Source of the DNA: Escherichia phage Es2
Sequence record: OR515477.1
Length of the DNA: 64,000 nucleotides
Strand: one strand, 5' to 3'
The position numbers were made by a program, and so were the translations under genes. The notes beneath the pieces were generated by a model, which saw nothing but the letters and a program-made list of their open reading frames with translations, did not search any database and was not told the DNA's origin. How positions within the stretch are numbered: position 1 is the stretch's first letter; each line of letters starts with the position of its first letter. Of this stretch, positions 1 through 64,000 are shown piece by piece.

Positions 1-719
1 CCATCATAGTCCTTAGCAACCAGACCACGACGAGACAGCATAGATTTAACACCGCGCTCAGATTTACCAGTTTTCTCAGCGATCTCAGCAACAGTCATGT
101 TAACCAGATCCAGACCTTCTAACAGATCTTCACGAGTTTTAGCACTTGAAGTTTCCTGTACCGGCATAGCAGCGATACGACCTTCACGAAGCAGGCTCAG
201 AGCTTTACCACGGATCTGTTTGATATTACGACCGAAGTGAGCAGCGATAGCTTCAATAGTAGCACCAGCAACAACCTGATTAACAAAATCAGTTTCTTCA
301 TCCGGAGTGAAGGAACGAACAGCGGCAGCTTTTTCAGTTGGTTTAACAGAAGCGGTCATTTCCAGACTCAGGATCTTACCCTGTACCTGTTTAGCACCGA
401 ACTGACCACCAGCTACAGCAGCAGCGATCTCAGCATAGGTATACTGACCAGCATGAGCGTTCAGGAAATCAACCAGTTCAGCTTCCTGCTCAGGAGTCCA
501 CGGGGATTTCTGTACTTCGTTAGCTTTCTGTACTTCAAAACCTTCTTTACGCAGTTTAGAGCCAACGGAGCGAGCAGTAACATCTTTGCCAGTTTCAGCA
601 GCCAGTTCAGCAGCGATAGCAGCTACTTGTTCTTGAGAGATTACAGCAACACCCAGAGCAGTGGCTTTTGCTTTCAGAGACTCGGTTACACCTTCTACGT
701 TCCAGTTCAGTTTAGACAT
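1..719 (-). CDS. hypothetical protein, partial (C-terminus beyond window edge); three internal repeats, strong codon bias
   Basis: Minus frame open from ATG (plus-strand cat at 717-719) to position 1; translation MSKLNWNVEGVTESLKAKATALGVAV... with three similar segments (AEIAAAV / IEAIAAHFGRNIKQIRGKALSL / VAEIAEKTGKSERGVKSMLSRRGL); the + ORF 237-746 is its Ser-rich antisense. Confidence 0.55.
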   Translation of the reverse strand, partial: MSKLNWNVEGVTESLKAKATALGVAVISQEQVAAIAAELAAETGKDVTARSVGSKLRKEGFEVQKANEVQKSPWTPEQEAELVDFLNAHAGQYTYAEIAAAVAGGQFGAKQVQGKILSLEMTASVKPTEKAAAVRSFTPDEETDFVNQVVAGATIEAIAAHFGRNIKQIRGKALSLLREGRIAAMPVQETSSAKTREDLLEGLDLVNMTVAEIAEKTGKSERGVKSMLSRRGLVAKDYD

Positions 720-1494
720 TATTATTTTTCTCCAATAGTTCTTTAATCGACAGGATTTCTATCCCATTCGTTTCGGCTTTCTTATAAGATGAGGAAGAAC
801 GCTTTGATTCATCCTCACAGATTAGGTATTTGACGTCTTTAGTAACGGATTTCTTAACCGTATACCCTAGACTTTCTAAATAGTTTGTTGCATCCGTTCT
901 ATTTGCAAAATCTTGCAAAGATCCGGTAATACATACCGCGATTCCATTTGGTTGGGCTACTAGACCATCAGTGATGATAACCTCAGCTTTAGCACCCTTA
1001 ATACCATTTGAGAATTTCCACGGTAATTCAATAACATCCTTGCCTTGTGGGGAATTTAGCCAGGCTTTATAGTTTTCTCCAGCTTTGCCGTCAGCCTTCA
1101 CATCACGGAAGCTAGTGCAATTTTGGGATAATTTCTTTGCTGCAACCTCTCCAATTAGGGGGATTCCTAAAGAACCGAGAACTGAACCAAAGTCAATGTC
1201 TCCGCGAACTTTAGTATTTAATTCGCTAATTAACTTAGCGGCAACCTTGCTACCCACGGCTCTAACCAAATCTTCTTCGGTTAGGTAAAATAGTTCTGAA
1301 ATCTTCGTCAGCCCCAGCTTCTCAATAGTTTTTGGGCCAAAACCCTTTAACTTCATTTTTGAACAGAAGTTCTCAATTAACTTACTTGATTGCGCTGGAC
1401 AGTTGGACTTATTCCGACAGAATAATTGTCCGTTGACAAGATCTAGCTTAGAACCACAAGAGGGACATTGTGTTGGAATTTCGATTTTCATCAA
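712..1494 (-). CDS. lig: NAD-dependent DNA ligase, C-terminal module (Zn-finger, HhH, BRCT-like)
   Basis: CPSCGSKL..C..C zinc-finger-like N-terminus, GFGPKTIEKL helix-hairpin-helix, C-terminal BRCT-like region; adjacent to the adenylation module. Confidence 0.75.
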   Translation of the reverse strand: MMKIEIPTQCPSCGSKLDLVNGQLFCRNKSNCPAQSSKLIENFCSKMKLKGFGPKTIEKLGLTKISELFYLTEEDLVRAVGSKVAAKLISELNTKVRGDIDFGSVLGSLGIPLIGEVAAKKLSQNCTSFRDVKADGKAGENYKAWLNSPQGKDVIELPWKFSNGIKGAKAEVIITDGLVAQPNGIAVCITGSLQDFANRTDATNYLESLGYTVKKSVTKDVKYLICEDESKRSSSSYKKAETNGIEILSIKELLEKNNNV

Positions 1495-1521
1495 ATTTCT
1501 TCCTTATCAATTTATATAAAT

Positions 1522-1550
1522 ATTATAGCAAGTATTTAAGCATTTAGCAA
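1522..1550 (-). promoter_or_regulatory. early-type sigma70 promoter (minus strand)
   Basis: Reverse complement reads TTGCTA, 17 bp, TATAAT, then TTTATATAAATTGATAAGG. Confidence 0.6.
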
Positions 1551-1693
1551 CTACAATTTTAATTAACTTTGCTTACCCTCGCCATAACTTTCTATCCCTC
1601 AACTGAATGATAATAGTATATACCTAAGCGGCGAAAATGTCAATAACCACTTTATAATTCCGATATGGTAGATGGGTAGCAAAGGGTTATGTA

Positions 1694-2665
1694 TTAATCG
1701 TATACTCGCTCTACTATGCACGGTATTACACCACCAGCACGAATCACTCGAATCTGGCAACCGATCTCTAGATCAAGAGAGTTAATATAATCAACGTTAT
1801 TAAGAGTCGCTTTAACAATTGTAGCGTCATCAATAATTACCGGTTCGAAATATCCAACAGGAGTTACTTTACCAGAAGCCCCTACCTGCCACTCAACTTT
1901 GAGAAGAGTTGTAATTTCGCCTTCTTCATCTTGTTTAATTGCATAAGCACCGCGAGGATGTTTATTCGTCCAACCTTCTCGGAAGAATTTGTTGTTGTCA
2001 TTAATACGAACAACTTTACCGTCCGTAGGAATCCATTTAAAGAAGGAACGCACATTAACAACTGTTAAGAAGTTCTCATTCTCCAGCCAGAGCATATCTT
2101 TTAAATATGCTTCTGTAACACCTACAGATTCAGCAGAACACTGGATACCATATGCAACGAAGATTAAACCACCCTCCCCGATACGTTGTACGAAATCATC
2201 GCTATCTTTGAGGTTAATAGCACCAGAGGCAAAGTTACGTTTATTTTCTACTTCTTTTGTAATTAGAACTTCGCCAGTGATTTGAGTAGGTACTTTTTGA
2301 GAAATCTTTTTAGGAATGTTCAGCAATCTTACGTTGCTTGTGACATCATTTCCCAGAATACCATTACCACGAGTTAATGCTTGAACAAACTCACCGTTAA
2401 TATATAGCAGAGAAATTGCACAACCATCTAACTTATCAGTTTCTACCTGACCTAACGGGTTAAATGGGGGTTTATCTCCACGATTATAATAAACTTTCTG
2501 TAAAGAATACATACGATACAGATGTGGAATATCACCCTTAGGCCCGATCTCTTCTTCTAGTGGGAAGCGTTTTACTAAGCAATCATATTCTTCATCAGAG
2601 ATTAAAGACATGCCTTGATAGTATGCTTCTTGACAGCGTTTAATAAATTCTTTTACATTAGTCAT
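1694..2665 (-). CDS. lig: NAD-dependent DNA ligase, N-terminal adenylation/OB module
   Basis: KLDG adenylation motif (ETDKLDGCAISLLY), LigA-like domain order; promoter-like sequence in the 199 bp gap to the C-terminal module. Confidence 0.75.
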   Translation of the reverse strand: MTNVKEFIKRCQEAYYQGMSLISDEEYDCLVKRFPLEEEIGPKGDIPHLYRMYSLQKVYYNRGDKPPFNPLGQVETDKLDGCAISLLYINGEFVQALTRGNGILGNDVTSNVRLLNIPKKISQKVPTQITGEVLITKEVENKRNFASGAINLKDSDDFVQRIGEGGLIFVAYGIQCSAESVGVTEAYLKDMLWLENENFLTVVNVRSFFKWIPTDGKVVRINDNNKFFREGWTNKHPRGAYAIKQDEEGEITTLLKVEWQVGASGKVTPVGYFEPVIIDDATIVKATLNNVDYINSLDLEIGCQIRVIRAGGVIPCIVERVYD

Positions 2666-2697
2666 TTATTTGTATCTCTCATTAATTTATATAAATA

Positions 2698-2725
2698 TTA
2701 TATAACAGAACTGAGTTGAAAGCAA
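2698..2725 (-). promoter_or_regulatory. early-type sigma70 promoter (minus strand)
   Basis: Reverse complement TTGCTT, 16 bp, TATAAT; drives the ligase N-terminal module. Confidence 0.6.
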
Positions 2726-2752
2726 ATACATTTATAAAGAAAAAGCCAAGAA

Positions 2753-3061
2753 CTAGGCATTCTTGGCTTTGAGTTCTTCAGCTCGTTTCTGTACTTCATG
2801 TAAAACCTCAGATTCGCTAAGAATCTGTGTAAACGCATAGAAAAGCTGTGATGTTGTTTCTAGAGTGTAAGGAAAAGAGAAGCCAGATTTCGTTGGAAAC
2901 CATTCATCATTAATATCAAGAAGCCAGTAACGAATACCCATGTATAGATTCCCACGAAATTCAGATACTGTTAATCTTACTTGTTCCCCCTCCTTCTCCC
3001 AAAGTATGATGGACTGGTCATCAACGTGTCCTTCATAGTTTTGATTTACCTGTTCGCTCAT
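2753..3061 (-). CDS. hypothetical protein
   Basis: Six-frame ORF, 102 aa, preceded by early-type promoter on minus strand. Confidence 0.5.
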   Translation of the reverse strand: MSEQVNQNYEGHVDDQSIILWEKEGEQVRLTVSEFRGNLYMGIRYWLLDINDEWFPTKSGFSFPYTLETTSQLFYAFTQILSESEVLHEVQKRAEELKAKNA

Positions 3062-3080
3062 TTACATATCCCAAATACAC

Positions 3081-3101
3081 AAAAAGCCCCATATAGGGGC
3101 T
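3081..3101 (-). terminator. rho-independent terminator (minus strand)
   Basis: Reverse complement AGCCCCTATATGGGGCT followed by TTTTT. Confidence 0.55.
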
Positions 3102-3111
3102 AATTGGTTTC

Positions 3112-3408
3112 TTATCGGCCTACTGGAGAAGCACGATCTAACTCTGATTGGAGGCTAGTCACACGACGGACTTTCTCGACAGGAATAAAACGGAAGCTAT
3201 CATTAGTACGAGAGAAGACAAGGATCTCATCATCTTTCGCTTTACGAATACGTTCACGTTTAATACGCTCAGCTAGATATTTATCCTGGGCTGGATCAAA
3301 TTCCATAGTACCCTGAAGGTACGTGGTTCCTTTCTGACGAAGTTTCTCGTAATGAAGATAAAACTCACCAAATTTTTCACATTGTGCAATAATTTCAGCT
3401 TTGGTCAT
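3112..3408 (-). CDS. hypothetical protein
   Basis: Six-frame ORF, 98 aa; followed by minus-strand hairpin terminator. Confidence 0.5.
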   Translation of the reverse strand: MTKAEIIAQCEKFGEFYLHYEKLRQKGTTYLQGTMEFDPAQDKYLAERIKRERIRKAKDDEILVFSRTNDSFRFIPVEKVRRVTSLQSELDRASPVGR

Positions 3409-3444
3409 AACTGTGTTCCTTTTGTTGGTGGATTTATCTAAAAA

Positions 3445-3855
3445 TTACTTAGTGATAGCTCGGATTGCTTCTGCCAGATGAGCAGCCGCTTTACCGGTCA
3501 GTTTGTCGATAATTGCATCATCCAGAAAATCTGGTGCTAGGCCAGCATCAGAGAATGCTGAACGAAGGTCGGCATGAGCTTGGGCTTTAGAAGTACGAGA
3601 GCCACCAGAAGCTTTTTCTCCAGTAGATGCGCTAGATTTAGAAGTAGAACCAGCAGCTTTCTTGATGTACAAACCTGCTTTAGTCAGCTTCATACGAAAA
3701 CCGTTCGGGGTTACACCATTTTCCTGGGCAATTTCGCTAACAATTTCCATGCTAACACCCGGACGTTCATCCTCTGGGAATTGCTCCATACGAGCAACAT
3801 ATTCGGAAGACATTTTTTCGAACAGTTCATCAGTCCACTGAGTTGGAGTAGTCAT
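3445..3855 (-). CDS. hypothetical protein
   Basis: Six-frame ORF, 136 aa, promoter upstream at 3913-3941. Confidence 0.5.
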   Translation of the reverse strand: MTTPTQWTDELFEKMSSEYVARMEQFPEDERPGVSMEIVSEIAQENGVTPNGFRMKLTKAGLYIKKAAGSTSKSSASTGEKASGGSRTSKAQAHADLRSAFSDAGLAPDFLDDAIIDKLTGKAAAHLAEAIRAITK

Positions 3856-3912
3856 ATTTTATATTTCCTTAATTAAGAATTAAACAGAATAGTTCTTTCA
3901 AACTATGAGAAT

Positions 3913-3941
3913 ATTATATCAAGAATTGTAGGATTAAGCAA
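3913..3941 (-). promoter_or_regulatory. early-type sigma70 promoter (minus strand)
   Basis: Reverse complement TTGCTT, 17 bp, TATAAT. Confidence 0.55.
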
Positions 3942-3961
3942 TTGAAATTTTTCGGTAATTG

Positions 3962-4222
3962 CTACACATCTAGCTCAACAATCCCCCAATCATCCGCTAG
4001 AGCTTCGTCTAGGGTTAATTCAACCTCTTCATCACTAGGCAGCAGCGTAGTATCTGGAGGCATCCACACGTATTGACGTACAGTATTGCTGTCTACGTCA
4101 AATTTCAATAGTACAGTATATTCTTTATTATTTTCCCAGCTATCCCGCTGGAGATATTTTACGTCTCCAGCTTTAAGTAAATCAGTTAGTTTACTCACGG
4201 CGTTTTCCTTTTTCTTTATCAA
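3962..4222 (-). CDS. hypothetical acidic protein
   Basis: Six-frame ORF, 86 aa. Confidence 0.45.
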   Translation of the reverse strand: MIKKKENAVSKLTDLLKAGDVKYLQRDSWENNKEYTVLLKFDVDSNTVRQYVWMPPDTTLLPSDEEVELTLDEALADDWGIVELDV

Positions 4223-4895
4223 GTTTCAGGGCAGCCTTAACAGCTTCGTTAATCAACGTAATAACTTCTTCACGAGTCCACTTGTACCCCAGTGATTTTA
4301 CGTCAACTCCTAACTTTTCCAGGTGTTTAACAGAAGCCAGCTCATAATTCATATAATGAACGTTCTGTTGTTTGCCTTCCGATAGAAGCCATACGCGGTA
4401 ACAACCAACAGGGTTATCCATTGCTTTTTTGATTTCACCGATACACTGGTATCCAGGAACCCAGACAAGTTCTCCAACCTCAAATTCTTCTGCTACAGCA
4501 TCATCAGGAATAATTGGTGGATTCAATGGATCTACAATATCATTCAAACGAAGCAGAGCGCCATAGCGCTCCAGAACAGATTTAACCATTGCTACAGAGC
4601 GATAATTACGATCAGCAATCTCCTCAAAGGAATCACCAGATAGATACTGTTCAATAACGTTGGCTAACTCGATGCCTTCAATGAGTGTGCCACGTTTCTT
4701 TTTCTTCATTTCGGCAACTTGAATCTGGCGGTCTTGCCATTCCTCAATCATCCTTTCCATAGTTGGATTGGATGATACGCCGAGCATTTCACATGCTGCT
4801 TTCTTAGTACCACCGTTCTCCAGGTGCTCTATAACCTTTTTAAAGACTTCATCTGGGATTTCATGAATGTGTTTCTTTCTGCGAGAACCAGCCAT
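4191..4895 (-). CDS. putative HTH DNA-binding protein
   Basis: 234 aa; N-terminal HTH-like segment (GGTKKAACEMLGVSSNPTMERMIEEW); sits directly downstream of a PN25-like promoter. Confidence 0.5.
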   Translation of the reverse strand: MAGSRRKKHIHEIPDEVFKKVIEHLENGGTKKAACEMLGVSSNPTMERMIEEWQDRQIQVAEMKKKKRGTLIEGIELANVIEQYLSGDSFEEIADRNYRSVAMVKSVLERYGALLRLNDIVDPLNPPIIPDDAVAEEFEVGELVWVPGYQCIGEIKKAMDNPVGCYRVWLLSEGKQQNVHYMNYELASVKHLEKLGVDVKSLGYKWTREEVITLINEAVKAALKLDKEKGKRRE

Positions 4896-4926
4896 ATTTA
4901 AACTCCTCTCTCAAATTTATGAATCT

Positions 4927-4955
4927 ATTATACAGAAATTTTTTGCACTATGCAA
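4927..4955 (-). promoter_or_regulatory. PN25-like strong early promoter (minus strand)
   Basis: Reverse complement AAAAATTTATTTGCAT...TTTCTGTATAATAGATTCATAAATTTGAGAGAGGAGTTT; the -10 and downstream segment match the classic T5 N25 promoter as recalled. Confidence 0.7.
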
Positions 4956-4963
4956 ATAAATTT

Positions 4964-5206
4964 TTACGATTCCTTGAGCAAAGAAGCAAGTTCAGCATAG
5001 ACTTTATCTAACTCAAAGCCTACGCGAAGAGACACGTTAGTTTTCCGTTGTTTAAGTAACCACTCGGATATGTTAGGGATGCCAGCTAGTCTATGCGGTA
5101 CCACCCTACATAGCTTTTCCGAAGTGTCGTAAACAGGAACTTTACGTTCTTTTACTGGAAACTTCCTTGTTTCCCATTTTTTATTCTTCACTGTCATTTC
5201 TAGCAC
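4964..5206 (-). CDS. hypothetical protein
   Basis: Six-frame ORF, 80 aa. Confidence 0.4.
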   Translation of the reverse strand: MLEMTVKNKKWETRKFPVKERKVPVYDTSEKLCRVVPHRLAGIPNISEWLLKQRKTNVSLRVGFELDKVYAELASLLKES

Positions 5207-7970
5207 CTAGCTCTGCCATTGCTTCATCATGCATATGTTTTTCCTCGTCAGTCATGAATTTATAAGGAATTGGCATACACTCGATTTTACAATAAGTTCT
5301 GTACCAGTCTACGATATTTTCAGTGTTCATATCTTTGCCAATACCCATCATACCAAGATACATTCTGGCATATTTTGGGTTAGCACTCTGACCTGTTTTA
5401 AGGAAGAAATCTTTCTTCTTACCTTTCAGAGCTTCTATGAATGGTTTGATAGTGACATTTGAACACTTCTTAATATCTTCCCAGAACATCTCATGCATCT
5501 TATGGAAGAACGCAGCTCGATCATTAGGTTTATCCTTGATATATTGTTCAACATGCTCAACTGTTACATCTTTAATAGACTCAAGATGATAATAGCGAAC
5601 AAGAAGTAGTTTAGCTTCATACGCATCTGCATGGCGTGGAGCACAATAGTCCGGAGTTGAGTGCAGAATAGCTTTGATTCGCTCTTCTGTATACTCTTTT
5701 CCTGCACCTTCGATAGTTCCCCAGCTTTCACTGAAAATATCAATAGTTGCTCCCTGATCAAGCAAGTAATAGCGTAAAGTACTAGTGTAGTTCCTAGATT
5801 CCAGCTCCCTACGACGTGCGTATAATTGCTGTGCTAACTCCAGCCAACCTTCATCAATGTTATATTGTTCAGAACCTGCTGAGAATCCACTCGTAGATTT
5901 ATCAATAAAATAATAAATGTTCTGAGCGCCACGGTCGCGCCTGATTGCTTGGAAACGCATGTTTGGCGCTTGATTACTGGTTCTAGTAATAACGAATACG
6001 TTATCAAAATAGTTAAAGTCAACGCCACTCGTTACGGATGGACTACATAATAAGCAATCAATTTGTTGATCAATTAGCTCATTAGTTGTGTAATCCAGAA
6101 TACGTCTAATATCTACATCAGACGTAGAATTTGAGTGAATTTCCTTAACTAACGCACCCGTATTACGACGCAGTGCCATACCCTTCTCATTCAGCTCATC
6201 AGGGCCACAGTCAGATACTAGAATAGACTTCTCCCCCATCTCTAGTGATGTTTGGAGTGCAACCCAAATACTAGATTCATCAGGAAACTCATAAGCATGG
6301 GCTTTTGACAGCATCTTACGGTGATGATTATAAAATGCGACCGGTTTATCAAACTCAATTAAAGAACCATATGCTTCAATTGTTTCTGCACTAATGTCCC
6401 CATCAGATAATATAATGATTTTTGCAGTTGCAAGAATATCCCGAAGAACCTGAATACATTCACGACGTTGCTTAACAACCGGGGCGAATAACAGGTCATT
6501 CATTACAGCATCACATTCATCGATAAAGATTGCATCTATTTGACCAATAAAACTCTTGAATTTATGCAAAGAGTGAATAGTTGTGGACATACGGTCAATA
6601 GCACCACGCTTAAAATTAAGCATATCTACAGACTTATCGTATTGTCCTGCACTAAATTTCTTAGCATTTGAGGATACCAGTGCTCGAGTATTGGTAATTG
6701 CTAAGAAATTACCTTTAATAACTCCCGAATCTAACCAACGCACAACCGCCGTAGTTTTACCTGTACCTAGACTTGCTTTTACAAAAGTCATATAGCCTTC
6801 TGGTGGTACAGTATTTAATTTCAAGAAGTTATCAGTCTCTAAAGAGTTAGTTTCTAGCTTTTTAAGTGGAATACCTTTTAAAACATCAGGTATATCACGT
6901 TTAGAATTATTAACAAACGCTTTCAGAGCCTGTTTTCTACCATTATTAAAGTAATCTTGAATATTACGACTATTATCTTTAGTTGCAATATATTCTGATA
7001 AGGCTGGGCGGATTTCTTTTTCTAGCCATGCAAAGTCAACACCATCCTCTAAAGCTCTGTGATAGAGTTTAGGTATGATACGTAGATACACTCCATCCTC
7101 AGCTTCTTCTAGTTCGCTGATAGTTTCCTCTACTTTATCAGAGGCAGCTTTTTTACCCTTAATTTGGTCGAGTAAAGAGTAGAACTCTTCTTTAAACTCA
7201 CCTCTAGTTGTTTCATAGTCAACCAGATTATTGGGTAAATTTACTTTAGAACCCTTAACAAATACCAGACGTGAAGCACCCTCCGCTTTAAACGGATCTA
7301 CTATACCATCAGTAAATAAAGGATCTGCAAAATAATGGAGCTGTACGGAAGAGTAATAAGCTAAGTCGGCAATATCAAAGCCATACTTTTGTCTACTACT
7401 TTCGTTGATAGATGTAAATAAGAATTTGATTTGACCCTGAGTTACTTTAACATTAGATTCTAGTATTAAGTGCATTCGGATACCTGGTTTTAGCCCAGCC
7501 GAAGACGATGCGTGAGCGATAAACCCTGCATCAAGAGGAAACATATCCTCACTAATACTATTTAACATTCTAATAATATGTCGAGCCATGCCAACAAGAT
7601 CAAACTTGTTACAACCACCTGTATCTACAATACCATCCACGTCCATTGCAATTATATGACTTGGATTAGATACATTAAAGTTGCCCTTCTTACGTCGCAC
7701 ATTATTTTTAGGTGCAAGACATCGACCTCGTACCGCAACGATATGAGGGTCAGACGTTAAACGTCTCATAAGAGGAAGCATTTCTACTAGGGTTTGAGGA
7801 TCAACTTCATCAATTACATCAAACTTGAAGGGCATTGAAGCTGGTTTACCTTCAGGATGCTTTGAGGAAAATCTTTTAGCAAAAAGATAGTCTTCTGCTT
7901 TAACTTCTCGCCAAATGCCTGTGGCTAAATCGCGATGAAATCCTGCATGACCTTGTAGGATTGAGAACAC
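5181..7970 (-). CDS. SF2-like helicase/ATPase (Walker A GTGKTT, DECD box)
   Basis: Walker A LGTGKTT and Walker B-like IFIDECDAV; track ORF begins at a TTG (8048) but a GTG about 7 nt after an AGGAG at ~7970 is the better start (position +/-1). Confidence 0.6.
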   Translation of the reverse strand: MFSILQGHAGFHRDLATGIWREVKAEDYLFAKRFSSKHPEGKPASMPFKFDVIDEVDPQTLVEMLPLMRRLTSDPHIVAVRGRCLAPKNNVRRKKGNFNVSNPSHIIAMDVDGIVDTGGCNKFDLVGMARHIIRMLNSISEDMFPLDAGFIAHASSSAGLKPGIRMHLILESNVKVTQGQIKFLFTSINESSRQKYGFDIADLAYYSSVQLHYFADPLFTDGIVDPFKAEGASRLVFVKGSKVNLPNNLVDYETTRGEFKEEFYSLLDQIKGKKAASDKVEETISELEEAEDGVYLRIIPKLYHRALEDGVDFAWLEKEIRPALSEYIATKDNSRNIQDYFNNGRKQALKAFVNNSKRDIPDVLKGIPLKKLETNSLETDNFLKLNTVPPEGYMTFVKASLGTGKTTAVVRWLDSGVIKGNFLAITNTRALVSSNAKKFSAGQYDKSVDMLNFKRGAIDRMSTTIHSLHKFKSFIGQIDAIFIDECDAVMNDLLFAPVVKQRRECIQVLRDILATAKIIILSDGDISAETIEAYGSLIEFDKPVAFYNHHRKMLSKAHAYEFPDESSIWVALQTSLEMGEKSILVSDCGPDELNEKGMALRRNTGALVKEIHSNSTSDVDIRRILDYTTNELIDQQIDCLLCSPSVTSGVDFNYFDNVFVITRTSNQAPNMRFQAIRRDRGAQNIYYFIDKSTSGFSAGSEQYNIDEGWLELAQQLYARRRELESRNYTSTLRYYLLDQGATIDIFSESWGTIEGAGKEYTEERIKAILHSTPDYCAPRHADAYEAKLLLVRYYHLESIKDVTVEHVEQYIKDKPNDRAAFFHKMHEMFWEDIKKCSNVTIKPFIEALKGKKKDFFLKTGQSANPKYARMYLGMMGIGKDMNTENIVDWYRTYCKIECMPIPYKFMTDEEKHMHDEAMAELGARNDSEE

Positions 7971-8469
7971 AACAATACTCCTGTGTTGGAAATAAAATAA
8001 GTTTTCTTTAGGACTATTCAGAAAGAATAGAACAACTGTTACTGTCAATTTCTCAACAAATTAATCGCAAATACTGAAGGGGGGTGGCAACTTCCCCTTT
8101 CACGCTACACTGCCGCTTCACTATACCGCACAAATCCTTGAGGATGGCCGCTAAGCCAGATTTGCTCACCTAATGCTTCATGTACTAGCTCATACTAGGT
8201 GCAGTATACCTTACGTCATCACTTCTCAGAGTTTTTCACTCTTCCCGTCTCACTTCACAACCACCTCACACTAGGTTGCTTCGAGGCCTTACCAGGGTTC
8301 CTACGGGATGTAGATCGCTAAGTATTCTATTAACTATTTGTTTAAAAACTAACACGTAACAGTTAAAACAACCCTTAATGGGGCAGCCTAACTGTTCCGT
8401 ATCGCGGATTGTAAACAAGAAAAATTAGTAAAATCAATTTTTACTAATGTCTCTCAATTCAATATAAAT

Positions 8470-8498
8470 ATTATATCAAGATTTTGGGCATCCTGCAA
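8470..8498 (-). promoter_or_regulatory. early-type sigma70 promoter (minus strand) upstream of helicase leader
   Basis: Reverse complement TTGCAG, 17 bp, TATAAT, then TTTATATTGAATTGAGAG. Confidence 0.55.
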
Positions 8499-8589
8499 GT
8501 AAAATTTTCCAGATGGTGCTATCATTGGTCTTGGGTACGGATAAAACCGAGCCAAAATGACTCGGTAATCGGGGTTCAGCTAATAAAAA

Positions 8590-8982
8590 TCATTCATCAT
8601 TTAATCCCGGAACATAGATCCCAACACGGCTTAATTGTTCTTTAGCTTCTGCGAGAATATCTGGAGTGTACTCCCAAATATCATCTTCCACCCGTAAAAG
8701 ATGGGGTGAACAACCATCATCCGGCACACGACATATGGCCAGACCACGTGGATGGAACAAAGAGAAATTTAGGGCAACAATCAAGCCCATAGCAGACAAT
8801 TCATTCCAATCCAATTCCCGTTCCCCGGCATATCCAGACAGGAAAACACCAATGCAGGGGTCATCTATTTGCTGCTCCGGAAAAGTGAAGGAGGCTTGTC
8901 TTACCCCCAACCAACGTTGTAGTAGCTTCTCCGCACGTCTCACCAAACTAGGGTCAATCTGACGCCAATATACTTGTTCCAT
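8590..8982 (-). CDS. hypothetical protein, paralog of 8992-9420
   Basis: Shares PCIG, W.EL..MGL..ALN..LF.P and G..VPGL blocks with the adjacent ORF. Confidence 0.55.
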   Translation of the reverse strand: MEQVYWRQIDPSLVRRAEKLLQRWLGVRQASFTFPEQQIDDPCIGVFLSGYAGERELDWNELSAMGLIVALNFSLFHPRGLAICRVPDDGCSPHLLRVEDDIWEYTPDILAEAKEQLSRVGIYVPGLNDE

Positions 8983-8991
8983 TCTGCCTCC

Positions 8992-9420
8992 TTAAGCAGT
9001 TAAACCTGGGATCATATACCCGAAACGTCGAAGTTTCTGAATCCCCTCATTTACTTCTTCCGGTGAGTAAGACCAACCATAACGTTCATTAACCTGAAAA
9101 CCAGGAGATTCACTAGTCTTATAGTTAACAACGAGGCGATGCTTAGCAGGCATAAACAGCTTATAGTTTAACGCAAAAACTAAGCCCATTTCATCTAGCT
9201 CTTTCCAGCCCACAATCTCTTCAAGACCATCCTCTACCTGCACAATTAAACCAATACATGGGGCCTCATCAATATCATCTTTAAAAGCAAAGGAGATTTC
9301 GTTATTCTCACACCATATTTTCAAAAAGTTAATAGCCTCATTATACAGGCTAGCCGGGAGAGTACGCCAAAAGTTAACCAAAATTGGGTTAGCTTCTTTA
9401 GAGAATACATTATTGAACAT
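8992..9420 (-). CDS. hypothetical protein, paralog of 8590-8982
   Basis: Tandem paralog; same conserved blocks. Confidence 0.55.
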   Translation of the reverse strand: MFNNVFSKEANPILVNFWRTLPASLYNEAINFLKIWCENNEISFAFKDDIDEAPCIGLIVQVEDGLEEIVGWKELDEMGLVFALNYKLFMPAKHRLVVNYKTSESPGFQVNERYGWSYSPEEVNEGIQKLRRFGYMIPGLTA

Positions 9421-9422
9421 AC

Positions 9423-9929
9423 TTACACCTTAAATTGTTGTAAGGATTTACACATTTCAAGATCTGGGCTAAATTCTAGCATATAGCTAACAGCTTTTAA
9501 ATCTTGAAGATTTACCCCAGTCCTACCATTGACTATAACCGTTGGATACTGGTACATCATAGCACCAGCATCATCCAGCACACACCAATGTTTGAGCTTA
9601 TGCTTTTCAACGAAGCGAAGAACAGAATTACCCCTAGATAATCCACCCCCGGTAAAATCCGTTGTACCAAGAAAACGATCGATAAGACCTAATCCGGTCA
9701 TAATCTGAACGTTCTCCATCTCATTTCTGACAGAGAACCAAGATGATACCCCAACAATCATTATTGAAGAGGGACGAATAAAATCCTGAAAAGCCTTGAG
9801 AAGTGGCTTAAAAACCCAATCACTTCCGAAGAAGATCTTTTCATCATCCGGCGCATGGTGGTGCGAGATGCTCGAATTGAGCACCCCATCAATATCTAGA
9901 AAAATAACTGGAGTATTACTTATTTCCAT
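9423..9929 (-). CDS. HAD-superfamily phosphatase-like protein
   Basis: N-terminal FLDIDGVLN (DxDG[TV] HAD motif I). Confidence 0.55.
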   Translation of the reverse strand: MEISNTPVIFLDIDGVLNSSISHHHAPDDEKIFFGSDWVFKPLLKAFQDFIRPSSIMIVGVSSWFSVRNEMENVQIMTGLGLIDRFLGTTDFTGGGLSRGNSVLRFVEKHKLKHWCVLDDAGAMMYQYPTVIVNGRTGVNLQDLKAVSYMLEFSPDLEMCKSLQQFKV

Positions 9930-10098
9930 TTTTGTTCCTTTCTAAGAACGTATCATACTCAACCGTATCAACATATATGACACCATAGTCATCGGATTTA
10001 TAGTCCATTTCCCACAGCTCACAGCGATAACACCAACTACCATCCGCCCATACAAATATATCATCGGGATGTGTATATACAGATTTAACTATAGACAT
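9916..10098 (-). CDS. hypothetical protein
   Basis: 60 aa ORF overlapping neighbours by a few nt (coupled). Confidence 0.4.
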   Translation of the reverse strand: MSIVKSVYTHPDDIFVWADGSWCYRCELWEMDYKSDDYGVIYVDTVEYDTFLERNKNGNK

Positions 10099-10913
10099 AT
10101 TTGTTTCCCTGGCATATAAGGTCTACCCTCTAAATGAGCTTCCACACGAGCAATAAAATCAGGATCACTGAAAGCATCTACCGCACCTTTACTCCAGTAA
10201 GGGATACCACGTTCTTCCAACTGGTACATCTCACTACGAGTCATACCTTGATAGCCGGGCTCCGCTGCTAGAGCACTATCATAGTAGTTAACAACCATAA
10301 GTTTCGCAGCAGTCAAATTAAGAACAGGAAATAATTCCCAGTAGAAGTTAATTACTTGGTTAGAACAACCAACTACAATAATCATATCTTGACTGGTAAT
10401 ACTGTCAAAAACATTATACATTTCTGTGTATGCAGGAGCATGCTCTCCAAAGAAGATTACATTAGGTTTAACCCATTTATAATCATCTGGATCAATAGAA
10501 TTGTATCCTACGTCAATAATCCGTTTATTGCTACTATTATAGCTATCAGCTACAATAATCTCTTTTAAATATCCGTGAATGTGCAGAATGTCACTATGTG
10601 GAACGCCAGCACGTTCAATAAGGTCATCAACGTTAGTAGTCAAGTTTACTACTTGACCTGGATATTGTTTATACCATTCACCAATACGCAAATGCGCAAG
10701 ATTGGGTTCAACAGTTTTTAGCTCTTCACGACGTTTATTGTAAAATGCGTGAGTTTTATGATAAAAGTTACCACGAAAGGCATGAATATTACATACCTCT
10801 TCTAGATCATAATCATCCCACAATGCCTTACCGCTAGCAGTATCCGTACGGAAGGCTCGTACACCACTTTCAACGCTCAAACCTGCACCACTAATAATAA
10901 TTAATCTACGCAT
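10089..10913 (-). CDS. Sir2-family (sirtuin-like) NAD-dependent protein
   Basis: ISGAGLSVESGVRAFR (GAGIS..SGIP.FR-like), TNVDDLIERAG (TQNID.LH..AG-like) and HIHG motifs. Confidence 0.7.
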   Translation of the reverse strand: MRRLIIISGAGLSVESGVRAFRTDTASGKALWDDYDLEEVCNIHAFRGNFYHKTHAFYNKRREELKTVEPNLAHLRIGEWYKQYPGQVVNLTTNVDDLIERAGVPHSDILHIHGYLKEIIVADSYNSSNKRIIDVGYNSIDPDDYKWVKPNVIFFGEHAPAYTEMYNVFDSITSQDMIIVVGCSNQVINFYWELFPVLNLTAAKLMVVNYYDSALAAEPGYQGMTRSEMYQLEERGIPYWSKGAVDAFSDPDFIARVEAHLEGRPYMPGKQICL

Positions 10914-11127
10914 TTTTCACCTGTTCTCTGAAGTTTTGCCCAATACTGTCTAACAGCTCAGCTAACTCTTTATTGCCTTTCTCCATTAAGGTATTAGCAA
11001 TAACTTCTAGCATAGTAGCGCAGGATTCAACACCATCCTTATAGCCAGTTTCCCAGTGCTGCATTAATGCGTTTTCCAAAGCGGTGTTTAAATCATTATC
11101 GGGTAGCATCGGCTTCGAGAATGCCAT
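10906..11127 (-). CDS. hypothetical protein
   Basis: Six-frame ORF, 73 aa. Confidence 0.4.
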   Translation of the reverse strand: MAFSKPMLPDNDLNTALENALMQHWETGYKDGVESCATMLEVIANTLMEKGNKELAELLDSIGQNFREQVKNA

Positions 11128-11320
11128 AAAGTTTCTCCTCTAGTTCCATGATACGATTTTCATAAGAGGCACGCAACTTTTCAATTGCCAGCGCACGCAC
11201 TGTAACTTCATTAGAATTAATAGCTAATTGGGCCAGGTCTTCTGTTTCCATACGTCCGTTGTAAATTAAGCGATATTTAAGATGTTTCACATTCTTAGTC
11301 ATTATTAAACTCCACTGCAA
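11096..11320 (-). CDS. hypothetical protein
   Basis: Six-frame ORF, 74 aa. Confidence 0.4.
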   Translation of the reverse strand: MQWSLIMTKNVKHLKYRLIYNGRMETEDLAQLAINSNEVTVRALAIEKLRASYENRIMELEEKLYGILEADATR

Positions 11321-11675
11321 CTGTTTCTAGGTCTTCATCAGAAAAATTAGAGTATACATCTTTAAGGTATTGTTTAATGTCTTCAGTAATATCTTCGTAT
11401 CCCTCAGGACTACGTTGGTATACTTTTAGTACTCTATTATAAACAAATTCAATATCATACTTTATTTCACCCTCATCCTCGTCAAACAAGCAATCTGAGT
11501 TATACGGTGATACATCTAGATTTGTTTCTACCCAATCACCAATAATTGATGAATATCCAATACCCTCTAGATGGGAGTAATCTCCAGTAGATGCAAAAAT
11601 AGCTTCTCTAAGATCGTCTACGCCAAGATGGAAACCACCACATGTAGACTCAACTATATATGGTTTTAGATTCAT
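11295..11675 (-). CDS. hypothetical acidic protein
   Basis: 126 aa ORF downstream of promoter 11706-11734. Confidence 0.5.
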   Translation of the reverse strand: MNLKPYIVESTCGGFHLGVDDLREAIFASTGDYSHLEGIGYSSIIGDWVETNLDVSPYNSDCLFDEDEGEIKYDIEFVYNRVLKVYQRSPEGYEDITEDIKQYLKDVYSNFSDEDLETVAVEFNND

Positions 11676-11705
11676 AATTCATACCTCTCTCAAATTTATA
11701 AATCT

Positions 11706-11734
11706 ATTATATATAAATTTTTGGCTGAAAGCAA
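11706..11734 (-). promoter_or_regulatory. early-type sigma70 promoter (minus strand)
   Basis: Reverse complement TTGCTT, 17 bp, TATAAT, then ATTTATAAATTTGAGAGAGG. Confidence 0.6.
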
Positions 11735-11770
11735 ATAAAATAAAAGCCAGGTCGACTAGCAACCCGGCTG
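11733..11770 (-). terminator. rho-independent terminator after nrdD (minus strand)
   Basis: Reverse complement AGCCGGGTTGCTAGTCGACCTGGCT followed by TTTATTTTATTT. Confidence 0.6.
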
Positions 11771-11776
11771 ATTAGC

Positions 11777-13651
11777 TTATTTAGCTCGAATATCCTGATG
11801 TTTCACTCTGCCCATAACCTCGTGCTGTTTGCCAGGGTTAAATGGACGAGCACCTGGATTTCCAAGATACCCACAAACTCGACGAGTTACTTCAAGAGTT
11901 TCGGGGTCATGATTACCACAGATAGGGCACTTAAATCCATCTTCGGATGCTACTGTTTCACCTAAGAATCCACATTTACCACAAGAATCCACTGGAGTAT
12001 TAATACCGAAGTAATGAACTTTACTAGCAGCATAATTAATAACCCATTCCAGTGCATCTGGGAATCGTTTCATATCTGGTAGTTCTACATAGGAAATGCA
12101 CCCACCAGAAGCAATCGGAGTAAAATTAGATTCATAATCAAATTTCACATTGGGAGCAACTTTGCGTTCTACATCAAGGTGGTGCGAGTTAGTGTAGTAA
12201 CCTTTACTAAGAATATCTTCATGCTCCGGGAAATATTCACGATCTAAACGGCAGAAACGATCACATAAGGATTCAGATGGTGTAGCATACAGGCTATAAC
12301 CTAACTTAGTTTCTTCCTTCTTCTGATCGACTCTATCCCGCATGTACTGCAATACACGCTGAACAAACTTGATGCAGGTATCGGACATTGTGTCTACATC
12401 TTTGCCAAACATGAACTGTAGCATTTCATGGCAACCAATATACCCTAGAGATACAGAAGCACGGTTATAGAAATGATCGAATACATATTCATCAGGCTCC
12501 AAGCGTAACCCAAAGGCTCCTGACATATAGAGGATGGGTGCAGCTTTAGCTTGGATGTATTTTAAGCGATCAACTCTCCACTCCAATGCTTTTAGCGCTG
12601 TATCCACACGTAGCTCAAGCAAATCAAAGAATAGATCAATATTTCCTTCAGCTTCGATAGCAATTCTAGGCAAGTTTACAGAAACAACACCTAAGTTATT
12701 ACGACCGGCAGTTTCACCATCTTCTGCAGCAGCTAGGAATGAACGACAGCCCATAGAAACTTTGTAGTCTCCAGTAACTTCTACAACCTTGTCATAGCTG
12801 ATATAATCTGGATACATACGTTCAGACGTACATTTCATAGCTAACTTCTTGATGTCATAATTAACATCCCCTGGTTTCATGTTAACGCCATCACGGAGTA
12901 CAAATACCAGTTTAGGGAAGATAGCTGTACGCTTATTGATACCTAAACCATCCATGCGTACTTTCAGTATTGCTTTCTGTACTAGACGTGCTTCCCAAGA
13001 AGTTCCTAGACCAAAACCAAAGGTAATAAATGGACTCTGACCATTAGAGTTGAACATGGTATTGATTTCATATTCTAAACCCTGACAAGCGTCATAGACT
13101 TCTTTTTCAGTCATCTCCGTAGCCATTACGGATGCTTTAGCTTCATCCTTAGTCCAACGTTTTGCAAACGCATGATTTTTGTCATAGGATTTACGAACAT
13201 AAGGGGCTAATACTTCATCAAGGCGATCTACAGAAGTACCACCATACTGATGGGAGCTAACCTGAGTGATAATCTGAGCAGTAATAGCCGCCGCAGTAGT
13301 GATAGAGTTTGGAGTGCTAATTTCAGCATTACCAACCTTCATACCATTCTTCAACATATCTTCCAGAGCTACCAGGCAACAGTTAGTCATGCCTAATGCA
13401 GCATAATCAGCATCATGGAAATGAATATCCCCAATCATATGAGCATTTCGAATCTGAATTGGCATTTCTTCTAGAATCAGATACTTACTCAATTCACCTG
13501 CAAGCATATCCCTTTGTGTAGGGAAACGTTCTGAGGGTTTATTGGCATTATTAAACAGCAGCTCTTCATCTGCTGACCCTTCGATAATCTCTTTGCAGTT
13601 TCTAATTAACGCCTGCATTTCTTTATACTTTAGTTCTTCATTGCGATTCAT
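11777..13651 (-). CDS. nrdD: anaerobic ribonucleoside-triphosphate reductase (class III RNR)
   Basis: C-terminal glycyl-radical motif TRRVCGYLG, Cys-rich CGKCGF..CPICG zinc site, 624 aa. Confidence 0.8.
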   Translation of the reverse strand: MNRNEELKYKEMQALIRNCKEIIEGSADEELLFNNANKPSERFPTQRDMLAGELSKYLILEEMPIQIRNAHMIGDIHFHDADYAALGMTNCCLVALEDMLKNGMKVGNAEISTPNSITTAAAITAQIITQVSSHQYGGTSVDRLDEVLAPYVRKSYDKNHAFAKRWTKDEAKASVMATEMTEKEVYDACQGLEYEINTMFNSNGQSPFITFGFGLGTSWEARLVQKAILKVRMDGLGINKRTAIFPKLVFVLRDGVNMKPGDVNYDIKKLAMKCTSERMYPDYISYDKVVEVTGDYKVSMGCRSFLAAAEDGETAGRNNLGVVSVNLPRIAIEAEGNIDLFFDLLELRVDTALKALEWRVDRLKYIQAKAAPILYMSGAFGLRLEPDEYVFDHFYNRASVSLGYIGCHEMLQFMFGKDVDTMSDTCIKFVQRVLQYMRDRVDQKKEETKLGYSLYATPSESLCDRFCRLDREYFPEHEDILSKGYYTNSHHLDVERKVAPNVKFDYESNFTPIASGGCISYVELPDMKRFPDALEWVINYAASKVHYFGINTPVDSCGKCGFLGETVASEDGFKCPICGNHDPETLEVTRRVCGYLGNPGARPFNPGKQHEVMGRVKHQDIRAK

Positions 13652-13680
13652 TATACTCTCCTTCTCTAACTAAGACTACT

Positions 13681-13709
13681 ATTATAACTCATTCGAGGGC
13701 GGATGTCAA
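13681..13709 (-). promoter_or_regulatory. sigma70 promoter for nrdD (minus strand)
   Basis: Reverse complement TTGACA, 17 bp, TATAAT. Confidence 0.55.
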
Positions 13710-13760
13710 CAATATTTTACTATAAAGTTCTGTAACATGATCTGAGTCAAAAAATTTTAT

Positions 13761-13789
13761 TTGCCAATCTCTATTAAAAATTGTATAAT
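13761..13789 (+). promoter_or_regulatory. sigma70-like promoter (TTGCCA, 17 bp, TATAAT)
   Basis: Part of the divergent control region; followed by CACGCACTCGTGCACGC partial dyad. Confidence 0.5.
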
Positions 13790-13901
13790 CACGCACTCGT
13801 GCACGCAATATAAAATGATTATCTAGTATCACACATCTCACGTTAAAAGCAAGCAAATTTTTTATTTAAATGCAATATCATAGGCTTATTTAAAATTGTA
13901 G

Positions 13902-13930
13902 TTGCTTTTTACTGTATATATTGGTATAAT
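13902..13930 (+). promoter_or_regulatory. early-type sigma70 promoter for phoH operon
   Basis: TTGCTT, 17 bp (TG-extended), TATAAT. Confidence 0.6.
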
Positions 13931-14003
13931 ATATTTGTAAGTTGATAAACAAGATCTTTTTGTTGATCCTCTGTTAGCGAAATACACTATAGGAGTGTTA
14001 TTT

Positions 14004-14756
14004 ATGGGAAAAGCACGTCAAAAAAGAGAGAACCGCAATGGTTCAAGAAAGCGTGGCAACAAGTATGAGAATAACGTAATTCAGGCTGATTTTTCTAATG
14101 ATTACGCTAACCCAGTTGCTAAATCCCTAGTAGGTAAAAACCGCGAGCAAAAATCATATATCAATATGATCAAGAACAACACAGTGACTGTGGGTATCGG
14201 TGAGCCAGGTACTGGTAAAACCTTTATTCCGTCCGTTCTTGCAGCTCAGGAACTCGTAGACATTCACTCAGATATTGAGCAAGTGATTCTCGTCCGTCCT
14301 AATGAACCTCTAGGTAAGTCTCTTGGTATGCTTCCTGGTGATCTAGCGGAAAAGCTAGAGCCTTGGTTGGAGCCAATAGCTGATGGTATGAAATGGGCCA
14401 TCGGCGATCATGCATATAAAGGATATGTCGAACGTCAGAAAATTAAATTTTTGGCTATCGAACATGCTCGTGGCAGAACTTTCAACAACTCCTATGTAAT
14501 TGTCGATGAAGCTCAGAATATTTCCGTTGAGGCAATGATTTGTCTCCTAACTCGTGTAGGACAAGACTGCCGTTTAATTATCTGCGGAGATATAGCTCAG
14601 AAAGACATTAAAGGTGATTCAGGTCTAGCACTCCTTATGGAAGTCTATGAGAAATACGAAAATGCCCCCTTCTCAATGATCGAATTGATTGATAACGTTC
14701 GTTCTGTTGAGTCTAAAGCATTCTATGACATTTTTAAAGACATGGGGAAGGTGTAA
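14004..14756 (+). CDS. phoH: PhoH-like ATPase
   Basis: Walker A GEPGTGKTF, Walker B-like VIVDEAQN; ATG 14004 with AGGAG upstream. Confidence 0.75.
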   Translation: MGKARQKRENRNGSRKRGNKYENNVIQADFSNDYANPVAKSLVGKNREQKSYINMIKNNTVTVGIGEPGTGKTFIPSVLAAQELVDIHSDIEQVILVRPNEPLGKSLGMLPGDLAEKLEPWLEPIADGMKWAIGDHAYKGYVERQKIKFLAIEHARGRTFNNSYVIVDEAQNISVEAMICLLTRVGQDCRLIICGDIAQKDIKGDSGLALLMEVYEKYENAPFSMIELIDNVRSVESKAFYDIFKDMGKV

Positions 14757-14757
14757 T

Positions 14758-14979
14758 ATGGGAAACGTCGTTCATCTGAGCCGTAAAACTAAAATACATC
14801 GTACTTCACTGAGTGCTGCTAATATGATTACACGTAAGGAAGGGGAAGAAAGTCCTAAGACAACCCTAGCATGGAAAATTGTAACCTCAAATCCAAATAA
14901 ACCATTCAATTATAACGAGCTGAGCACCTCCATAGATATTCTATTAAAAGAAGTAGCTAGAGCTAAAGTAATTGAATAA
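14758..14979 (+). CDS. hypothetical protein
   Basis: ATG immediately after phoH stop; 73 aa. Confidence 0.45.
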   Translation: MGNVVHLSRKTKIHRTSLSAANMITRKEGEESPKTTLAWKIVTSNPNKPFNYNELSTSIDILLKEVARAKVIE

Positions 14980-15121
14980 GCTAAAAAGCTAGACTGACAA
15001 CACAGAAGGCCTGGGTATGAAAATACTCGGGCCTTTTCTATCAGAAAATTTTATTTGCCTAATGACCGATAATAAAGTAGAATATTTCCTAAATCCTGAT
15101 AACTATAAAAAGGAAAACCAA

Positions 15122-17452
15122 ATGAGCCATCGTATTGAAAAAGTAATTAAACGTGACGGTACTGTAGAAGACTTTGCTCCTGGAAAAATCAATGGTTGGG
15201 CAGAGTATGGTTGCAAAACAGTTGATGTAAGTTGGTCAGCCATTACTATGGCTGCTCAAAAAACTCTACCTAAAGGGGTTGTAGATTCCGATACTCTGAT
15301 GGACGCATTAATTAAGGCTGCTGAAAGTCTTATCAAAGATAACCCAGCATATGATGTGCCGGCAAAGGAATTACGTCTTGCGCAAATGCGTAAACGTCTT
15401 TATGACTCTTTCGAACCGCCTTCTCTGCGCTTCTTCCACGACCATATGGTTAGCGTAGGTGCATGGGAAGATATGAGTGCATGGATTACCGATGAGCAAT
15501 TTGAAGCTCTGAATCAGGTTATCGACCATGATCGTGACCGTCTTTTTACTAGTGGTGGGCTGAAGCAGTTCTTTGATAAATATTCCCGTCGTAACATAGC
15601 CACTGGTGAAATTTACGAAACCCCGCAGTTTGCCTACATGGGTATGGCAATGGCGATGCTATCTCAACCTAACTGGACAATTCTAGATGCAATCGATCTC
15701 TACAATGCAATGTCGCTCCACAAAATCAACGTTCCTACGCCGCCACTGGTTGGTCTGCGCTCTAGTGACCGTGGATTTGCTAGTTGCTGCCTCGTGGATT
15801 CCACTGACACGTTGGATTCAATCGACACCGCCGAGCACATCGTCTTCAAGATGGTCGCAGCCAGAGCGGGAATCGGGTATCATCTTGAAAGCCGATCAAT
15901 TGCTGATCCGGTGCGAAATGGGGCATTCCCGCATTCCGGAAAACTGCCATATTATCGACACATTGACCGCTCAGTAAAGGCCAATACTCAGCAAACTCGT
16001 GGTGGTTCTGCTACAGTGTCTTATCCATACTTCGACCCTGAAATCATTCAGTTGATGCAGGTTAAGCAACAACGTGCTACAGACGAGAATAAAATCGACA
16101 AGATGGATTATTCTCTGAATTTCAATAATCTTTTGTTAAAACGTTATCTTAAAAACGAAGATATTACGCTAATGTCATACTTCTATGCTCCAGAAGTTCA
16201 TGAAGCGTTTTATAGTGATGACGAGGCTAAATTTGAAGAAATCTACGTGGCAGCGGAGAAACGTGTGGCATCTCTTACAAAGATCGACCACGAAGGAAAA
16301 ACAGTTCCAGCAGCTCCTAAAGTCTCTGCAAAAGAAATCCTAGATACTTGGCTACGTATCCGAATGGAAACAGGACGTATGTATGCTCATCACATCGGGG
16401 AATCTAATCGTCACGGTAACTTCCTTGATCCGATCCGTATGACAAACCTTTGTGTTGAAATTACTCAGCCTACACGCCCGTTCCATCATATTACAGAGCT
16501 GTACAAGACAAAAGAGCAGCTTGATCAAATGAAGCCGGAGGATATTGGTGAAGTATCCCTGTGTAACTTAGGTGGTGTTGTACTTGGACGCATGGAATCT
16601 CTGGCTGAGTGGGAAAAAACTTGCTATATTCTTCTGAAATTCGTTGATACCATCATTGAAATTCAGGATTATCCGTTCCCAACTATGGAATATACGGCTA
16701 AGAAACGTCGTAACGTTGGTATTGGTCTGATGAACGCAGCGGGTGCAATGGCAGCGGAAGGTTTGGCTTACGAAGGTATTGAAGCTCGTAACTGGATCCA
16801 CCGTGAGGCTGAAAAACTATCTTACTTCCTGCATAAAGCCTCTGTACGCCTGGCTAAGGAACAGGGTGCATGTGAGTGGTTTGATCGTACTAAACCATCT
16901 AAAGGAATTCTAGTAATCGATACGTACAAGAAAACTGTTGATGAACTGGTATCCGTAGGTCTAGAAATGGATTGGGAGTCTCTGCGTGCAGATATTCTGA
17001 AATACGGTATGCGTAACTCTGTTCTGACTGCTCAGATGCCAGGAGAAAGTTCTTCTGTTCTGTTAGGTGTTACTAACTCTATTGAACCGCCTCGTAAGAT
17101 TGTATCTATCAAAGGTAGTGCAGTGAATAAAGTAATTGCAATTGCCCCGGGTGCAACCGATTGGGAAACGTTAATGAGCTATAAACTGGCTTATGATGTA
17201 GATCGTATCGAGTGGATCAAATGGGTAGCAACTATGCAGAAATTCTTCAGTCAGTCTATCAGTACGAATATGTACTATGACTACACCAAGTTTGAGAATG
17301 AAATCATTCCTGGCCCAGTAGTAGTTCGTGATTTCATGACTGCTGTTAAGTATGGGTGGAAAACTTGGTATTATGCTAACTTCAACACTGCAAATGGTGG
17401 AGGTGCAGGAGAAGAAGCAGCAGGTTGTGCATCCGGTGGTTGTACTATTTAA
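15122..17452 (+). CDS. nrdA: ribonucleoside-diphosphate reductase alpha subunit (class Ia)
   Basis: N-terminal ATP-cone-like region, active-site TNLCVEI, C-terminal CASGGC tail; start at MSHRIEK with RBS. Confidence 0.8.
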   Translation: MSHRIEKVIKRDGTVEDFAPGKINGWAEYGCKTVDVSWSAITMAAQKTLPKGVVDSDTLMDALIKAAESLIKDNPAYDVPAKELRLAQMRKRLYDSFEPPSLRFFHDHMVSVGAWEDMSAWITDEQFEALNQVIDHDRDRLFTSGGLKQFFDKYSRRNIATGEIYETPQFAYMGMAMAMLSQPNWTILDAIDLYNAMSLHKINVPTPPLVGLRSSDRGFASCCLVDSTDTLDSIDTAEHIVFKMVAARAGIGYHLESRSIADPVRNGAFPHSGKLPYYRHIDRSVKANTQQTRGGSATVSYPYFDPEIIQLMQVKQQRATDENKIDKMDYSLNFNNLLLKRYLKNEDITLMSYFYAPEVHEAFYSDDEAKFEEIYVAAEKRVASLTKIDHEGKTVPAAPKVSAKEILDTWLRIRMETGRMYAHHIGESNRHGNFLDPIRMTNLCVEITQPTRPFHHITELYKTKEQLDQMKPEDIGEVSLCNLGGVVLGRMESLAEWEKTCYILLKFVDTIIEIQDYPFPTMEYTAKKRRNVGIGLMNAAGAMAAEGLAYEGIEARNWIHREAEKLSYFLHKASVRLAKEQGACEWFDRTKPSKGILVIDTYKKTVDELVSVGLEMDWESLRADILKYGMRNSVLTAQMPGESSSVLLGVTNSIEPPRKIVSIKGSAVNKVIAIAPGATDWETLMSYKLAYDVDRIEWIKWVATMQKFFSQSISTNMYYDYTKFENEIIPGPVVVRDFMTAVKYGWKTWYYANFNTANGGGAGEEAAGCASGGCTI

Positions 17453-17459
17453 TAAAAAT

Positions 17460-17487
17460 AAGGAGATCTTCGGGTCTCCTTTTTCTT
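17460..17487 (+). terminator. rho-independent terminator after nrdA
   Basis: AGGAGATC-TTCG-GGTCTCCT followed by TTTTCTTT. Confidence 0.65.
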
Positions 17488-17553
17488 TGAAATTTTACTT
17501 GCTAATCGCTACCAGATTTGCTATAATATCTCCATTAGTTAAGGAGATTAGTT

Positions 17554-18078
17554 TTGATAACACAAGATGAATTAAAAAGGGTTCTGGAATATAATCCAGA
17601 TGAAGGAACATTTACTTGGTTAGATAATCAAGAAGTACATAATAAAGTAAGAGGGCTACCTGCCGGTTGCTTAAAACCGCACTCAGTAGATCCTAACCGA
17701 AAAGATTTAGTAATACAAATCAACGGTAAGAAGTATCCTGCACAAAATATTGCTTTCCTGTATATGACAGGAAATTTACCCAAAATTATGGTTGATCATG
17801 TAGATGGAGATCCACTAAATTATAGGTGGAATAATCTAAGGGAAGCAGACTGGCAGTTAAATAGTCAAAATAGAAAAACCAGCAAAAACAATATATTGGG
17901 TACTAAGAATATTAGGAAGAAAGGGTCTGGGTTCCAAGTTAGAAAATCCATTAACGGAAAAGAATATGTGAAAACTCTTCCTACGCTAGAAGAAGCGATA
18001 GAATATCGAGATTCTTTAATCCTCTCTATAACCAAAGACCCAACACTACTTAGAAACACAGATAAACAGGAGAACTAA
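17554..18078 (+). CDS. HNH homing endonuclease-like protein
   Basis: DHVDGDPLNYRWNNLREA HNH motif; TTG start 7 nt after AAGGAGA; inserted between nrdA and nrdB. Confidence 0.6.
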   Translation: MITQDELKRVLEYNPDEGTFTWLDNQEVHNKVRGLPAGCLKPHSVDPNRKDLVIQINGKKYPAQNIAFLYMTGNLPKIMVDHVDGDPLNYRWNNLREADWQLNSQNRKTSKNNILGTKNIRKKGSGFQVRKSINGKEYVKTLPTLEEAIEYRDSLILSITKDPTLLRNTDKQEN

Positions 18079-19223
18079 TGACAACTTTACTTAACTTAAA
18101 CTGGGACCATACCAATAAAGATCTATTTCTTGGTGATTCTCTTGGTATTGCAGATTATGTACGAGTAGCCCATCCAGAGCTAGAAAGGCTGGCGTTATTA
18201 GCTCGCTCTCAATTTTGGACTGAAACTGAAATCAGTCTGGAAGCAGATAAGAAACAATGGCCTAATCTCCCACGTGAAATTCAGGAAATTACACTCCTGA
18301 ACTTAGCATGGCAAACCCAAACCGACTCCTTTATCAGTCGTGCCCCTGAAGCAGCTATTATGCCGCTTGTAAGTCGTCCAGAATTGGAAGGTATGCTCAA
18401 GCAGTGGAGCTACTTCGAAGATCTGCATAGTCGTGCTTATAGTAATATTATTCGTAATGTGCTGACTGATCCAGCAGAATTTATTGATTCTGTAACCAAA
18501 AACCAGGAAGCATTCGCACGTATCGCTGATTCTGTTGAACTATTCGATGAACTGTACCAGTTAGGTCAGTATTTCATCGCAGTACGCGATCATCGTGGCG
18601 ACAATACATACCCAGAAACTGAGTTCCCTGAAGTTAAACGTGAAACTCAGTCTAAACTATTAGACGCTTACTTTGCGATCTATGGTCTGGAAGCAATGCA
18701 GTTTTACGCATCCTTTGCATGTACCTTTGCATTAGCAGAGAACGATATTCTGCAAGGTATTGCTAAAAATCTGCAATTAATCGCTAAAGATGAAGCTCTG
18801 CACACTCAGATGTCCAAAGCAATCATCCAGATTATGTTTCAGCAATTTGACAAAGATCTGGTAGATGAAGCAGTGGCTAAAGCACCAGCACAGCTCCTGA
18901 AAACTCTGAAAACTGAAATTGAATGGGGTCATTTCATTTTCAAAGGTCGTAGTCTGATTGGCTTGAATGCAGAACTTCTAGAAGAATATCTGTACTTTGT
19001 GGGGCGTAATGCATTTATGCACATTGGTGTAGAATGGCCTAGTCATTTACCAGTAATCACCAAAAACCCTATTCCGTGGATCATGAACTGGTTGGATACC
19101 ACTTCTTTACAGCCTGCTCCACAAGAAATCCAGATTGGTGCAGCTTACCGTGTAGGTCAGGTAACTGAGACCTCTACTGATACTCTGAAAGATTTGGGCA
19201 ATGAATTTGGAGATTTCCTATGA
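18078..19223 (+). CDS. nrdB: ribonucleoside-diphosphate reductase beta subunit
   Basis: Di-iron ligand pattern (EDLHSRAY, DEALHTQM), size 381 aa, follows nrdA. Confidence 0.75.
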   Translation: MTTLLNLNWDHTNKDLFLGDSLGIADYVRVAHPELERLALLARSQFWTETEISLEADKKQWPNLPREIQEITLLNLAWQTQTDSFISRAPEAAIMPLVSRPELEGMLKQWSYFEDLHSRAYSNIIRNVLTDPAEFIDSVTKNQEAFARIADSVELFDELYQLGQYFIAVRDHRGDNTYPETEFPEVKRETQSKLLDAYFAIYGLEAMQFYASFACTFALAENDILQGIAKNLQLIAKDEALHTQMSKAIIQIMFQQFDKDLVDEAVAKAPAQLLKTLKTEIEWGHFIFKGRSLIGLNAELLEEYLYFVGRNAFMHIGVEWPSHLPVITKNPIPWIMNWLDTTSLQPAPQEIQIGAAYRVGQVTETSTDTLKDLGNEFGDFL

Positions 19224-19753
19224 TTACAGCAATGTATGCAGTTGGGCCGAATGGGGAGTTCGGCCTCCGAGGTAAGCTACCATGGGGTTCTTTCAAAGAA
19301 GAATTGAATGCTTTTTATTCCCAACTGGATGTATTGAATCCCGATAACATCATTATTGGTGCGGGTACTTATTTAGCTCTTCCACACGCCGTTAGGGAAC
19401 GTATGATTGGAGCTTCTGACCTATTTATTCGTGCTGATCGTCCACTACCAGACGATATTACACATGATATTTACACTCCAATTTCTAAGATTGGGGATAC
19501 ATTACCTACATTCTTAAAAGATCAACAGACAGTGGTGTTAGGTGGTGCAACATTACTGTACGAAATGTATATTCATGGACATATTGAAAGTGCTTTTGTA
19601 TCCACGATCTTTAGTACTCAAAAACTAGAGGCAGATGTACATCTGGATAATACGATTCTAGATTACAACTATGAATCTACTCGTTTAGTTTACGCAACTG
19701 GCGCAAACAGTGATAACAGCCTGCGATTTGTACAGGAATTGGTTACTTATTAA
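19220..19753 (+). CDS. frd: dihydrofolate reductase
   Basis: [24 protein letters not shown]-terminal DHFR signature; ATGA overlap with nrdB. Confidence 0.7.
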
Positions 19754-20607
19754 TGGATCAGTATATCGAAGTTGGAAAACGTATTCTATCAGAAGGTCAG
19801 TGGGTAACGAATCCTAGAACAGGGGTTCGTTGCCTCACCATTATTGACGCAGATTTTACTTTTAACGTAGGTGCAGGTGAATTTCCACTTATTACTACCC
19901 GTAAGGCGTTTGCAAAACAAGCAATAATGGAAATGATTGGGTATCTACGTGGGTATGATTCAGCAGCACAATTCCGCGCTATTGGTGTTAACACATGGAA
20001 TGCTAATGCAAATGAAAATTTAGCTTGGCTAGACAATCCATACCGTAAAGGTGAGGATGATATGGGACGAGTCTATGGTGTTCAAGGACGTCAGTGGACT
20101 AATTCCGATGGTCTTATGTTTGACCAGCTAGCCAAGATTTACCATAACCTGAAGAAGGGCATTGATGATCGTGGGGAAATTCTAACGTTCTGGAATCCGG
20201 GGGAGTTCTCAAAGGGTTGCTTACGTCCATGTATGCACACTCATCAGTTCTCTATTTTGGGAGATACATTATACCTGAACTCTTTCCAGAGATCTAATGA
20301 CTTCCTGCTAGGCCAAGTATTTAACATGGTTCAGTGCTATACGCTTCTAGCATTAATGGCACAGATTACAGGCCTTAAACCAGGAATTGCACGCCAGAAG
20401 ATTATCAATCTTCATATCTATGAGGATCAGTATAATGTTTTGATGGAGCATAAGCAATTCGATCGTGAACCTTTTGCACCTCCTACTCTAGAAATCAATC
20501 CAAATATCCGAACTCTGGAGGATGTATTGACCTGGGTAAATAAGGATGATTTTACTGTTCGTGGTTATGAACACCATCCTGCTATTGCATACCCCTTTAC
20601 GGTATAA
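19753..20607 (+). CDS. thyA: thymidylate synthase
   Basis: Active-site region [11 protein letters not shown] and conserved DFLLGQVFN-like block; 284 aa. Confidence 0.8.
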
Positions 20608-20610
20608 TAT

Positions 20611-20964
20611 ATGCTTACAATATTATTATTTGTTATATTCTTCCTGAAACATTTTATGGCTGATTATCCCCTCCAAACTCCATACATGTTAAGAAAGACT
20701 CACAAAATAGGATGGAAACTTCCATTACTAACCCATTCTCTAGCACATGCTGGGCTAACCTTTATAATTCTTACTATGTTCACATCACTAGGGATGGCTA
20801 TAACTTTAGCTATAATGGAATTAATCCTACACTTTATCATAGATTACTGGAAAGCACAACGCTGTAAATACGATATAAGTGATTCCAAGTTTTGGATAGC
20901 TTTAGGATTTGATCAGTTACTTCATTACTTAACCTACGCTCTCATAATCTTGATTATAATTTAG
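20611..20964 (+). CDS. small integral membrane protein
   Basis: 117 aa, multiple hydrophobic segments; hairpin terminator follows. Confidence 0.5.
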   Translation: MLTILLFVIFFLKHFMADYPLQTPYMLRKTHKIGWKLPLLTHSLAHAGLTFIILTMFTSLGMAITLAIMELILHFIIDYWKAQRCKYDISDSKFWIALGFDQLLHYLTYALIILIII

Positions 20965-20968
20965 CTCA

Positions 20969-20995
20969 AATAGCCCTTCGGGGCTATTATATTTA
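20969..20995 (+). terminator. rho-independent terminator
   Basis: TAGCCC-TTCG-GGGCTA followed by TTATATTT. Confidence 0.6.
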
Positions 20996-21003
20996 AATTT
21001 CAT

Positions 21004-21032
21004 TTGCTTATTTAGTGAAATTTAAATATAAT
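21004..21032 (+). promoter_or_regulatory. early-type sigma70 promoter
   Basis: TTGCTT, 17 bp, TATAAT, then TTTTATAAATTGG. Confidence 0.6.
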
Positions 21033-21058
21033 ATATTTTATAAATTGGAGGTACACAT

Positions 21059-21322
21059 ATGGGACTCTTTAGAAAGAAAATTTATCTAACAGAAAGGCAA
21101 GAACACAAACTTCTTACTCTATCAGAATACTATCATTTACCTTATGACTACTTTGTAGATAGAGCAATAGAGGAATTCTTGGATAGGGAATTAGAGGCTA
21201 TAAAACCTAAGCCTCCTGAGCCGTCTTTAGCATCAAATGGTCCACAAAGAGAGTACCCAAGAGTTCCACCAATGCCTCCTACTCCGCCAAAAACTAGAGT
21301 TGTAACAGAAGGTGAAAAATAA
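21059..21322 (+). CDS. hypothetical protein
   Basis: 87 aa ORF after promoter 21004-21032, GGAGG RBS. Confidence 0.5.
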   Translation: MGLFRKKIYLTERQEHKLLTLSEYYHLPYDYFVDRAIEEFLDRELEAIKPKPPEPSLASNGPQREYPRVPPMPPTPPKTRVVTEGEK

Positions 21323-21798
21323 TGTCGGTTTTCCACATTTACACAGATGGTGCTTGTAAGTCTAATCCAGGTCCAGGTGCTTGGGGTTTTATTGTCTATG
21401 ATGATAACGACGATCGTTTAGGTTCTAAATCTGGTTATAATCCTAAAACTACAAATAATGAGATGGAACTCACAGCTATCGTAGAAGCCCTACGTTGGTC
21501 TGTTAAAAAAGATAATAGACCAATTGCTATATATACTGACTCTGCTTATTGCAAAAATGGTATGGAAAGTTGGATGTTTTCTTGGCAAAGGAAAGGTTGG
21601 AAGAAAGCAGATGGTGAAGTCCCTCTTAATCTAGAACTTTGGCAGGAAGCATTTAAATTAACACAGCAGTATATCAACTTTCATAATACTAACCCTACCT
21701 TTATTAAGGTTAAAGGACATTCTGGTATCAGTGGTAATGAAGCTGCAGATGCATTGTGTAACACAGTTATTACTGAAGCTGAAATGGCTGAGATGTGA
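21322..21798 (+). CDS. rnhA: ribonuclease H
   Basis: YTDGACKSNPGPGAWG and TNNEMEL RNase HI motifs. Confidence 0.8.
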   Translation: MSVFHIYTDGACKSNPGPGAWGFIVYDDNDDRLGSKSGYNPKTTNNEMELTAIVEALRWSVKKDNRPIAIYTDSAYCKNGMESWMFSWQRKGWKKADGEVPLNLELWQEAFKLTQQYINFHNTNPTFIKVKGHSGISGNEAADALCNTVITEAEMAEM

Positions 21799-21818
21799 TA
21801 AATAAATTAAAAATTTTC

Positions 21819-21847
21819 TTGCTTAAAGCCCTCTAATTTAGTATAAT
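21819..21847 (+). promoter_or_regulatory. early-type sigma70 promoter
   Basis: TTGCTT, 17 bp, TATAAT. Confidence 0.6.
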
Positions 21848-21874
21848 ATTCGTATTGAAAGTGAGGAGGGCTTT

Positions 21875-22153
21875 ATGCGAATTTATAACTCAAATTCACT
21901 AGGATTTAAACCATTGAGAAAACGTGCACAATCACCTCGTCAAATAAGAAAGGCTAATATTGGTGAGCCAGAAACACGTCTTCCACCCCCTCCAGAACAA
22001 CGTTTAGTTTATCTGGACGAAGAATTAGCTGAACGCGAAAGAAAAGCTCAAGAAGAGATTGAGCGTAAGAAAATGTGTACTGCTCCGGCGTATAATAAAG
22101 GAGCGTATCAATATGTCTCAGATGCTGAACAAGCTAAGATGGTTGGTAGATAA
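21875..22153 (+). CDS. hypothetical protein
   Basis: 92 aa ORF with GAGGAGGG RBS after promoter 21819-21847. Confidence 0.5.
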   Translation: MRIYNSNSLGFKPLRKRAQSPRQIRKANIGEPETRLPPPPEQRLVYLDEELAERERKAQEEIERKKMCTAPAYNKGAYQYVSDAEQAKMVGR

Positions 22154-22169
22154 TTTTTAAAAAATTCAT

Positions 22170-22198
22170 TTGCTAAACGTTTCAAATTCTCGTATAAT
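22170..22198 (+). promoter_or_regulatory. early-type sigma70 promoter
   Basis: AAAAATTCATTTGCTA, 17 bp, TATAAT, then TTCATAAATTGAT. Confidence 0.65.
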
Positions 22199-22236
22199 AT
22201 ATTTCATAAATTGATAAACAAAAAGGAAAATAAATA

Positions 22237-22752
22237 ATGGCTAAGCAGAAAAACGCAAAAACTCAAGCAGCTCCGGCAGTTAAAACTTTCCCGCAGACCG
22301 AGGCTAATCGCAAAGCTCGTCTGGAACGTCACCTGCGTAAGCATCCTACCGATGCTCAGGCTGCGCAAGCACTGAATAATCCGGCTCCGATTCGTAAGAA
22401 GCCTAAAGCTAAAAATGCCGCCCGTAAATCCTACAAAATGGTTATGTATGTAGAAAATTACGGCCACAAATCTGTCCCAGTTTCCCTGAGCTTCAACGCT
22501 GGGGCTGAATTGTTCCCTCGTAATGGTATGTCTATGAAAGACTATGAGAAGGCAGTTAACCAGAAGCGTAAACCAACAGCAGATGTATTGCGTGATACTC
22601 GTGGACAGTTTGGTTCTGTTAAGCCAAATATCTTTGGCGTAGAGTATAGTAAAGATAATGTTCGTGCTCTGTGTTACGGTGTAGGCATTAAGTTCACGGG
22701 TGATTCTGCTCGTAAATCTGCTAAACCAGCGCGCAAGCGTAAAGCGAAGTAA
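22237..22752 (+). CDS. hypothetical basic protein (possible nucleic-acid binding)
   Basis: 171 aa, Lys/Arg-rich, host-like codon bias; terminator 22762-22784 follows. Confidence 0.5.
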   Translation: MAKQKNAKTQAAPAVKTFPQTEANRKARLERHLRKHPTDAQAAQALNNPAPIRKKPKAKNAARKSYKMVMYVENYGHKSVPVSLSFNAGAELFPRNGMSMKDYEKAVNQKRKPTADVLRDTRGQFGSVKPNIFGVEYSKDNVRALCYGVGIKFTGDSARKSAKPARKRKAK

Positions 22753-22761
22753 TAGATAAAT

Positions 22762-22784
22762 AGGGGCGAAAGCCCCTCTTATTT
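22762..22784 (+). terminator. rho-independent terminator
   Basis: AGGGGC-GAAA-GCCCCT followed by CTTATTT. Confidence 0.65.
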
Positions 22785-22793
22785 GGAGAAACT

Positions 22794-23030
22794 ATGCGTA
22801 ATTTTGTAGCAAAGAATGACTTTAATCGTGCTAGCACTCATAAGTCCGCTAGAGATTATACACGACTTTCTAGTCATGAGGTAATGGATACCTGTTATGA
22901 AGAGCTGGAAGGTAGCTGGAATGAGTGGCCCGACTTCTCTATGGAAGAGAACTGGGATGTCAGTGAGGATATGCTTCCTGGTTTTAAAGACCCCAAGAAG
23001 TGGGAGTCTATTAAAGAGACAGCTCTTTAA
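22794..23030 (+). CDS. hypothetical acidic protein
   Basis: 78 aa ORF. Confidence 0.45.
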   Translation: MRNFVAKNDFNRASTHKSARDYTRLSSHEVMDTCYEELEGSWNEWPDFSMEENWDVSEDMLPGFKDPKKWESIKETAL

Positions 23031-23058
23031 TAGTTTTCTACACAATAAAGGATAAGTT

Positions 23059-23760
23059 ATGAAAGTAAAACCATTTGGTATGCTAGATATTGAATCTCTG
23101 GGAACTCCAGGAGATTGTGGTACTACTCATATCGCAATGCCTTCTTTCGCTTTTGTGGCTATGCATGGAATTGATAAAGACCCTGATCTAATATTTGTTA
23201 CTTTGGATGTGCAGGATCAGCTTAATTCTGGTGCCAAAGTTACAGCATCTACTCTAGCATTCTGGATGGATCAAGCTAAACATAGCCCGTCTGCTATCCA
23301 CATTATGGAAGCCATGAAGGAACGTAATCCAAAACTGATTGTCTTCCAAAATGGTAAACATCATTGCACTAATAAATTAGGCTCAAACTATGCTGCCTTC
23401 TCTATGGCTCAAAATATTATGGAGTTGGCTCTAGGTGAAAATGCTTTGTATTATGGCAACGGTCCAGAGTTTGATATGACTATCTACTCTGCAAACACGT
23501 TCCATGCTGGAACCAATGAAGAGGTAGTTCCGTGGAAATTCTGGAATTTGGGTAATGTTCGATCTCTTCGTAACCTCTGGATGCAAGCTGGATACAGTTA
23601 TAAAGCTCTAGAGACCGAAGGTATTAGCTGGGCAATAGCTAAAATGGAGAAGATGGACACCATTCGTTATGGGATCTATCCGGTTAAGCACGACCCTGCA
23701 TTTGATGCCTTAGTTGAAAGCTATTGTGTTGCAGCTATGATCGAAAAAATGAAAATTTGA
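23059..23760 (+). CDS. putative DEDDh-type 3'-5' exonuclease-like protein
   Basis: N-terminal MLDIESLG (D-x-E) and C-terminal KHDPAFDA (H-x-A-x-x-DA) resemble DnaQ/RNase T exonuclease motifs. Confidence 0.4.
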   Translation: MKVKPFGMLDIESLGTPGDCGTTHIAMPSFAFVAMHGIDKDPDLIFVTLDVQDQLNSGAKVTASTLAFWMDQAKHSPSAIHIMEAMKERNPKLIVFQNGKHHCTNKLGSNYAAFSMAQNIMELALGENALYYGNGPEFDMTIYSANTFHAGTNEEVVPWKFWNLGNVRSLRNLWMQAGYSYKALETEGISWAIAKMEKMDTIRYGIYPVKHDPAFDALVESYCVAAMIEKMKI

Positions 23761-23761
23761 T

Positions 23762-23790
23762 TTGCTTCCGGCTCCAAAATTCTGTATAAT
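23762..23790 (+). promoter_or_regulatory. early-type sigma70 promoter
   Basis: TTGCTT, 17 bp, TGTATAAT. Confidence 0.6.
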
Positions 23791-23830
23791 ATATTCATAA
23801 ATTTGAGAAAACAATAAAAGGAAAACAAAT

Positions 23831-24013
23831 ATGCCAGTATCTAAAAATGTTCGTAAAAATGGTAAGAAAGCTACTCGTAATCTGGGTATCCGTCGTATGG
23901 CTGAACGTCAATCAGGTATCCAGAAAATCTTTGATCTGCTAAATCGTGCTAATCCTAAAATTGATAACAGTAATGATACTGTTCTGCGCACTCTGCTGGC
24001 AATTGGTCTGTAA
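23831..24013 (+). CDS. hypothetical basic protein
   Basis: 60 aa ORF after promoter 23762-23790. Confidence 0.45.
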   Translation: MPVSKNVRKNGKKATRNLGIRRMAERQSGIQKIFDLLNRANPKIDNSNDTVLRTLLAIGL

Positions 24014-24066
24014 TAGGCCAACTTTAAACAAATTCAAATCTCAAACTTCATATAAGGAAGCAAATA

Positions 24067-24705
24067 ATGACTACTCGTATTTCTAAAACTCGCGCTCTGG
24101 CAACTATCAAATCTCTGGAAGCTAAAATCCGTAAAGCTACTGAACAACATCTTCTGATTGCTGTTGGTGAAGGTAAGGATAAAAACCAGGTTGTAGTTGG
24201 CGCTGCAATCGAAGTAGCTGATCTGTCTACTCGTATTAAGACTGATTTCCAATCTCTGCTGGATATGATGTCTCGGCGTGATCGTATTAAATCTGCTCTG
24301 ATTAAGAGCAATGCAGAAACAATCGTTGAGATCGGTTCTCGTAAGATGACTGTTGCGGAAGCAATTGAAGCTAAGCGTTCTATGGAACTTAAAGCTCAAC
24401 TGCTGGCTAACATGCGTAAGCAGTTCCATGCCGCTACGGTTAAGTTTAATACGCAGAAAGCACAGTTTGATGCTAAATACGAGCGTTTGCAGGACAGCAT
24501 GGCTACCCGCGATAAGAAAACTTCCGAAGATGAAGTTAAAATGCAGCTCAACCTGCTGGAACTCAAGAATACTCCATTCTTGATTGATCCGCTGGAACTG
24601 GAGAAGCTGATTAAGCAGCATGACGAGGAATACCAGGACTTTGCAACAAATGTTGACTTTGTTCTGTCCGAGTCTAACGCCTCTACCTTTATTGAAGTAG
24701 AGTAA
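24067..24705 (+). CDS. hypothetical protein
   Basis: 212 aa ORF, strong codon bias, coiled-coil-like. Confidence 0.55.
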   Translation: MTTRISKTRALATIKSLEAKIRKATEQHLLIAVGEGKDKNQVVVGAAIEVADLSTRIKTDFQSLLDMMSRRDRIKSALIKSNAETIVEIGSRKMTVAEAIEAKRSMELKAQLLANMRKQFHAATVKFNTQKAQFDAKYERLQDSMATRDKKTSEDEVKMQLNLLELKNTPFLIDPLELEKLIKQHDEEYQDFATNVDFVLSESNASTFIEVE

Positions 24706-25088
24706 TAATTTAAAAGCTAGTAAATCGGTAGACGAAAGCCCAAGCATCTTACCTCGCAGCAGCGGTTGAAATACGAGGTTAAATAAGACCGCTGACCATA
24801 CTATAAAGTATAATCTATTGGAGATTATGTTTATTACACCAGCCTTTTAAGCTGACACGTAAGAACAAAGCGTCGTTGATATTACCGACACAACTTCAAA
24901 GATCAACATTTAAGTATGAAAGCTGAAAAGTTCAAAGAACTCAAACTTCTAAACTTCTAAAGCTAAAAGATGCAAAGTATTCGTTGATGATTCAAACCCT
25001 AGATCAAAGGTACATGGCTCATAAGATATGGCCTGTGGCGCCTCTAGGCTGTTTATCGGTTTACTAGTTTCACAATTTAAAAATGTAT

Positions 25089-25117
25089 TTGCTAATCTAC
25101 TAAATTATATGTATAAT
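25089..25117 (+). promoter_or_regulatory. early-type sigma70 promoter
   Basis: TTGCTA, 17 bp, TGTATAAT. Confidence 0.6.
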
Positions 25118-25147
25118 ATATTTTTAAATTGATGAAACGAGGCTATT

Positions 25148-25465
25148 ATGACTTTTCATATTTTGATTGATGATGTGCGTAATCTTCACGGAATGGACAT
25201 TATCATTCGAACCCCAGAAGCCGCTGTAGAGTTTCTGAATAAAACTGATACCACAGGCCATTTCGTTTATATGGATAATGACTTGGCTGTAGATGGTATG
25301 GAAGGTTATCAAATTCTTCGTTTACTCTTAGAATTTGGGCAGAGACCAAAGAAAGTGGTACTAGTAACCTCGAACCCAGTAGCTAAGCAAAATATGCGTA
25401 ATGATTTGCTTGACTTAGGGTATAAAGAAAATCCCAATCGTGTTGAATATGATTGGCAGGAGTAA
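25148..25465 (+). CDS. hypothetical protein
   Basis: 105 aa ORF after promoter 25089-25117. Confidence 0.5.
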   Translation: MTFHILIDDVRNLHGMDIIIRTPEAAVEFLNKTDTTGHFVYMDNDLAVDGMEGYQILRLLLEFGQRPKKVVLVTSNPVAKQNMRNDLLDLGYKENPNRVEYDWQE

Positions 25466-25470
25466 AAAGA

Positions 25471-25920
25471 ATGAAGGCAGCTTTGCTTTTAGTAGCTGCC
25501 CTTACCTTCAGCTTTAGTAGTCAGGCATCGCACGATGCAAAAGAAATAGATTGCATTGCTAAAAATATCTATTTCGAAAGTCGTGGTGAGGGCATAAAGG
25601 GAATGACGGCGATTGCACATGTTACTAAAAACCGTGTAAACTCCGGTAAATTCCCAGATTCCTACTGTAAAGTAGTATATCAGTCTAACCAGTTCTCTTG
25701 GGTATCTAAGAGACCAAAAGTTGATAAAACTGATGAGGCTTGGCAAACCGCTAAGAATTTAGCTAGAGTGATATACTACGTTGATTTACCACAAGATCCT
25801 ACACATGGAGCATTATACTTCCATAGTGGTAAAGATAAACCTTACTGGACAAAGAAATTTAAGAAAACAACTAAGATTAAGGGGCATACATTCTATAAAC
25901 CTGTTGTCACTAAAACTTAA
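25471..25920 (+). CDS. secreted SleB-like cell-wall hydrolase
   Basis: Signal peptide MKAALLLVAALTFSFSSQA then CIAKNIYFESRGE...AHVTKNRV...YCKVVYQSNQFSW (cell-wall hydrolase family signature). Confidence 0.6.
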   Translation: MKAALLLVAALTFSFSSQASHDAKEIDCIAKNIYFESRGEGIKGMTAIAHVTKNRVNSGKFPDSYCKVVYQSNQFSWVSKRPKVDKTDEAWQTAKNLARVIYYVDLPQDPTHGALYFHSGKDKPYWTKKFKKTTKIKGHTFYKPVVTKT

Positions 25921-25928
25921 AAATTTAC

Positions 25929-25957
25929 TTGCTTAAATACTTAAATTTCTGTATAAT
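25929..25957 (+). promoter_or_regulatory. early-type sigma70 promoter
   Basis: TTGCTT, 17 bp, TGTATAAT. Confidence 0.6.
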
Positions 25958-25988
25958 ACTTCCATAAATTAATGAGAGGAAGCGAAAT

Positions 25989-26159
25989 ATGAAATCAGTT
26001 GTAATTATTGGTGTTAACACTCGCGGTATTCGTACTACGAAAACTGTTAAAACTTCTAACGTTGCTGAAATCACTACGAACCCTAAAAAGTTTGATTTCG
26101 CCAAAGTCTCAGCAGTTATGACAGAGCAATCTTTTAACCAAGCATTGGGGATGAAATAA
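25989..26159 (+). CDS. hypothetical small protein
   Basis: 56 aa ORF (MKSVVIIGVNTRGIR...) with AGGAAG RBS after promoter 25929-25957; below track cutoff. Confidence 0.4.
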   Translation: MKSVVIIGVNTRGIRTTKTVKTSNVAEITTNPKKFDFAKVSAVMTEQSFNQALGMK

Positions 26160-26593
26160 TGGGTACGAATATGATTCGTGTGCTGCGAGAATTAATTGAA
26201 AAAGCTCGCAAACACGGTGATACTGTGTCAGTCAAGCACCTTAGTACGATTTTAGGTGACTTACAACGAATTGATAAAGATTGCGTATCTAGACTAGAGT
26301 TTACTAACTGGATTAAATCACAGTTCAAAGCAATTGAGAATACAATGACTTCTGCTGCAAAAGCAAATATCGAGTATACTCCAGATGCTGAATATCTCGA
26401 CTTGTTAGCAGGTCTAGAGTATGAATATGCTCTAGAGCAGTTAACTGAAGTTCAGATTCGTGAGTATTTTGCAGAACTGGTTAAATTAAACCCAGGTATT
26501 ACCAAAGCTCTATTAATGAAAACTATTAAGGCAGAATTTCCTGGACGTTATGACGGTAAAACAACTGCTTTGATTGCTAGTGAATTTTTCTAA
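26159..26593 (+). CDS. hypothetical protein
   Basis: 144 aa ORF, ATGA coupling. Confidence 0.5.
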   Translation: MGTNMIRVLRELIEKARKHGDTVSVKHLSTILGDLQRIDKDCVSRLEFTNWIKSQFKAIENTMTSAAKANIEYTPDAEYLDLLAGLEYEYALEQLTEVQIREYFAELVKLNPGITKALLMKTIKAEFPGRYDGKTTALIASEFF

Positions 26594-26601
26594 AAATTCA
26601 T

Positions 26602-26630
26602 TTGCTAAATGCTTATAAATTCTGTATAAT
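26602..26630 (+). promoter_or_regulatory. early-type sigma70 promoter heading the tRNA/ncRNA cluster
   Basis: AAAAATTCATTTGCTA, 17 bp, TGTATAAT. Confidence 0.6.
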
Positions 26631-26853
26631 ATATTCATAAATTAGGGAACAGCGAGCCGATTACGCTGAGTGCAGAATCCCAACCGGAGCGCATTGAATA
26701 GAGTCGGTGGGTTAGTTGTAAAACTAGTACACAGGGGGCGGCAATCCCGGTTAGTGGCTAGAACGTGTAAAATGAGGCGTCTGAAACCTCTCCCTTAAAC
26801 TCTTCTCTAATTTATAAATAGTGGGGTGTGGAAATCACTTATGTAGTAACACT

Positions 26854-26925
26854 GCCGTCCTAGTATAATTGGTATTATCAAGCCGTAACTGGTGGAAGAT
26901 GTAGGTTCGAATCCTACGGTCGGTA
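26854..26925 (+). tRNA. tRNA-like (isotype undetermined)
   Basis: T-arm GTAGG-TTCGAAT-CCTAC and acceptor GCCGTCC/GGTCGGT, but no clean anticodon arm. Confidence 0.35.
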
Positions 26926-27427
26926 AGAACTGGATAACTGATGCTTTTAACGTAAAAGCTTCCGAGGTTAGTTGCGCACTGCCTAAACCACGCGGTAGTT
27001 GGTTCCAGACTAACCAACCAGTCTGCTGAATAGTTTTATTACGATTTAACTATGTCCAGGCTAAAGAAGAACTTTAGAAAGTATTCTAGGATAGTGAAGT
27101 TCTTTCTCCATATCGGAGTAGTTTTTCAAGCTATCCATAAAGTGGGAAATGCTGGCATGAGAGATGCCACTAATGGTGCACAATAGCACAGGTAATTCGC
27201 GATAACTCCTGTTGAGTAGCAGCAAAAGGCGGGAAGTCATGACCCCAAGCCTAACCGAGTCCTCAATATACCGCAGGACATAACCACTAAGTCACCCTGA
27301 CTTAAACTGGAAAATAATAGACGTTACTGTATTTTGTCTTGAAATACTTAATGAGTGAGACTTATGACTCTCCCGGTATCGTCTGTATTTTTAAGAGTTT
27401 TTACGAGAGTTCTTAAAAATACTTAAA

Positions 27428-27499
27428 CGGGGTGTAGTCTAAGGGAGAGGCAGGAGTCTTCTAAATTCCTTTATGCAGGTTCGAATCCTGTCACCTCGG
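27428..27499 (+). tRNA. tRNA-Arg (anticodon TCT)
   Basis: Acceptor CGGGGTG/CACCTCG, anticodon loop CTTCTAA, T-arm GCAGG-TTCGAAT-CCTGT, CCA encoded. Confidence 0.7.
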
Positions 27500-27536
27500 C
27501 CAATTTTATTAACTGTAGCTAAAACAAAGGAAATAT

Positions 27537-28484
27537 ATGTTTAATACTAAAAATATGAAAGAACTGACTTCTGAGCAAAAAGTAATTCGCACTATTAAAC
27601 GTTGGGGTATTGGTGCTGTAGTTGGTTTAGCAGGTTTAGTTCTAGCTCTTAACTCCTATACCGTTGTTCAAGACGGTACTGTTAAGACCCAGACTTTCTT
27701 GGGTAAAGTTGATCCTAACCCTGTATTGCCGGGCTTTCATATTGTAAATCCTTTTGCTTCTTTTGATACTTTTAGTACTAAAGATATTGCTCTGAAATTA
27801 GATAAACTTCAGGTTCCTAGTCAGGATAAGTTTAAATCCACTGTTGACCTGACTGTTATGTTGCAGTTTGATGGTTCTAAAGCACCGATTAACCGTATTA
27901 ATGCAGGTACTCAGGATCAAGCATTAGACAAATATGTAACTGAAAAATTACTGTCTACTATTCGTGAGTTTGGTAAGTCTGTACCTAAAGCACAAGATTT
28001 ATTTGATGCTAAAATTCAGGCTCAATTGCAAACTGCAATTCAACAGGAAGTTGAAGAGTATGCACGCCCATATGGTTACACAGTTAAGCAGGTGTTTCTT
28101 CAGGATATTACTTTGCCACCGGTAATCATGGAACAGGTACAGAATACCAAAGTTCGTGAAGAACAGGTTAATGCTGCTAAAGCTGAATTAGCTCGTGTTG
28201 AACAGGAAGCACAGCAAAAAGTTAAACAAGCAGAAGCAGATCGTGAAGCTCGCAACAACCAAGCTATTGCTAACGAACGTGACGCAGATGCTAAGCTGTA
28301 TGCAGCTAAGAAAGAAGCTGAAGCTAACGCCGCATTGCAACGTACCATTACTCCTGAGATGATTCACTGGAAGCAACTGGAAGTTGAAATGATTCGTGCT
28401 CAGAAGTATCAGGGTGGTGTACCGCAGACTGTGGTTGGCACTGGCTATGATGGCCAAATGATTATGGATATGCGTAATAAATAA
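27537..28484 (+). CDS. SPFH/band-7 (prohibitin/HflKC-like) membrane protein
   Basis: N-terminal TM (WGIGAVVGLAGLVLAL), SPFH-like core, Ala/Gln/Glu-rich coiled-coil C-terminus. Confidence 0.6.
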   Translation: MFNTKNMKELTSEQKVIRTIKRWGIGAVVGLAGLVLALNSYTVVQDGTVKTQTFLGKVDPNPVLPGFHIVNPFASFDTFSTKDIALKLDKLQVPSQDKFKSTVDLTVMLQFDGSKAPINRINAGTQDQALDKYVTEKLLSTIREFGKSVPKAQDLFDAKIQAQLQTAIQQEVEEYARPYGYTVKQVFLQDITLPPVIMEQVQNTKVREEQVNAAKAELARVEQEAQQKVKQAEADREARNNQAIANERDADAKLYAAKKEAEANAALQRTITPEMIHWKQLEVEMIRAQKYQGGVPQTVVGTGYDGQMIMDMRNK

Positions 28485-28509
28485 TACCCGCATGTAACAT
28501 CTGAAGTAA

Positions 28510-28545
28510 GCCCTGCGTTTCCTGGAGAGCGCAGGGCTTTTCTAT
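28510..28545 (+). terminator. rho-independent terminator
   Basis: GCCCTGCG...CGCAGGGC hairpin followed by TTTTC. Confidence 0.6.
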
Positions 28546-28580
28546 ATAATGTATTTGTAAATCTAACTAGGAGATCAAAT

Positions 28581-29099
28581 ATGAATGTTGATGAGCTAAC
28601 ACAGCACCTCTTATCTAGAGGATTTGATACAGATAAATATCATTGCTGGTTAAGTCCAGCAGGGTGGCTAACAGTCCCGTTGTATGATTTCTCTGGGATG
28701 TTGAGGGGCTATCAAACTTATAATCCTTCTGCTCCAAAAGGTCATGGTAAGTGTCCCTTTGAAGCTAAATATTTTACCTATTCTACTACCCAGTGTGTAT
28801 GGGGATTAGAAACTCTCAATGGAGATGAAAAAGTAGTATTGGTCGCTGAATCTGTATTTAAGGCAGTTGCGTTACATAATGCTGGTTATCCAGCCCTAGC
28901 AATGTTGGGTTCTTCTCCAGGAAAAGCGTTATTAAAGCAACTGAAATTATTACCTTTTAAATTGGTAGCTGTCGGGGATAACGATCCTGCGGGTGAAAAA
29001 TTTGCTAGAAAATTAAACGGCTTTGTTTCTCCTGTAGATGTGGATGAGATGTCTACCGAAAACTTGAAAAATTTTCTTGCTATGAAGCTAAATTTCTAA
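28581..29099 (+). CDS. hypothetical protein
   Basis: 172 aa ORF with AGGAG RBS. Confidence 0.5.
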   Translation: MNVDELTQHLLSRGFDTDKYHCWLSPAGWLTVPLYDFSGMLRGYQTYNPSAPKGHGKCPFEAKYFTYSTTQCVWGLETLNGDEKVVLVAESVFKAVALHNAGYPALAMLGSSPGKALLKQLKLLPFKLVAVGDNDPAGEKFARKLNGFVSPVDVDEMSTENLKNFLAMKLNF

Positions 29100-29120
29100 T
29101 ATAATATATCTTATAAATTC

Positions 29121-29206
29121 GGAAGAATAGCATAATGGTATTGCAGCAGATTGCTAATCTGTCGGTTTGAAATATAGCCTTGTGGGTTCGATTCCCACTT
29201 CTTCCG
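29121..29206 (+). tRNA. tRNA-Ser (anticodon GCT)
   Basis: Acceptor GGAAGAA/TTCTTCC, anticodon loop TTGCTAA, long variable arm, T-arm GTGGG-TTCGATT-CCCAC, CCA encoded. Confidence 0.75.
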
Positions 29207-29215
29207 CCAGATTTT

Positions 29216-29290
29216 GGTTCTCAAGCTCATATGGTATGAGCACCCGGCTCATAACCGGAAGGTACGTAGGTTCGAATCCTCGGGGAGCCA
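29216..29290 (+). tRNA. tRNA-Met/Ile2 (anticodon CAT)
   Basis: Acceptor GGTTCTC/GGGAGCC, anticodon loop CTCATAA, TTCGAAT T-loop (T-stem imperfect), CCA encoded. Confidence 0.6.
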
Positions 29291-29312
29291 CCAACTTATT
29301 TAGGAGCTACAA

Positions 29313-29501
29313 GTGGAACTATACATAGTTTATGTTGTGTTTATTCAAGATAGAGAATATCCGGATGAGTATAAACAAGGGTATAGGTTAGCCAGGGCTA
29401 CCTCTGAAGCACAAGCTATGGATAAAGTAGCTGAGTATATGATTATGGTAGAAAATGTACACTATATCGACTCACTTGAAGCCTCAAAAGTAATTGAATA
29501 A
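29313..29501 (+). CDS. hypothetical protein
   Basis: 62 aa ORF. Confidence 0.4.
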   Translation: MELYIVYVVFIQDREYPDEYKQGYRLARATSEAQAMDKVAEYMIMVENVHYIDSLEASKVIE

Positions 29502-29510
29502 GGAGACTGT

Positions 29511-29696
29511 ATGTCCAAGTTTCAAGAACTCAAGCAAGAGCTAGAAGAATGTGCCTGCCCTGAGTGTAGGGGAATTGGTGAAAGTTCTGATGCAGAAGCA
29601 GGAGATACTTTTTGCAATATCTGGGTTTGCCCAAATTGCAATGGTACAGGTATTAATCCTAACTGTGGTATTTCTCTAGATATTGAAAGGGGATAA
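29511..29696 (+). CDS. small zinc-ribbon protein
   Basis: CACPECRG...CPNCNG paired CxxC motifs, AAGGAG RBS. Confidence 0.5.
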   Translation: MSKFQELKQELEECACPECRGIGESSDAEAGDTFCNIWVCPNCNGTGINPNCGISLDIERG

Positions 29697-29797
29697 TATC
29701 TGTGAAACTAAAAGATTATTATATTGGTTGGTTTGTGGGACTAGTAGTAGGATTTTCACTAGGCTATAATATGTATCAACTAATAAACTGATTACAC

Positions 29798-29871
29798 GGG
29801 GGTGTAATCGAATTGGCATAGGTACTGGACTTAAAATTCAGGTTTTGTGGGTTCGAATCCCACCACCCCTA
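29798..29871 (+). tRNA. tRNA with anticodon TAA (Leu-decoding; class I architecture)
   Basis: Acceptor GGGGGTG/CACCCCT, anticodon loop CTTAAAA, short variable arm, T-arm GTGGG-TTCGAAT-CCCAC, CCA encoded. Confidence 0.55.
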
Positions 29872-30049
29872 CCAAATTAAGGAAATAAGATGTATAGACA
29901 TCCACCTCCGCCAACACGTCGTTCTAGAGAAGTTATCCTCATGGAATTGACTAAAAACTTCAAGGCAACTCTTGAAGATAGAGATTTAGGCACGGATGAA
30001 GACATTGATTTTATTTGTAGACTATTAAAGATGAAATTGGAGAAACAAC

Positions 30050-30256
30050 ATGGCTAATCCTGAAATTACCGCACAACGTTTCATGCTTAAAGGCATGATT
30101 GCTGAAGCAGGTATGACTCAAGAGGTTGCAGACTTTCATAAGCAATTTCTTGATATTATAACTCTAGCTAAGGAGACTGGAGAAAAAGAGCACGCAGCAG
30201 CAATTATGGCTATATCTCTTATTAGTCTAGACTTGGCTGAAGAATCTGGAGTTTAG
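30050..30256 (+). CDS. hypothetical protein
   Basis: 68 aa ORF. Confidence 0.45.
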   Translation: MANPEITAQRFMLKGMIAEAGMTQEVADFHKQFLDIITLAKETGEKEHAAAIMAISLISLDLAEESGV

Positions 30257-30285
30257 CTCCTCCAAACAGAATTTTTAAAAATGTA

Positions 30286-30315
30286 CTTGCCTTTTGCTTT
30301 AAATTTCTGATATAA
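30286..30315 (+). promoter_or_regulatory. early-type sigma70 promoter
   Basis: TTGCCT, 18 bp, TATAAT. Confidence 0.5.
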
Positions 30316-30346
30316 TAGTTATATAAATTAATGAAGGAGTTAACAA

Positions 30347-30622
30347 ATGCAAAATCGTGTTATAGCAACTGGTATTGAAAGTGCAATCTGTAAATCCTGG
30401 GAAGGCTGGGAAGGTGAGATTGAATGGCTTTATTTCTACGATGTAGAACTTCTGCCGGAAGTTAAAGCTAAATGTGTTGAAGCTGGCATGGCTCCAGATG
30501 CAAAAGCTGATATTGATATTTCAATGTCTGAACTTAAAGGCCGTGTAATTACTGTTAGTGATGAGGGCGAAGAAGTTTTCGAACTTCCGTTCTCCTTAAC
30601 TGTCACTCCTAAGTTCGACTAA
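30347..30622 (+). CDS. hypothetical acidic protein
   Basis: 91 aa ORF, AAGGAG RBS after promoter 30286-30315. Confidence 0.5.
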   Translation: MQNRVIATGIESAICKSWEGWEGEIEWLYFYDVELLPEVKAKCVEAGMAPDAKADIDISMSELKGRVITVSDEGEEVFELPFSLTVTPKFD

Positions 30623-30658
30623 CTAATACAGCACTGAGCAAGTTCTTTAAAATTTGAC

Positions 30659-30687
30659 TTGCTCAGTGCCTTAAAACTTGGTATAAT
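30659..30687 (+). promoter_or_regulatory. early-type sigma70 promoter overlapping a 12 bp-stem hairpin
   Basis: TTGCTC, 17 bp, TGGTATAAT; -35 lies inside the inverted repeat GCACTGAGCAAG...CTTGCTCAGTGC (30631-30669). Confidence 0.55.
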
Positions 30688-30705
30688 AGTTATCTAATTT
30701 GGAAA

Positions 30706-30812
30706 CATATTTGAATGAGAAGTAACTAAGCGAGTTGCTTTGAGGGGTAAAGTCAGGATAGCCTGAAATATTCCACCTTGAGTTTAACCGACTTACTTTT
30801 CATTCAAATATG
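30706..30812 (+). ncRNA. long hairpin element (20 bp stem enclosing 67 nt) at start of tRNA-Tyr transcript
   Basis: CATATTTGAATGAGAAGTAA (30706-30725) pairs with TTACTTTTCATTCAAATATG (30793-30812); lies between promoter -10 (30682-30687) and tRNA-Tyr. Confidence 0.4.
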
Positions 30813-30890
30813 GGGGGGTTGGCTCAGAGGCGACGGCGCCTGGCTGTAGACCGGGTATACCACGCGGAGGTTCGAGTCCTCCATCCCCCA
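30813..30890 (+). tRNA. tRNA-Tyr (anticodon GTA)
   Basis: Acceptor GGGGGGT/ATCCCCC, anticodon loop CTGTAGA, extended variable region, T-arm GGAGG-TTCGAGT-CCTCC, CCA encoded. Confidence 0.6.
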
Positions 30891-30911
30891 CCAAATTACT
30901 AAGGAAATAAT

Positions 30912-31457
30912 ATGCACAATAAGTTAATAAATGAACTTCAAAAAAGACAAATAATAACAAAAACTAAGGAGTTTGATATAACTCCGGATTTAATAGTTGA
31001 ATGTTCGAAAGTTTACTTAGAGTTAAGTAACACAAAGGCTAAGAAAGTCTCTTTAGGAGATCTTAGATATAATGTTAAACTATTGTGCCTATCCTTAATT
31101 AAATTTAAGCAAGAAAATAAACTTCTCATAAAAGAAGGTTTCATATATTTTATAGCAAATAAGGCGTGGCCCAATTATTTTAAGATTGGTATGTCAGCTA
31201 ACCCAAAGAAACGTCTGGCTAACTATCAAACATATAGTCCTTTTAGGGATTATACAATGCTACACTGGTCTTTCTGGTTTGACAGAAAGGAAGGTGAAAA
31301 ATTTGTACATAGTCTCTACCAAGACAGAGATCATGAATGGGTTAGGCTGCCACAAAGAAAACTAAATAAAATATTTGAGCAAATAAATAAACTTTCTGGC
31401 CTAGAACACTTGGTACAGAAAGTTAATAGAGAAATAGTTAATGCACCTATCGTCTAA
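30912..31457 (+). CDS. GIY-YIG-like (T5orf172-type) domain protein
   Basis: FIYFIANKAWPNYFKIGMSANPKKRLANYQTYSP resembles the GIY-YIG/T5orf172 fold; 3' end overlaps tRNA-Glu. Confidence 0.5.
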   Translation: MHNKLINELQKRQIITKTKEFDITPDLIVECSKVYLELSNTKAKKVSLGDLRYNVKLLCLSLIKFKQENKLLIKEGFIYFIANKAWPNYFKIGMSANPKKRLANYQTYSPFRDYTMLHWSFWFDRKEGEKFVHSLYQDRDHEWVRLPQRKLNKIFEQINKLSGLEHLVQKVNREIVNAPIV

Positions 31458-31514
31458 TGGTTAGGACATCAGGATTTCAATCTGAGAATCGGAGTTCAAT
31501 TCTCCGTGGGTGTA
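31443..31514 (+). tRNA. tRNA-Glu (anticodon TTC)
   Basis: Acceptor GCACCTA/TGGGTGT, anticodon loop ATTTCAA, T-arm CGGAG-TTCAATT-CTCCG, CCA encoded. Confidence 0.7.
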
Positions 31515-31523
31515 CCAAATTCT

Positions 31524-31599
31524 GCATTCCTAGAGTGTTACTGGACAGCATGTCGGTCTCCAAAACCGTACGGTCTAGGTTCGAGTCCTAGTAGGTTTG
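31524..31599 (+). tRNA. tRNA-like, possible tRNA-Trp (anticodon CCA)
   Basis: Good T-arm CTAGG-TTCGAGT-CCTAG and anticodon loop CTCCAAA, but acceptor stem pairing is poor; ends approximate. Confidence 0.35.
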
Positions 31600-31608
31600 C
31601 CAAAATTT

Positions 31609-31680
31609 GCACCTTTAGCTGAGATGGATTAGCGCTTGCCTGAAGAGCTTGAGAGGTTCGTTCGATTCGAACAGGGTGCA
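31609..31680 (+). tRNA. tRNA, possible tRNA-Phe (anticodon GAA)
   Basis: Acceptor GCACCTT/AGGGTGC, T-arm GTTCG-TTCGATT-CGAAC, CCA encoded; anticodon stem weak (loop CTGAAGA). Confidence 0.5.
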
Positions 31681-31685
31681 CCAAT

Positions 31686-31973
31686 TTGAGGGAGCTGCTG
31701 ATGCATCCTGAAAACTTCTTTATTTACTGCGCTGATAAGTCGCTGAAACGTAGAATTAACAAAGTCTATCATTATAGTGCTAGTCAACAGCCTTATGTAT
31801 ACGCTTTTGACGGTGATCACATTCCACTAGAACAATTATCTTGTGATTACATGATATTGAAGAACTTTGATGAGACGAAGATCTCGAGCGTTCATAATCG
31901 ACAGAATCCATTGACGTGGAAATATAAGAAGAAAAAGAAAGGCATCAAATTCTTAAAAAATGTAGTTGCTTAG
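31686..31973 (+). CDS. hypothetical protein
   Basis: 95 aa ORF; a promoter overlaps its 3' end. Confidence 0.45.
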   Translation: MRELLMHPENFFIYCADKSLKRRINKVYHYSASQQPYVYAFDGDHIPLEQLSCDYMILKNFDETKISSVHNRQNPLTWKYKKKKKGIKFLKNVVA

Positions 31974-31994
31974 TTTCCAAAAGTTCTGTATAAT
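31966..31994 (+). promoter_or_regulatory. early-type sigma70 promoter
   Basis: TTGCTT, 17 bp, TGTATAAT. Confidence 0.6.
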
Positions 31995-32005
31995 AATTAC
32001 ATAAA

Positions 32006-32248
32006 TTGAACTGGAGAAGCAACATGACAGAACAAGAATTGAATGAACGTAAGCTGGTAATGCTTCGCTTACTAAATATTTTCTCTGGTATGGACGGTGG
32101 AATTGACTTTGTTCATCTACGTTCTTTCGTAGAAGAAGCTGAAGGCGAATCTATCACTAAAATCCTTAAACACATGGGATTACTTTTAGATGCTGCTAAT
32201 GTGGCTACTGAATATAAAATAGAAGATCTACCGGAGCGTGTTAAATGA
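32006..32248 (+). CDS. hypothetical protein
   Basis: 80 aa ORF after promoter 31966-31994. Confidence 0.5.
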   Translation: MNWRSNMTEQELNERKLVMLRLLNIFSGMDGGIDFVHLRSFVEEAEGESITKILKHMGLLLDAANVATEYKIEDLPERVK

Positions 32249-32436
32249 AACGATTAGTTAGATTTAAGTGTTGTGGTTCCGAGCACATTTTCACACATCT
32301 TCGTGAATTTAAAATGTGTGATTGTGGTAAATCAGGCTATGACTCAGGAGATGGGTTCTACACCCGTACTCTAGGGAACTTCAATGATCTAGAATTTGAA
32401 GATCTCGAAAAACAAGATAAACCGACCGTTGGCTGA
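32245..32436 (+). CDS. small Cys-rich protein
   Basis: 63 aa, CCGSEH...CDCG motif; 3' end overlaps tRNA-Cys. Confidence 0.45.
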   Translation: MKRLVRFKCCGSEHIFTHLREFKMCDCGKSGYDSGDGFYTRTLGNFNDLEFEDLEKQDKPTVG

Positions 32437-32495
32437 ATGGCTTAGGCGAAGGATTGCAAATCCTTTTTATGTGAGTTCAAATCTCATGCGGTCGT
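32423..32495 (+). tRNA. tRNA-Cys (anticodon GCA)
   Basis: Acceptor CGACCGT/GCGGTCG, anticodon stem-loop AAGGA-TTGCAAA-TCCTT, T-arm GTGAG-TTCAAAT-CTCAT, CCA encoded. Confidence 0.7.
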
Positions 32496-32501
32496 CCAAT
32501 T

Positions 32502-32640
32502 TGCTGAAAGAATTGTTAAATCAATTCAGGCACGCGTAGGAACACTGTCTCCGTAATTGAAAGATGAGGCACGGTTTGGAGAGGTATGCCGCTACACGCT
32601 ACGGTGCTAACTCCGTCTAGGTGAAAATCCTAGTCAGCAA
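32502..32640 (+). ncRNA. long tRNA-like element (~139 nt)
   Basis: 7 bp acceptor-like pairing TTGCTGA/TCAGCAA, D-arm-like hairpin GAATTG-TTAAAT-CAATTC, T-arm-like CTAGG-TGAAAAT-CCTAG; no ORF. Confidence 0.35.
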
Positions 32641-32650
32641 TATAAATTTA

Positions 32651-32730
32651 GGGTCGTTAGCCAAGCGGTTTGGCGGTGGACTGTTAATCCATGTCGAAAG
32701 ACAACGTAGGTTCGAATCCTACACGGCCCG
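32651..32730 (+). tRNA. tRNA-Asn (anticodon GTT)
   Basis: Acceptor GGGTCGT/ACGGCCC, anticodon loop CTGTTAA, extended variable region, T-arm GTAGG-TTCGAAT-CCTAC, CCA encoded. Confidence 0.65.
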
Positions 32731-32835
32731 CCAAATTCTGTGTAGAGTTAAGTAAACCGGTAGCCAACCAGCTATCATTGCTGATATCGAATTCAGCCAC
32801 AGATACCATTTTCATTAATAACTGAGGAAACAAGC

Positions 32836-33021
32836 ATGTCCAAGAATGTAATTGCACAGCTAGAAGTTCATCGTGATAACACAGCTAATAACATTAAGTG
32901 CCGACAAAAAGATATTGAAGCTCGAAAGGCTGATCTTTTAATGAGTATTCGAGAGCTTAATGTACGGAAAGAGTTTCTTAAAGAACTTAATGCAGCTATT
33001 GAAAAACTCAAAGTTGAGTAA
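32836..33021 (+). CDS. hypothetical protein
   Basis: 61 aa ORF, coiled-coil-like. Confidence 0.4.
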   Translation: MSKNVIAQLEVHRDNTANNIKCRQKDIEARKADLLMSIRELNVRKEFLKELNAAIEKLKVE

Positions 33022-33030
33022 ATAAATTAT

Positions 33031-33104
33031 GCGACCGGGGCTGGCTTGGTAATGGTACTCCCCTGTCACGGGAGGGAATGTGGGTTCAAATCCCATCGGT
33101 CGCG
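33031..33104 (+). tRNA. tRNA-Asp (anticodon GTC)
   Basis: Acceptor GCGACCG/CGGTCGC, anticodon stem-loop CTCCC-CTGTCAC-GGGAG, T-arm GTGGG-TTCAAAT-CCCAT, CCA encoded. Confidence 0.75.
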
Positions 33105-33132
33105 CCAAATTAATTTAGTATGAGAATATACT

Positions 33133-33480
33133 ATGCGTAATGCTAAAGAAGAGTTGTTACTTGCCTTAAAAAATACTAATTCTGAAGTTAAATGTATTAA
33201 AATAGAATTCGGGTATTATGGGGATAAAAAAGTTTGGGTATTACCTTTAGGTTATACAGAAAAAGATATTGAGGATTTTCTTAATAATCTAGACTTTAAG
33301 TACGATTCTGGGTATGGTGGGCAATTACTTTATGGTAATGTATGGTTTGCCGACGGAACTTGGCTAGAACGTGGGGAATACGATGGTGCTGAGTGGTGGG
33401 AGTACAAAGCTACCCCGGAAATTCCAGAGGAATGCCGAACAATTAATGGTGAAGTAGATAATACTTTACTATTAAACTAA
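33133..33480 (+). CDS. hypothetical protein
   Basis: 115 aa ORF. Confidence 0.5.
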   Translation: MRNAKEELLLALKNTNSEVKCIKIEFGYYGDKKVWVLPLGYTEKDIEDFLNNLDFKYDSGYGGQLLYGNVWFADGTWLERGEYDGAEWWEYKATPEIPEECRTINGEVDNTLLLN

Positions 33481-33602
33481 AAGAATTTCAGTGCAGAACA
33501 CGGAGCTAGCAATTCGGAAGTGCTGACTCATGATAAGCTGCCTATGTACTTGCTAAGCGGTCGTGTCCAAGACTCGGACTCTTGCACTGAAAACAATCAA
33601 AC

Positions 33603-33723
33603 ATTCTAGCGTGGTTGATGGGGAAACCAGCTTGGCTAGGGCAGAAGCTCGTTCGATTCGAGTGAAAGAATGGTTCTCGTAAGTCCGCACAAGTGATAGC
33701 AGGTTCGAGTCCTGTCTAGAATG
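33603..33723 (+). ncRNA. long tRNA-like element (~121 nt)
   Basis: Perfect 7 bp acceptor pairing ATTCTAG/CTAGAAT, T-arm GCAGG-TTCGAGT-CCTGT, internal second T-arm-like GCTCG-TTCGATT-CGAGT; too long for a canonical tRNA. Confidence 0.4.
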
Positions 33724-33731
33724 ACACTATA

Positions 33732-33859
33732 AAGTTTACTTATTATGTAGGTTCCGATAGATCGGCGGGTCTATTCTGGCATTTAAGAGAAGTCTCGCAA
33801 ACTTCTTTGTCAGCCGTGGGGTTGGTAGCCTCCAGGTGGCCTACACAATAAGTAAATTT
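33732..33859 (+). ncRNA. long hairpin element (20 bp stem enclosing ~88 nt)
   Basis: AAGTTTACTTATTATGTAGG (33732-33751) pairs with CCTACACAATAAGTAAATTT (33840-33859); sub-hairpins inside; no ORF. Confidence 0.4.
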
Positions 33860-33872
33860 ATTAAAAATTCAT

Positions 33873-33901
33873 TTGCTATTTTTCTTAATTATCTGTATAA
33901 T
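33873..33901 (+). promoter_or_regulatory. early-type sigma70 promoter
   Basis: AAAAATTCATTTGCTA, 17 bp, TGTATAAT. Confidence 0.6.
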
Positions 33902-33933
33902 ATATTTTATAAAGTGAAGAGAAGGAAAGCAAA

Positions 33934-34092
33934 ATGAAACACAAGATAGCCCAAGTTTTTATGGCATTATGGTGTATGCCAATAGCTATAACAGCATTTA
34001 ATCTAGATACTTTTACTATAGAAGAAAAATGTATCGGATTAGTTAGCGGCTTTAGTATGCTTGGCTTATCTTTGTTGTGGTTGAAGAAATAA
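33934..34092 (+). CDS. small hydrophobic protein
   Basis: 52 aa ORF MKHKIAQVFMALWCMPIAITAF... after promoter 33873-33901; below track cutoff. Confidence 0.4.
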   Translation: MKHKIAQVFMALWCMPIAITAFNLDTFTIEEKCIGLVSGFSMLGLSLLWLKK

Positions 34093-34096
34093 TATT

Positions 34097-34171
34097 CTCC
34101 GTGTAGCTCAGTTTGGCCAGAGCGTTTCGTTTGGGGCGATAGGGTCGGGGGTTCAAATCCTCCCACGGAGA
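34097..34171 (+). tRNA. tRNA-Pro (anticodon TGG)
   Basis: Acceptor CTCCGTG/CACGGAG, D-arm GCTC..GAGC, anticodon loop TTTGGGG, T-arm GGGGG-TTCAAAT-CCTCC, CCA encoded. Confidence 0.7.
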
Positions 34172-34180
34172 CCAAACAAT

Positions 34181-34255
34181 TGCGGGTTAGATCTCTGGTA
34201 GAGATCGCTAGTCTCATAAGCTAGAAAGAGGTAGGTTCGATTCCTGCACCCGCTT
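34181..34255 (+). tRNA. tRNA-Met/Ile2 (anticodon CAT)
   Basis: Acceptor TGCGGGT/ACCCGCT (1-72 mismatch), anticodon stem-loop CTAGT-CTCATAA-GCTAG, T-arm GTAGG-TTCGATT-CCTGC, CCA encoded. Confidence 0.65.
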
Positions 34256-34278
34256 CCATTTTAATAGAGGATTTCGAA

Positions 34279-34446
34279 ATGAAAGTATTTCGATTAGTAG
34301 TAAGTGACAAACGGTTAGGTAAGAATACATCAAAATCCCTACTCGCTCATTACGGTAAAAATTGGGATGAAGTAATGGCAGAGTTTAGTACTAATCACCC
34401 TTACTTGAAAGTTCACTCTATTAAAGAAGTATATAATGGTTACTAA
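34279..34446 (+). CDS. hypothetical small protein
   Basis: 55 aa ORF with GAGGA RBS between tRNAs; below track cutoff. Confidence 0.4.
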   Translation: MKVFRLVVSDKRLGKNTSKSLLAHYGKNWDEVMAEFSTNHPYLKVHSIKEVYNGY

Positions 34447-34447
34447 T

Positions 34448-34523
34448 AGATCGCTAGCTCAATAGGTTTAGTAGCATCCGACTTTTAATCGGAAGGTTCT
34501 GGGTTCGAGTCCCAGGCGATCTA
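34448..34523 (+). tRNA. tRNA-Lys (anticodon TTT)
   Basis: Acceptor AGATCGC/GCGATCT, anticodon stem-loop TCCGA-CTTTTAA-TCGGA, T-arm CTGGG-TTCGAGT-CCCAG, CCA encoded. Confidence 0.75.
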
Positions 34524-34530
34524 CCAAATT

Positions 34531-34601
34531 GCTCGGTTAGTTTAATGGGAGAACCCCGTCTTTACACGGCGGTTGAGATAGTTCAATTCTATCACCGAGT
34601 A
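34531..34601 (+). tRNA. tRNA-Val (anticodon TAC)
   Basis: Acceptor GCTCGGT/ACCGAGT, anticodon loop TTTACAC, T-arm GATAG-TTCAATT-CTATC, CCA encoded. Confidence 0.7.
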
Positions 34602-34623
34602 CCAATTAACTCAAAATAAGGAA

Positions 34624-34983
34624 TTGCAAATGCAATTATCAAGCAAGATTCAAGGTTATTTCGGTCATGTAACAATGGAGTTCGCTATCTCTAAAGGTTG
34701 GGACTTCGAACAAGATTTAGCTGAGTTCTACAAAGATATTGATCTGAACGTACCGTACATGGGACTTTCTACTGGTCAGGAGATCACAGAAGCCGATGTA
34801 TTCAAGGCAAGTCAAGGTGAGGTAACACCTAGTTTTGCCGAGTTCTGGTTAGGCATTACGTTAAAAGAAGATGCACCAGATAGTGGTGTACTAATGTCTA
34901 GTATGCACTCTGGAAGTTCCGATTACCTTTTCATTAGCGATGTTAAGGAAATACAAGAAGTCTGCAAAAATGTACTTGCTTGA
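34624..34983 (+). CDS. hypothetical protein
   Basis: 119 aa ORF with AAGGA RBS. Confidence 0.5.
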   Translation: MQMQLSSKIQGYFGHVTMEFAISKGWDFEQDLAEFYKDIDLNVPYMGLSTGQEITEADVFKASQGEVTPSFAEFWLGITLKEDAPDSGVLMSSMHSGSSDYLFISDVKEIQEVCKNVLA

Positions 34984-35004
34984 TGCTTAATTTCTTGTTA
35001 TAAT
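34976..35004 (+). promoter_or_regulatory. early-type sigma70 promoter
   Basis: TTGCTT, 17 bp, TATAAT; followed by hairpin GATGAGGA-GAAA-TCCTCATC. Confidence 0.55.
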
Positions 35005-35242
35005 ATTTATATAAATTGATGAGGAGAAATCCTCATCATAGTTCACTAAGGTATTAGCTCGACCTAGGACTGGCTGCCAAAAAGCACGATCCCTACGATT
35101 CGGGAAAAGTTCTAGATTGGTCCACTAGATTCAGCGGCAACTGAATAGTGTATTGGGTTTGCGAGATGACGTAGTTCCTTCCGCTCTAAGCGAAGGTGCT
35201 GTAGTTACGCCGAGCTAATAGCCTTAGTAAACTAAAGAATTT

Positions 35243-35318
35243 GGGGAATGGGTCTGCATGGAGTGGACACCTCGCTTGCACCGAGGACATCAGAACGGTT
35301 CGATTCCGTTATTCTCCA
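35243..35318 (+). tRNA. tRNA-Ala (anticodon TGC)
   Basis: Acceptor GGGGAAT/ATTCTCC, anticodon stem-loop CCTCG-CTTGCAC-CGAGG, T-arm AACGG-TTCGATT-CCGTT, CCA encoded. Confidence 0.7.
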
Positions 35319-35326
35319 CCAAATAC

Positions 35327-35400
35327 GCGTGATTGATGGAATGGGCATACATACCGTCCTTAGAAGTCGGGTTTTGAGGGTTCGAATCCCTTGTCACGCA
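35327..35400 (+). tRNA. tRNA with anticodon TAG (Leu-decoding; class I architecture)
   Basis: Acceptor GCGTGAT/GTCACGC, anticodon loop CTTAGAA, short variable arm, T-arm GAGGG-TTCGAAT-CCCTT, CCA encoded. Confidence 0.55.
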
Positions 35401-35515
35401 CCAAATTTGATGGTCAGAGTAAATTAAACCTACTATCTCGGTTGAGCTGTTTTAATGGGTTCGAATCCCAGCGGGGCGTAACTGCCTGGTGTGATAGAGG
35501 CATCATCTTATTATT

Positions 35516-35603
35516 GGAAGAGCAAATCGAATTGGCGACGAAAACCGCTTGGAAAGTGGCTGACTGGTAAAACGGCTTGAGAGTTCAAATCTCTCCTCTT
35601 CCG
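35516..35603 (+). tRNA. tRNA-Ser (anticodon GGA)
   Basis: Acceptor GGAAGAG/CTCTTCC, anticodon loop TTGGAAA, 18 nt variable arm, T-arm GAGAG-TTCAAAT-CTCTC, CCA encoded. Confidence 0.7.
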
Positions 35604-35618
35604 CCAAACAATTTATAT

Positions 35619-35710
35619 GGTAGGTCAATCCAATGGCTGGCGCTGGACTCCGACTTGAAATCGGTTGATCGTAGTGATACGGTGTAAGGGTTCGATCCCC
35701 TTACCTACCT
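35619..35710 (+). tRNA. tRNA-Ser (anticodon TGA)
   Basis: Acceptor GGTAGGT/ACCTACC, anticodon loop CTTGAAA, 20 nt variable arm, T-arm AAGGG-TTCGATC-CCCTT, CCA encoded. Confidence 0.7.
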
Positions 35711-35716
35711 CCAAAT

Positions 35717-35850
35717 CTTGAAGTATGCCGGAATCGGTAGACGGGGCTGCCTAAAAGGTTTATAGGGAACATCCACTCCCTGCAACATACCTCATAAAGC
35801 GGCTGAGATAAATGGTCTATCTCGTGAAGGTTCAAGTCCTTCTGCTTCTT
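35717..35850 (+). ncRNA. long tRNA-like element (~134 nt)
   Basis: Acceptor-like pairing TGAAGTA/TGCTTCT (6 of 7), T-arm GAAGG-TTCAAGT-CCTTC, internal D-arm-like hairpins; no CCA, no ORF. Confidence 0.35.
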
Positions 35851-35964
35851 GATACATCTATGGCTCAAAGTGTAACGGTGCTATTTGATGCTCTTGGTAA
35901 GACTTCCCCGACATGCGTTCGGGAGTAAGCTGCTAAGACTAGAGTAGAAGAGTTTCTGAGAGCC

Positions 35965-36084
35965 GCCACAATTGAAAATTCGTACTCGTCTTGAGCTGCG
36001 CGCAATAGGAGATAACTTGATTAGTATTCTAGAACATGCTAATTGAGGAAGGTTTCGCTAACCCTGCGAGTTTTCAATTGTGGC
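35965..36084 (+). ncRNA. long hairpin element (18 bp stem enclosing ~85 nt) abutting tRNA-His
   Basis: GCCACAATTGAAAATTCG (35965-35982) pairs with CGAGTTTTCAATTGTGGC (36067-36084); the 3' arm overlaps the tRNA-His acceptor. Confidence 0.4.
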
Positions 36085-36153
36085 TATATCATAATTGGTT
36101 AATGATCCTGATTGTGAATCAGGCCTATGTGGATTCGAATTCCACTAGCCACC
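36080..36153 (+). tRNA. tRNA-His (anticodon GTG)
   Basis: Acceptor GTGGCTA/TAGCCAC, D-arm TCAT..ATGA, anticodon stem-loop CCTGA-TTGTGAA-TCAGG, T-arm GTGGA-TTCGAAT-TCCAC, CCA encoded. Confidence 0.7.
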
Positions 36154-36180
36154 CCAAATTAACTTAAATAGGAAATAAAT

Positions 36181-36387
36181 ATGGCTGATTTCTGCAAACA
36201 ATGCTCCATTGATATGTGGGGTAAAGATACTGGTGATCTTTCTGGTTTGATTACAGAAGCTGAAGTTAAAGAAGGCTACGGTGCTGCTGTGATCTGCGAA
36301 GGATGCGGAGTTATTCGAGTAGATCATGAAGGCAAACGTTTAGAAGATCCAAAAAGTATTAAGAAGAAGGTTAGCCAAGTAGGTTAA
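36181..36387 (+). CDS. small zinc-ribbon protein
   Basis: CKQCS...CEGCG motifs, 68 aa; 3' end overlaps tRNA-Gln. Confidence 0.5.
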   Translation: MADFCKQCSIDMWGKDTGDLSGLITEAEVKEGYGAAVICEGCGVIRVDHEGKRLEDPKSIKKKVSQVG

Positions 36388-36437
36388 GGCTGGGGTCTCT
36401 GAAATCCTGATCAGTGGTTCGAATCCACTACCTTCTG
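36365..36437 (+). tRNA. tRNA-Gln (anticodon CTG)
   Basis: Acceptor AGAAGGT/ACCTTCT, anticodon loop CTCTGAA, T-arm AGTGG-TTCGAAT-CCACT, CCA encoded. Confidence 0.6.
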
Positions 36438-36446
36438 CCAAACAAT

Positions 36447-36521
36447 TGGGGATTAGCTTAGCTTGGCCTAAAGCTTCGGCCTTTGAAGTCGAGATCATTG
36501 GTTCAAATCCAATATCCCCTG
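36447..36521 (+). tRNA. tRNA-Gln (anticodon TTG)
   Basis: Acceptor TGGGGAT/ATCCCCT, D-arm GCTT..AAGC, anticodon stem-loop TCGGC-CTTTGAA-GTCGA, T-arm ATTGG-TTCAAAT-CCAAT, CCA encoded. Confidence 0.65.
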
Positions 36522-36534
36522 CCAGCTAAATTAA

Positions 36535-36607
36535 TGCGTGATTAGTTCAGTGGCTAGAATAACTGGCTTCCAACCAGTAGACACGAGTTCGACTCTCGTA
36601 TCCCGCA
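36535..36607 (+). tRNA. tRNA-Gly (anticodon TCC)
   Basis: Acceptor GCGTGAT/ATCCCGC, anticodon stem-loop ACTGG-CTTCCAA-CCAGT, T-arm ACGAG-TTCGACT-CTCGT, CCA encoded. Confidence 0.7.
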
Positions 36608-36624
36608 CCAAATAAGGAAACGTT

Positions 36625-36846
36625 ATGCACGTTTTTGAGTTTCGTAATAAAAATACTGATAAGCGAGTTATCATTATTGGAGAAACATACCGAGCATATG
36701 AACAAACTGACGGCTCTGTTATCTTGAATGATGAGAAAGGAGGTTTTAGCTTTTATCCAGAAGAACCTTATGAAGAGTTTCGTACTAAGTTTCTTTTACC
36801 AGACTGGCTAGCAGTAGCCGAGCAACGAGAATCCGAAGATGGCTGA
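36625..36846 (+). CDS. hypothetical protein
   Basis: 73 aa ORF, AAGGAAAC RBS. Confidence 0.5.
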   Translation: MHVFEFRNKNTDKRVIIIGETYRAYEQTDGSVILNDEKGGFSFYPEEPYEEFRTKFLLPDWLAVAEQRESEDG

Positions 36847-37001
36847 TAACCTAAAATTAAGGGTCGACAAACAAAAGAAATACATTGAGGTTGAATTAGG
36901 CGAAGAACGATTAAAGCTAACTTTCGAGTTTCTTCAGCAGTTGGCTATGACAGTTATGACTGATAAGTCTCCTGTTATTGAAAAAGAAATCCCGTTGAAA
37001 T
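36840..37001 (+). CDS. hypothetical small protein
   Basis: About 53 aa ORF (MADNLKLRVDKQKKYIEV...) overlapping the previous stop; coordinates +/-2. Confidence 0.35.
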
Positions 37002-37012
37002 AACGGGATCAT

Positions 37013-37085
37013 CGCTCCTAAAGCATTGCTGGCGATGCAGTTGCCTTGTAAGCATCTGAACCGGGTTCGATTCCTGGTGGGAGCA
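37013..37085 (+). tRNA. tRNA-Thr (anticodon TGT)
   Basis: Acceptor GCTCCTA/TGGGAGC, D-arm GCAT..ATGC, anticodon loop CTTGTAA, T-arm CCGGG-TTCGATT-CCTGG, CCA encoded. Confidence 0.65.
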
Positions 37086-37103
37086 CCAAATTTAAAAATT
37101 CAT

Positions 37104-37132
37104 TTGCTTTCTCTCTTATTTATTGTTATAAT
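37104..37132 (+). promoter_or_regulatory. early-type sigma70 promoter
   Basis: AAAAATTCATTTGCTT, 17 bp, TATAAT. Confidence 0.6.
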
Positions 37133-37162
37133 ATTCATATAAATTAATGAGAGGGAAGCCAA

Positions 37163-37456
37163 ATGAAACGTTATCTTTCTGTTGTGTTCCAAACTGGTGG
37201 TCAACGCTATACTTACGAATTTCCTGGCTCTTGGAAGATCAAAGAAGGTGATCAAGTAGTAGTGTTAACACCGCGTGAGGGTTTTAAGGTAGTAACGGTT
37301 AAGCAAGTATTTCCAAAAGAGCGTGAACCAGCTAAAGGCATTCGCTATAAGATGATTCATGGTGTAGTTCGTCAAGTACCACGAGCGGAAGTCGAAATCA
37401 AAGTAGATAAAGATGGTAAACTTAAATATACCTCTTGCTTAGACGAGTTGCTATAA
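37163..37456 (+). CDS. hypothetical protein
   Basis: 97 aa ORF after promoter 37104-37132. Confidence 0.5.
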   Translation: MKRYLSVVFQTGGQRYTYEFPGSWKIKEGDQVVVLTPREGFKVVTVKQVFPKEREPAKGIRYKMIHGVVRQVPRAEVEIKVDKDGKLKYTSCLDELL

Positions 37457-37662
37457 TGAGGATTACTTTTACAGAAAAGATCATGAGTAATGGTGTTATG
37501 ATCATTACCGCATGGGATGGTAATCAGTGGTGTAGTGTTTCAGGTATTAAGCCTGAAGAACAAACACTAGATAATATCTCAAAGATTAAGCGAAGAATGA
37601 CAGAACGTGCACGACTTCCAGGTGCACCTAGAAATGGCAAACGTTCTGCTGCAAAATGTTAA
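37456..37662 (+). CDS. hypothetical protein
   Basis: 68 aa ORF starting at overlapping TAATG. Confidence 0.45.
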   Translation: MRITFTEKIMSNGVMIITAWDGNQWCSVSGIKPEEQTLDNISKIKRRMTERARLPGAPRNGKRSAAKC

Positions 37663-37663
37663 T

Positions 37664-37737
37664 GCTTCGGTAGCTTAGCGATCTAAAGCACTCGGCTGAT
37701 AACCGAGAGATCGGGGGTTTAAATCCCTCCCGGAGTA
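37664..37737 (+). tRNA. tRNA-Ile (anticodon GAT)
   Basis: Acceptor GCTTCGG/CCGGAGT, D-arm GCTT..AAGC, anticodon stem-loop CTCGG-CTGATAA-CCGAG, unusual T-loop TTTAAAT, CCA encoded. Confidence 0.7.
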
Positions 37738-37836
37738 CCAAATTTAGGAATTAAGACTATGCGTCCAGGAAAGTTTAAAAAAGCTAATTGGTCTAAAGAG
37801 TATAAAGAATACTTACTTAGTCTAGTAAAACATAAT

Positions 37837-37909
37837 AGTTAGTTGGCAGAGTGGTTATGCACCTCCTTCATACGGAGCGACTACAGTGGTTCAAATCCAC
37901 TACTAACTA
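37837..37909 (+). tRNA. tRNA-Met/Ile2 (anticodon CAT)
   Basis: Acceptor AGTTAGT/ACTAACT, anticodon loop TTCATAC, T-arm AGTGG-TTCAAAT-CCACT, CCA encoded. Confidence 0.65.
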
Positions 37910-37949
37910 CCATTAAAAGAGCTAGAGATAGCTAACTTTAGGAGCAGCT

Positions 37950-38144
37950 ATGTTAACAATTAAAATAATGTCAGCCAAGAATGGGGAACAGATTCATACA
38001 GGCAAAAGTGTAAGCTTTAATCCTAGAAATAAAAGACTGGCTATAGTTGGAGTAGACCAAGCCATCTTTTTAAAAGAAGATGAAGTAGCATATGTCATGA
38101 ACCAAACTGGTAAGACAGTTTCCGTATACTATGGAAAAGTATAA
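37950..38144 (+). CDS. hypothetical protein
   Basis: 64 aa ORF, AGGAG RBS. Confidence 0.45.
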   Translation: MLTIKIMSAKNGEQIHTGKSVSFNPRNKRLAIVGVDQAIFLKEDEVAYVMNQTGKTVSVYYGKV

Positions 38145-38186
38145 AGAATAAATAGCTGAGCCAAATTCTAACATCGGGGAGATCTA

Positions 38187-38555
38187 ATGAAAGCATATCA
38201 AAACCTTAAATCTGGCGTAATTAATATTGTTCATAATAATCAGATCATTCAGCTATATTCCGATAATGGTGAACTTAAACAGAAAGTTCTAGTTGAAGAT
38301 CTAGAAGGTATCACACCTCACTTTGACCCTGAGGCCTTTCGCATTGTAGATGTGGAAGTGGTTCCTCAAATCGAAGGTGGTCAGCACCTAAATGTCAATG
38401 TATTAAGCCGTGATCAGCTTTTGGATGCGCAGAAACATCCTGAAAAATACCCTCAATTAACTATCCGTGTTTCAGGGTACGCTGTTCGATTTAATGCACT
38501 GACTCGTGAACAACAGAACGACGTTATTAGTCGTACATTTACTCAGGCGATGTAA
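38187..38555 (+). CDS. grcA: autonomous glycyl-radical cofactor-like protein (GrcA/YfiD-like)
   Basis: C-terminal [11 protein letters not shown]...[37 protein letters not shown] closely matches the GrcA/PFL glycyl-radical domain as recalled from memory (RVSGY motif). Confidence 0.7.
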
Positions 38556-38636
38556 TGGGGTTTGGGTACGATTTCTCCCAGCTACGCAAGGTAGTCGAGC
38601 AAACTCCGTTTATCTCCCAAGTTTTAGGAGAAATGT

Positions 38637-38951
38637 GTGGATCGAGCATTAAGACGTCATCACAGGCAACGTGTAAAGAACAACCGCAAGAAGTACTGGA
38701 CAGTCTTTCCACATGAAGAAAGCCCTAAGCGGTTAGGTATTATCACTACTACTCCTTGCATCTGTTCTTGTTGGATGTGTGGGAACCCTCGCAAGTACTA
38801 TAAGAATAGTAAAGCAGGCATGAAAACCTCGGAGATCAGGAAAATGGAAGCGATGATTATGGGCATCTCAAATGATGAATTTGATGGCTTTGTAGGATTC
38901 GGAGAAGGAATCAGCTCAGGCTGTTTAGAAGATGAACGCCCCGACCTGTAA
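38637..38951 (+). CDS. hypothetical Cys-rich basic protein
   Basis: 104 aa ORF, CICSCWMC motif; start codon uncertain. Confidence 0.4.
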   Translation: MDRALRRHHRQRVKNNRKKYWTVFPHEESPKRLGIITTTPCICSCWMCGNPRKYYKNSKAGMKTSEIRKMEAMIMGISNDEFDGFVGFGEGISSGCLEDERPDL

Positions 38952-38962
38952 TTAATAACAAA

Positions 38963-38997
38963 CCCCAGCTATTGAATAAGTAGTCTGGGGTTTTTCT
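38963..38997 (+). terminator. rho-independent terminator
   Basis: CCCCAG...CTGGGG hairpin followed by TTTTTCT. Confidence 0.6.
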
Positions 38998-39072
38998 GTA
39001 TAAAGGTACATAATATATGTATAATAAAATTCATCCACATTAGGTTAATTTAAAAGACTTAATGGAGGTAAT

Positions 39073-39420
39073 ATGAGCCGTACTTATCGTAGACAATCTG
39101 GTGATCAGTGGTGGAAGTCTAAAGAACAATTCTCTCAAGAATATTCTTTCCTCAAAGAAAATGGCTACTGGATTCGTGTTATTTATGCCAAATCCTGGGA
39201 CGACATCAAAAAAGAAATGAAGGAAGCAACCATTCGTAATGAGAAAAAGGATGGTTATAACTGGAATTCCATTAGTAAGAATGTTAAGTGGCATTCTAAT
39301 AAAATGGTTCGTCAAGGGAATCGTCAAGAACTCCACCGCGTGATGAAAGATCCAGAAAATTACGACTATAATCGCGACCATGACATGCGTAAGCGTGGAT
39401 TATGGTGGTGCTATGACTAA
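39073..39420 (+). CDS. hypothetical protein
   Basis: 115 aa, Trp/Lys-rich, GGAGG RBS. Confidence 0.5.
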   Translation: MSRTYRRQSGDQWWKSKEQFSQEYSFLKENGYWIRVIYAKSWDDIKKEMKEATIRNEKKDGYNWNSISKNVKWHSNKMVRQGNRQELHRVMKDPENYDYNRDHDMRKRGLWWCYD

Positions 39421-39437
39421 ATTCTGAAATAATTCAT

Positions 39438-39466
39438 TTGCTAAACCTCTCTTTTCTTGCTATAAT
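39438..39466 (+). promoter_or_regulatory. early-type sigma70 promoter
   Basis: TTGCTA, 17 bp, TATAAT. Confidence 0.6.
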
Positions 39467-39496
39467 ATATTTATAAATTGATAAGAGAGGTTTGAA

Positions 39497-39778
39497 ATGA
39501 AAAATCGCCTAGACTGTGCCATTCATGTTCTTGAACATGATGTTACGGGAACCTGTATGTCTTACCACGAAGCAGGTCGTTTAATTAAAGAACGCGTGGC
39601 AGATGTGTGCGGATTGAAGATTACTGCTGAGGAAGCTGATGATCTTTTAGGTCAAGCACTGGAGAAAACCGAAATGTTCCTCTGCGATTCTTGTTCTTGG
39701 TGGTGTGAAGCTCACGAACGTTCTTTCAACGATTATGATGTATGTCGTGATTGTAGTGGGGAGGATAAAGATGAATAA
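39497..39778 (+). CDS. hypothetical Cys-rich protein
   Basis: 93 aa ORF after promoter 39438-39466; CDSCSWWC...CRDC motifs. Confidence 0.5.
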   Translation: MKNRLDCAIHVLEHDVTGTCMSYHEAGRLIKERVADVCGLKITAEEADDLLGQALEKTEMFLCDSCSWWCEAHERSFNDYDVCRDCSGEDKDE

Positions 39779-40067
39779 GTTTATTATTGCACTGATGATC
39801 TCCGCAGTTAGTTTCGGTTCTCTGGCGTCTACCAAAGTTTCTATGAAAAATGGTAATGTTAAAGTCCAACAGAACGGTATTATTACTGAGTATGGTAAAG
39901 TTCGTGATGTTAAAGAACGTAATGGTAAGGTAGAAATCTATACTAATAAAAACTTCTCTACTCCAGCCGTTACTATTAGCAAACGCGGTGAAATAACCAC
40001 TCAACGTACTAATAGCTCCAGTTCTTTTACTTGTCGTTATGATTGCGACTTTGAAGGGGAAGAGTAA
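39771..40067 (+). CDS. secreted small protein (signal peptide)
   Basis: MNKFIIALMISAVSFGSLAS signal-like N-terminus; ATGAATAA overlap with upstream stop. Confidence 0.5.
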   Translation: MNKFIIALMISAVSFGSLASTKVSMKNGNVKVQQNGIITEYGKVRDVKERNGKVEIYTNKNFSTPAVTISKRGEITTQRTNSSSSFTCRYDCDFEGEE

Positions 40068-40068
40068 C

Positions 40069-40377
40069 ATGGAAAAGAACGTGAAAAAACTAAACATCAA
40101 CAGCACAGTGCAGATTCCAGCAACTAAGGATGTTTTAACATTCCTACGGAGTGAAAACGCTCAGTTTTGGCATGATCATGTTGTAAAGAACGGTAGTACT
40201 CCAGATGTAGTTTACTTTGCTAAAAAACGTATCGAAGAATATAAAGATCCAGAGATTAAAGATGGGATGATAACTATGCAATTGTGGGTAGCCATGAATA
40301 CGTTTGGACCTACTATGAGTCTAGGAGTTACTCCACTGTTTACTAATATTCTAATTAATGAAAAGGATCTGAAATGA
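40069..40377 (+). CDS. hypothetical protein
   Basis: 102 aa ORF starting MEKNVKKLN with GAAGGGGAAGAG RBS. Confidence 0.5.
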   Translation: MEKNVKKLNINSTVQIPATKDVLTFLRSENAQFWHDHVVKNGSTPDVVYFAKKRIEEYKDPEIKDGMITMQLWVAMNTFGPTMSLGVTPLFTNILINEKDLK

Positions 40378-40658
40378 TTATCTCTCCATTTGCTCTTTGG
40401 TTCGTCATCGGATCTATAGTAGCTATTTACAGCTTGGTTGATGATCTGTATATTTCTAAGAATAAAGATGTAATATTATACATTATACATAAAACTCGAC
40501 CGTTAGATCTGCCTCCTCTTGATGATAAAACATTACTGAGATGTGCTAGATCTATGATATTTATTGTGGATATTCTTCTAGGCCCAACATCTGTGTTTTT
40601 CTTTTATAGAAAGACTCGTAATATGAAAAAATTTAAAGCTGAAATGCAGAATACCTAA
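40374..40658 (+). CDS. small membrane protein
   Basis: 94 aa with two hydrophobic segments; ATGA coupling. Confidence 0.5.
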   Translation: MIISPFALWFVIGSIVAIYSLVDDLYISKNKDVILYIIHKTRPLDLPPLDDKTLLRCARSMIFIVDILLGPTSVFFFYRKTRNMKKFKAEMQNT

Positions 40659-40768
40659 AGAACTCGCGTAGGACCGAGTTGCGTCACCTGCAACTGTTAC
40701 GGATAAGGGAGTCGTGCCCCTTAGTGCGGTAAGTGGTGAGGTGGCTGCTAGCCCTAACTGGAGATAAT

Positions 40769-41113
40769 ATGACTATATTACTAATTCTTGTTACAACTTG
40801 GTTTTTAATCGGTGCTGGATATGCGATAGCTATTATTAGACATTTGGATGAACATTCTGCTGAATGGTTTGTTAAGTATCTACGTATTGATGGTCAAGAA
40901 CAGAAGTTTAAAGACGAAAAGCAGAAAAAAGCAGTAAATAATATGACAGCCAAAGAATGCTTGTTCTACATGCGTATTGTAGGGTTCTTTGGACTATTAG
41001 TTGCTGGCCCAATTGGTTCTACCATTGCCCCATATAAAGAAACAGTTGCTGACATCAAATTGTGGAGAAATGCAGGGGTACTGCACAAAGCTAGAAAAAC
41101 TAATATTACATAA
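40769..41113 (+). CDS. membrane protein
   Basis: Start MTILLILVTTWFLIGAGYAIAII with GGAGA RBS; hydrophobic segments; terminator follows. Confidence 0.5.
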   Translation: MTILLILVTTWFLIGAGYAIAIIRHLDEHSAEWFVKYLRIDGQEQKFKDEKQKKAVNNMTAKECLFYMRIVGFFGLLVAGPIGSTIAPYKETVADIKLWRNAGVLHKARKTNIT

Positions 41114-41158
41114 GATTGACACTAAGTCAGCTTACTAGCAAAAGCAAATAATGACAAA

Positions 41159-41193
41159 GCCCAGCCTGCACTTTTGCGACTGGGCTATTTTTA
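41159..41193 (+). terminator. rho-independent terminator
   Basis: GCCCAG...CTGGGC hairpin followed by TATTTTTAT. Confidence 0.6.
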
Positions 41194-41207
41194 TAATAAA
41201 ATTTTAG

Positions 41208-41236
41208 TTGCTTAGATGCCCAAACTTTTGTATAAT
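41208..41236 (+). promoter_or_regulatory. early-type sigma70 promoter
   Basis: TTGCTT, 17 bp, TGTATAAT. Confidence 0.6.
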
Positions 41237-41267
41237 ATGTTTATAGATTGAGGCAAGAGGATTAAAT

Positions 41268-41966
41268 ATGAGGATTATTTCTAAGTTCGCCGATGTGTAT
41301 GATTTGCAGAACAGTTTGTTTGACCCAGATCGTGTGTGGGAACGTAAAACTGAGGAGTTACTGGTTAAAGTAACCGATGATGCAGAAAAGAACATTGTGC
41401 ATACTCGCCAGGTATTTCGTGATGGTTCGCTATCTTTCCGTGGTGATTTCGAATACTTTGTAAACCCACTATTTGTTGCAGGTGAAGTTTACTGGTTACA
41501 CGAGCTGTACTGCTGGCATCCAGCATTTAGCTTCAAAACGTTCAACCTCGACACTATGTTCGATAAAATGGAAGAGATGGGATTGCATGCTCGCTCTTAC
41601 TTAATGGATAAGAGTCGCGGAGATGTTCGTGAAACAATGCGTGATTTGCTCGCTGAAGCAAAACCTAAAGCAGAACGTATCTTATCCGAACTGCGTGTAC
41701 CGATTGCATATGTGAAAGGTATTAAGAAGAACGATAACGATGATGTTCGTAACTTCGTGATTCAGACTAACATTCGTTTCCATCAGTCAGGTATTCCGTG
41801 GCAGGAAATTGAAAGTAACTTATACCGTTTACACCAAGTTCTCGAACAGTATATCTTCGGTGTACTAGGAACTGGTGAGCCTGATATGATTAAAGTATCA
41901 GATAAAGACAGGTTAGCAGCGCATGGATTTGATACAAAAACTTCTTTCAGGAATATGGCAAGGTAA
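41268..41966 (+). CDS. hypothetical protein
   Basis: 232 aa ORF after promoter 41208-41236. Confidence 0.55.
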   Translation: MRIISKFADVYDLQNSLFDPDRVWERKTEELLVKVTDDAEKNIVHTRQVFRDGSLSFRGDFEYFVNPLFVAGEVYWLHELYCWHPAFSFKTFNLDTMFDKMEEMGLHARSYLMDKSRGDVRETMRDLLAEAKPKAERILSELRVPIAYVKGIKKNDNDDVRNFVIQTNIRFHQSGIPWQEIESNLYRLHQVLEQYIFGVLGTGEPDMIKVSDKDRLAAHGFDTKTSFRNMAR

Positions 41967-42372
41967 GTGGTATATCCTGGGAGCAGGTCTAGCGATAGGC
42001 ATCGGGTTCGGTGCTTATCACTTAGTAGATAAAGTGGAGACTTTAGCGGGAGATCTTGCGGTAGCTACTAAAAAGATCTCTTCTCTAGAAACTTCCCTTA
42101 ATAAGGTGAAAGCTGAGAGCGAACTTCGGGAGACTCGAATGAACCAGTATTTCACAATGAATAATATTTCGCAAGCAGATCTAGACAAAAAGATTAAGCA
42201 GCTAGATAAAGCTCTTAGTCGTCAAGATATTATAGCTGCAAAGCCTGGATTGGTAACATTAATAGCTAAAAAGCAGAGTAGAGAGTTCGAGGAAAGATTA
42301 GCATGTTTAACTGGAAACTTGGAATACTGCTCGCAGCCGCAATCACAATCACAGGCTGTGCAGAAGAAATAA
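41923..42372 (+). CDS. putative i-spanin-like protein (TM plus coiled coil)
   Basis: N-terminal TM (WYILGAGLAIGIGFGAYHLV) followed by coiled-coil; downstream lipoprotein gene starts inside its 3' end. Confidence 0.45.
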   Translation: MDLIQKLLSGIWQGKWYILGAGLAIGIGFGAYHLVDKVETLAGDLAVATKKISSLETSLNKVKAESELRETRMNQYFTMNNISQADLDKKIKQLDKALSRQDIIAAKPGLVTLIAKKQSREFEERLACLTGNLEYCSQPQSQSQAVQKK

Positions 42373-42656
42373 AACCAGAGCCTTCTCATGAGTTAAAGCA
42401 AGCTCATGTAGACTGGCCTAAAGGACTTCAACCTTGTAGCTTTGACTTTAAGTTTGAAAAGAAATTAGCTACAAATGGGGAAGATGGCGTAGTAGTTGTT
42501 GTACCATATAAAGATTGGAATGCAAAAGCAAAATGTGAGGAAGCAGTTTACTCTTACATTTCACGACTGACTGGTATGGTTTGCTTCTATCGCCAAGATT
42601 TACAAGAAAAACGTTGCTTAGTTTACTATCCACCAATTAACAATAGGAAAGATTAA
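42303..42656 (+). CDS. putative o-spanin-like lipoprotein
   Basis: Lipoprotein signal MFNWKLGILLAAAITITGC (lipobox ITGC); overlaps the upstream gene in another frame (Rz/Rz1-like arrangement). Confidence 0.45.
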   Translation: MFNWKLGILLAAAITITGCAEEIKPEPSHELKQAHVDWPKGLQPCSFDFKFEKKLATNGEDGVVVVVPYKDWNAKAKCEEAVYSYISRLTGMVCFYRQDLQEKRCLVYYPPINNRKD

Positions 42657-43408
42657 TGTCAGTATTAGTCGGTTTACATGGTGAAGCTGGTTCGGGAAAA
42701 GATACCGTTGCAAAATTAATTATCGATTGGTGTAATGACACGTATCCAACGTGTTTATCCCGTCGTTATAGTTTTGCTAAGCCCGTTTATGAACTTGCAT
42801 CCGTAATCCTCGGTGTAACTCCAGAGTTTCTAGGAGAGCGCAGAGGAAAAGAGATTGCTCAATGGTTTACGGTCACACAATCTCAATTGGAGCGAGCTAG
42901 AGATGTGTGGTTTAAATACGGTATCGATAAGTTTGAAGACTTCTCGTACGTTTGGCCTATTTTTGAGGAAAAATATCTTAATCCTCAACAACTTATCTCA
43001 GAGAATAAAGAAGACGGACTTTATAGTTTATTTATTTCTCCGAGAAAAATGTTACAGCTCGTAGGGACAGAGCTAGGAAGGCAGCTGGTGCATGAACGCA
43101 TTTGGCTCATAATTCTGGAGCAATCCATCGCTAAAGACGACCCAGACGTCGCCGTAATAACAGATGTTAGATTCCCCAATGAAGGAGAGCTACTCAGAGA
43201 AACAAACCATTTAGATATGGATTCTTTGATAGTAAATGTAGTACCCGCTGAGCAGAAGTTTACTATTAAATCAGATCATCCATCTGAAAGTGGTATTCCT
43301 GCAAAATATATTACTCACGAATTAGTTAATAAATTCGATGGTATCAATAACCTTAAACTAGAAGTTTATAACTTCTGTGACTTAGAGCTAGAACCACTAG
43401 TTGGATAA
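42656..43408 (+). CDS. deoxynucleoside monophosphate kinase-like P-loop kinase
   Basis: Walker A LHGEAGSGKDT resembles phage dNMP kinases. Confidence 0.55.
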   Translation: MSVLVGLHGEAGSGKDTVAKLIIDWCNDTYPTCLSRRYSFAKPVYELASVILGVTPEFLGERRGKEIAQWFTVTQSQLERARDVWFKYGIDKFEDFSYVWPIFEEKYLNPQQLISENKEDGLYSLFISPRKMLQLVGTELGRQLVHERIWLIILEQSIAKDDPDVAVITDVRFPNEGELLRETNHLDMDSLIVNVVPAEQKFTIKSDHPSESGIPAKYITHELVNKFDGINNLKLEVYNFCDLELEPLVG

Positions 43409-43420
43409 TCAAGGATCGCT

Positions 43421-44020
43421 ATGACTAATAAAAAAGAAGAAAAGACTAACCTGTTTCACTCCATTCGCCAATCTAACGAGTATACCTTTTTCTTTGATGA
43501 AGAATTAGGCCCACCAGATGAATACCGTGATTTATCAATGGTACTTATGCAGGCAAATGAGGACGACGAAATTAATCTGATGATTAATGGTCCGGGTGGT
43601 TATGTTGATACTGCTGCACAGTTATCTAACTTAATTGCTAATTGCCGTGGAACAGTTATAGGGCATCTGATTGGTCCTAGTGCTTCTGCTTACTGCACAA
43701 TTTTCCTATCCTGTCATGGGTGGGTAGTACATCCACATGCTACGCTAATGGGGCACACGTTCTCTGGCGGATTCTGTGAGAAGGGTCAAGAAATTAAGAA
43801 AGCCTATGAATCTTACAACAAGTTCGTAGAAGATATGATGCTAGATGTCTACTATCCGTTCTTCTCAATAGACGAAATCGACGAGATGGTAAAAGACAAC
43901 AAAAATATCTATCTAGATAGCAAAGAAATCCATAAGCGTATTGAAATCTTGGCAAAATATCGATCTGAGCAATATAATAAAGCCCAGTTACCTCAATTAG
44001 AGGAGCACAGTGAAGAGTAA
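43421..44020 (+). CDS. ClpP-like serine peptidase
   Basis: INGPGGYVDTAAQL (ClpP INSPGG-like), GPSASAY serine region, downstream His residues. Confidence 0.55.
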   Translation: MTNKKEEKTNLFHSIRQSNEYTFFFDEELGPPDEYRDLSMVLMQANEDDEINLMINGPGGYVDTAAQLSNLIANCRGTVIGHLIGPSASAYCTIFLSCHGWVVHPHATLMGHTFSGGFCEKGQEIKKAYESYNKFVEDMMLDVYYPFFSIDEIDEMVKDNKNIYLDSKEIHKRIEILAKYRSEQYNKAQLPQLEEHSEE

Positions 44021-44029
44021 GTAGTTTTA

Positions 44030-44060
44030 AGCCAGGGTTTAACGACCCTGGCTTTTCTTT
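44030..44060 (+). terminator. rho-independent terminator
   Basis: GCCAGGG...CCCTGGC hairpin followed by TTTTCTTTT. Confidence 0.65.
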
Positions 44061-44176
44061 TATCTAAAATTCTTCTTGACAACGACAAAATTTTATGCTC
44101 CAGAAGTGATCTTTAAAAACACATTGTAATTTTCCTCCAAAATTAGTATAATGGTACTGGTTAGAGGAGGTTACAA

Positions 44177-44833
44177 TTGGAAAAGTTCTTACAATTATTA
44201 ACGGTACTGCTCCAAGAAGCGAAAGATCCAGCATCGCTTCTTAAACGTCTGCTAACTATCTTAGTTGCTGTCATTATTTTCTTATTTGTTAGTAATACTA
44301 GCGAGGTGATGTCATTCTTAAAGACTTTCTCCACGTCTGCGGTTCTACAGGATGTTCAAACTCAAAGGATAGATAACTTTCCTAATGTAGCTAGAGAAAA
44401 AAGCATGGTACTCTTTTCTCAAACGGGTGCGGATGCTGTTTTTGTCGTCAAGTATAAACCCGATGCCATTAATGATTATTCTAACATTATTGCATGGGAA
44501 AGCAATGCGCAATTAGATAGGGCTGACTTGGCCGATAAAGCGGTAAATAAAACGTCTGAGCTATATAGACGTCACTTGGAAGGCTTTAACTACGCATCGG
44601 ATTTAAGTGTAAAAGTAAATAAATACATGGGGTTAGATATACCTGCGTTTAAGAACGTTACTTTTAATTACATATACACTTGTCCATATTTCAATCTAAA
44701 CAATATCTATGCTGGATATATTGGTATTGCTTGGAAAGATAATCCTGTAGATGCAGCCGATTCTGAGAAATTTAACGAGTATTTAACAAAGCTCTGTTCC
44801 CCACAACAGAGATCTTTAGGTAGATCAATATGA
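44177..44833 (+). CDS. putative holin
   Basis: 218 aa with N-terminal TM (LTILVAVIIFLFV), directly upstream of and overlapping the endolysin gene. Confidence 0.6.
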   Translation: MEKFLQLLTVLLQEAKDPASLLKRLLTILVAVIIFLFVSNTSEVMSFLKTFSTSAVLQDVQTQRIDNFPNVAREKSMVLFSQTGADAVFVVKYKPDAINDYSNIIAWESNAQLDRADLADKAVNKTSELYRRHLEGFNYASDLSVKVNKYMGLDIPAFKNVTFNYIYTCPYFNLNNIYAGYIGIAWKDNPVDAADSEKFNEYLTKLCSPQQRSLGRSI

Positions 44834-45243
44834 GTTTTAAATTTGGTAAAAATAGTGAAAAACAATTAGCTACCGTTAAGCCAGAGCTACAAAAAGTAGC
44901 TCGTAGAGCTTTAGAATTATCTCCATATGATTTCACGATCGTACAGGGTATTCGTACAGTAGCACAAAGTGCCCAGAATATTGCTAATGGTACTTCATTT
45001 TTAAAAGATCCTAGTAAAAGCAAGCATATTACTGGGGATGCCCTTGATTTTGCTCCATATATTAATGGCAAAATTGATTGGAATGATTTAGAAGCATTTT
45101 GGGCAGTTAAAAAGGCTTTTGAACAAGCAGGTAAAGAACTAGGCATTAAACTTCGTTTTGGTGCTGATTGGAATGCTTCGGGAGACTATCACGATGAAAT
45201 AAAACGTGGTACCTATGATGGCGGTCATGTCGAACTAGTTTAA
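44830..45243 (+). CDS. lys: endolysin, L-alanyl-D-glutamate peptidase type
   Basis: 137 aa; H..D...H metal-site pattern (KHITGDALD ... DGGHVELV); matches the T5 endolysin as recalled from memory. Confidence 0.75.
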   Translation: MSFKFGKNSEKQLATVKPELQKVARRALELSPYDFTIVQGIRTVAQSAQNIANGTSFLKDPSKSKHITGDALDFAPYINGKIDWNDLEAFWAVKKAFEQAGKELGIKLRFGADWNASGDYHDEIKRGTYDGGHVELV

Positions 45244-45252
45244 TTGATAACT

Positions 45253-45278
45253 GAGGCGGGAATATTCCCGCCTTTTTA
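45253..45278 (+). terminator. rho-independent terminator
   Basis: GGCGGG-AATATT-CCCGCC hairpin followed by TTTTT. Confidence 0.7.
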
Positions 45279-45320
45279 GGCAAAGGGGGCTTTAATAATT
45301 TTTGAAGATAGGAGAAAGCC

Positions 45321-45737
45321 ATGTTTGCAGAACTATTCACTATGATGCTGCTAGGTATCTGGAAAATAAGTCTAGTAGTATTCGTTTTAATGATAGTTTT
45401 TACTATCCTTGCATTAACTACCCGAAATAGCTTACTAATAAAGGTTATTCACGGACTAGAGTATATAATTATGGGTTCATTCGGCGTTTGTAAATGCAAT
45501 TGCCATAGAGATACGAAATATTGTTGGTTATGGATGGAACTAGAGAATCCTATATCCATAGCTTTGGCTGTTTCATTCGGCATGATTCTTATGGCCCTTA
45601 CTCTAGCATTAATTCCTTTGATGTTAGCTGGGGGAGTTACAGCGTATTTCACCCTTTTCTCCCCGATACTTATGTACTCAATTTACCCAATAACTATGTA
45701 TCTAGTTAGGAAAAGATTTATACATGCAGTAGATTAA
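45321..45737 (+). CDS. integral membrane protein
   Basis: 138 aa with 3-4 hydrophobic segments. Confidence 0.5.
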   Translation: MFAELFTMMLLGIWKISLVVFVLMIVFTILALTTRNSLLIKVIHGLEYIIMGSFGVCKCNCHRDTKYCWLWMELENPISIALAVSFGMILMALTLALIPLMLAGGVTAYFTLFSPILMYSIYPITMYLVRKRFIHAVD

Positions 45738-45750
45738 GATAAAAAAGTAG

Positions 45751-45779
45751 TTGACTTTTAGCCCTAGTTATTATATAAT
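45751..45779 (+). promoter_or_regulatory. sigma70 promoter
   Basis: TTGACT, 17 bp, TATAAT. Confidence 0.6.
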
Positions 45780-45812
45780 ATATACATAAATTAGTTAAGA
45801 GAGGTATATATT

Positions 45813-46244
45813 ATGTCTGATCGTTTCTATACTCAAATGGCGGAACATTTTCGTATACCACATTACGAGCTAAACATTGCACTCCGTGATCATGACTCTC
45901 CTGAGTACAAAAAGCTCGAAAAGAAAGCGGAAAAATCTATTGATACAAAGGTAGGTGCATCTATGTCTAAGGGCAAAAAGTTAACTCGTCTTGATCTTAA
46001 TAAAATTTTAACTGAACTTTTGGGTACTGATATTGAAGGTGCTAAATTACCGCTTCTTGTACTAGAGACTATGATTAAAAAGGTCAAAAATAAAGAGTAT
46101 AAAAAGGTAGAAGTCCCAGAAGGCAGATTAAAGGCTCCTTATCAGGAAGCATTAACCGAGTGTTTGGGTGTAAATCTTGATCTGAGCACCGCAACCGTAA
46201 AAACTATGAAAAACTTCTTAGAGGCCATTAATAACTATGAGTAA
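45813..46244 (+). CDS. hypothetical protein
   Basis: 143 aa ORF after promoter 45751-45779, GAGAGG RBS. Confidence 0.5.
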   Translation: MSDRFYTQMAEHFRIPHYELNIALRDHDSPEYKKLEKKAEKSIDTKVGASMSKGKKLTRLDLNKILTELLGTDIEGAKLPLLVLETMIKKVKNKEYKKVEVPEGRLKAPYQEALTECLGVNLDLSTATVKTMKNFLEAINNYE

Positions 46245-46527
46245 ATTAGTATATCTATTGAAAGGTTCTACTTGCAACCCTTGCAAAATGTTTGAGCCAG
46301 TATTTGATAAAGTAGTCAATGAATATAATTTGGAAGTCCATAAAGAGACTGATAATACAGAATTAATGCAGAAATTTGGCGTACGCCAAGTTCCTGTAGT
46401 AGTTCTGGCAGATCGCTTACCTAATGGTCGAGTAGAAGCTAATCATATTTTGATTGGACGTCAGCTTCGTAAAGAAACTATGCACGAAGCTATTAAAAAT
46501 TTCCTGGATGATAATCCAGAGGATTAA
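46237..46527 (+). CDS. thioredoxin-fold protein (CxxC)
   Basis: N-terminal STCNPCKMFEP CxxC motif, 96 aa. Confidence 0.5.
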   Translation: MSKLVYLLKGSTCNPCKMFEPVFDKVVNEYNLEVHKETDNTELMQKFGVRQVPVVVLADRLPNGRVEANHILIGRQLRKETMHEAIKNFLDDNPED

Positions 46528-46533
46528 TAAACC

Positions 46534-46566
46534 AAGCCTGATCTTAGCGGATCAGGCTTTTATTTT
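46534..46566 (+). terminator. rho-independent terminator
   Basis: AAGCCTGAT...ATCAGGCTT hairpin followed by TTTATTTT. Confidence 0.7.
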
Positions 46567-46568
46567 AC

Positions 46569-46597
46569 TTGCTTTCAGCTAAAAATTTTGGTATAAT
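46569..46597 (+). promoter_or_regulatory. early-type sigma70 promoter
   Basis: TTGCTT, 17 bp, TGGTATAAT. Confidence 0.6.
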
Positions 46598-46624
46598 ACT
46601 TATATAAATTGATTGGAGGATTAA

Positions 46625-46870
46625 ATGTTAGCGGAACAAGCAAAACGTTTAGCTAGGATAAATAGAGCTGCTCTTCTCAAGAGCAGAAAGAAGCCGTATA
46701 GATACGTTAAAAGACGGATTCTAGCTTCTGTAGAGGCTGGGGGTTCTTTTATACAATTTAATCGTGATGAAATTAGTTATGAAGCTATAAAAGCCCTCTA
46801 TAAAGATGGTTATACTCTAAAACTATCAAATAATTATGGTACAACTATTTTAAATGTTATTTGGGAATAA
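46625..46870 (+). CDS. hypothetical protein
   Basis: 81 aa ORF after promoter 46569-46597. Confidence 0.5.
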   Translation: MLAEQAKRLARINRAALLKSRKKPYRYVKRRILASVEAGGSFIQFNRDEISYEAIKALYKDGYTLKLSNNYGTTILNVIWE

Positions 46871-46872
46871 TT

Positions 46873-47736
46873 ATGAAAAAAGAATTTAATGTACATAAAA
46901 CACTAGTAGTACCTGATGATGTTAACTTATTCTTTGTTGGTGATATTCATGGATGCAACGATTTACTAGAAGATGCACTACAATTAGCTGGATATAACGG
47001 CAAGAAAGATTGCGTTGTATGCGTGGGAGATTTAATTGATCGAGGCACGCAGAACCTACAAGTTTTAGCTAAATTCCTGTATAATCCACGCTTTATCAGT
47101 GTCCGTGGTAATCATGACCAATTTATGATTGTGGGAGATTGGGCTAACTGGATGTATAACGGTGGTATGTGGGCTATGAATGAACTAGATGCAGATACCA
47201 TTAAAAATATTGCCGAAGACATGGCTGAAAAAATGCCAGTATTCCTAACTGTTAAACATCGCGGCAAGAAGTATGGTGTTGTTCATGGTGGTGTACCTTT
47301 TACATACAAAGAATGTGGTAATGAAGTAGAAACCCCAGTATGGGATAATCTTATTGCACAAGTAGAAGCAGCTAAGGAAGACCCACACGACCATCCTGGA
47401 TACCATGTTGAGCCATACTTATGGGATCGAGATGTAATCCAAGAAATAGGTTTTCACTTAGCTAAAAATGGTGAAGAACACTCATATTTCCAGCGTTATG
47501 CAGGGTTTAAAGAGAAATACATGGTAGAAGTACCTCCAGTTAATGGGGTAGACTTTGTATTTCATGGACATACCGGAGTACCTTACCCGATTTTATACCA
47601 GAACCGTGTTTATCTTGATACTGGCGGTGTTTTCAACGGGCAGTTGACGGTTGCGCAAGTTAATGATGAAACTGGGAAAATCACAACATTTACCACGCTT
47701 CGAGAAGATAGCTGTGGTGTACAGAGGATTCTTTAA
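46873..47736 (+). CDS. Ser/Thr protein phosphatase (calcineurin-like metallophosphoesterase)
   Basis: GDIHGC, GDLIDRG and RGNHD motifs. Confidence 0.75.
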   Translation: MKKEFNVHKTLVVPDDVNLFFVGDIHGCNDLLEDALQLAGYNGKKDCVVCVGDLIDRGTQNLQVLAKFLYNPRFISVRGNHDQFMIVGDWANWMYNGGMWAMNELDADTIKNIAEDMAEKMPVFLTVKHRGKKYGVVHGGVPFTYKECGNEVETPVWDNLIAQVEAAKEDPHDHPGYHVEPYLWDRDVIQEIGFHLAKNGEEHSYFQRYAGFKEKYMVEVPPVNGVDFVFHGHTGVPYPILYQNRVYLDTGGVFNGQLTVAQVNDETGKITTFTTLREDSCGVQRIL

Positions 47737-48023
47737 TGAATGATAGAATGAAAGAAGTACAAGAAGAATTACGAGCAATGCGTATTGATGCCCTTCGTTG
47801 GAGAGCATTAGTTAATGCTTTCGTCAAAGGAGATACCGGAGTAATATATTCTGGAATAGCAGTCAATTTTTGTTTTAATTCTCCTGCTGAAATAGAGATA
47901 GAAACAAGGCTTACTACCTACCTTAATGAGGTAGACCTTAAGGAAGGAGAGACTCCCGGGGAGTTTAAAACTAGAGTATTAACTACCTGGGTTGATAATT
48001 TAATACAAAAAAGGAGTAAGTGA
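47736..48023 (+). CDS. hypothetical protein
   Basis: 95 aa ORF, ATGA coupling. Confidence 0.45.
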   Translation: MNDRMKEVQEELRAMRIDALRWRALVNAFVKGDTGVIYSGIAVNFCFNSPAEIEIETRLTTYLNEVDLKEGETPGEFKTRVLTTWVDNLIQKRSK

Positions 48024-48613
48024 TGAAGGTTAAATTCTGGTCAGACTTGCACTTAGACCACCCTGGAGCACTACGTTTCCGTCCGTGGTTTAAGAACATG
48101 AAAGAGCACGATGAGTATATTCTAGATACTTTATCCAAGCATATTGGTAAACGAACAAAACTTATTTTGCTAGGAGATATTGCAGTAGGTCGTGAAGGTC
48201 TGGCCAAATTAAAGTCGGTTATCCACAATGTCCCTAATCAACTCATTATGGGTAATCATGATGCGGAGCGTCAAGGACTGAGTATTAGGGACTTAGCGGA
48301 AGTTTATGACGATATTCAAGCTCTAGGCAAACAGACTGGAGGTGGCAAAAAGTTTTGGCTATCTCACTGCCCTTTGCACCCTAATGAACTTCGTGGCAAA
48401 CTAAATATTCACGGACATGTACATACTACTTCTTTACGTGATCCACGTTATATTAATGTCTCATTTGAAATGAGTAGAACTCCAATTCCACTAGAGGATA
48501 TTGTGTCTGGTAAGTTTACTAGTTACGATAGAGTGGTTAATTGTACTACCGGCGAGGTATTACAAATAGGAGAAGACGTAGCTGCTGTATTGCGTGGCGA
48601 TATAAATGTCTAA
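48020..48613 (+). CDS. calcineurin-like metallophosphoesterase (second copy)
   Basis: LGDIAVGREG, GNHD and HGHVH motifs. Confidence 0.6.
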   Translation: MMKVKFWSDLHLDHPGALRFRPWFKNMKEHDEYILDTLSKHIGKRTKLILLGDIAVGREGLAKLKSVIHNVPNQLIMGNHDAERQGLSIRDLAEVYDDIQALGKQTGGGKKFWLSHCPLHPNELRGKLNIHGHVHTTSLRDPRYINVSFEMSRTPIPLEDIVSGKFTSYDRVVNCTTGEVLQIGEDVAAVLRGDINV

Positions 48614-48721
48614 GTATATAGCTAGGGCTATTATTAAACGAATTATACAAGTGATAGCAATACTTATAGTTATTTGTATTGCCATTGGCACAGGACTAGG
48701 CATTTTAATTAAAAGTTTTAT

Positions 48722-48750
48722 TTGCTAAAATGCCTAAATTTCTGTATAAT
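48722..48750 (+). promoter_or_regulatory. early-type sigma70 promoter
   Basis: TTGCTA, 17 bp, TGTATAAT. Confidence 0.6.
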
Positions 48751-48780
48751 TACTTTATAAATTGATGAGAAGGAATAAAA

Positions 48781-49212
48781 ATGAACAAAGTCGATAAAGC
48801 CTTAGTTTTCGCAGCAGCAGATAAGTTTGAACAAGTCAAGGCAACTTTCCGAACCTTGTTCCAGTCTTACGTTCAAGATAAGTCTAATCCTATTTCTGAA
48901 CGCTTAATGGTTTGGGAATGTCATGCTTGCAATGCCCTGCTAATTGCGGATTATCGTAGTGATATAGATAAAGATCTCTGTGAAATCCTCATCCCTGAGG
49001 AAGCAGAACGTTATCAGCTAATCTCTTTTCAAGATTTGGCAGAGCACATAATCCCTGATGATCTTTGGGATAAATACTATGGTGATCCTGAAGATGAGGG
49101 GATGACTCCAGAAGCATGTATTGAGTTAATCTGTAAGGATCATCCTGAAATTGCAGAAAAATTTGAAAAAGTTTTTGCTTCTGAGTTCTCTGGTGTTGTT
49201 AACGATTGGTAA
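48781..49212 (+). CDS. hypothetical protein
   Basis: 143 aa ORF after promoter 48722-48750. Confidence 0.5.
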   Translation: MNKVDKALVFAAADKFEQVKATFRTLFQSYVQDKSNPISERLMVWECHACNALLIADYRSDIDKDLCEILIPEEAERYQLISFQDLAEHIIPDDLWDKYYGDPEDEGMTPEACIELICKDHPEIAEKFEKVFASEFSGVVNDW

Positions 49213-49229
49213 GTAATTAAAAAATTCAG

Positions 49230-49258
49230 TTGCTTTAAGCCTTAAAATTCTGTATAAT
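49230..49258 (+). promoter_or_regulatory. early-type sigma70 promoter
   Basis: TTGCTT, 17 bp, TGTATAAT. Confidence 0.6.
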
Positions 49259-49290
49259 AAGTTCATAAATTAATGAGAGAGGAAATTCTA

Positions 49291-49542
49291 ATGGAAAACA
49301 TGACTAAAAATGAAATGGCTAACGTTCTGGCAATTCTCCTCGACATGCAGGGTTTTGAGGGTCAGCTCATGAAGATGTCTATTCCGGCAATGAAAAAGAT
49401 GTATGATTCTCTGAATAAGAATGCTATGGCATTCAACCTTGCAAAACAGGAAGCACGTTTTGCTAAAGAGCATCAAGCGACTGCCGAACGTCGTGCAGCA
49501 TCTTTTGAGCGTGAAGTTAAGCAACTGAAAGGTAAGAAATAA
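49291..49542 (+). CDS. hypothetical protein
   Basis: ATG 49291 with GAGAGG RBS after promoter 49230-49258. Confidence 0.5.
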   Translation: MENMTKNEMANVLAILLDMQGFEGQLMKMSIPAMKKMYDSLNKNAMAFNLAKQEARFAKEHQATAERRAASFEREVKQLKGKK

Positions 49543-49564
49543 GGACTAAGGGAGTATATAATTA

Positions 49565-49846
49565 ATGTTGATTGAAATTCTTATTGGGTTACTAGTTCTT
49601 ACTACCCTAGTAGCGATTGGCGGAGTTATTGGGATTGTGAATGCACGAAAAAGCATGGAAAATATGCTTATTACTAATGATGGACTACACCACCGTTTGC
49701 TAGAGCAAGAGCAGGATATTGAATTAGCACAAAGACGCTCGGATATTCTTAAGGAAAAATTAAATAATATAGAAGCAATAGTTGGGAATAATAAATTACC
49801 TGCTAAAGTAATGCGTACACAGATAATCACGGAGATTAAAAAATGA
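49565..49846 (+). CDS. membrane-anchored protein
   Basis: N-terminal TM (ILIGLLVLTTLVAIGGVIGIV), 93 aa. Confidence 0.5.
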   Translation: MLIEILIGLLVLTTLVAIGGVIGIVNARKSMENMLITNDGLHHRLLEQEQDIELAQRRSDILKEKLNNIEAIVGNNKLPAKVMRTQIITEIKK

Positions 49847-50088
49847 TGATGTTTATTCTAGCGTTTTATCTAATTGTGGTTGGTGTACTGGTTACTAAGT
49901 ATCACACATGGACACCAAAGAATGTAGGTAAGGTAGCACTGTTTGTTATCCCAGTTCCACTTATTATCTTTTCTATGTTACTGGTGATGTTAATTGGTAA
50001 AGTAACAAAAACTGATATTAAACGTATTGCTGATGAATTGCAACAGTCTTGTGATATGGTAGAGGATATTATTAAAGATGAAGCTTAA
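49843..50088 (+). CDS. small membrane protein
   Basis: 81 aa, two hydrophobic segments. Confidence 0.5.
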   Translation: MMMFILAFYLIVVGVLVTKYHTWTPKNVGKVALFVIPVPLIIFSMLLVMLIGKVTKTDIKRIADELQQSCDMVEDIIKDEA

Positions 50089-50404
50089 TTTTAATGAATT
50101 AAATACCTTACATGAGATATTACAGTTTGTGAATAATAATATTAGTATTCCAGATGATACTCTAGAAGTTCTCATGTTAATCGAGAAAAAGGTAGGAATT
50201 GAAATTGAGGATTCTTGGAAACCACTTTCTGTATTAACACCACTTAATATAAAAGTGATAGTTAAAAATATTGATACTGGTGAAGAGTGTGAAATGATTC
50301 GTAAAGAACTAGCTGATAGTTATTCACCAAAGTCTGTAGTAATGTACCATGATGATACTCCTAAGGTTCTACAGACAGCTAATTACGTATGGCGTCTACC
50401 ATGA
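50078..50404 (+). CDS. hypothetical protein
   Basis: 108 aa ORF. Confidence 0.5.
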   Translation: MKLNFNELNTLHEILQFVNNNISIPDDTLEVLMLIEKKVGIEIEDSWKPLSVLTPLNIKVIVKNIDTGEECEMIRKELADSYSPKSVVMYHDDTPKVLQTANYVWRLP

Positions 50405-50503
50405 TTGATCTAGTACCAGTTACTGCGGGGCTAATAGCATTGCTAGTATTAGCAGTATTCATTATTGTGGAGCAGGCCAAAGTAATAAGGAGACTTAAAA
50501 ACA

Positions 50504-50704
50504 ATGATAAAACGTCTTGTTTATCAGGCACCAAAGATTGTAACTGAGTATTTTGTATTACTGCCTCAGATTGTATTTCTAACAGCATTATTTAATATAC
50601 TTTTTCGACATCTAGGAATAACGGAAAATATCTTCTACACTTCTGAACTACTTCCCTTTATGTACGAAGGCATCATCGTGGCAATTAACGGAGTTCGTAA
50701 ATGA
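50504..50704 (+). CDS. hypothetical protein
   Basis: 66 aa ORF. Confidence 0.4.
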   Translation: MIKRLVYQAPKIVTEYFVLLPQIVFLTALFNILFRHLGITENIFYTSELLPFMYEGIIVAINGVRK

Positions 50705-51162
50705 CAGCACTACAACAACTACAGAATTACTGGTTTGATAACCAATTTAACGATCTCTTTATCCAGTTGTTTGTCGAAACGAACGGACGCTTCAACTACC
50801 GATTCTTTAATAAGTTTCACGAAACAAAATTCTCCCATACAGAAATTAACGCAGCAATTCAGGACTTAACAGGTTCTAAGGTAATTCAGTATCGTGAAGT
50901 AGACTTTACACCAGATTGTTTTGGATTTGAATTGTTTAAGAAAGCGTATAAATTTGGCAAGTTTGAGGATGCTCGTCAATGGGTTCATGATTTCTGGTAT
51001 AATACCGATATTGTTCCTAGTCGTGTGCTGATTCTTAACTGGATTGCTAAACAACACCCACCTAAAGCTCAATCGTCCTTCTTACCAACTGACACAGGAA
51101 ACCTTTACCATGACAGAAAAGAAAAATCCATTGCTGGAGCAGATGAAGGAATGGGAGAGTAA
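50701..51162 (+). CDS. hypothetical protein
   Basis: 153 aa ORF, ATGA coupling. Confidence 0.5.
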   Translation: MTALQQLQNYWFDNQFNDLFIQLFVETNGRFNYRFFNKFHETKFSHTEINAAIQDLTGSKVIQYREVDFTPDCFGFELFKKAYKFGKFEDARQWVHDFWYNTDIVPSRVLILNWIAKQHPPKAQSSFLPTDTGNLYHDRKEKSIAGADEGMGE

Positions 51163-51481
51163 TATTGAAACTGGTCTAGTAGACGGAGAAGATATTGTTA
51201 ACTCTATGCTAGAAGTAACAGTGGATAATATTAACCCTATTTTGGCCGGGGAAACCTCAGATCTTATAGGACTTTCTAGTACATTCGATTCTTTGGCTAA
51301 ATTAGCCTTAGATAACGAAGAGATAACCAAAGAAGATCTCGCTACAGCTATGAATATGGCTATTAACGCCTATATTGGTAAACGTACTGATGAACTCGAT
51401 AAACAAATCAAAAAGCGTGATACAACGTTAGATCTTATGGAAATGGCCACTATGTTAAGAAGTGGTAAACAACTTCATTAA
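51110..51481 (+). CDS. hypothetical protein
   Basis: Start MTEKKNPLLEQ (ACAGGAAACC upstream); terminator follows. Confidence 0.45.
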   Translation: MTEKKNPLLEQMKEWESNIETGLVDGEDIVNSMLEVTVDNINPILAGETSDLIGLSSTFDSLAKLALDNEEITKEDLATAMNMAINAYIGKRTDELDKQIKKRDTTLDLMEMATMLRSGKQLH

Positions 51482-51487
51482 TTTTAG

Positions 51488-51518
51488 GGGCCAGGACTTA
51501 ATTGTTCTGGCCTTTTGT
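51488..51518 (+). terminator. rho-independent terminator
   Basis: GGCCAGG...CTGGCC hairpin followed by TTTTGTG. Confidence 0.6.
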
Positions 51519-51535
51519 GTTTCAAGGAACTCCAA

Positions 51536-51739
51536 ATGCAAGTATACGTCCTTACTAGAGACATAAATGAGTATAATCAGGATGGTGAGTATTTTGTAAA
51601 AGTGTTCGCTGAAAAGCCAAGTAAACAACAACTATTAGACGCTGGAGTACCAGAAGACCAGGCTAAGTATATACTACAAGATAAAGAATTTACTGGAGAT
51701 GCTTACGAATGCTTCCATCTTAGTTGTGAGAATATCTAA
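51536..51739 (+). CDS. hypothetical protein
   Basis: 67 aa ORF. Confidence 0.45.
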   Translation: MQVYVLTRDINEYNQDGEYFVKVFAEKPSKQQLLDAGVPEDQAKYILQDKEFTGDAYECFHLSCENI

Positions 51740-51740
51740 T

Positions 51741-52187
51741 ATGAGAGAAAAAGTAAATGAATTATTAATCGAGGAAGCGAACAACTTCCCAATAAATAGG
51801 TTTATCAAATCGGATGGATCTATTAATAGAACTAAGATTAAGCAGTTACACCCCGACTTTCAACAAGAAGCGCTAAATCTTATATTTGTCAAGAAAGCTG
51901 TTGCAGCTCATGGGGTTTTCTTCGGGTATGAGCGTGTAAATTATAAGACAATGCAACAGCAGGTTGAGATATATTGTCCAGACCACAAGGGTTATTACTG
52001 GCAAACTGCTAGATCTCATTTAGAAGGGCATGGTTGTCGACTGTGCGCACACAAGGTTGTGCAGCGTATCACGGATTATGGAACTTATACCGTACCAGCA
52101 TGTTATCATAAATTTGTAATTGACGATAACCATATAGTTTGGTATAATAAGTTTTCAAAGTTAAGAATGGAGATAAATAGTGAGTAG
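51741..52187 (+). CDS. hypothetical Cys/His-containing protein
   Basis: 148 aa; CPDHKGYYW...HGCRLCAHK motif. Confidence 0.45.
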   Translation: MREKVNELLIEEANNFPINRFIKSDGSINRTKIKQLHPDFQQEALNLIFVKKAVAAHGVFFGYERVNYKTMQQQVEIYCPDHKGYYWQTARSHLEGHGCRLCAHKVVQRITDYGTYTVPACYHKFVIDDNHIVWYNKFSKLRMEINSE

Positions 52188-52470
52188 CTACATTGTATGG
52201 TCAAATCCATTAGCAGCACTTAGTAATAAATTATTTAAAACAGAATGGGGTAAAAACGAAATAGACTTAGGTAGTCGCCCAATACCAAATAAGCACCCAT
52301 TAGTACCCGAGCTATATAGGGTAGTTATAAATGGCACAGAGTATTTGGTCGATAAATTTGACAGAAAACGTTTACTAGAGGGTATCTACGATAATTCTAT
52401 ATCAATAAATGAATTAGTGGAACATGCCCAAATATATGATAAAAGCTGGATGTTAATATGGAAATCATAG
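52180..52470 (+). CDS. hypothetical protein
   Basis: 96 aa ORF. Confidence 0.45.
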   Translation: MSSYIVWSNPLAALSNKLFKTEWGKNEIDLGSRPIPNKHPLVPELYRVVINGTEYLVDKFDRKRLLEGIYDNSISINELVEHAQIYDKSWMLIWKS

Positions 52471-52691
52471 CAATTATTTTAGTAGTTATGTTATTCATCG
52501 TAGTACTTGTATCTTTTGCTATTATGAGCAGAGCTAGAGAACTAGCAGAAGATCTAACAAAATTACGTGGTGAAGTGGCCGCCCTTAAACTACAGCGTGA
52601 GGCTTTAAAGTTGTTTGTAGTTCAGGGTAGCGTAGCTCATACACCAGAAGACTTCATCATATACCTCAAACGCTATATGGGGATTAAATAA
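52458..52691 (+). CDS. small membrane protein
   Basis: 77 aa with N-terminal TM. Confidence 0.45.
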   Translation: MEIIAIILVVMLFIVVLVSFAIMSRARELAEDLTKLRGEVAALKLQREALKLFVVQGSVAHTPEDFIIYLKRYMGIK

Positions 52692-52876
52692 TGGAAACAC
52701 TTTTTCTTTTAATGCTCGTAGGTTCGTTAGTAGTTATATTAGCACTCCTATTAATCTGTAATATTCTTAATAATAAGAATTTAGGACTAAAGTGTGAGAA
52801 CCAAATCCTTAATCGTGAACTTGAGCAATATAACCTAGCAGCCCATAAACTATTAGACAAACTGGAGAATAAATAA
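52691..52876 (+). CDS. small membrane protein
   Basis: 61 aa with N-terminal TM. Confidence 0.45.
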   Translation: METLFLLMLVGSLVVILALLLICNILNNKNLGLKCENQILNRELEQYNLAAHKLLDKLENK

Positions 52877-53475
52877 TGTTCACACAACAACCTATTCAAG
52901 TAGTACCAGACCATGAACTGAACACATGGGATTATAGCTTTAAAGATTTAACTGCTACTGTACAATTCAAATCTATGAAGCTAACATTTGCACACACTGA
53001 CCTTAGAGCATGTAAAGATCTTGAAGGTAAGCTAGAAGATGCTCGTAAGATTTTTGGCAAGGCTCGCATCCCGGCTGATAACCTGATTAATGCACTGATC
53101 GATGCAGGATACAAACTCGTGAAGGCTGAGGTTAACCGTCCTAGTACTCCAGTGACTATTAGAGATCCGTGGCAATCAGGGCCAATCGCAATGCTAAATA
53201 AATCATCGGATTTGCACAATGTTCCATGTGGCGGTACGCTGTCGTCTAATCAATCCTATCGAGTTGGGGAAGATTATGGGCCTTCTATACAGTTGAAACA
53301 TACTCAAGAAGCTCTTGAGTCTGACATGAAAAGCGTAGCACCGGGGAACTCTGGAGTTTCTAGGAATTCTGTCTATACTGTTCATTTAAACAATCCTGGT
53401 AATCATGGAAGTTTAGAGGATGCTATTATGGAGGCGTTGGGAGCTGTCATTAATGAAGATAAGAGAGGTAATTAA
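52876..53475 (+). CDS. hypothetical protein
   Basis: 199 aa ORF. Confidence 0.5.
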   Translation: MFTQQPIQVVPDHELNTWDYSFKDLTATVQFKSMKLTFAHTDLRACKDLEGKLEDARKIFGKARIPADNLINALIDAGYKLVKAEVNRPSTPVTIRDPWQSGPIAMLNKSSDLHNVPCGGTLSSNQSYRVGEDYGPSIQLKHTQEALESDMKSVAPGNSGVSRNSVYTVHLNNPGNHGSLEDAIMEALGAVINEDKRGN

Positions 53476-53822
53476 TGATATTTGGTAAAACAAAAATAGC
53501 CCCTGCTGGGGAAAATTTAATTACTCTTAGCCTCTACTATAAGGATGAAAATGTAGAAATAGAAACATTAGAGTATGTTCTTATAAATACTAATAAGCCT
53601 AAAATAGGAGAGTTACTTGGTATAATCTCTAATATCTCTGATAGGGAAGATATTCCAAGTATAACACCAAAGAATATAGCTCACTTAGCACAACAATTAG
53701 GAATCTTGTGGTATAAAGTAGATCTTCCAGCTAAAGAAAGAACCAAAGGAACCTTTGCAGAGATCGCAAGAAAACCTAAGTCAGAAAAGAAAGAAACAGG
53801 GGAGCAAGCGTCTGATATATGA
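53475..53822 (+). CDS. hypothetical protein
   Basis: 115 aa ORF. Confidence 0.5.
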   Translation: MIFGKTKIAPAGENLITLSLYYKDENVEIETLEYVLINTNKPKIGELLGIISNISDREDIPSITPKNIAHLAQQLGILWYKVDLPAKERTKGTFAEIARKPKSEKKETGEQASDI

Positions 53823-54532
53823 TTAAAGAAGCCGAAAAATTAAAACGTCTCATCCAGCTAGCGCGGGGTGCTACACAAAAGAGTCTTTCCCAGCTAACTA
53901 ATGAAGAAAAATATGCAGTAATGTTTTTAGGAGATCATTATCCTGCTAGGTGGGATAAAGGTAAGATCAAGTATGATCGTGATGCAAAACAAGTTGTTTG
54001 GTCAGGCTCATATGTAGAAGTGAATAAAGCATTAAAGGCTTTAGATCCTGAAGCAAAAGGTTTCTCTTCTAATGCTATTCATATTCTAATTGATGAAGAT
54101 CTCCCAAGATTTAAGGAAGCATCATTTAAAGAAGCATTAGCTAGTGAAGATCTTATTCCTTTTAAACACGGTAAGTATGCACATCTTCCACCACTAGAAA
54201 AAGAGAAACCTACTCTAGTTAAAGATGAAGTTTATCGTGGGATTGGCACAATGCTAGCGAGTTTGACTGTAGCTCTCCATAAAGATCTAGAGTTAACGCC
54301 CCTAGAAAACGCTGTGCATTTCATGTGCCATAAGTACGAGGATACATTTAAAGAGCTATGTAAGTCGCTAGGAATGCCAAGTTACACGATATTAAACTAT
54401 GCTCCTGAATATACTAGAGCAGCTCGTGGAACTATGGATTACGATGATACAGGATCCACTGCTTCCTATTTAGCAACTTATATCTACTTCGCATCCTTAG
54501 GTATCAAACTCAAATCCAAGAAGGAGGAATAA
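53819..54532 (+). CDS. hypothetical protein
   Basis: 237 aa ORF; last gene before the repeat region. Confidence 0.5.
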   Translation: MIKEAEKLKRLIQLARGATQKSLSQLTNEEKYAVMFLGDHYPARWDKGKIKYDRDAKQVVWSGSYVEVNKALKALDPEAKGFSSNAIHILIDEDLPRFKEASFKEALASEDLIPFKHGKYAHLPPLEKEKPTLVKDEVYRGIGTMLASLTVALHKDLELTPLENAVHFMCHKYEDTFKELCKSLGMPSYTILNYAPEYTRAARGTMDYDDTGSTASYLATYIYFASLGIKLKSKKEE

Positions 54533-54547
54533 AAGTTAACAAAAAGT

Positions 54548-54576
54548 TCTTGCATTCTCATACCCAAACATGTTAT
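54548..54576 (+). promoter_or_regulatory. sigma70-like promoter (TTGCAT, 17 bp, TATAAT)
   Basis: ttcTTGCATtctcatacccaaacatgtTATAATaatc. Confidence 0.5.
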
Positions 54577-54582
54577 AATAAT

Positions 54583-54750
54583 CTCATAGATTAACAACTA
54601 CTCTAGTTGATTAACTCTAGGGGCGATGATTATTACACGAATGTCTCGTATAGCTTGCGGCCTAGCAACAGCGGTATGACGGCATGAGTACTCACGTAAT
54701 TAATCACGCGCCCACAGGAGAGACTCTCATGAAATTGGGGGTCTCTTTTT
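54583..54750 (+). ncRNA. candidate small RNA unit (promoter to terminator, no ORF)
   Basis: Bounded by promoter 54548-54576 and hairpin AGAGAC...GTCTCT plus TTTTTCTTT (~54713-54750); internal inverted repeat TTAACAACT...AGTTGATTAA. Confidence 0.35.
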
Positions 54751-55042
54751 CTTTATATTATTTAAATATTTTTAATGGCAATATCTGTGTTCAAGATGAT
54801 ACACCTGTTGCCGCTCATCTGCTAGGATGGCACAACACTTTCTTCTAGACTCCTAAGTTTCTAGGAATAGTTGAGCACTAACTCTAGAGTTTACATTAAA
54901 CTTTAAATCTGTTTCTCTAGTCAACTCAGGCGGTTTTCATATTCCTAGAAACTCTAGCAATAGGCGGTTAATACAGGGCGGTTTTAGGGAGGGCGGTTAT
55001 TTCTAGAAGACATTTTTTGAAAACACATTTCTAGAAATTACT

Positions 55043-55643
55043 GTCGTATTTGCACACTGCATTTCTAGAAATTTATGGTCGGATTTGCACAAACGCCTAA
55101 GTTTTTAGGAACATATAATCTCTTGAAAATGGCAGCATTATTTCGGGCCGAAGGCCCGTGATTGCCTGAGTTTTTAGAGCCACAAGAATTTTCACTTGTC
55201 AAGCTATTTTGCCCCATTTAGCAAATAAAATTTTACTTTATCTCCTCTAATCTCAAATTAACCCAAATCTTCTCAACTCTTCCCCAAAATACCCGCAAAT
55301 CAGGTGCTCCGCACCAAACATGCGCCTCTCCCACAGTTCCCCCAAAATTTCTCTCGCTCTCTCAACTTCTCCCCAAACATACACAATCACACACCCTCCA
55401 ATCGAAGCCACAAAAATCTTGTCGGATTCGCACATCTTAATCCTAGAAAAACCGTGTCGGATTTGCACATACCCCACAGGATTCGAACGCAGTTCGAGAT
55501 TGCTGGAGTTTTTAGGAAAATTCATTGTCGGATTCGCACACTATAAAAATTTTTCGGGTCGGATTTGCACACTACCAAAAATTGTCGGATTCGCACATAC
55601 ACGCCCGCACGTAACACCCGTGGAGCAATGTCGGATTTGCACA
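55043..55643 (+). repeat. eight dispersed copies of a 14 bp motif GTCGGATT(T/C)GCACA
   Basis: Copies at about 55043, 55078, 55421, 55456, 55527, 55558, 55584 and 55630; interspersed TTCTAGAA palindromes and GGCGGTT repeats. Confidence 0.7.
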
Positions 55644-55646
55644 AAA

Positions 55647-55668
55647 GCGCAGGGCAATTGCCCTGCGC
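55647..55668 (+). repeat. perfect palindrome GCGCAGGGC-AATT-GCCCTGCGC
   Basis: 9 bp arms with 4 nt centre; read directly. Confidence 0.8.
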
Positions 55669-55669
55669 T

Positions 55670-55900
55670 AAATGAGAATAAAAATAAGAATCATTCTCAT
55701 TTAGAAAGCGGAATGAGAATGATAATAATTCGCATTTAGAAAGCGAAATGAGAATCAATCTCATTTAAGAACGGAAACGAAAATTATTCAGGAAGTGAAA
55801 CGATTCTCATTTAGAAAGTGGAATGATTCTCATTTAGAAAGTGGAATGCAAATGATAATGATTCGCATTTAAGAATGGAAGTGAGAAACACTGTTATTTA
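55670..55900 (+). repeat. tandem ~28-30 bp direct repeats (CTCATTTAGAAAG[CT]GGAATGA-like), about 6 units
   Basis: Repeated ATTCTCATTTAGAAAGCGGAATGAGAATGA-like units with variants; no ORF. Confidence 0.7.
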
Positions 55901-56010
55901 AGTTATCCACAGACTTATCAACAGCACGATTTGACTTGACAAAATTCTAGCCATTTTGAGGCGTTATCAACAGACTTATCAACAGCTTATCCTACTGTAT
56001 AAATATACAG
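55881..56010 (+). repeat. left composite inverted repeat (IR-A and IR-B) with DnaA-box-like TTATCCACA
   Basis: IR-A 55881-55918 is 37/38 identical to the reverse complement of 59205-59242; IR-B 55971-56010 is 38/40 identical to the reverse complement of 59113-59152. Confidence 0.75.
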
Positions 56011-56207
56011 TATTCCTATGCAGTGAATAATTCTAATATACAGCTAAAACGCTCTCAAACGCATTCTAACGCGTTTAATTTTGGTGGGGATACTAAAACA
56101 CGGGCAAAATTGGAGGAGGCTTAGAAATTAGTTAGCTCGCTAACGATCACACAAGGCGACACGTAACATCCTAACCATTAGCAGGCTAACCATCGCGGGC
56201 GCGGTCA

Positions 56208-56228
56208 AATGAGAATGATTCTCATTTG
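56208..56228 (+). repeat. palindrome AAATGAGAAT-G-ATTCTCATTT
   Basis: 10 bp perfect arms; same half-site as the 55670-55900 repeats. Confidence 0.75.
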
Positions 56229-56378
56229 AGAATTGGGGGCACTTCCTGATAGTTGCGCCCCGTGATTATTACAGTAGTGGGCAACCTTTACGCTTTGCCC
56301 ATTCCCGCCACTCATCTTGATGTCTAGACTTGCGACGGCGTACTAAAAACCATTTATACCAGTGATTAAACCATCGTT

Positions 56379-56582
56379 TCATAAATCCTCCTCCGGTAGT
56401 CGGTGCGTGATTTTTTCCTCCTCTCCGTAGGAATCCACTAAATGCTGATAATAACCATCGTGATCATAAATCACTTTATCATATTCGCCACGCTCGACCG
56501 CTTGTCGGTTTTCCGGCGTATCTGGCACGTAAAAAACATCAACCATTGTACTGATTTTGGTTACAACAATTTTATTGCTCAT
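56379..56582 (-). CDS. hypothetical protein
   Basis: 67 aa; last gene of the inverted-repeat-bounded block; GGAG RBS. Confidence 0.45.
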   Translation of the reverse strand: MSNKIVVTKISTMVDVFYVPDTPENRQAVERGEYDKVIYDHDGYYQHLVDSYGEEEKITHRLPEEDL

Positions 56583-56607
56583 AATAACGCTCCGTTATTA
56601 TATAATC

Positions 56608-56952
56608 TCATTGTGCCACCTTTCGAAACGCTGTTTCAATACTTTCCGCAGTTGACTGAATATACGCGCCTTTCATGATCAGGCGCTCAGTGCATACCTT
56701 ACGGAAGATATTAATAAAATCATCTTCATTTTCTGCAATTAACGCTTCACCCATAACCTGAACGTCACAAGATGCAAAGGTCAAAAATTGAAACGCTAGT
56801 TCACGGGCAACGACCTCATTGATTTTATAATGCGCCTTGCCCTCATAAATATTAATAACGCCCTTATATGTTGGGGAAAGCTGATTTAAATAATTTGCTA
56901 ATAATGCTGGGCGGCAATTAGCAATAAAACGATTGCCTTCATAAATAACCAT
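56608..56952 (-). CDS. hypothetical protein
   Basis: Start MVIYEGNRF after GGGAGG; 114 aa. Confidence 0.5.
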   Translation of the reverse strand: MVIYEGNRFIANCRPALLANYLNQLSPTYKGVINIYEGKAHYKINEVVARELAFQFLTFASCDVQVMGEALIAENEDDFINIFRKVCTERLIMKGAYIQSTAESIETAFRKVAQ

Positions 56953-57079
56953 TTGACAGCCTCCCAATTAGATAGCCAGATAATAACATAAAGATCCCCA
57001 ATGAAAGGGGGTCATTTTTAAATAGGGTGGCGGTAAAACCGCCAGCCATTGCAAGGATGATAACAATAACGCTTTTCAT
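56942..57079 (-). CDS. small hydrophobic peptide
   Basis: 45 aa (MKSVIVIILAMAGGFTATLF...), ATGA coupling to the upstream gene; below track cutoff. Confidence 0.35.
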
Positions 57080-57288
57080 AGTACCCCACGAAACGCAGCG
57101 TAAAAGGTGGCAAAATGTTTAACTGTTTCAGCTATCACGTTGCCGCGCTTGTCAAATTTCTTTTCTGTAACACGAAAGGCATTCTTATTACGTGCTACAT
57201 ATTCAATTTTACAATCTTCCCGCTCGAACGTGTTAACATCCACCAGCTTAAAGCCTTTCGAACGTGCAAGAGAAACATTGCGGATCAT
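57076..57288 (-). CDS. hypothetical protein
   Basis: 70 aa; AGGAGAATAA RBS. Confidence 0.5.
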   Translation of the reverse strand: MIRNVSLARSKGFKLVDVNTFEREDCKIEYVARNKNAFRVTEKKFDKRGNVIAETVKHFATFYAAFRGVL

Positions 57289-57290
57289 TT

Positions 57291-57446
57291 TTATTCTCCT
57301 TTACTAGTCATGCAGCCCAGCAGATAAGAAAATGCAGCGATACCCGCGCCAATAATAACCGCGTGAACACCGAAAGCTATTGCAAAAAGGGATAAAATAG
57401 CGCCCAAGATACCTGCTAGAATAGCTCGAAAAATAACCATTTTCAT
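57291..57446 (-). CDS. small hydrophobic peptide
   Basis: 51 aa (MKMVIFRAILAGILGAILSLFAIAFGVHAVIIGAGIAAF...), GGAGA RBS; below track cutoff. Confidence 0.35.
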   Translation of the reverse strand: MKMVIFRAILAGILGAILSLFAIAFGVHAVIIGAGIAAFSYLLGCMTSKGE

Positions 57447-57486
57447 TCTCCTAGTTTGCGGGGCGAAAGTAACGCCCCGTTATTAC

Positions 57487-57717
57487 TTACATTAAAACAA
57501 TTTTTGCCGCTTGTTTTTTAGTACAGTGTTCCGCTTTCAGGGTATCCAGCAAAAAGCCGGCCGTTTGCTGATCGATTTTATCGGCGTTGTATAGTTCTTG
57601 GATGGTGTTATAAGTTTTAGCAATGCCGAACTCCTGCACCATTTCATGAATGATGGCGCGATTAGATACCCAGCCTTGCGCGGTGAACAGATGACTAGCA
57701 GAAGAATAAGCAACCAT
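57487..57717 (-). CDS. hypothetical protein
   Basis: Start MVAYSSASH after GGAGGT; 76 aa. Confidence 0.5.
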   Translation of the reverse strand: MVAYSSASHLFTAQGWVSNRAIIHEMVQEFGIAKTYNTIQELYNADKIDQQTAGFLLDTLKAEHCTKKQAAKIVLM

Positions 57718-57781
57718 TTTAAACCTCCAAATTTTTGGGAAAATTTTCAACCGTCCTCAAACGGTGTAAAGGCATTATAAC

Positions 57782-57810
57782 AAAAAAGGTCGCCATAAAA
57801 GGCGACCTTT
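57782..57810 (-). terminator. rho-independent terminator (hairpin usable on both strands)
   Basis: AAAGGTCGCC-ATAAAA-GGCGACCTTT with A/T runs on both sides. Confidence 0.65.
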
Positions 57811-57835
57811 ACAAAACTTTACATTAGATTATTTA

Positions 57836-58846
57836 TTACTCGTTTTCGGTGTTAGTGGTAAAAGTAGAAATATCGATACCTTTTACCATTTCATCAATCA
57901 TTTCAGCGATGTTAAAACTTTGCACCATTTCCAACATTGCCGCTTCCATAGCTGCCCCTGCTACCGCTTTCGCTTTCTGGTTGCTTGGGGCATACTGGTC
58001 AACCGCTACGCTCAGCAGGTTGGCAATTACTACTCGACCGATAGGCGTATCAATATAACCTTTAATCATGAACGGTGCTTTTTTAGCCGCTACTTTCGTA
58101 ATTTGAGTCAGTGCAATTTTACCCGCTTCCAGTTTTGCAGCGTTTACAACGGCGGATTTATTAGCGGCAACGATGTTAGCAATCTTGGTCATGGTATTTT
58201 TTCCTTTATTTTCAGTGATTTGAGTATTAACGCTTTGAGTGTTAGAATTTACAGCATGGTTTTCTACGCTGTCAATAATCTGATCTTCATCTTTCCAGAA
58301 AGAAAAACCAGCGCTTTCTATATCCCCATCATAAATATACGGGTATAGCTCCCGTGGTAACAAAAAATTACCGTCGCCATCAAAAGCCATTATACCGGTA
58401 TATTGAGATCCGTCGTTATCCGGCTTATACCATCCAGCGGGTAAATACTTCCAGATAACATCTAAAAATCCCTCAATGCTAGAAAGTCCATTTATCAGAT
58501 CAAGCCCAATAAGCTCAAAACCATTTATATTAAATGATTGACGGCCTGAATTGCTATGATACGCAACAATAGTATTGCCCTGCGCAACAATAAAATCGGT
58601 ATCCGGCCCCGCTCCCCTGCCCGTAAAGATATGGCAATCCCGATTATGTAAAACTAGCGTTGCCCCTTGCTTATATAAGGGTAGAAAACTATCCATATCA
58701 TAGGCGTCATATTCATCAAAAAAGTTTTGATGAATAGTTTCAACCTTGTTAATAAAATGTTTAATGCTGGTTGACTTGCTACCGTCCAGCAGGTTACGCA
58801 ATGCACCTTTTAAGACGGTTGCGTTATCTGGTTTATAAAGCCTCAT
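57836..58846 (-). CDS. hypothetical protein (336 aa)
   Basis: AGGAGG RBS; GC-richer codon usage than the surrounding phage genes; no recognisable motif. Confidence 0.55.
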   Translation of the reverse strand: MRLYKPDNATVLKGALRNLLDGSKSTSIKHFINKVETIHQNFFDEYDAYDMDSFLPLYKQGATLVLHNRDCHIFTGRGAGPDTDFIVAQGNTIVAYHSNSGRQSFNINGFELIGLDLINGLSSIEGFLDVIWKYLPAGWYKPDNDGSQYTGIMAFDGDGNFLLPRELYPYIYDGDIESAGFSFWKDEDQIIDSVENHAVNSNTQSVNTQITENKGKNTMTKIANIVAANKSAVVNAAKLEAGKIALTQITKVAAKKAPFMIKGYIDTPIGRVVIANLLSVAVDQYAPSNQKAKAVAGAAMEAAMLEMVQSFNIAEMIDEMVKGIDISTFTTNTENE

Positions 58847-59112
58847 TTGTTCGGCCTCCTCGTTAATCGGTGAGTGAATGATAAAGGTATTTTCTTTCTA
58901 GGGGCAAATATTATTTTACCTTTTTATTTTCTTTGCCTAACTCCTAGTTTTATGCTAATCGCGCAGCGGTACAGTAAAGAGCAAAACACGGCGAAGCCAC
59001 CAGGGCGACGGGTGAAGGCTTTACTTTAATATTACCCCACTGCATTTAGCTCGTTAGAAAGCGATTTAGGCCGCTTAAAATTGATTGCAGTTGTTAACAC
59101 TACCTTTTTACC

Positions 59113-59242
59113 CTGTATATTTATACAGTAGGATAACCTGTGGATAAGTCTGTGTAAAAGTCCTTATATCGCCGCCTATCATGTCAAGTTATTTTACAAA
59201 ATGTATAAGTCTGTGGATAACTTAAATAATAGTGTTTCTCAC
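59113..59242 (+). repeat. right composite inverted repeat (IR-B' and IR-A') with two TGTGGATAA DnaA-box-like sites
   Basis: Reverse-complement match to 55881-56010. Confidence 0.75.
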
Positions 59243-59410
59243 TAACTAATTTATGCAGTTATTATATCGTAAAATATAGTTAGTTGGCTAATAGGATTTT
59301 AAAGTGATTATGAGTCCGCTAATTAAACCTGAAAAACTCATTAGCTAGTCTGCTAATCATTTTGATATAATATAATAGAGATTAAATTAATAACATAAGG
59401 AAACAATTAG

Positions 59411-59929
59411 ATGCCTAAATATAAACATATAGATTATGACCTTTTTAATAGTTACTTTTATTATGATGAAACATCGTTATCATTTTTACGCTGGCGAGAA
59501 GATCATGCCATCGCTGGTGGTTTAAATGGTAATTATTGGCAAGTTGAATTATTAGATAAAGGACAATTCAAAGTACATAGAATTATTTTTTGTATAATGA
59601 ATGGTGGTATAGATAGCGAGCTAATGATTGATCATATTGATCGTAACCCCCGTAATAATAACATTTGGAATCTTCGCGCGGTTGATAGTTCCCAGAATAA
59701 CTATAATAAGACTCCTAGTGAGTATGAAAACTATAAGCGTGCTAATGGTATCCCTAGAAACATTTACGTTAATAAAATTCGCCCCCGTGATAGTTTCGGG
59801 CGTGATTATTTAACTGCTCAAATTAAGAATCCTATTACTAACAAGCGTGTTAGTAAGTCTGGTTATGATTTACAAGAGTTATTATTATGGCTTGAAGCTA
59901 AAAAAGCTGAATTCGGAATTGTCAATTAA
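59411..59929 (+). CDS. HNH endonuclease
   Basis: DHIDRNPRNNNIWNLRAV HNH motif; AAGGAAAC RBS. Confidence 0.65.
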   Translation: MPKYKHIDYDLFNSYFYYDETSLSFLRWREDHAIAGGLNGNYWQVELLDKGQFKVHRIIFCIMNGGIDSELMIDHIDRNPRNNNIWNLRAVDSSQNNYNKTPSEYENYKRANGIPRNIYVNKIRPRDSFGRDYLTAQIKNPITNKRVSKSGYDLQELLLWLEAKKAEFGIVN

Positions 59930-60875
59930 TTTATTTTATAAATTAACTCGTTTAGTCTTGATTTTTAAAAGTCAAGACCTTTTTCAACTATTTTTCAATT
60001 TTGCGGTTGTTAAATATTTGTTAAACCGAAAATAAGCCGCCTAAAACGCCCCAGAACGCGATGAAAGTTTTAGTCATGCCATTGCATTGCCTACCCTCGT
60101 TTATCGCTACCACGAGCTTTTTAGATTTTGTCAAGTAGGGGAAAGCAAATATAAATGAAAAAATTACTTGCCTATCTGCTATGTTTTGTGGTATTCACGC
60201 GCCCGTTTCTTTTAATTTTAGTGTGCCGCGCCCTAGTCGCCGCACGCCGTCCGGTGAATCGTGTCTTTACGTTTCTTTACAAAAATAAGGTTGCGCCATT
60301 TTCGGGAATCCCCTATTATTTATCACGTAGGGCGGCAATGACGAACTACACGGCGGGAAGTTTACCGCCACGCTCTTTAAAAATTGGGTATATCTTAAAG
60401 CCTATCGGCGGTAAACTTATTCATTATAAGGAATCGACGATATGAAACAAACGCTTTTGATAACTGGTAAACCAGCTAAAAAATTAGATGGTACTACTAA
60501 AAAATTGTTGACAGTAGCGCAAAGATCCATAAGATATAGATTCACGCAGTACAAGAAAGGCCGCCAGCAAGGTTTAGAAATGATCTGGCGAAATATTATG
60601 ATTGACCTGAAAGAAAATCATAAAAAACTGCAAAAAATTGTTTGACACCCTAGCCGATAGGCTTTAAGATGTACCCAGTTCGATGAGAGCGATAACTTGA
60701 TACAATTTGACGGTCGGTGCTTACCATAATGCATCCCGCCCCCTAACTGGGATATAGCGGCCTGAGTGGAGTTCTTTAAATTGATTATAATGGCGAGCGG
60801 ATTGTTACTTATTACCTGCTACTATTTTCTAGTAGGTAATGCGAAACAATCCCCTAAATAACTGGAGTTTATACT

Positions 60876-61127
60876 ATGCAAAACGTTACTAATGCGCCGA
60901 AAATTGGTCAATCCGTTTTTATCCCTTTCGTTACCAAAACGGATGAATTAACCGGAAAAGCCGAACGTATTAAAGGTGCGGCGCTTATGCCGTTCGATAC
61001 AATCGACGCGGTATACGCTGAAAATGAACGCAGTAACAACGGCAAGCCGATTTATAACGTTCGCGTTAAATCCGGCGACGTTGTAAAGGTTGTTCAACGC
61101 AACGAAAAATGGGAAGCTGTACTGTAA
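60876..61127 (+). CDS. hypothetical protein
   Basis: 83 aa ORF with TGGAG RBS. Confidence 0.5.
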   Translation: MQNVTNAPKIGQSVFIPFVTKTDELTGKAERIKGAALMPFDTIDAVYAENERSNNGKPIYNVRVKSGDVVKVVQRNEKWEAVL

Positions 61128-61225
61128 TCTAGTGTTAACTTTATATTCCCCTGAAATATGGGGAATATAACGATTAACATTAGTTAATCATAATCCCTTA
61201 AATTAAACTAATAGGAGTTTATATC

Positions 61226-61633
61226 ATGACTAACGCAAAAACCGCAAAATTCGCATGGAATGAAGAAAACACCCAAAAAGCTGTTACCATGTACCAGCAG
61301 TTAATCAACGAAAACGGTTTAGATTTCGCAAATAGTGACGGGCTGAAAGAGATTGCAAAAGCAGTAGGCGCGGCTTCTCCCGTATCCGTTCGCTCAAAAT
61401 TGACCAGTGCAAAAGCCTACCAGAAAAGCGATAAGCCGCGTAAAGTTGGCGGCGGCAGTTCTGTACGCAAAGCGCATTATGTGCGTGTTATTGCTAAACA
61501 TGCCATTGATTCCGGCATTATCAAAGACGCTGACGATCTGGCATCACTGGAAAGTGCAAAACTTGAAACGCTGGACGCGGTAGCGCAATTGCTAGGCGTT
61601 GCCGATGAAGTGAAACAAGCCGCAGGCGAATAA
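61226..61633 (+). CDS. hypothetical protein
   Basis: 135 aa ORF with AGGAG RBS. Confidence 0.5.
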   Translation: MTNAKTAKFAWNEENTQKAVTMYQQLINENGLDFANSDGLKEIAKAVGAASPVSVRSKLTSAKAYQKSDKPRKVGGGSSVRKAHYVRVIAKHAIDSGIIKDADDLASLESAKLETLDAVAQLLGVADEVKQAAGE

Positions 61634-61722
61634 TAGTTATACATTGCCCTTCCTAGTGGGAGGGCAATAATATAACTGTTTAGCGATAGTTATTTTCTTC
61701 CCTTAAATCAGGAGTTTTAAAA

Positions 61723-61920
61723 ATGATTTTCTTTCCTACTGAATCATTAATTTTAGGCTTGTTTATTATGGCGGCCTCATTATTGTTCGCTTATTTTCAA
61801 AATGATTTAGATTCATATTATTTTAAACGTAAATCTAAGTTAGCAAAGCGTTTAGGTCTGATTTGTTTTATTGCCGCCGTTGCTTGTGGTGTTAGTTCTA
61901 GCCTTATGCCTTTAAATTAA
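61723..61920 (+). CDS. small membrane protein
   Basis: 65 aa, two hydrophobic segments. Confidence 0.45.
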   Translation: MIFFPTESLILGLFIMAASLLFAYFQNDLDSYYFKRKSKLAKRLGLICFIAAVACGVSSSLMPLN

Positions 61921-62016
61921 TGTTGCAAATTATAACGCCTATTATTCAAGGCGTTATATTTGGCAATATTTGCCAATAACAAACGTTTTTTAATCCCTTT
62001 AATGGAGTTTATTACT

Positions 62017-63681
62017 ATGATTATTTCCGCAGAAAAACAAACCGTTATCCTGAAAATGGCCGCTGACTTTAATTTCTATGGTAAACGTCTGCGCGCCACT
62101 AAACTGGAGGTCTGCGACGATATATCAAAAGCGGTCTACGATACAACAAAACACTCGACCGCCATTTGTGATTGGCTGGAAGCAAATAAACCAGTTAAAC
62201 CAAAAGCTGCAAAAGTAGCAAAAGCTATTAAAAACGATGAGCGCCCCGAAGCGGCTGGGATCGTTTCTAGCACGGTTGAACAGTGGGAAGTAAAACAAGG
62301 CAAACGCTTTATTATTACGTCGATTCAGAATAATACTTTCCCGCATAAAAACTTTTTGGCCTCGCTTGAACAGTATGCTAAATACATCGGCGCTGATTTG
62401 CTTGTTTCTAAGTATATTTATAATAAAAACGGCTTCCAAAATGGTGAAGGTGCGGATGGAATCAAATATGATTCCGCGTTCGATAAGTATATTTGCAGCA
62501 AAAACGTGTTTTTAAACAACCGCCGTTTTGCTTTCATGGCTGAAATTAACGTTTTGCCTACCGCAGATTATCCGCTTTCTGGATTCGCTGAAACTGCAAC
62601 GGCGCTTAATCTTGAAGGTCTGGCAATTGGTCACGCTAAAATCACCGCCGAAAGCGTGCCAGCTTTAAAAGGTGAAGTAGTACGCCGCATGTACTCAACC
62701 GGAACGGCAACGCTAAAAAACTACATTCAGCAGAAAGCAGGGCAAAAAGCGGAAGCGCTGCATAACTTCGGTGCGCTGATTGTTGAGTTCGACGAAGACG
62801 GTGAGTTTTTTGTACGCCAGCTTGAAACAATGGACGAAAGCGGGGTGTTTTATGATCTGAATGTTTGCGCTACTCCCGCAGGATGCTATGAAACATCGGG
62901 GCATGTTTTAGGTTTACAATATGGCGACATCCACGCAGAAAAATTAGATGATGATTGTGCCGTTGCGTCATGGGCTGGCGAAAATAGCTTGCTTGATATT
63001 CTTAAACCAAAATATCAGTTTATCCATGACGTTCACGATTTTACATCTCGCAATCATCATAATCGTGCGTCCGGTGTATTCCTAGCGAAACAGTACGCCG
63101 CCGGACGTGATAAAGTTCTGGATGATCTTATCGATACGGGGCGCGTGCTGGAATCAATGGAACGTGATTTTAGTCAAACGATCATTGTTGAATCGAATCA
63201 CGATTTGGCGCTATCCCGTTGGCTGGATGATCGTAATGCTAACATTAAAGACGATCCAGCAAACGCCGAACTATATCACCGCCTGAATGCTGCAATTTAC
63301 GCGGCAATCGGTGAACACGACGAAACGTTTAACGTGTTAGATTATGCGCTGCGCAAGGTTGCAGGTTGCGAGTTTAACGCCATTTTCCTAACAACTGACC
63401 AATCATTTAAAATTGCAGGCATCGAGTGTGGCGTACACGGTCACAACGGCATTAACGGAAGCCGTGGCAATCCTAAACAGTTTAAGAAATTGGGCAAACT
63501 GAACACGGGGCATACGCATACGGCAAGCATTTACGGCGGGGTATACACCGCTGGCGTGGCTGGTAGTCTGGACATGGGTTACAACGTTGGCGCGTCAAGC
63601 TGGACGCAAACGCATTTAATTACCTATGCAAACGGTCAGCGCACTTTGATTGACTTTAAAAACGGTAAATTCTTTGCGTAA
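62017..63681 (+). CDS. A1: A1-like pre-early protein with calcineurin-like phosphoesterase motifs
   Basis: GDIHAE, ESNHD, GHNG and GHTHT metallophosphoesterase motifs; size ~554 aa; gene symbol assigned by analogy to T5 A1 from memory. Confidence 0.5.
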   Translation: MIISAEKQTVILKMAADFNFYGKRLRATKLEVCDDISKAVYDTTKHSTAICDWLEANKPVKPKAAKVAKAIKNDERPEAAGIVSSTVEQWEVKQGKRFIITSIQNNTFPHKNFLASLEQYAKYIGADLLVSKYIYNKNGFQNGEGADGIKYDSAFDKYICSKNVFLNNRRFAFMAEINVLPTADYPLSGFAETATALNLEGLAIGHAKITAESVPALKGEVVRRMYSTGTATLKNYIQQKAGQKAEALHNFGALIVEFDEDGEFFVRQLETMDESGVFYDLNVCATPAGCYETSGHVLGLQYGDIHAEKLDDDCAVASWAGENSLLDILKPKYQFIHDVHDFTSRNHHNRASGVFLAKQYAAGRDKVLDDLIDTGRVLESMERDFSQTIIVESNHDLALSRWLDDRNANIKDDPANAELYHRLNAAIYAAIGEHDETFNVLDYALRKVAGCEFNAIFLTTDQSFKIAGIECGVHGHNGINGSRGNPKQFKKLGKLNTGHTHTASIYGGVYTAGVAGSLDMGYNVGASSWTQTHLITYANGQRTLIDFKNGKFFA

Positions 63682-63735
63682 TTAAATTATTACCCTAGCG
63701 GCTTGAAATACAGCCGCTATTATAGGAGTCAAAAA

Positions 63736-63993
63736 ATGAAAGTTACATTACCCAAAACATTAGACGAAAAAGCGTTTATTTCCCCCGATGAAATGGAATC
63801 CGATAAAGTTTACAGCTTCGGGCCTATCCTAGCCGCCAAAACTAATACTGATGGAATTATTACAGTCGATTATCGTGATAATGATATTGTTCCCTTTGAC
63901 GATGATGACGCTTTTTACGAGTGGTTAAGCGATAATAATTTACCCGTAAGTGGTGAATTAACGCCGTATCAGATGCAAATCATTATCAAATAA
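63736..63993 (+). CDS. hypothetical acidic protein
   Basis: Start MKVTLPKT with AGGAG RBS; 85 aa. Confidence 0.45.
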   Translation: MKVTLPKTLDEKAFISPDEMESDKVYSFGPILAAKTNTDGIITVDYRDNDIVPFDDDDAFYEWLSDNNLPVSGELTPYQMQIIIK

Positions 63994-64000
63994 TTTAAAT

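What the first reader, a model, noticed from the sequence alone, without database searches (positions are those of the whole stretch)
8590..9420. Tandem paralogous genes of unknown function
ORFs 8992-9420 and 8590-8982 (minus strand) share conserved blocks (PCIG, W.EL..MGL..ALN..LF.P, W.Y.P, G..VPGL) but are otherwise diverged, indicating an old tandem duplication retained in a compact phage genome. Retention of both copies suggests sub-functionalisation, for example two specificities of an inhibitor or modifier.
Basis: seen in the sequence. Interest (0 to 1): 0.5.

Follow-up and report, generated by a model that had tools for sequence, protein, structure and literature searches.

The report
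Tandem DUF7415 gene pair in T5-like phage

Summary
ORFs 8590-8982(-) (130 aa) and 8992-9420(-) (142 aa) are 33% identical over 124 residues (BLASTP E=9e-22). The window is a T5-like phage, and the genes are orthologues of T5.107 and T5.106, annotated "conserved hypothetical".

Both belong to Pfam DUF7415 and PHROG 2502. Each protein contains two DUF7415 domains plus a C-terminal helix, so the locus holds four copies of one roughly 50-aa module.

The gene duplication is old. The upstream copies of Tequintavirus, Epseptimavirus, Sugarlandvirus and a metagenomic lineage form one clade (92/100 bootstraps). Both copies are under purifying selection (dN/dS 0.06-0.25).

The downstream copy keeps the family motif (WN..S..GL...N....HP.GLA..R...G.S). 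The upstream copy has lost it but is the more constrained of the two.

AlphaFold models are confident (pLDDT 87 and 91) and have the same order of secondary-structure elements. They match nothing in the PDB.

Elsewhere the domain occurs alone or fused to a MazG-like dNTP pyrophosphatase, thymidylate kinase, a 3'-5' exonuclease, ASCH and DUF5405. It often lies next to nrdD, nrdG, nudE or P2 gpA.

My best guess, at low confidence, is a non-catalytic binding or adaptor module of early phage nucleotide/DNA metabolism. An anti-defence role is not excluded. The feature is catalogued but uncharacterised, and of modest interest.

The parts
8992..9420 (-). Upstream paralogue, 142 aa, orthologue of T5.106. 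It has two DUF7415 domains plus a C-terminal helix. The canonical HP.GLA..R motif is lost (FMPAKHRLVVN).
9235..9378 (-). N-terminal DUF7415 domain of the 142-aa protein (aa 15-62)
   Evidence: this half alone scores E=1.5e-19 against PF24187
9085..9213 (-). Second (middle) DUF7415 domain of the 142-aa protein (aa 70-112); degenerate motif
   Evidence: E=2.3e-14
8995..9063 (-). C-terminal helix and tail of the 142-aa protein (..QKLRRFGYMIPGLTA), the best conserved stretch within the T5.106-like clade
8590..8982 (-). Downstream paralogue, 130 aa, orthologue of T5.107. It has two DUF7415 domains plus a C-terminal helix. The middle domain keeps the canonical family motif (DWNELS.MGL..ALN....HPRGLA..R...G.SP).
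8821..8976 (-). N-terminal DUF7415 domain of the 130-aa protein (aa 3-54)
   Evidence: E=5.5e-16
8695..8814 (-). Second (middle) DUF7415 domain of the 130-aa protein (aa 57-96); canonical motif
   Evidence: E=5.6e-14
8540..8566 (-). Intrinsic-terminator-like hairpin plus U-tract that ends the operon
   Evidence: -13.5 kcal/mol, z=-2.35. A terminator is annotated at the homologous place in phage Lindwurm and in T5.
9423..9929 (-). Upstream neighbour in the same operon: HAD_SAK_2 phosphatase-like protein (T5.105 orthologue)
   Evidence: PF18143, E=4e-20
10089..10913 (-). Sir2-like protein of the same operon (T5.102 orthologue)
   Evidence: PF02146, E=9e-25
11777..13651 (-). 624-aa ORF at the position of nrdD (anaerobic ribonucleotide reductase). 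Its terminator-like site (11745-11769) precedes the operon that ends with the DUF7415 pair.
   Evidence: Assigned by synteny; not scanned against Pfam here.

Best explanation
The two genes are the T5.106 and T5.107 orthologues of a T5-like phage. They are the last two cistrons of an early operon (nrdD terminator / small genes / Sir2 / HAD / DUF7415 / DUF7415 / terminator). Each encodes an acidic protein (pI about 4.7) built as beta-alpha-beta-beta, beta-alpha-beta-beta, alpha. That is two DUF7415 modules in one chain, which I read as a covalent pseudo-dimer of a module that stand-alone family members probably form by homodimerising (inferred). History: a domain duplication came first, then a gene duplication before Tequintavirus, Epseptimavirus and Sugarlandvirus diverged (shown). 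The downstream copy keeps the ancestral conserved site in its second domain. The upstream copy has lost that site but is under strong constraint and carries its own conserved C-terminal LRRFGY.IPGLT motif (shown). Proposed mechanism (inferred, low confidence): DUF7415 is a non-catalytic binding or adaptor module that recognises one conserved partner. That partner would be a host or phage hub protein of replication/nucleotide metabolism, or a nucleotide-derived ligand. Phages use the module alone or as a tether on nucleotide/DNA enzymes. In T5-like phages the canonical copy would carry the ancestral binding function, and the diverged copy would act as a specialised partner, possibly in a heteromer with it.
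For: Paralogy. Two DUF7415 domains per protein. Same order of secondary-structure elements in two confident models (pLDDT 87.2 and 90.6, pTM 0.81 and 0.84). One ancient duplication: the upstream copies form one clade in 92/100 NJ bootstraps, and gene order is conserved in Sugarland and in locus L098. Purifying selection on both copies: dN/dS 0.06-0.13 (142 aa) and 0.08-0.25 (130 aa). Canonical versus degenerate motif. In the lineages sampled, the degenerate copy is always accompanied by a canonical one, while single-copy lineages (DU_PP_V, L100) keep the canonical type. Acidic throughout the family, median pI 4.8, which argues against nucleic-acid binding. Most conserved residues are G, P, D and N, which I infer to lie at turns, plus core aromatics. 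Fusions to PF04447 dATP/dGTP pyrophosphohydrolase, thymidylate kinase, Rv2179c-like 3'-5' exonuclease, DUF3850/ASCH, DUF5405, DUF551 and others. Neighbours: between nrdD and nrdG in two T4-like genera, after nudE, and after P2 gpA and orf91. Present in about 525 phage records, nearly all with both copies.
Against: There is no experimental datum and no characterised homologue. Sequence and fold searches return only DUF7415 members. No partner or ligand has been identified. Several polar residues (N, S, N, H, R, S, D) are strongly conserved and could equally form a catalytic or ligand pocket. In Pseudomonas P2-like prophages the gene sits in the late operon between gpL and gpX, which looks like a moron rather than a metabolic gene. 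A census of neighbours in 80 IMG/VR loci is heterogeneous. Heteromer formation was not tested. The genes are absent from Providencia and Vibrio T5-like phages, so they are not needed for T5-type replication as such.
Confidence: 0.35

Rival explanations
1. Anti-defence pair. DUF7415 proteins would be small early inhibitors of host immunity. The duplicated, diverged T5 copies would neutralise two different targets, or one copy would act as a decoy.
For: The proteins are small, acidic, early-expressed and phage-restricted. The family is scattered over unrelated phages (T5-like, T4-like, P2-like, Pseudomonas prophages), in moron-like positions or next to the P2 old/tin variable region. A tandem duplication with one strongly diverged copy fits this idea. 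The genes are dispensable for some Demerecviridae.
Against: dN/dS is low and the genes are near-universal and syntenic in about 525 T5-like genomes. The core motif is extremely conserved between very distant phages, which suggests a conserved target rather than fast-evolving immune proteins. The domain is fused to housekeeping-type nucleotide/DNA enzymes. The fold matches no solved anti-defence protein. The known T5-family anti-retron Rad is a different gene.
Confidence: 0.25
2. Nucleotide- or signal-binding domain, or a small enzyme. The conserved W/N/S/N/H/R/S/D/Y residues would form a pocket at a dimer or pseudo-dimer interface. The pocket would bind, or act on, a nucleotide-derived molecule such as a dNTP, an NAD derivative or an immune second messenger. 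T5.107 would be the active form and T5.106 a pseudo-enzyme or regulatory partner.
For: Polar residues are invariant or nearly so across more than 100 diverse members. The domain is fused or adjacent to enzymes that act on nucleotides: MazG-like pyrophosphatase, Tmk, 3'-5' exoribonuclease-like, ASCH, HAD, NudE, NrdD/NrdG and Sir2. One of the two T5 copies has lost exactly these residues.
Against: The domain has only about 50 residues and a single conserved basic residue, which is poor for binding phosphates. Many conserved positions are G/P/D-G, which I infer to be structural turns. There is no similarity to any known nucleotide-binding fold or sponge. The copy that lost the residues is the more constrained one.
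Confidence: 0.2
3. Nucleic-acid-binding regulator, exonuclease or virion protein, as some GenBank records state ('Phage exonuclease (ACLAME 70)', 'tail tube protein', 'RNA-binding protein').
For: The only support is the annotation strings.
Against: The proteins have no exonuclease, tail or nucleic-acid-binding domain. The 'exonuclease' label is explained by proteins in which a complete Rv2179c-like exonuclease domain is fused to a separate DUF7415 domain. pI is about 4.7. The genes lie in an early operon, not the structural module.
Confidence: 0.03

Closest known systems
Phage T5 genes T5.106 and T5.107 (AAS77152, AAS77153; AY543070)
   Same: They are orthologues: 93% and 95% amino-acid identity, the same order, the same operon (Sir2 / small genes / HAD / 106 / 107 / terminator / origin-binding protein gene), and the same lengths of 142 and 130 aa.
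   Different: Nothing of substance differs. The window's phage is nearer to phiLLS (97% DNA identity). T5 annotates both only as 'conserved hypothetical protein'.
Pfam PF24187 (DUF7415) / PHROG 2502, with PHROGs 3954, 33705 and 1812 for single-domain and fused forms
   Same: Both proteins score far above the Pfam cut-off, and each half of each protein matches on its own.
   Different: Most family members have a single domain of 60-100 aa, or have the domain fused to other domains. The T5-type proteins carry two domains plus a C-terminal helix ending in PGL. The 142-aa copy lacks the family's HP.GLA..R motif.
P2-like phage early-region gene orf92 of phage Wphi (downstream of gpA and orf91/DUF3850)
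   Same: It contains one DUF7415 domain and is co-transcribed with replication genes. Fusions of DUF3850/ASCH or DUF5405 with DUF7415 occur in relatives.
   Different: It has a single domain and is not duplicated. It lies in a temperate-phage early operon at the edge of the old/tin variable region.
Enzyme/pseudo-enzyme or active/degenerate paralogue pairs; covalent pseudo-dimers of small dimeric domains (for example ACT-like or ferredoxin-like regulatory modules)

Membership tests
Pfam DUF7415 (PF24187) | Match to the family HMM above the gathering score (27 bits) | tested here: met
   107.9 bits (130 aa) and 121.7 bits (142 aa). The N- and C-terminal halves match separately at 52.5-70.3 bits.
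Pfam DUF7415 (PF24187) | Conserved core motif W-N-x2-S-x2-G-L-x4-N-x4-H-P-x-G-L-A-x2-R...G-x-S...W-x-Y, derived here from about 138 representative domains | tested here: met
   The motif is met by the middle domain of the 130-aa protein. It is not met by the 142-aa protein (N>K, S>D, H>M, G>K, A>R, R>V) or by either N-terminal domain.
PHROG 2502 (T5-type two-domain proteins) | Full-length match to the PHROG profile | tested here: met
   E=5.1e-59 (residues 1-129) and E=9.8e-63 (residues 11-142). The PHROG has no assigned function.
Phage exonuclease ('ACLAME 70', Rv2179c-like/DEDD 3'-5' exonucleases) | Presence of the exonuclease catalytic domain | tested here: not met
   The window proteins have no exonuclease domain in Pfam, PHROG or NCBIfam. 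In fusion proteins the exonuclease domain (PF16473, positions 1-177) is separate from the DUF7415 part.
Tail tube protein (annotation in some GenBank records) | Similarity to tail tube families and location in the structural module | tested here: not met
   There is no such hit. The genes lie in the early operon between nrdD and the origin-binding protein gene.
Known anti-defence proteins with solved structures (signal sponges, DNA mimics and the like) | Sequence or fold similarity to a solved member | tested here: not met
Known anti-defence proteins | Experimental inhibition of a defence system | not testable with these tools
   The searchable literature does not mention DUF7415 or T5.105, T5.106 or T5.107.
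Anti-phage defence system components (PADLOC) | Match to a PADLOC model | tested here: not met
   No families matched for either protein.

The most novel reading that the evidence does not exclude
DUF7415 would be a new small fold that binds a nucleotide-derived signal or a universal host hub. Phages would deploy it alone, as a sponge or blocker, or bolt it onto pyrophosphatases, kinases and exonucleases to aim them at that target. The T5 pair would then be a canonical binder plus a re-specialised paralogue, that is, a previously unrecognised and widespread counter-defence or pool-control module present in T5-, T4- and P2-like phages.
Probability: 0.12. Interest if true: 0.75.

Novelty: already known. 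Interest (0 to 1): 0.3.

Why it matters
The genes are catalogued (T5.106 and T5.107; Pfam DUF7415; PHROG 2502), so the finding is not a discovery. The family is nonetheless a well-defined blank. It occurs in more than 800 sequenced phages of three unrelated groups, including the model phage T5. Its models are confident but match no solved fold, its motif is strikingly conserved, and it is repeatedly fused or adjacent to nucleotide/DNA enzymes. The canonical/degenerate pair in T5 is a ready-made genetic handle (delete one copy, the other, or both) for assigning a function to the whole family.

Tried and rejected
- **C-terminal helix as a third partial repeat of the N-terminal helix:** hhalign gave only 15 aligned columns and 7-13% probability, so I rejected it.
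- **Remnant second copies in single-copy lineages:** the 86-aa gene in L100 and the 83-aa gene in DU_PP_V show no DUF7415 signal.
- **General functional link to Sir2:** Sir2 and DUF7415 co-occur or are co-absent within the Demerecviridae sampled. However, Sir2 homologues are widespread in other large phages such as the 4MG-, rV5- and KVP40-type groups, which were not among the records matched by the DUF7415 search. T4- and P2-like DUF7415 genes are not next to Sir2. No general link follows.
- **Identity with the T5-family anti-retron Rad:** Rad is a different gene, 189 aa, in the tRNA region. The Clover/dNTP paper does not involve these genes.
- **Locus search:** The search for related loci with the broad alignment failed and worked with a narrower one.
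- **Other:** Rfam found nothing around the locus. The neighbour census gave no single dominant partner family.

Full report
**1. Observation**

The window is a T5-like phage of the Demerecviridae. The 1.2-kb region is 97% identical to Escherichia phage phiLLS, and more than 420 phage records cover at least 80% of it.

ORFs 8590-8982(-) (130 aa) and 8992-9420(-) (142 aa) are present as described. They align over 124 residues with 33% identity and one gap, E=9e-22. Two corrections apply:
- The last block is G-x-x-[VI]-P-G-L rather than G..VPGL.
- PCIG is not conserved among orthologues of the 130-aa copy.

The genes are the orthologues of T5.106 (142 aa) and T5.107 (130 aa), both annotated 'conserved hypothetical protein' in AY543070.

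They are the last two cistrons of an operon that begins after the nrdD terminator and ends at a hairpin terminator at about 8540-8566(-). A terminator is annotated at the same place in Lindwurm and T5. The upstream genes are small ORFs, a Sir2-like protein (10089-10913), a 60-aa ORF and a HAD_SAK_2 phosphatase-like protein (9423-9929). Stop and start codons are 2 and 9 nt apart, with Shine-Dalgarno sequences in between. Co-transcription and translational coupling are therefore likely, though inferred.

**2. What the proteins are**

Both proteins match Pfam DUF7415 (107.9 and 121.7 bits, cut-off 27) and PHROG 2502, which has no assigned function. NCBIfam, PADLOC and PDB sequence searches return nothing.

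Pfam reported two matching stretches per protein. Scanning the halves separately confirmed that each protein holds two DUF7415 domains:

| Protein | N-terminal domain | Second (middle) domain |
|---|---|---|
| 130 aa | aa 3-54, E=5.5e-16 | aa 57-96, E=5.6e-14 |
| 142 aa | aa 15-62, E=1.5e-19 | aa 70-112, E=2.3e-14 |

So the locus holds four copies of one roughly 50-aa module in two genes. Both paralogues share the two-domain-plus-helix plan. By parsimony, the domain duplication came before the gene duplication.

AlphaFold2 models are confident: pLDDT 87.2 and pTM 0.81 for the 142-aa protein, and pLDDT 90.6 and pTM 0.84 for the 130-aa protein. Both show the same order of elements: beta-alpha-beta-beta, beta-alpha-beta-beta, then a C-terminal helix.

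**3. The family**

An exhaustive HMMER search of 1.84 billion cluster representatives found 152 representatives at E<=1e-3. About 20 of them are full-length two-domain proteins. Most of the rest match only the core of the second domain.

From about 138 domain segments, the family consensus is IDWN..S..GL..RIN.EILHPLGLA..R.P.TG.S.G.LV..DG.WEY. G, L, N, H, P, G, A and S are conserved in at least 90% of members.

- The second domain of the 130-aa protein keeps all of these residues.
- The 142-aa protein has replaced N, S, H, G, A and R (FMPAKHRLVVN).
- Both N-terminal domains are degenerate.

Family members are acidic. The two window proteins have pI 4.6 and 4.7, and the median over 111 stand-alone members is 4.8.

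**4. Evolution**

Gene arrangements across the lineages examined:

| Lineage | Arrangement |
|---|---|
| Tequintavirus and Epseptimavirus (Markadamsvirinae) | about 525 records match, nearly all with two places each |
| Klebsiella phage Sugarland | degenerate upstream copy (gp118) plus canonical downstream copy (gp117) |
| Metagenomic T5-like contig L098 | degenerate upstream copy plus canonical downstream copy |
| Pectobacterium phage DU_PP_V | one copy, canonical |
| Contig L100 | one copy, canonical |
| Providencia PR1, Vibrio JSF10 | no Sir2, HAD or DUF7415 at this locus |

In an NJ tree the upstream (T5.106-like) copies of all these lineages form one clade in 92 of 100 bootstraps. The T5.107 core group is recovered in 99 and the Sugarland-gp117 group in 94. 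So a single duplication predates the split of these genera.

Pairwise dN/dS values show both copies under purifying selection, and the motif-less copy is the more constrained:

| Gene | dN/dS |
|---|---|
| 142-aa copy | 0.06-0.13 |
| 130-aa copy | 0.08-0.25 |
| HAD neighbour | 0.04-0.12 |

The most conserved feature across the T5.106-like clade is the C-terminal LRRFG[YF]..[PE]GLT.

The origin-binding protein gene is found in 906 phage records, including 357 Vibrio phages. The DUF7415 pair is therefore core to enterobacterial T5-like phages but not to the whole family Demerecviridae.

**5. Context and fusions elsewhere**

Stand-alone DUF7415 genes of 60-100 aa occur in several settings:
- Pseudomonas P2-like prophages, between gpL and gpX.
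- E. coli P2-like prophages and phage Wphi (orf92), after gpA and orf91/DUF3850.
- T4-like Slopekvirus and Pseudotevenvirus, after nudE.
- T4-like Jiaodavirus and Gualtarvirus, directly between nrdD and nrdG.

Fusion partners found:
- PF04447 dATP/dGTP pyrophosphohydrolase and thymidylate kinase.
- DUF3850/ASCH, DUF551, PGDYG and a ClpX-type zinc finger.
- A complete Rv2179c-like 3'-5' exoribonuclease domain, and DUF5405.

The exonuclease fusion explains the GenBank label 'Phage exonuclease (ACLAME 70)' on the T5-type genes. That label and 'tail tube protein' are annotation artefacts.

A census of the two neighbours on either side in 80 IMG/VR loci is heterogeneous. It includes gpA, DUF3850, DUF5405, DNA methyltransferases, RNR subunits and structural genes of P2-like phages.

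Sir2 homologues are common in other large phages. They were not among the records matched by the DUF7415 search. The Sir2 neighbourhood in T5-like phages is therefore probably inherited synteny.

**6. Mechanism**

Nothing is known experimentally. The searchable literature does not mention DUF7415 or T5.105, T5.106 or T5.107, and the T5-family anti-retron Rad is another gene.

My best-supported reading, at confidence about 0.35, is a non-catalytic binding or adaptor module.
- It would be dimeric when it stands alone and pseudo-dimeric in T5.
- It would recognise one conserved partner, either a hub protein of replication/nucleotide metabolism or a nucleotide-derived ligand.
- This would explain its promiscuous attachment to enzymes of that area.
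- T5.107 would keep the ancestral site, and T5.106 would be a re-specialised and strongly constrained partner.

Shown here:
- domain architecture;
- duplication history;
- selection on both copies;
- motif asymmetry between the copies;
- fusions and gene neighbourhoods;
- absence of a known fold.

Inferred:
- dimerisation of stand-alone domains;
- heteromer formation between the two T5 proteins;
- the binding function itself.

Rivals are an anti-defence pair (0.25), a ligand-binding pocket or small enzyme with a pseudo-enzyme partner (0.2), and the annotated exonuclease, tail or nucleic-acid-binding roles (0.03, effectively refuted).

**7. Novelty and verdict**

The genes and the family are catalogued (T5.106 and T5.107, PF24187, PHROG 2502), so the feature is already known as an uncharacterised family.

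What this analysis adds:
- the four-domain architecture of the locus;
- the canonical/degenerate asymmetry between the copies;
- the dating of the duplication;
- the list of fusions and neighbours;
- the origin of the misannotations.

Interest is modest (0.3). It is a clean and widespread gap in knowledge with an easy genetic handle in a model phage, but nothing here is surprising to a specialist.

Noticed in passing
window 8590-9420, and GenBank records: Orthologues of both genes are variously labelled 'Phage exonuclease (ACLAME 70)', 'putative exonuclease' or 'tail tube protein'. The exonuclease label is explained by unrelated proteins in which an Rv2179c-like exonuclease domain is fused to a DUF7415 domain (L072, 299 aa). 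I found no basis for 'tail tube protein'.
   Followed up: yes
window 9423-9929 (-): The HAD_SAK_2 phosphatase-like protein (T5.105 orthologue) is labelled 'Sir2 (NAD-dependent deacetylase)' in several RefSeq records, through PHROG 18062. Its Pfam match is the HAD domain of 'Swiss Army Knife' RNA-repair proteins. The true Sir2 gene (10089-10913) also hits PHROG 18062 weakly (E=1e-5).
   Followed up: partly
L009 (Klebsiella phage KPV15) 3986-4219; L102 (Morganella phage Rgz1) 2453-2848: In two genera of T4-like phages a DUF7415 gene sits exactly between nrdD and nrdG. In T5-like phages the DUF7415 operon starts right after nrdD. I did not test whether this recurring proximity to the anaerobic ribonucleotide reductase has a functional meaning.
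   Followed up: partly
window 5181-8048 (-) versus 8400-9600: The genome looks mosaic. The origin-binding/helicase-like protein is 99.8% identical to Salmonella phage MET_P1_179_112, whereas the DUF7415 region is closest (97% DNA identity) to Escherichia phage phiLLS. The listed 955-aa ORF starts at a TTG, and relatives annotate about 929 aa, so the true start is probably downstream.
   Followed up: no
window 8049-8589: A non-coding gap of about 540 bp lies between the operon terminator and the origin-binding protein gene. It contains an inverted repeat with 16-nt arms (8418-8433 / 8439-8454), a second with 12-nt arms (8354-8365 / 8389-8400), and a promoter-like site (8437-8408, minus strand). 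T5 annotates a promoter here. No Rfam match was found.
   Followed up: partly
L104 (Providencia phage PR1) 3654-4791; L105 (Vibrio phage JSF10) 3998-4327: These Demerecviridae have replaced the whole Sir2/HAD/DUF7415 block between nrdD and the origin-binding gene with other small hypothetical genes. This slot is therefore a variable cassette at the family level.
   Followed up: partly
window 9916-10098 (-): A 60-aa ORF (PHROG 5116, T5.104-like) lies between Sir2 and HAD in this phage and in T5. It is not annotated in phage Lindwurm, where the Sir2 and HAD genes overlap directly. This is a small presence/absence difference inside the operon.
   Followed up: no

What the first reader, a model, noticed from the sequence alone, without database searches (positions are those of the whole stretch)
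11777..13651. nrdD without a cognate nrdG activase in 64 kb
Class III RNR requires a radical-SAM activase with a CxxxCxxC cluster motif. No ORF in this window carries that motif next to nrdD, so the phage enzyme may depend on the host NrdG, which would tie phage dNTP supply under anaerobiosis to a host factor.
Basis: inference. Interest (0 to 1): 0.4.

Follow-up and report, generated by a model that had tools for sequence, protein, structure and literature searches.

The report
T5-like phage nrdD lacking its activase
This T5-like phage carries an intact, strongly conserved anaerobic ribonucleotide reductase gene but no gene for the enzyme that switches it on, so it most likely borrows the host's activating enzyme; the gene arrangement was already tabulated for phage T5 in 2013.

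Summary
Window 11777-13651 (-) encodes a complete 624-aa class III ribonucleotide reductase, NrdD. All catalytic, zinc-site and glycyl-radical residues are present. The gene has its own consensus promoter and terminator.

No NrdG activase is found in the 64 kb. None is found in the full 110-kb genome of a relative that is about 97% identical over the tested nrdD region (Escherichia phage Lindwurm, Tequintavirus). The same search found NrdG in three positive controls.

Evidence that the orphan gene is functional:
- nrdD is under very strong purifying selection (dN/dS about 0.02).
- The activase-less synteny nrdB-nrdA-phoH / nrdD-sir2 holds across enterobacterial Demerecviridae, down to 63% protein identity.
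- Vibrio Demerecviridae and the nearest NrdD relatives outside the family do carry nrdG.

Activation by host NrdG is the best inference, but it is untested.

The window also encodes a second glycyl-radical protein without an activase: a GrcA/Y06I-like "spare part" at 38187-38555. The T4 homologue is known to be activated by the host pyruvate formate-lyase activase.

The arrangement is not new. Dwivedi et al. 2013 list T5, EPS7 and SPC35 as nrdB-nrdA-nrdD with no NrdG.

Verdict: real, ordinary for this phage group, already known. The mechanism has never been tested.

The parts
11777..13651 (-). nrdD, class III (anaerobic) ribonucleoside-triphosphate reductase, 624 aa, without an ATP-cone. Key residues: C91, M300, C302, N319, zinc site C557/C560/C575/C578, glycyl radical G594 in RRVCGYLG.
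   Evidence: Pfam NRDD 1e-171 and Gly_radical 7e-23. NCBIfam PRK09263, 844 bits. 54% identical to E. coli NrdD from E. coli residue 113 onward. Residue mapping. dN/dS 0.02.
13681..13709 (-). Perfect sigma-70 consensus promoter (TTGACA, 17 nt spacer, TATAAT) driving nrdD. The ribosome-binding site AAGGAG lies at 13663-13658.
   Evidence: 12 of 12 consensus matches. Sequence read. No convincing FNR or NrdR box.
11745..11769 (-). Intrinsic terminator-like hairpin with a T-run, starting 8 nt after the nrdD stop codon. nrdD is therefore a one-gene unit with no co-transcribed activase.
   Evidence: 10-bp stem, 6 GC pairs, followed by TTTATTTTAT. A terminator is annotated at the matching place in Lindwurm.
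15122..17452 (+). nrdA, class Ia RNR large subunit (776 aa counted from the ATG that gives the length of the Lindwurm annotation). Transcribed divergently from nrdD, after phoH.
   Evidence: Pfam Ribonuc_red_lgC 2e-119 and lgN 9e-12. Lindwurm annotation.
18078..19223 (+). nrdB, class Ia RNR small subunit (381 aa).
   Evidence: Pfam Ribonuc_red_sm 2e-36.
13995..14756 (+). phoH-like ATPase lying between nrdD and nrdA. This is the conserved synteny marker of T5-like phages.
   Evidence: Pfam PhoH 3e-61. Same order in Torridgeon and L013. Noted for T5, EPS7 and SPC35 in PMC3653736.
38187..38555 (+). GrcA/YfiD/T4-Y06I-like autonomous glycyl-radical 'spare part' protein, 122 aa, with radical glycine G97 in RVSGYAV. 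It is a second glycyl-radical protein with no phage-encoded activase.
   Evidence: Sequence. Pfam Gly_radical 4e-18. NCBIfam GrcA models 1e-34, below cut-off. 50% identical over its full length to the T4-group homologue.
38637..38951 (+). Small basic Cys-rich protein (104 aa, motif PCICSCWMCGNPRK). It is the only sizeable ORF in the window with CxxxCxxC. Considered as an activase and rejected.
   Evidence: No Pfam or NCBIfam hit. phrog_4499, function unknown. NrdG HMM E=12. Homologues occur in Rhizobium, Serratia and Psychrobacter phage records (Erwinia and Acinetobacter by the organism tally), whose glycyl-radical gene content was not examined.

Best explanation
The phage makes its own cone-less, formate-type class III ribonucleotide reductase (NrdD) from a strong early promoter. 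It relies on the NrdG radical-SAM activase already present in an anaerobically growing enterobacterial host, together with host flavodoxin and SAM, to install the glycyl radical on G594. Under anoxia the activated enzyme would supply dNTPs when the oxygen-dependent phage NrdAB cannot work.

Shown here: the gene is intact and constrained, and no activase is encoded.

Inferred: host NrdG is the activator. Only the high-demand, stoichiometric catalytic subunit is carried, because the activase acts catalytically. Loss of the ATP-cone frees the phage enzyme from dATP feedback.

The GrcA-like protein in the same window fits the same logic. It would be activated by host PflA and would restore oxygen-damaged pyruvate formate-lyase, which makes the formate that this type of NrdD uses as reductant.
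For: - NrdD is complete, with every functional residue aligned to E. coli C175, M382, C384, N405, the four zinc cysteines and G681.
- dN/dS is 0.020-0.023 against two T5-like phages at dS 0.66-0.95.
- The unit is monocistronic, with a 12/12 consensus promoter and a terminator.
- There is no NrdG in the window or in the whole Lindwurm genome, and the positive controls were detected.
- The activase-less synteny is kept in Sugarlandvirus (65% nucleotide identity) and in a metagenomic relative at 63% amino-acid identity. The orphan state is therefore old and stable.
- The radical loop RRVCGYLG is identical to the host's, and the last 34 aligned residues are 74% identical against 55% for the core.
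- The listed hosts are Escherichia, Salmonella, Klebsiella, Shigella and Citrobacter. E. coli K-12 encodes nrdDG.
- Precedent: the T4 GrcA homologue Y06I receives its radical from host PFL-AE (PMC8683613). This window carries such a homologue without any activase.
- From established knowledge: E. coli nrdDG is induced anaerobically, NrdG acts as an activating enzyme, and T5 degrades host DNA and does not reuse its nucleotides, so it depends on de novo dNTP synthesis.
Against: - No direct test of activation was possible.
- The similarity of the radical domain to E. coli NrdD is the same (71-76%) in phages that carry their own nrdG. It does not single out host compatibility.
- The phage NrdD is only 54% identical to host NrdD overall.
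- T4, on the same host, keeps its own nrdG. From memory of Young et al. 1994 (not verified here), T4 NrdD needed it, so cross-activation by host NrdG is not automatic.
- A strong constitutive-looking promoter with no FNR site means the protein would also be made, uselessly, in air.
- The window's own source genome outside the 64 kb was checked only through a relative that is about 97% identical over the tested nrdD region.
Confidence: 0.72

Rival explanations
1. A different host radical-SAM activase activates the phage NrdD instead of NrdG. Candidates are PflA or another E. coli glycyl-radical activase such as PflC or YjjW.
For: The phage already appears to exploit PflA for its GrcA-like protein. 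The NrdD loop RVCGYL resembles the PFL loop RVSGYA.
Against: E. coli NrdD has the identical loop RRVCGYLG. From established knowledge (Garriga et al. 1996), it still needs nrdG for strict anaerobic growth, so PflA does not substitute for NrdG on that loop. Glycyl-radical activases are generally specific for their partner.
Confidence: 0.07
2. The orphan NrdD is not used as a radical ribonucleotide reductase. It may be a relic or have another role, such as nucleotide binding or sequestering a host factor.
For: No activase is encoded. Expression is not visibly tied to anoxia.
Against: dN/dS is about 0.02 over 624 codons. The thiyl cysteine, the Met-x-Cys loop, the zinc site and the radical glycine are all conserved. 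Only catalysis would preserve all of them together. The gene is retained in more than 450 phage records.
Confidence: 0.08
3. The phage encodes an unrecognised, non-canonical activase among its many small proteins of unknown function. Candidates are the Cys-rich 104-aa protein at 38637-38951 or the small ORFs just downstream of nrdD.
For: 38637-38951 carries CxCxCxxC, which contains CxxxCxxC, and sits directly after the GrcA-like gene. The three ORFs downstream of nrdD have no known function.
Against: - The 104-aa protein is too small for a radical-SAM barrel. Only about 80 aa are conserved, the N-terminus is very basic, and there is no Pfam, NCBIfam or NrdG-HMM signal.
- It also occurs in unrelated Rhizobium, Serratia and Psychrobacter phage records (Erwinia and Acinetobacter by the organism tally), so it is not confined to T5-like phages.
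- The 126-aa and 74-aa ORFs after nrdD are missing in the distant activase-less relatives.
- The ~70-aa ORFs that follow nrdD in different lineages are not homologous to one another.
Confidence: 0.03
4. nrdG exists in this particular phage, outside the 64-kb window.
For: Only 64 kb of a roughly 110-kb genome is in hand. T5-like genomes are mosaics with variable insertions, for example the HNH gene at 17554-18078, which is absent in Lindwurm.
Against: The remainder of Lindwurm holds only structural, replication and pre-early genes. Six-frame search finds no NrdG homologue. T5, EPS7 and SPC35 are listed without NrdG. None of 40 evenly sampled phage records with an NrdG match was a ~110-kb enterobacterial T5-like phage.
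Confidence: 0.03

Closest known systems
Phage T5, EPS7 and SPC35 RNR gene set (nrdB-nrdA-nrdD, no nrdG), as tabulated by Dwivedi et al. 2013 (PMC3653736)
   Same: Same virus group (Demerecviridae, Markadamsvirinae). [quoted passage not shown] Same absence of nrdG.
   Different: Nothing of substance. This window has an extra HNH endonuclease gene between nrdA and nrdB.
Phage T4 NrdD/NrdG class III RNR
   Same: Cone-less NrdD of about 600 aa (phmmer 1e-178 to PDB 1H78). Same zinc ribbon and glycyl-radical C-terminus. Same host. T4 also encodes NrdAB and a GrcA-like protein, Y06I.
   Different: T4 carries its own nrdG close to nrdD. The T5-like phage has none. T4's radical loop is RRTCGYLG, against RRVCGYLG in this phage and in E. 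coli.
E. coli NrdDG
   Same: 54% identical catalytic core. Identical radical loop. Same Met-x-Cys thiyl loop of the formate-using NrdD1 type.
   Different: The host enzyme has an N-terminal ATP-cone of about 110 aa and is encoded in an operon with nrdG. The phage gene is monocistronic, lacks the cone, and shows no FNR or NrdR sites.
Vibrio Demerecviridae (pVp-1, Dax) RNR cluster
   Same: Same virus family. NrdD is 53% identical.
   Different: The Vibrio phages have an NrdD with an ATP-cone (717-724 aa). Their cluster is nrdD, a glutaredoxin-like gene, two genes labelled 'ribonucleotide reductase', then nrdG. They therefore encode NrdG.
GrcA (YfiD) of E. coli and Y06I of T4, autonomous glycyl-radical cofactors
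   Same: The window protein 38187-38555 has the same size and the PFL-type C-terminus ...GGQHLNVNV...[15 protein letters not shown].... Y06I is activated by host PFL-AE.
   Different: Only the C-terminal ~69 residues (54-122) match the GrcA models, and the scores are below NCBI's equivalog cut-offs. Function in T5-like phages is untested.

Membership tests
Class III ribonucleotide reductase catalytic subunit (NrdD) | Full-length NRDD catalytic domain | tested here: met
   Pfam PF13597 E=1e-171, profile positions 2-562 of 562. NCBIfam PRK09263, 844 bits against a cut-off of 657.
Class III ribonucleotide reductase catalytic subunit (NrdD) | C-terminal glycyl-radical motif RVCGY, with the radical glycine | tested here: met
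   G594 in RRVCGYLG aligns with E. coli G681 and T4 G580. Pfam Gly_radical 7e-23.
Class III ribonucleotide reductase catalytic subunit (NrdD) | Thiyl-radical cysteine loop and the second active-site cysteine; Met-x-Cys of the formate-using NrdD1 subclass | tested here: met
   C302, M300 and C91 align with E. coli C384, M382 and C175. N319 aligns with T4 N311. Assignment to NrdD1 rests on these residues and on similarity to StNrdD and E. coli NrdD. Use of formate is inferred.
Class III ribonucleotide reductase catalytic subunit (NrdD) | Four-cysteine zinc ribbon before the radical loop | tested here: met
   C557, C560, C575 and C578 align with E. coli C644, C647, C662 and C665.
Class III ribonucleotide reductase catalytic subunit (NrdD) | Ribonucleotide reduction after radical installation (enzyme activity) | not testable with these tools
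   Needs anaerobic biochemistry. Strong purifying selection (dN/dS 0.02) is indirect support only.
Complete class III RNR system (NrdD plus cognate NrdG) | A radical-SAM activase NrdG (about 150 aa, CxxxCxxC) encoded with nrdD | tested here: not met
   No NrdG-HMM hit in the window (best E=2) or in the whole Lindwurm genome (best E=1.4). Controls were detected at 1e-45 to 1e-78. nrdD is monocistronic.
Radical-SAM superfamily (any activase) | CxxxCxxC cluster motif in a protein large enough for the partial TIM barrel (roughly 150 aa or more) | tested here: not met
   The only ORF with the motif is 104 aa, with no family match. None of the 47 annotated Lindwurm proteins outside the window has it.
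Autonomous glycyl-radical cofactor (GrcA/YfiD/Y06I), for the ORF at 38187-38555 | Small (~14 kDa) protein ending in the PFL glycyl-radical domain with RVSGYAV | tested here: met
   122 aa, G97 in RVSGYAV. Pfam Gly_radical 4e-18 on residues 63-103. 50% identity at 100% coverage to the protein annotated GrcA in T4-group phages.
Autonomous glycyl-radical cofactor (GrcA/YfiD/Y06I), for the ORF at 38187-38555 | Score above NCBIfam's GrcA equivalog cut-off | tested here: not met
   TIGR04365 scores 118.9 bits against a cut-off of 170. Only residues 54-122 match. It is therefore GrcA-like with a divergent N-terminal half.
Autonomous glycyl-radical cofactor (GrcA/YfiD/Y06I), for the ORF at 38187-38555 | Activation by PFL-AE and rescue of O2-cleaved PFL | not testable with these tools
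   Shown for YfiD and T4 Y06I only (PMC8683613).

The most novel reading that the evidence does not exclude
Enterobacterial T5-like phages run a two-part anaerobic module made only of glycyl-radical substrates and no activases. NrdD would be activated by host NrdG, and a GrcA-like spare part would be activated by host PflA. The GrcA-like protein would keep host pyruvate formate-lyase producing the formate that the phage NrdD consumes. Phage DNA synthesis in the anoxic gut would then hinge on two host radical-SAM enzymes. This would also be a natural case of an NrdG activating a foreign NrdD only 54% identical to its own partner, in contrast to T4, which carries its own nrdG.
Probability: 0.35. 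Interest if true: 0.5.

Novelty: already known. Interest (0 to 1): 0.25.

Why it matters
If host NrdG is the activator, anaerobic replication of a large and therapeutically popular phage group depends on a host enzyme the phage cannot replace. T5-like phages of E. coli, Salmonella, Klebsiella and Shigella are common in the gut and in phage cocktails. This would bear on phage efficacy in the anoxic gut, on host-range limits and on routes to resistance. It would also give enzymologists a natural test of how specific NrdG is for its NrdD partner. The gene arrangement itself is ordinary for this phage group and is already recorded. What is missing is the experiment.

Tried and rejected
- **Regulation by host anaerobic factors.** I looked for FNR (TTGATnnnnATCAA) and NrdR boxes at the nrdD promoter. 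There are only 2- and 4-mismatch matches, at chance frequency (66 observed against 63.6 expected window-wide). There is no evidence of anaerobic or NrdR control.
- **The Cys-rich 104-aa ORF at 38637-38951 as a mini-activase.** Rejected because of its size, the lack of any family signal, and its presence in unrelated phages.
- **A conserved nrdD-linked accessory protein.** The ~70-aa ORFs that follow nrdD in five lineages are not homologous. The Vibrio ones are glutaredoxin-like (WCxYC).
- **Radical-domain similarity to the host as a test of host dependence.** Orphan NrdDs are no closer to the host in this domain than NrdDs from phages with their own nrdG (71-76% in all). The measure is uninformative.
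- **Six-frame translation through align_proteins.** I then found that locus files in /data hold several records each, and ran the six-frame search there.
- **Literature searches.** Searches for T5-specific statements on nrdD and nrdG, or on anaerobic infection, found nothing beyond Dwivedi 2013 and RNRdb. I could not retrieve the 1994 T4 paper on gene 55.9 (nrdG), so the statement that T4 NrdD needs its own activase rests on memory.

Full report
**What the window is.** The region 11000-15000 is 96-97% identical to many Escherichia, Salmonella and Citrobacter T5-like phages. The best matches are SUT_E1520, Lindwurm and slur09. Lindwurm is classified as Demerecviridae, Markadamsvirinae, Tequintavirus. 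Window base 1 corresponds to Lindwurm base 38182. The window's right end reaches the pre-early A2 region. The 64 kb therefore cover the early region, the tRNA block (23 tRNAs) and part of the pre-early region of a genome of about 110 kb.

**The observation.**
- The ORF at 11777-13651 (-) is a complete NrdD. It matches Pfam NRDD at 1e-171 over the whole profile and Gly_radical at 7e-23. It scores 844 bits on the NCBIfam equivalog, against a cut-off of 657.
- Among solved structures it matches Streptococcus thermophilus NrdD (2e-188) and T4 NrdD (1e-177).
- It is 54% identical to E. coli NrdD, starting at host residue 113. It therefore lacks the ATP-cone.
- Every functional residue is in place: C91, M300, C302, N319, the zinc cysteines C557/C560/C575/C578, and the radical glycine G594 in RRVCGYLG.
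- The gene has a 12/12 sigma-70 consensus promoter (13709-13681) and an AAGGAG ribosome-binding site. A hairpin with a T-run starts 8 nt after the stop codon. It is thus a one-gene transcription unit.

**Is there an activase?**
- An HMM built from four NrdG proteins found nothing in the six-frame translation of the window. The best hit was E=2 at 4.9 bits.
- The same HMM detected the NrdG of Vibrio phage pVp-1 (1e-78) and of two podophage-like loci (5e-53 and 1e-45) as positive controls.
- CxxxCxxC occurs three times in six frames. Only one occurrence is in a real ORF, at 38637-38951.
- In the complete Lindwurm genome the best NrdG-HMM hit is E=1.4. The only CxxxCxxC in an ORF of at least 100 aa is the same small protein. 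No nrdG is annotated, and none of the 47 annotated proteins outside the window has the motif.

**Is the orphan gene functional?**
- Against Salmonella phage UTK0009 (Epseptimavirus) and Escherichia phage DaisyDussoix, nrdD shows 199-251 nucleotide differences. Of these, 170-208 are at third codon positions, and only 10-20 amino acids differ. This gives dN/dS of 0.020-0.023 at dS of 0.66-0.95.
- The arrangement nrdB-nrdA-phoH divergent from nrdD-(small ORF)-sir2 is kept, still without nrdG, in Klebsiella phage Torridgeon (Sugarlandvirus, 65% nucleotide identity). It is also kept in a metagenomic relative whose NrdD is 63% identical.
- In contrast, the next-closest cone-less NrdDs (56-58% identical) sit in podophage-like regions of Vibrio and Aeromonas assemblies. 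They have a Fer4_12/radical-SAM NrdG immediately downstream.
- The Vibrio members of the same family, pVp-1 and Dax, encode NrdG in their RNR cluster.
- The orphan state is therefore an old, stable and selected condition of the enterobacterial branch. It is not a decaying remnant.

**How it most likely works.** A class III reductase is inert until a radical-SAM activase abstracts a hydrogen atom from the C-terminal glycine. The phage encodes no such enzyme, yet it maintains every radical-chemistry residue under strong constraint. The simplest source of activation is the host's NrdG. E. coli encodes it next to nrdD, and from established knowledge it is made under anoxia.
- The radical loop is identical to the host's, and the last 34 aligned residues are 74% identical against 55% for the core.
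- This is only weak support, because phages that carry their own nrdG show the same values.
- The inferred rationale has two parts. NrdG acts catalytically, so the host's pre-existing pool may suffice. The catalytic subunit is needed in bulk, and the cone-less phage version would escape dATP feedback.
- T5 is known to destroy host DNA and to discard rather than reuse its nucleotides. A deoxynucleoside-5'-monophosphatase is annotated in Lindwurm. Phage DNA synthesis therefore depends on ribonucleotide reduction, and the oxygen-dependent NrdAB cannot serve in anoxia.

**An unexpected supporting feature.**
- At 38187-38555 (+) lies a 122-aa protein ending in ...GGQHLNVNV...[19 protein letters not shown].... 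This is the pyruvate formate-lyase glycyl-radical domain. It matches Pfam Gly_radical at 4e-18 and the NCBIfam GrcA models at about 1e-34, though below their cut-offs.
- It is 50% identical over its full length to the T4-group protein annotated as autonomous glycyl-radical cofactor.
- The T4 protein Y06I and E. coli YfiD are "spare parts" that receive their radical from the host PFL activase and rescue oxygen-cleaved PFL (PMC8683613).
- The phage thus carries two glycyl-radical proteins and no activase, and for one of the two types host activation is documented.
- PFL makes formate, the reductant of the NrdD1 subclass. A functional link between the two phage genes is therefore plausible, but it is inferred.

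**Rivals.**
- A different host activase such as PflA is unlikely. E. coli NrdD has the same loop and, from established knowledge, still requires nrdG.
- A non-catalytic role is hard to reconcile with conservation of all radical residues at dN/dS of 0.02.
- A cryptic phage activase was sought and not found:
  - The Cys-rich 104-aa protein next to the GrcA-like gene is too small and very basic, and it has no family signal. It also occurs in Rhizobium, Serratia and Psychrobacter phage records (Erwinia and Acinetobacter by the organism tally).
  - The small ORFs after nrdD are either lineage-specific or not homologous between lineages.
- An nrdG outside the window in this particular phage cannot be strictly excluded. 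It is improbable given Lindwurm and the published tables.

**What is known.**
- Dwivedi et al. [quoted passage not shown] - Their Additional file 1 lists T5, EPS7 and SPC35 as nrdB-nrdA-nrdD with an empty NrdG column.
- RNRdb (2009) already counted 30 phage NrdD sequences against 21 phage NrdG sequences.
- I found no paper in the searchable library that tests or discusses host-NrdG dependence of T5-like phages.

**Verdict.** The arrangement is a recorded, family-wide trait of T5-like phages, so novelty is "already known" and interest is low to moderate. The open and readily testable point is biochemical: whether E. coli NrdG activates a foreign NrdD that is 54% identical to its own partner.

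Noticed in passing
window 38187-38555 (+): 122-aa GrcA/YfiD/T4-Y06I-like autonomous glycyl-radical 'spare part' protein (RVSGYAV, G97). It lies at the downstream edge of the tRNA block, after the last tRNA (37837-37912). It is annotated inconsistently in relatives: 'formate-lyase', 'acetyltransferase-like', 'ribonucleotide reductase subunit' or 'hypothetical'. It is a second glycyl-radical protein with no phage activase.
   Followed up: yes
window 38637-38951 (+): 104-aa very basic protein with four cysteines in eight residues (TTTPCICSCWMCGNPRK). It matches phrog_4499 (unknown function) and sits directly downstream of the GrcA-like gene. Homologues (37-61% identical) occur in Rhizobium, Serratia and Psychrobacter phages (Erwinia and Acinetobacter by the organism tally). 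Probably a small metal-binding or nucleic-acid-binding protein. Function unknown.
   Followed up: partly
window 17554-18078 (+): 174-aa HNH_3 endonuclease ORF (TTG start) inserted between nrdA and nrdB. No gene is annotated at this position in Lindwurm, where nrdB follows nrdA after about 100 nt. Probably a free-standing homing endonuclease.
   Followed up: partly
window 10089-10913 (-) and 8992-9929 (-): A Sir2-family protein (274 aa), a HAD_SAK_2 phosphatase-like protein (168 aa) and a DUF7415 protein lie downstream of nrdD. The nrdD-sir2 linkage is conserved in Sugarlandvirus and in a metagenomic relative (L011, L013).
   Followed up: no
window 15122-17452 (+): No Pfam ATP-cone was detected in the phage class Ia NrdA. 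Its first ~140 residues are unmatched. Both phage reductases may therefore lack canonical overall-activity regulation.
   Followed up: no
L012 7389-7601 and L007 3097-3309 (Vibrio phages pVp-1 and Dax): The 70-aa ORF right after nrdD in Vibrio Demerecviridae carries a WCxYC glutaredoxin/NrdH-like motif. In Dax the NrdG gene (gp77) is annotated only as 'hypothetical protein'.
   Followed up: partly
L014 5001-7513 and L015 5001-7279 (Vibrio sp. and Aeromonas enteropelogenes assemblies): Cone-less nrdD-nrdG pairs annotated as chromosomal lie among podophage-like genes (head-tail connector, Gp10A-like capsid, 5'-3' exonuclease, MazG). These are probably prophages or phage contigs rather than host RNR genes.
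   Followed up: no

What the first reader, a model, noticed from the sequence alone, without database searches (positions are those of the whole stretch)
17554..18078. HNH endonuclease gene wedged between nrdA and nrdB, starting at TTG
A 174-aa HNH-motif ORF (DHVDGDPLNYRWNNLREA) occupies the nrdA-nrdB intergenic position, a classic homing-endonuclease target context, and uses a TTG start 7 nt after AAGGAGA. A second HNH gene lies at 59411-59929 and a GIY-YIG-like T5orf172-type ORF at 30912-31457 inside the tRNA cluster. These are free-standing selfish endonucleases whose cleavage specificities are potentially useful.
Basis: partly seen in the sequence, partly recalled or inferred. Interest (0 to 1): 0.45.

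Follow-up and report, generated by a model that had tools for sequence, protein, structure and literature searches.

The report
Known T5 HNH homing endonuclease gene
The ORF is real and intact, but it is the already-annotated phage T5 gene hegH (T5.095), a small selfish HNH nuclease gene sitting between the two ribonucleotide-reductase genes, so it is an ordinary, known mobile element rather than a discovery.

Summary
Window 17554-18078 (+) is a 174-aa TTG-initiated ORF between nrdA and nrdB of a T5-like phage. It is the ortholog (95% aa identity, same synteny) of T5 hegH / T5.095, annotated "putative H-N-H endonuclease P-TflVIII". The nrdA-nrdB position and the analogy to T4 mobE are already in the literature (PMC3326045).

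The protein has an I-HmuI-like N-terminal region with an HNH_3 motif (D81, H82, N94, N103, N106 all intact) and a C-terminal AP2 DNA-binding domain. It is under strong purifying selection (dN/dS about 0.06).

Only 74 of about 554 T5-like phage records carry it. Most have an empty site 519 bp shorter, and others hold three different HNH_3 genes in the same gap.

The gene co-occurs with a 121-nt divergent tract at the 5' end of nrdB: 26% divergence against 5% background, 22 of 24 changed codons synonymous. This looks like a co-conversion footprint. Its right end maps to the position homologous to where T4 MobE, which shows no detectable sequence similarity to this protein, nicks T2 nrdB.

Nicking activity and the target site are inferred, not shown. 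Novelty: already known. Interest is low.

The parts
15017..17452 (+). nrdA (class Ia ribonucleotide reductase large subunit), upstream neighbour
   Evidence: ORF. Pfam Ribonuc_red_lgC E=2.7e-119. Annotated nrdA in T5.
17460..17489 (+). Intrinsic terminator after nrdA (9-bp stem AAGGAGATC/GGTCTCCTT plus T-run); identical in the HE-plus and empty-site phages aligned
   Evidence: Terminator scan. Invariant columns in alignment A1. Annotated as terminator in phage BB1.
17499..17527 (+). Sigma-70-type early promoter (TTGCTA, 17 nt, TG-TATAAT). It drives nrdB in empty-site phages and hegH plus nrdB here
   Evidence: Promoter scan, 10/12 matches with extended -10 TG. Annotated promoter in T5 and S114. 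Invariant in A1.
17530..18077 (+). The inserted cassette. These 548 nt replace the 29-nt native nrdB 5'UTR of empty-site phages (net +519 bp). The left boundary is immediately after TATAATAT
   Evidence: Junction sequences. Gap of 548 nt versus 29 nt in 27 loci. Empty-site record spans are 1212 bp against a 1731-bp query.
17541..17547 (+). Shine-Dalgarno AAGGAGA for hegH, 6 nt before the TTG
   Evidence: Sequence read directly.
17554..18078 (+). hegH ortholog: 174-aa HNH_3 plus AP2 free-standing endonuclease, TTG start, TAA stop overlapping the nrdB ATG by one base
   Evidence: It is 95% identical to T5 hegH/T5.095. dN/dS about 0.06.
17794..17871 (+). HNH (beta-beta-alpha-metal) catalytic motif, residues 81-106: D81 H82 ... 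N94 ... N103 ... N106
   Evidence: Pfam HNH_3 covers residues 62-98. D81, H82, N103 and N106 are invariant and N94 is nearly invariant in A2. Profile alignment to I-HmuI 1U3E, E=1.4e-9. AF2 strands 79-82 and 95-98, helix 100-105.
17896..18033 (+). C-terminal AP2-type DNA-binding domain, about residues 115-160 (three strands plus a helix)
   Evidence: The A2 profile hits plant AP2/ERF structures: 7wq5 at 2e-6, 7et4 at 9e-4, 5wx9, 1gcc. AF2 strands 120-123, 126-133, 136-142 and helix 145-160, pLDDT about 90. Foldseek lists AP2 domain 3igm_B, but only as a weak hit (E=0.74).
18068..18072 (+). nrdB ribosome-binding site (AGGAG) embedded in the last codons of hegH
   Evidence: Sequence read directly. 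The equivalent GGAG is kept in the C- and D-type cassettes.
18078..19223 (+). nrdB (RNR small subunit), downstream neighbour and inferred target gene
18083..18203 (+). hegH-linked divergent tract in nrdB (nt 6-126). There are 31 substitutions versus empty-site phage ECOP18; 22 of 24 changed codons are synonymous in that comparison. No differences follow in the next 170 nt or so
   Evidence: Tract divergence is 26.4% against 5.1% background. 78 records carry the tract and 74 carry hegH.
59411..59929 (+). Second, distantly related HNH_3 gene (26% identical to hegH over 97 aa), also sporadic among relatives
   Evidence: Pfam E=1.4e-12. BLASTP. The full region is present in 31 of 531 records.
30912..31457 (+). 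T5orf172/MUG113 (GIY-YIG-related) ORF between tRNA-Tyr and tRNA-Glu
   Evidence: Pfam. tRNAs. The full region is present in 23 of 461 records.

Best explanation
**What it is.** Window 17554-18078 encodes the T5 hegH-type free-standing homing endonuclease. It is a monomeric I-HmuI-like HNH (His-Me finger group 2, Pfam HNH_3) nuclease fused to a C-terminal AP2 DNA-binding domain.

**Shown.**
- The gene sits as a 548-nt cassette directly after the -10 box of the early promoter that drives nrdB in HE-less relatives.
- The cassette replaced the native 29-nt nrdB leader. It carries its own SD plus a weak TTG start, and it supplies a new nrdB RBS in its last codons, with the stop overlapping the nrdB ATG. 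hegH and nrdB are therefore expected to be co-transcribed.
- The catalytic residues are intact and the protein is under strong purifying selection.
- The gene is present in only about 13% of T5-like phages, at one fixed site.
- It is tightly linked to a 121-nt foreign-looking tract at the 5' end of nrdB.

**Inferred.**
- In mixed infections the enzyme recognises the HE-less allele within the first 130-210 nt or so of nrdB. The best candidate is the cluster of changes at nt 117-126, next to the conserved 'RSQFW' codons.
- It nicks one strand, as I-HmuI and T4 MobE do.
- Replication turns the nick into a break. Recombinational repair from the HE-plus genome then copies hegH together with the nrdB segment lying between the gene and the cut.
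For: **Orthology.** The gene is orthologous and syntenic with T5 hegH/T5.095 'putative H-N-H endonuclease P-TflVIII'. The DT57C annotation uses the name 'nicking homing endonuclease F-TflVIII'.

**Domains.**
- Pfam HNH_3 at E=5.5e-9.
- A 34-sequence profile hits I-HmuI 1U3E at E=1.4e-9 and AP2/ERF domains down to 2e-6.
- Invariant D81, H82, N103, N106 and nearly invariant N94.
- AF2 model with pLDDT 89.8, whose best PDB match is 1u3e at probability 1.00.

**Selection.** dN/dS is about 0.06, and the TTG start and an intact ORF are kept in all 9 copies.

**Polymorphism.**
- 74 of about 554 records carry this allele.
- Empty sites are 519 bp shorter, with the boundary exactly after TATAATAT.
- Several of the closest backbone relatives of the window over 25 kb (IME178, AZ23, EC148) are empty at this site.

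**Linked tract.**
- Against ECOP18 there are 31 differences in nrdB nt 6-126. There is 1 difference in the 120 nt left of the insertion point and none in nrdB nt 127-299.
- Tract divergence is 26.4% against 5.1% background.
- 7 of 7 hegH-plus phages carry the tract, against 1 of 27 hegH-minus phages (Fisher p=1.5e-6).
- 78 records carry the tract and 74 carry hegH.

**Precedent.** T4 MobE, an HNH gene in the same nrdA-nrdB position, nicks the non-coding strand of T2 nrdB at nt 122-126, and recombination points lie within the first 189 nt (PMC2790892). By NrdB alignment this corresponds to window nrdB nt 119-123, the right edge of the hegH-linked tract.
Against: - No cleavage or inheritance data for this enzyme could be found. 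The 'F-'/'nicking' label in one GenBank annotation is unsupported by any paper I could read.
- nrdB nt 127-210 is almost invariant in Tequintavirus, so the true right end of the linked tract could lie anywhere between nt 126 and about 210.
- Phage SP01 has the tract with a native nrdB leader and no hegH. The tract can therefore exist without the gene.
- I-HmuI cuts both intron-plus and intron-minus DNA (own knowledge), so target-site immunity need not explain the tract.
- The phage records are phylogenetically non-independent and include duplicate GenBank/RefSeq entries. The counts and the Fisher p-value overstate the number of independent events.
Confidence: 0.75

Rival explanations
1. Domesticated or beneficial nuclease. 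The gene is kept because it helps the phage, rather than because it homes. It might exclude competing T5-like genomes in co-infection, take part in phage DNA metabolism, or make some of the strand-specific nicks typical of T5 DNA.
For: Purifying selection is very strong (dN/dS about 0.06 at dS up to 0.58). Expression comes from a strong early promoter shared with nrdB. T5-like genomes carry site-specific single-strand nicks (PMC10644984), and I-HmuI-like enzymes are nickases.
Against: The gene is absent from about 87% of T5-like phages, including several of the window's closest backbone relatives. It therefore cannot provide a core function. Selection for continued homing also gives a low dN/dS. 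Marker exclusion and homing are two faces of the same activity.
Confidence: 0.12
2. Immobile passenger. The HE gene was inserted once. Its patchy distribution and the nrdB tract reflect ordinary homologous recombination mosaicism among T5-like phages, not endonuclease-driven gene conversion.
For: T5-like genomes are highly mosaic; the best hit differs for every window region. SP01 carries the tract without hegH. The tract boundary coincides with the start of a nearly invariant stretch where boundaries cannot be resolved.
Against: Divergence jumps from about 1% to 26% and back to 0% exactly around the cassette. The linkage is 7/7 against 1/27. Catalytic residues are conserved. Four different HNH_3 genes populate the same gap, which indicates an actively invaded site. 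A direct experimental precedent exists in T4.
Confidence: 0.1
3. Catalytically dead relic, or a pure DNA-binding regulator. The AP2 domain would bind near the nrdB start and modulate nrd expression.
For: AP2 domains act as transcription-factor DNA-binding modules elsewhere (one search hits). The gene lies between a promoter and nrdB.
Against: All HNH residues (D81, H82, N94, N103, N106) are intact. Across all nine copies examined, substitutions in the HNH-motif region (residues 81-106) spare D81, H82, N94, N103 and N106.
Confidence: 0.03

Closest known systems
Phage T5 hegH (T5.095, YP_006923.1, 'putative H-N-H endonuclease P-TflVIII'; called 'F-TflVIII' in the DT57C annotation)
   Same: It has the same length (174 aa), the same TTG start and the same position between the promoter and nrdB. 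It is 95% identical in amino acids, with the AP2 domain 100% identical. This is the same gene in another T5-like phage.
   Different: There are eight substitutions, all in the N-terminal/HNH half. dS is about 0.31. The window's nrdA C-terminus and its backbone are mosaic relative to T5.
T4 MobE (free-standing HNH endonuclease between nrdA and nrdB; Wilson & Edgell 2009, PMC2790892)
   Same: It occupies the same intergenic niche and is a free-standing HNH enzyme. Experimentally it nicks the 5' region of nrdB (T2 nt 122-126) and drives co-conversion of flanking DNA. The hegH-linked tract ends at the homologous nrdB position.
   Different: There is no detectable sequence similarity (BLASTP E=12). 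MobE belongs to Pfam HNH PF01844 / His-Me group 1, and hegH to HNH_3 / group 2. MobE is promoterless and co-transcribed with nrdA. hegH sits downstream of its own promoter and is coupled to nrdB. hegH activity is untested.
I-HmuI (SPO1 intron-encoded HNH nickase, PDB 1U3E)
   Same: It is the closest solved structure by profile (E=1.4e-9) and by fold (Foldseek probability 1.00). It has the same N-terminal beta-domain plus HNH with the D-H...N...N...N motif, and it is a monomeric single-active-site enzyme.
   Different: I-HmuI is intron-encoded and uses a C-terminal helix-turn-helix domain (own knowledge). hegH is free-standing and has an AP2 domain instead. Sequence identity is 16% and the global TM-score only 0.39.
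T5 F-TflI, F-TflII, F-TflIV (Akulenko et al. 2004, PMID 15456135) in the T5 tRNA region
   Same: They are site-specific HNH endonucleases of the same phage group and are free-standing.
   Different: They sit at different loci in the tRNA cluster. F-TflIV is classified in His-Me group 1. They were characterised experimentally, whereas hegH was only predicted (the 'P-' prefix). I did not compare them at sequence level here.
HNH-AP2 endonucleases (Magnani et al. 2004, Plant Cell 16:2265; His-Me group 2, PMC5714182)
   Same: They have the same two-module architecture of HNH_3 plus AP2. The family is very large: 29,780 cluster representatives at E<=1e-3.
   Different: Nothing distinguishes hegH from the family in architecture. 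Only 6 representatives score below 1e-30, so this particular lineage is narrow.

Membership tests
T5 hegH / P-TflVIII ortholog group | High sequence identity to T5.095 over full length | tested here: met
   95% aa identity over 174/174 residues. 94.2% nt identity over the 4.3-kb locus.
T5 hegH / P-TflVIII ortholog group | Same genomic position (promoter - hegH - nrdB, stop overlapping the nrdB ATG) | tested here: met
   T5 annotation. Alignment A1. Identical junctions.
HNH_3 / I-HmuI-like His-Me finger nucleases (group 2) | beta-beta-alpha-metal motif with the general-base His preceded by Asp, plus structural and metal-binding Asn residues | tested here: met
   Pfam HNH_3 at 36 bits against a cut-off of 24.8. 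D81, H82, N103 and N106 are invariant and N94 nearly invariant. They align to I-HmuI D74/H75/N87/N96/N99 (residue numbering by my own counting).
HNH_3 / I-HmuI-like His-Me finger nucleases (group 2) | Fold similarity to I-HmuI | tested here: met
   AF2 model with pLDDT 89.8. Foldseek top PDB hit is 1u3e_M, probability 1.00, E=2.3e-3. The global TM-score is only 0.39, which I attribute to a different domain arrangement and C-terminal domain.
HNH_3 / I-HmuI-like His-Me finger nucleases (group 2) | Metal-dependent, site-specific single-strand nicking | not testable with these tools
   This needs purified protein or in vivo nick mapping. No paper on this enzyme was found.
HNH-AP2 endonucleases | C-terminal AP2 domain (three-stranded sheet packed on a helix) | tested here: met
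   Profile hits to AP2/ERF structures 7wq5 (2e-6), 7et4 (9e-4), 5wx9, 1gcc. The model has strands 120-123, 126-133, 136-142 and helix 145-160. Pfam AP2 was not hit by the single sequence.
Free-standing homing endonuclease gene (functional class) | Own ORF outside any intron or intein, in an intergenic position between conserved genes | tested here: met
Free-standing homing endonuclease gene (functional class) | Sporadic presence/absence at a fixed site among close relatives, incongruent with the backbone | tested here: met
   74 of about 554 records carry it. Empty sites have a precise boundary. Several of the nearest 25-kb relatives are empty at this site.
Free-standing homing endonuclease gene (functional class) | Flanking co-conversion tract linked to the gene | tested here: met
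   nrdB nt 6-126 shows 26.4% divergence against 5.1% background, and 7/7 against 1/27 linkage. One exception is SP01.
Free-standing homing endonuclease gene (functional class) | Cleaves the HE-less allele and is inherited above Mendelian frequency in crosses | not testable with these tools
   This requires co-infection experiments.
T4 Mob (MobE) family | Sequence homology to MobE / Pfam HNH PF01844 | tested here: not met
   BLASTP E=12. MobE hits PF01844 and hegH hits PF13392. They fall in different His-Me groups.
T4 Mob (MobE) family | Target in the 5' region of nrdB | tested here: inconclusive
   This is only inferred from where the linked tract ends (window nrdB nt 117-126, against the MobE nick equivalent at nt 119-123).

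The most novel reading that the evidence does not exclude
hegH and T4 MobE have no detectable sequence similarity and belong to different His-Me finger groups. Yet they may have independently colonised the same nrdA-nrdB gap in unrelated phage families and converged on nicking the same few codons of nrdB, just upstream of the conserved F-W radical-transfer region. In that case the 121-nt tract would mark the obligatory segment between gene and cut. The T5-like nrdA-nrdB gap, with four rival HNH_3 lineages plus empty and 'resistant-empty' (SP01) alleles, would then be a natural system for studying competition between homing endonucleases for one target.
Probability: 0.25. Interest if true: 0.45.

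Novelty: already known. Interest (0 to 1): 0.15.

Why it matters
The practical value is limited. The gene has been annotated since the T5 genome was published, and its position was noted in print in 2012.

What this check adds is a population-level footprint: a precise insertion boundary, and a 121-nt linked nrdB tract that ends where MobE nicks its target. This gives a concrete, cheap prediction for the still-uncharacterised target site of the enzyme. It also shows that the locus holds several competing endonuclease lineages.

If the prediction were confirmed, it would be a neat example of convergent targeting of ribonucleotide reductase by selfish nucleases. It might also yield another sequence-specific nickase. 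It would not change how phage or homing-endonuclease biology is understood.

Tried and rejected
- **Word-indexed homolog search.** It found only 6 proteins. I used the exhaustive HMMER search instead.
- **Single-sequence phmmer against the PDB.** It gave only noise. A 34-sequence profile was needed to reach I-HmuI and AP2.
- **Single-sequence Pfam at E<=10.** It did not detect AP2.
- **Two IMG/VR scans, by NrdB protein and by the invariant terminator-promoter string.** They returned only 27 and 17 loci, all full-length (>100 kb) contigs, several with lengths identical to GenBank isolate records. No independent metagenomic sample was gained.
- **MAFFT of HE-plus against empty loci.** It mis-aligned the empty nrdB start to the hegH start. 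I set the boundaries by hand and by ungapped comparison.
- **Literature searches for TflVIII, hegH, T5.095.** They found only annotation-level mentions and no biochemistry.
- **Homology between hegH and MobE.** Considered and rejected.
- **AP2 domains of the four HE lineages as evidence for a shared target.** The AP2 domains are more similar to each other than the catalytic halves are (44-60% against 34-38% for lineages A, B and C). However, lineage D does not follow this pattern, so I draw no conclusion.
- **Rfam.** It found nothing but tRNAs in the window.
- **Minus-strand ORFs inside the gene** (17628-17783 and 17865-18059; one is annotated in DT57C under the P-TflVIII name). I treat these as annotation artefacts; they were not tested further.

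Full report

Yes. The ORF listing returns a 174-aa ORF at 17554-18078 on the + strand, starting with TTG. The sequence shows AAGGAGA at 17541-17547, six bases, then TTG. The TAA stop (18076-18078) shares its last base with the ATG of the next gene.

The flanking ORFs are the class Ia ribonucleotide reductase large subunit (15017-17452) and small subunit (18078-19223). The ORF itself matches Pfam HNH_3 at E=5.5e-9, above the curated cut-off.

No other start is possible. TTG is the first start codon after the upstream stop, and the next in-frame Met is residue 71.

**2. What is the window, and is the gene known?**

The 4.3-kb nrdA-nrdB region matches 526 phage records, essentially all T5-like (Demerecviridae). 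The best match is 96.9% (Salmonella phage SA001), and T5 itself matches at 94.2%.

In T5 the same ORF is annotated hegH, locus T5.095, 'putative H-N-H-endonuclease P-TflVIII'. It has the same length and start, and an annotated promoter lies directly upstream. The DT57C annotation calls it 'nicking homing endonuclease F-TflVIII'.

The AKFV33 genome paper (PMC3326045) discusses AKFV33 ORF96 as the counterpart of T5 P-TflVIII lying between nrdA and nrdB. It also says that the nrdA-nrdB region is a homing-endonuclease hotspot by analogy with T4 mobE. Another paper lists P-TflVIII among genes present in some T5-like phages and absent in others.

I found no paper describing its activity. The gene is therefore known and annotated, but apparently uncharacterised.

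**3. The protein.**

An exhaustive HMMER search finds a very large family: 29,780 cluster representatives at E<=1e-3. Only 6 score below 1e-30.

In a 34-sequence alignment D81, H82, N103 and N106 are invariant and N94 is nearly invariant. A profile from that alignment hits the HNH nickase I-HmuI (1U3E, E=1.4e-9) over the N-terminal two-thirds. It hits plant AP2/ERF DNA-binding domains (7wq5 at 2e-6, 7et4, 5wx9, 1gcc) over residues ~110-160. In that alignment D81/H82/N94/N103/N106 fall on I-HmuI D74/H75/N87/N96/N99.

The AlphaFold model is confident (pLDDT 89.8). It shows the expected beta-beta-alpha element (strands 79-82 and 95-98, helix 100-105) and a three-strand-plus-helix AP2 fold. Its best PDB match is 1u3e at probability 1.00.

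This HNH_3 plus AP2 architecture is a described one, group 2 of the His-Me finger classification (PMC5714182).

The gene is also under strong purifying selection. dN/dS is about 0.06 at dS 0.28-0.58 between the window copy and six other copies. The ORF is intact and the TTG start conserved in all nine copies inspected. Some copies end three codons early through CAG>TAG.

**4. Distribution and anatomy of the insertion.**

A 1731-nt query spanning the nrdA 3' end, hegH and the nrdB 5' end matches 554 records, but only 74 cover it fully. Most hits are two pieces spanning 1212 bp, which is 519 bp shorter. tblastn with the protein finds the same number, 74 records at >=80% identity.

Junction sequences show the following.
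- **Shared region.** The nrdA terminator (17460-17489) and the sigma-70 promoter (17499-17527, TTGCTA-17-TGnTATAAT) are identical in hegH-carrying and empty-site phages.
- **Empty sites.** A 29-nt leader follows, then the nrdB ATG.
- **Window.** 548 nt (17530-18077) replace that leader.

The cassette brings its own SD and TTG. It also provides a new AGGAG for nrdB within its last codons.

At least three other HNH_3 genes occupy the same gap in other T5-like phages.
- Types C (Sds2) and D (L030) sit at exactly the same point after TATAATAT.
- Type B (SP01, EPS7) lies upstream of the promoter with a different terminator.
- They are 32-44% identical to hegH and to each other.

Among the closest relatives of the window over its first 25 kb are both hegH-carrying phages (phB7) and phages with an empty site here (IME178, AZ23, EC148).

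**5. A linked tract in nrdB.**

I compared the window with the empty-site phage ECOP18.

| Region | Differences |
|---|---|
| 120 nt left of the insertion point | 1 |
| 810 nt left of the insertion point | about 17 |
| nrdB nt 6-126 | 31 |
| nrdB nt 127-299 | 0 |
| Remainder of nrdB compared | about 2% |

Against 18 empty-site phages the tract diverges by 26.4% (range 24.8-30.6%), compared with 5.1% for the rest of nrdB. In the comparison with ECOP18, 22 of 24 changed codons are synonymous. The exceptions are K14 against A and A42 against Q, plus one ECOP18-private change.

All seven distinct hegH-carrying phages I hold share this tract, against one of 27 hegH-less phages (Fisher p=1.5e-6). 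In the whole collection 78 records contain the tract, against 74 with hegH. These counts include duplicated and related records, so they overstate independence.

The exception is SP01: type B endonuclease, native nrdB leader, hegH-type tract. I cannot explain this. It could be a resistant allele left after loss or displacement of hegH, or the ancestral allele into which hegH first inserted.

nrdB nt 127-210 is nearly invariant in these phages. The true right end of the linked block therefore lies somewhere between nt 126 and about 210.

**6. Most likely mechanism.**

The pattern is that of a free-standing homing endonuclease. There is a precise insertion, patchy distribution, and a foreign-looking flank on one side only, with identical sequence beyond it. 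The segment between the endonuclease gene and its cut site must be co-converted at every homing event. The persistent block therefore points to a target in the 5' part of nrdB.

T4 MobE offers a direct experimental precedent. It lies between nrdA and nrdB, makes a strand-specific nick at nt 122-126 of T2 nrdB, and yields recombination junctions within the first 189 nt (PMC2790892).

Aligning the two NrdB proteins (T5-like codon n = T4 codon n+1) puts the MobE nick at window nrdB nt ~119-123. This is inside the dense terminal cluster of the hegH tract (differences at nt 117, 118, 121, 123-126).

MobE and HegH show no detectable similarity (BLASTP E=12). They fall in different Pfam families and different His-Me groups. 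If the target inference is right, this is convergence, not common descent.

- **Shown:** architecture, intact active site, selection, insertion boundaries, linkage.
- **Inferred:** nicking rather than double-strand cutting, the target location, and actual mobility.

**7. Rivals.**

- **A beneficial or domesticated role.** Competitor exclusion or T5 nick formation would fit the strong selection and the early promoter. However, the gene is absent from about 87% of relatives.
- **Pure recombination mosaicism without endonuclease involvement.** This fits the general mosaicism and the SP01 exception. It fits poorly with the sharp 1% / 26% / 0% divergence profile centred on the cassette, and with four nuclease lineages crowding one gap.
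- **A dead relic or mere AP2 regulator.** This is contradicted by the intact, conserved catalytic residues.

**8.

- **59411-59929.** This is an HNH_3 protein (E=1.4e-12), only 26% identical to HegH. The full region occurs in 31 of 531 records. In several listed records it lies about 3-6.5 kb from a record end, and some records match twice, which suggests the terminal-repeat region.
- **30912-31457.** This is a T5orf172/MUG113 protein between tRNA-Tyr and tRNA-Glu, overlapping the latter by 15 nt. The full region occurs in 23 of 461 records. Some relatives carry an HNH gene in that gap instead.

**9. Verdict.**

Novelty is 'already known' and interest is low (0.15). The only new element is the inferred target region and its coincidence with the MobE nick site. 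That is a testable hypothesis of modest interest.

Noticed in passing
L003:622-3864 (Shigella phage SHSML-45 nrdA); the insertion point would fall near window 16000: SHSML-45, Shivani, vB_SLGBLB0002 and RUS_R2 match the 4.3-kb query in two pieces with a span 912 bp longer than the window. In SHSML-45, the only one inspected, the extra DNA is an in-frame insertion in nrdA (1080 aa against 776 aa for the equivalent annotated start). It splits the RNR barrel domain into two Pfam stretches and looks like an intein. No Pfam intein family was hit at E<=0.01. The window lacks it.
   Followed up: partly
L007:862-1344, L008:857-1339, L009:885-1382, L030:1476-1994 (equivalent to window 17453-18077): Four different HNH_3 endonuclease lineages (32-44% identical to one another) occupy the nrdA-nrdB gap in T5-like phages. 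Three sit at exactly the same point after the promoter -10 box. One sits upstream of the promoter with its own terminator.
   Followed up: partly
L007 / L035 (Salmonella phage SP01), equivalent to window 17453-18203: SP01 combines the type-B endonuclease, the native 29-nt nrdB leader and the hegH-type nrdB tract (nt 6-126). It is the only hegH-less genome in my set that carries the tract. It may be a resistant allele after hegH loss or displacement, or the ancestral allele. This is unexplained.
   Followed up: partly
window 59411-59929: The second HNH_3 gene appears to lie in the terminal-repeat (pre-early) region. In several listed records the match lies about 3-6.5 kb from a record end, and some records match twice. 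The complete region is present in only 31 of 531 matching records.
   Followed up: partly
window 30912-31457: The T5orf172 ORF overlaps the 5' end of tRNA-Glu (31443-31517) by 15 nt. The same tRNA-Tyr/tRNA-Glu gap holds an HNH endonuclease gene in other phages (SUT_E1620, UTK0009) and is empty in most.
   Followed up: partly
window 26854-26925 and 29216-29290: Rfam's tRNA model scores two further tRNA-like sequences (35.5 and 40.3 bits) that ARAGORN did not call. ARAGORN's tRNA-Ala (35243-35321) is in turn missing from the Rfam list.
   Followed up: no
window 18067-18078 (codon 172 of hegH): In DT57C, DT571/2, NR01 and phiAPCEc03, codon 172 is TAG instead of CAG. The protein therefore ends three residues early, and the stop no longer overlaps the nrdB ATG. 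The AGGAG for nrdB is kept.
   Followed up: yes
window 15017-15121: The nrdA start is annotated differently among relatives. T5 uses the upstream ATG (equivalent to window 15017). DT57C, SHSML-45 and BB1 use an ATG 105 nt downstream (MSHRIEK...). I did not assess which is used.
   Followed up: no
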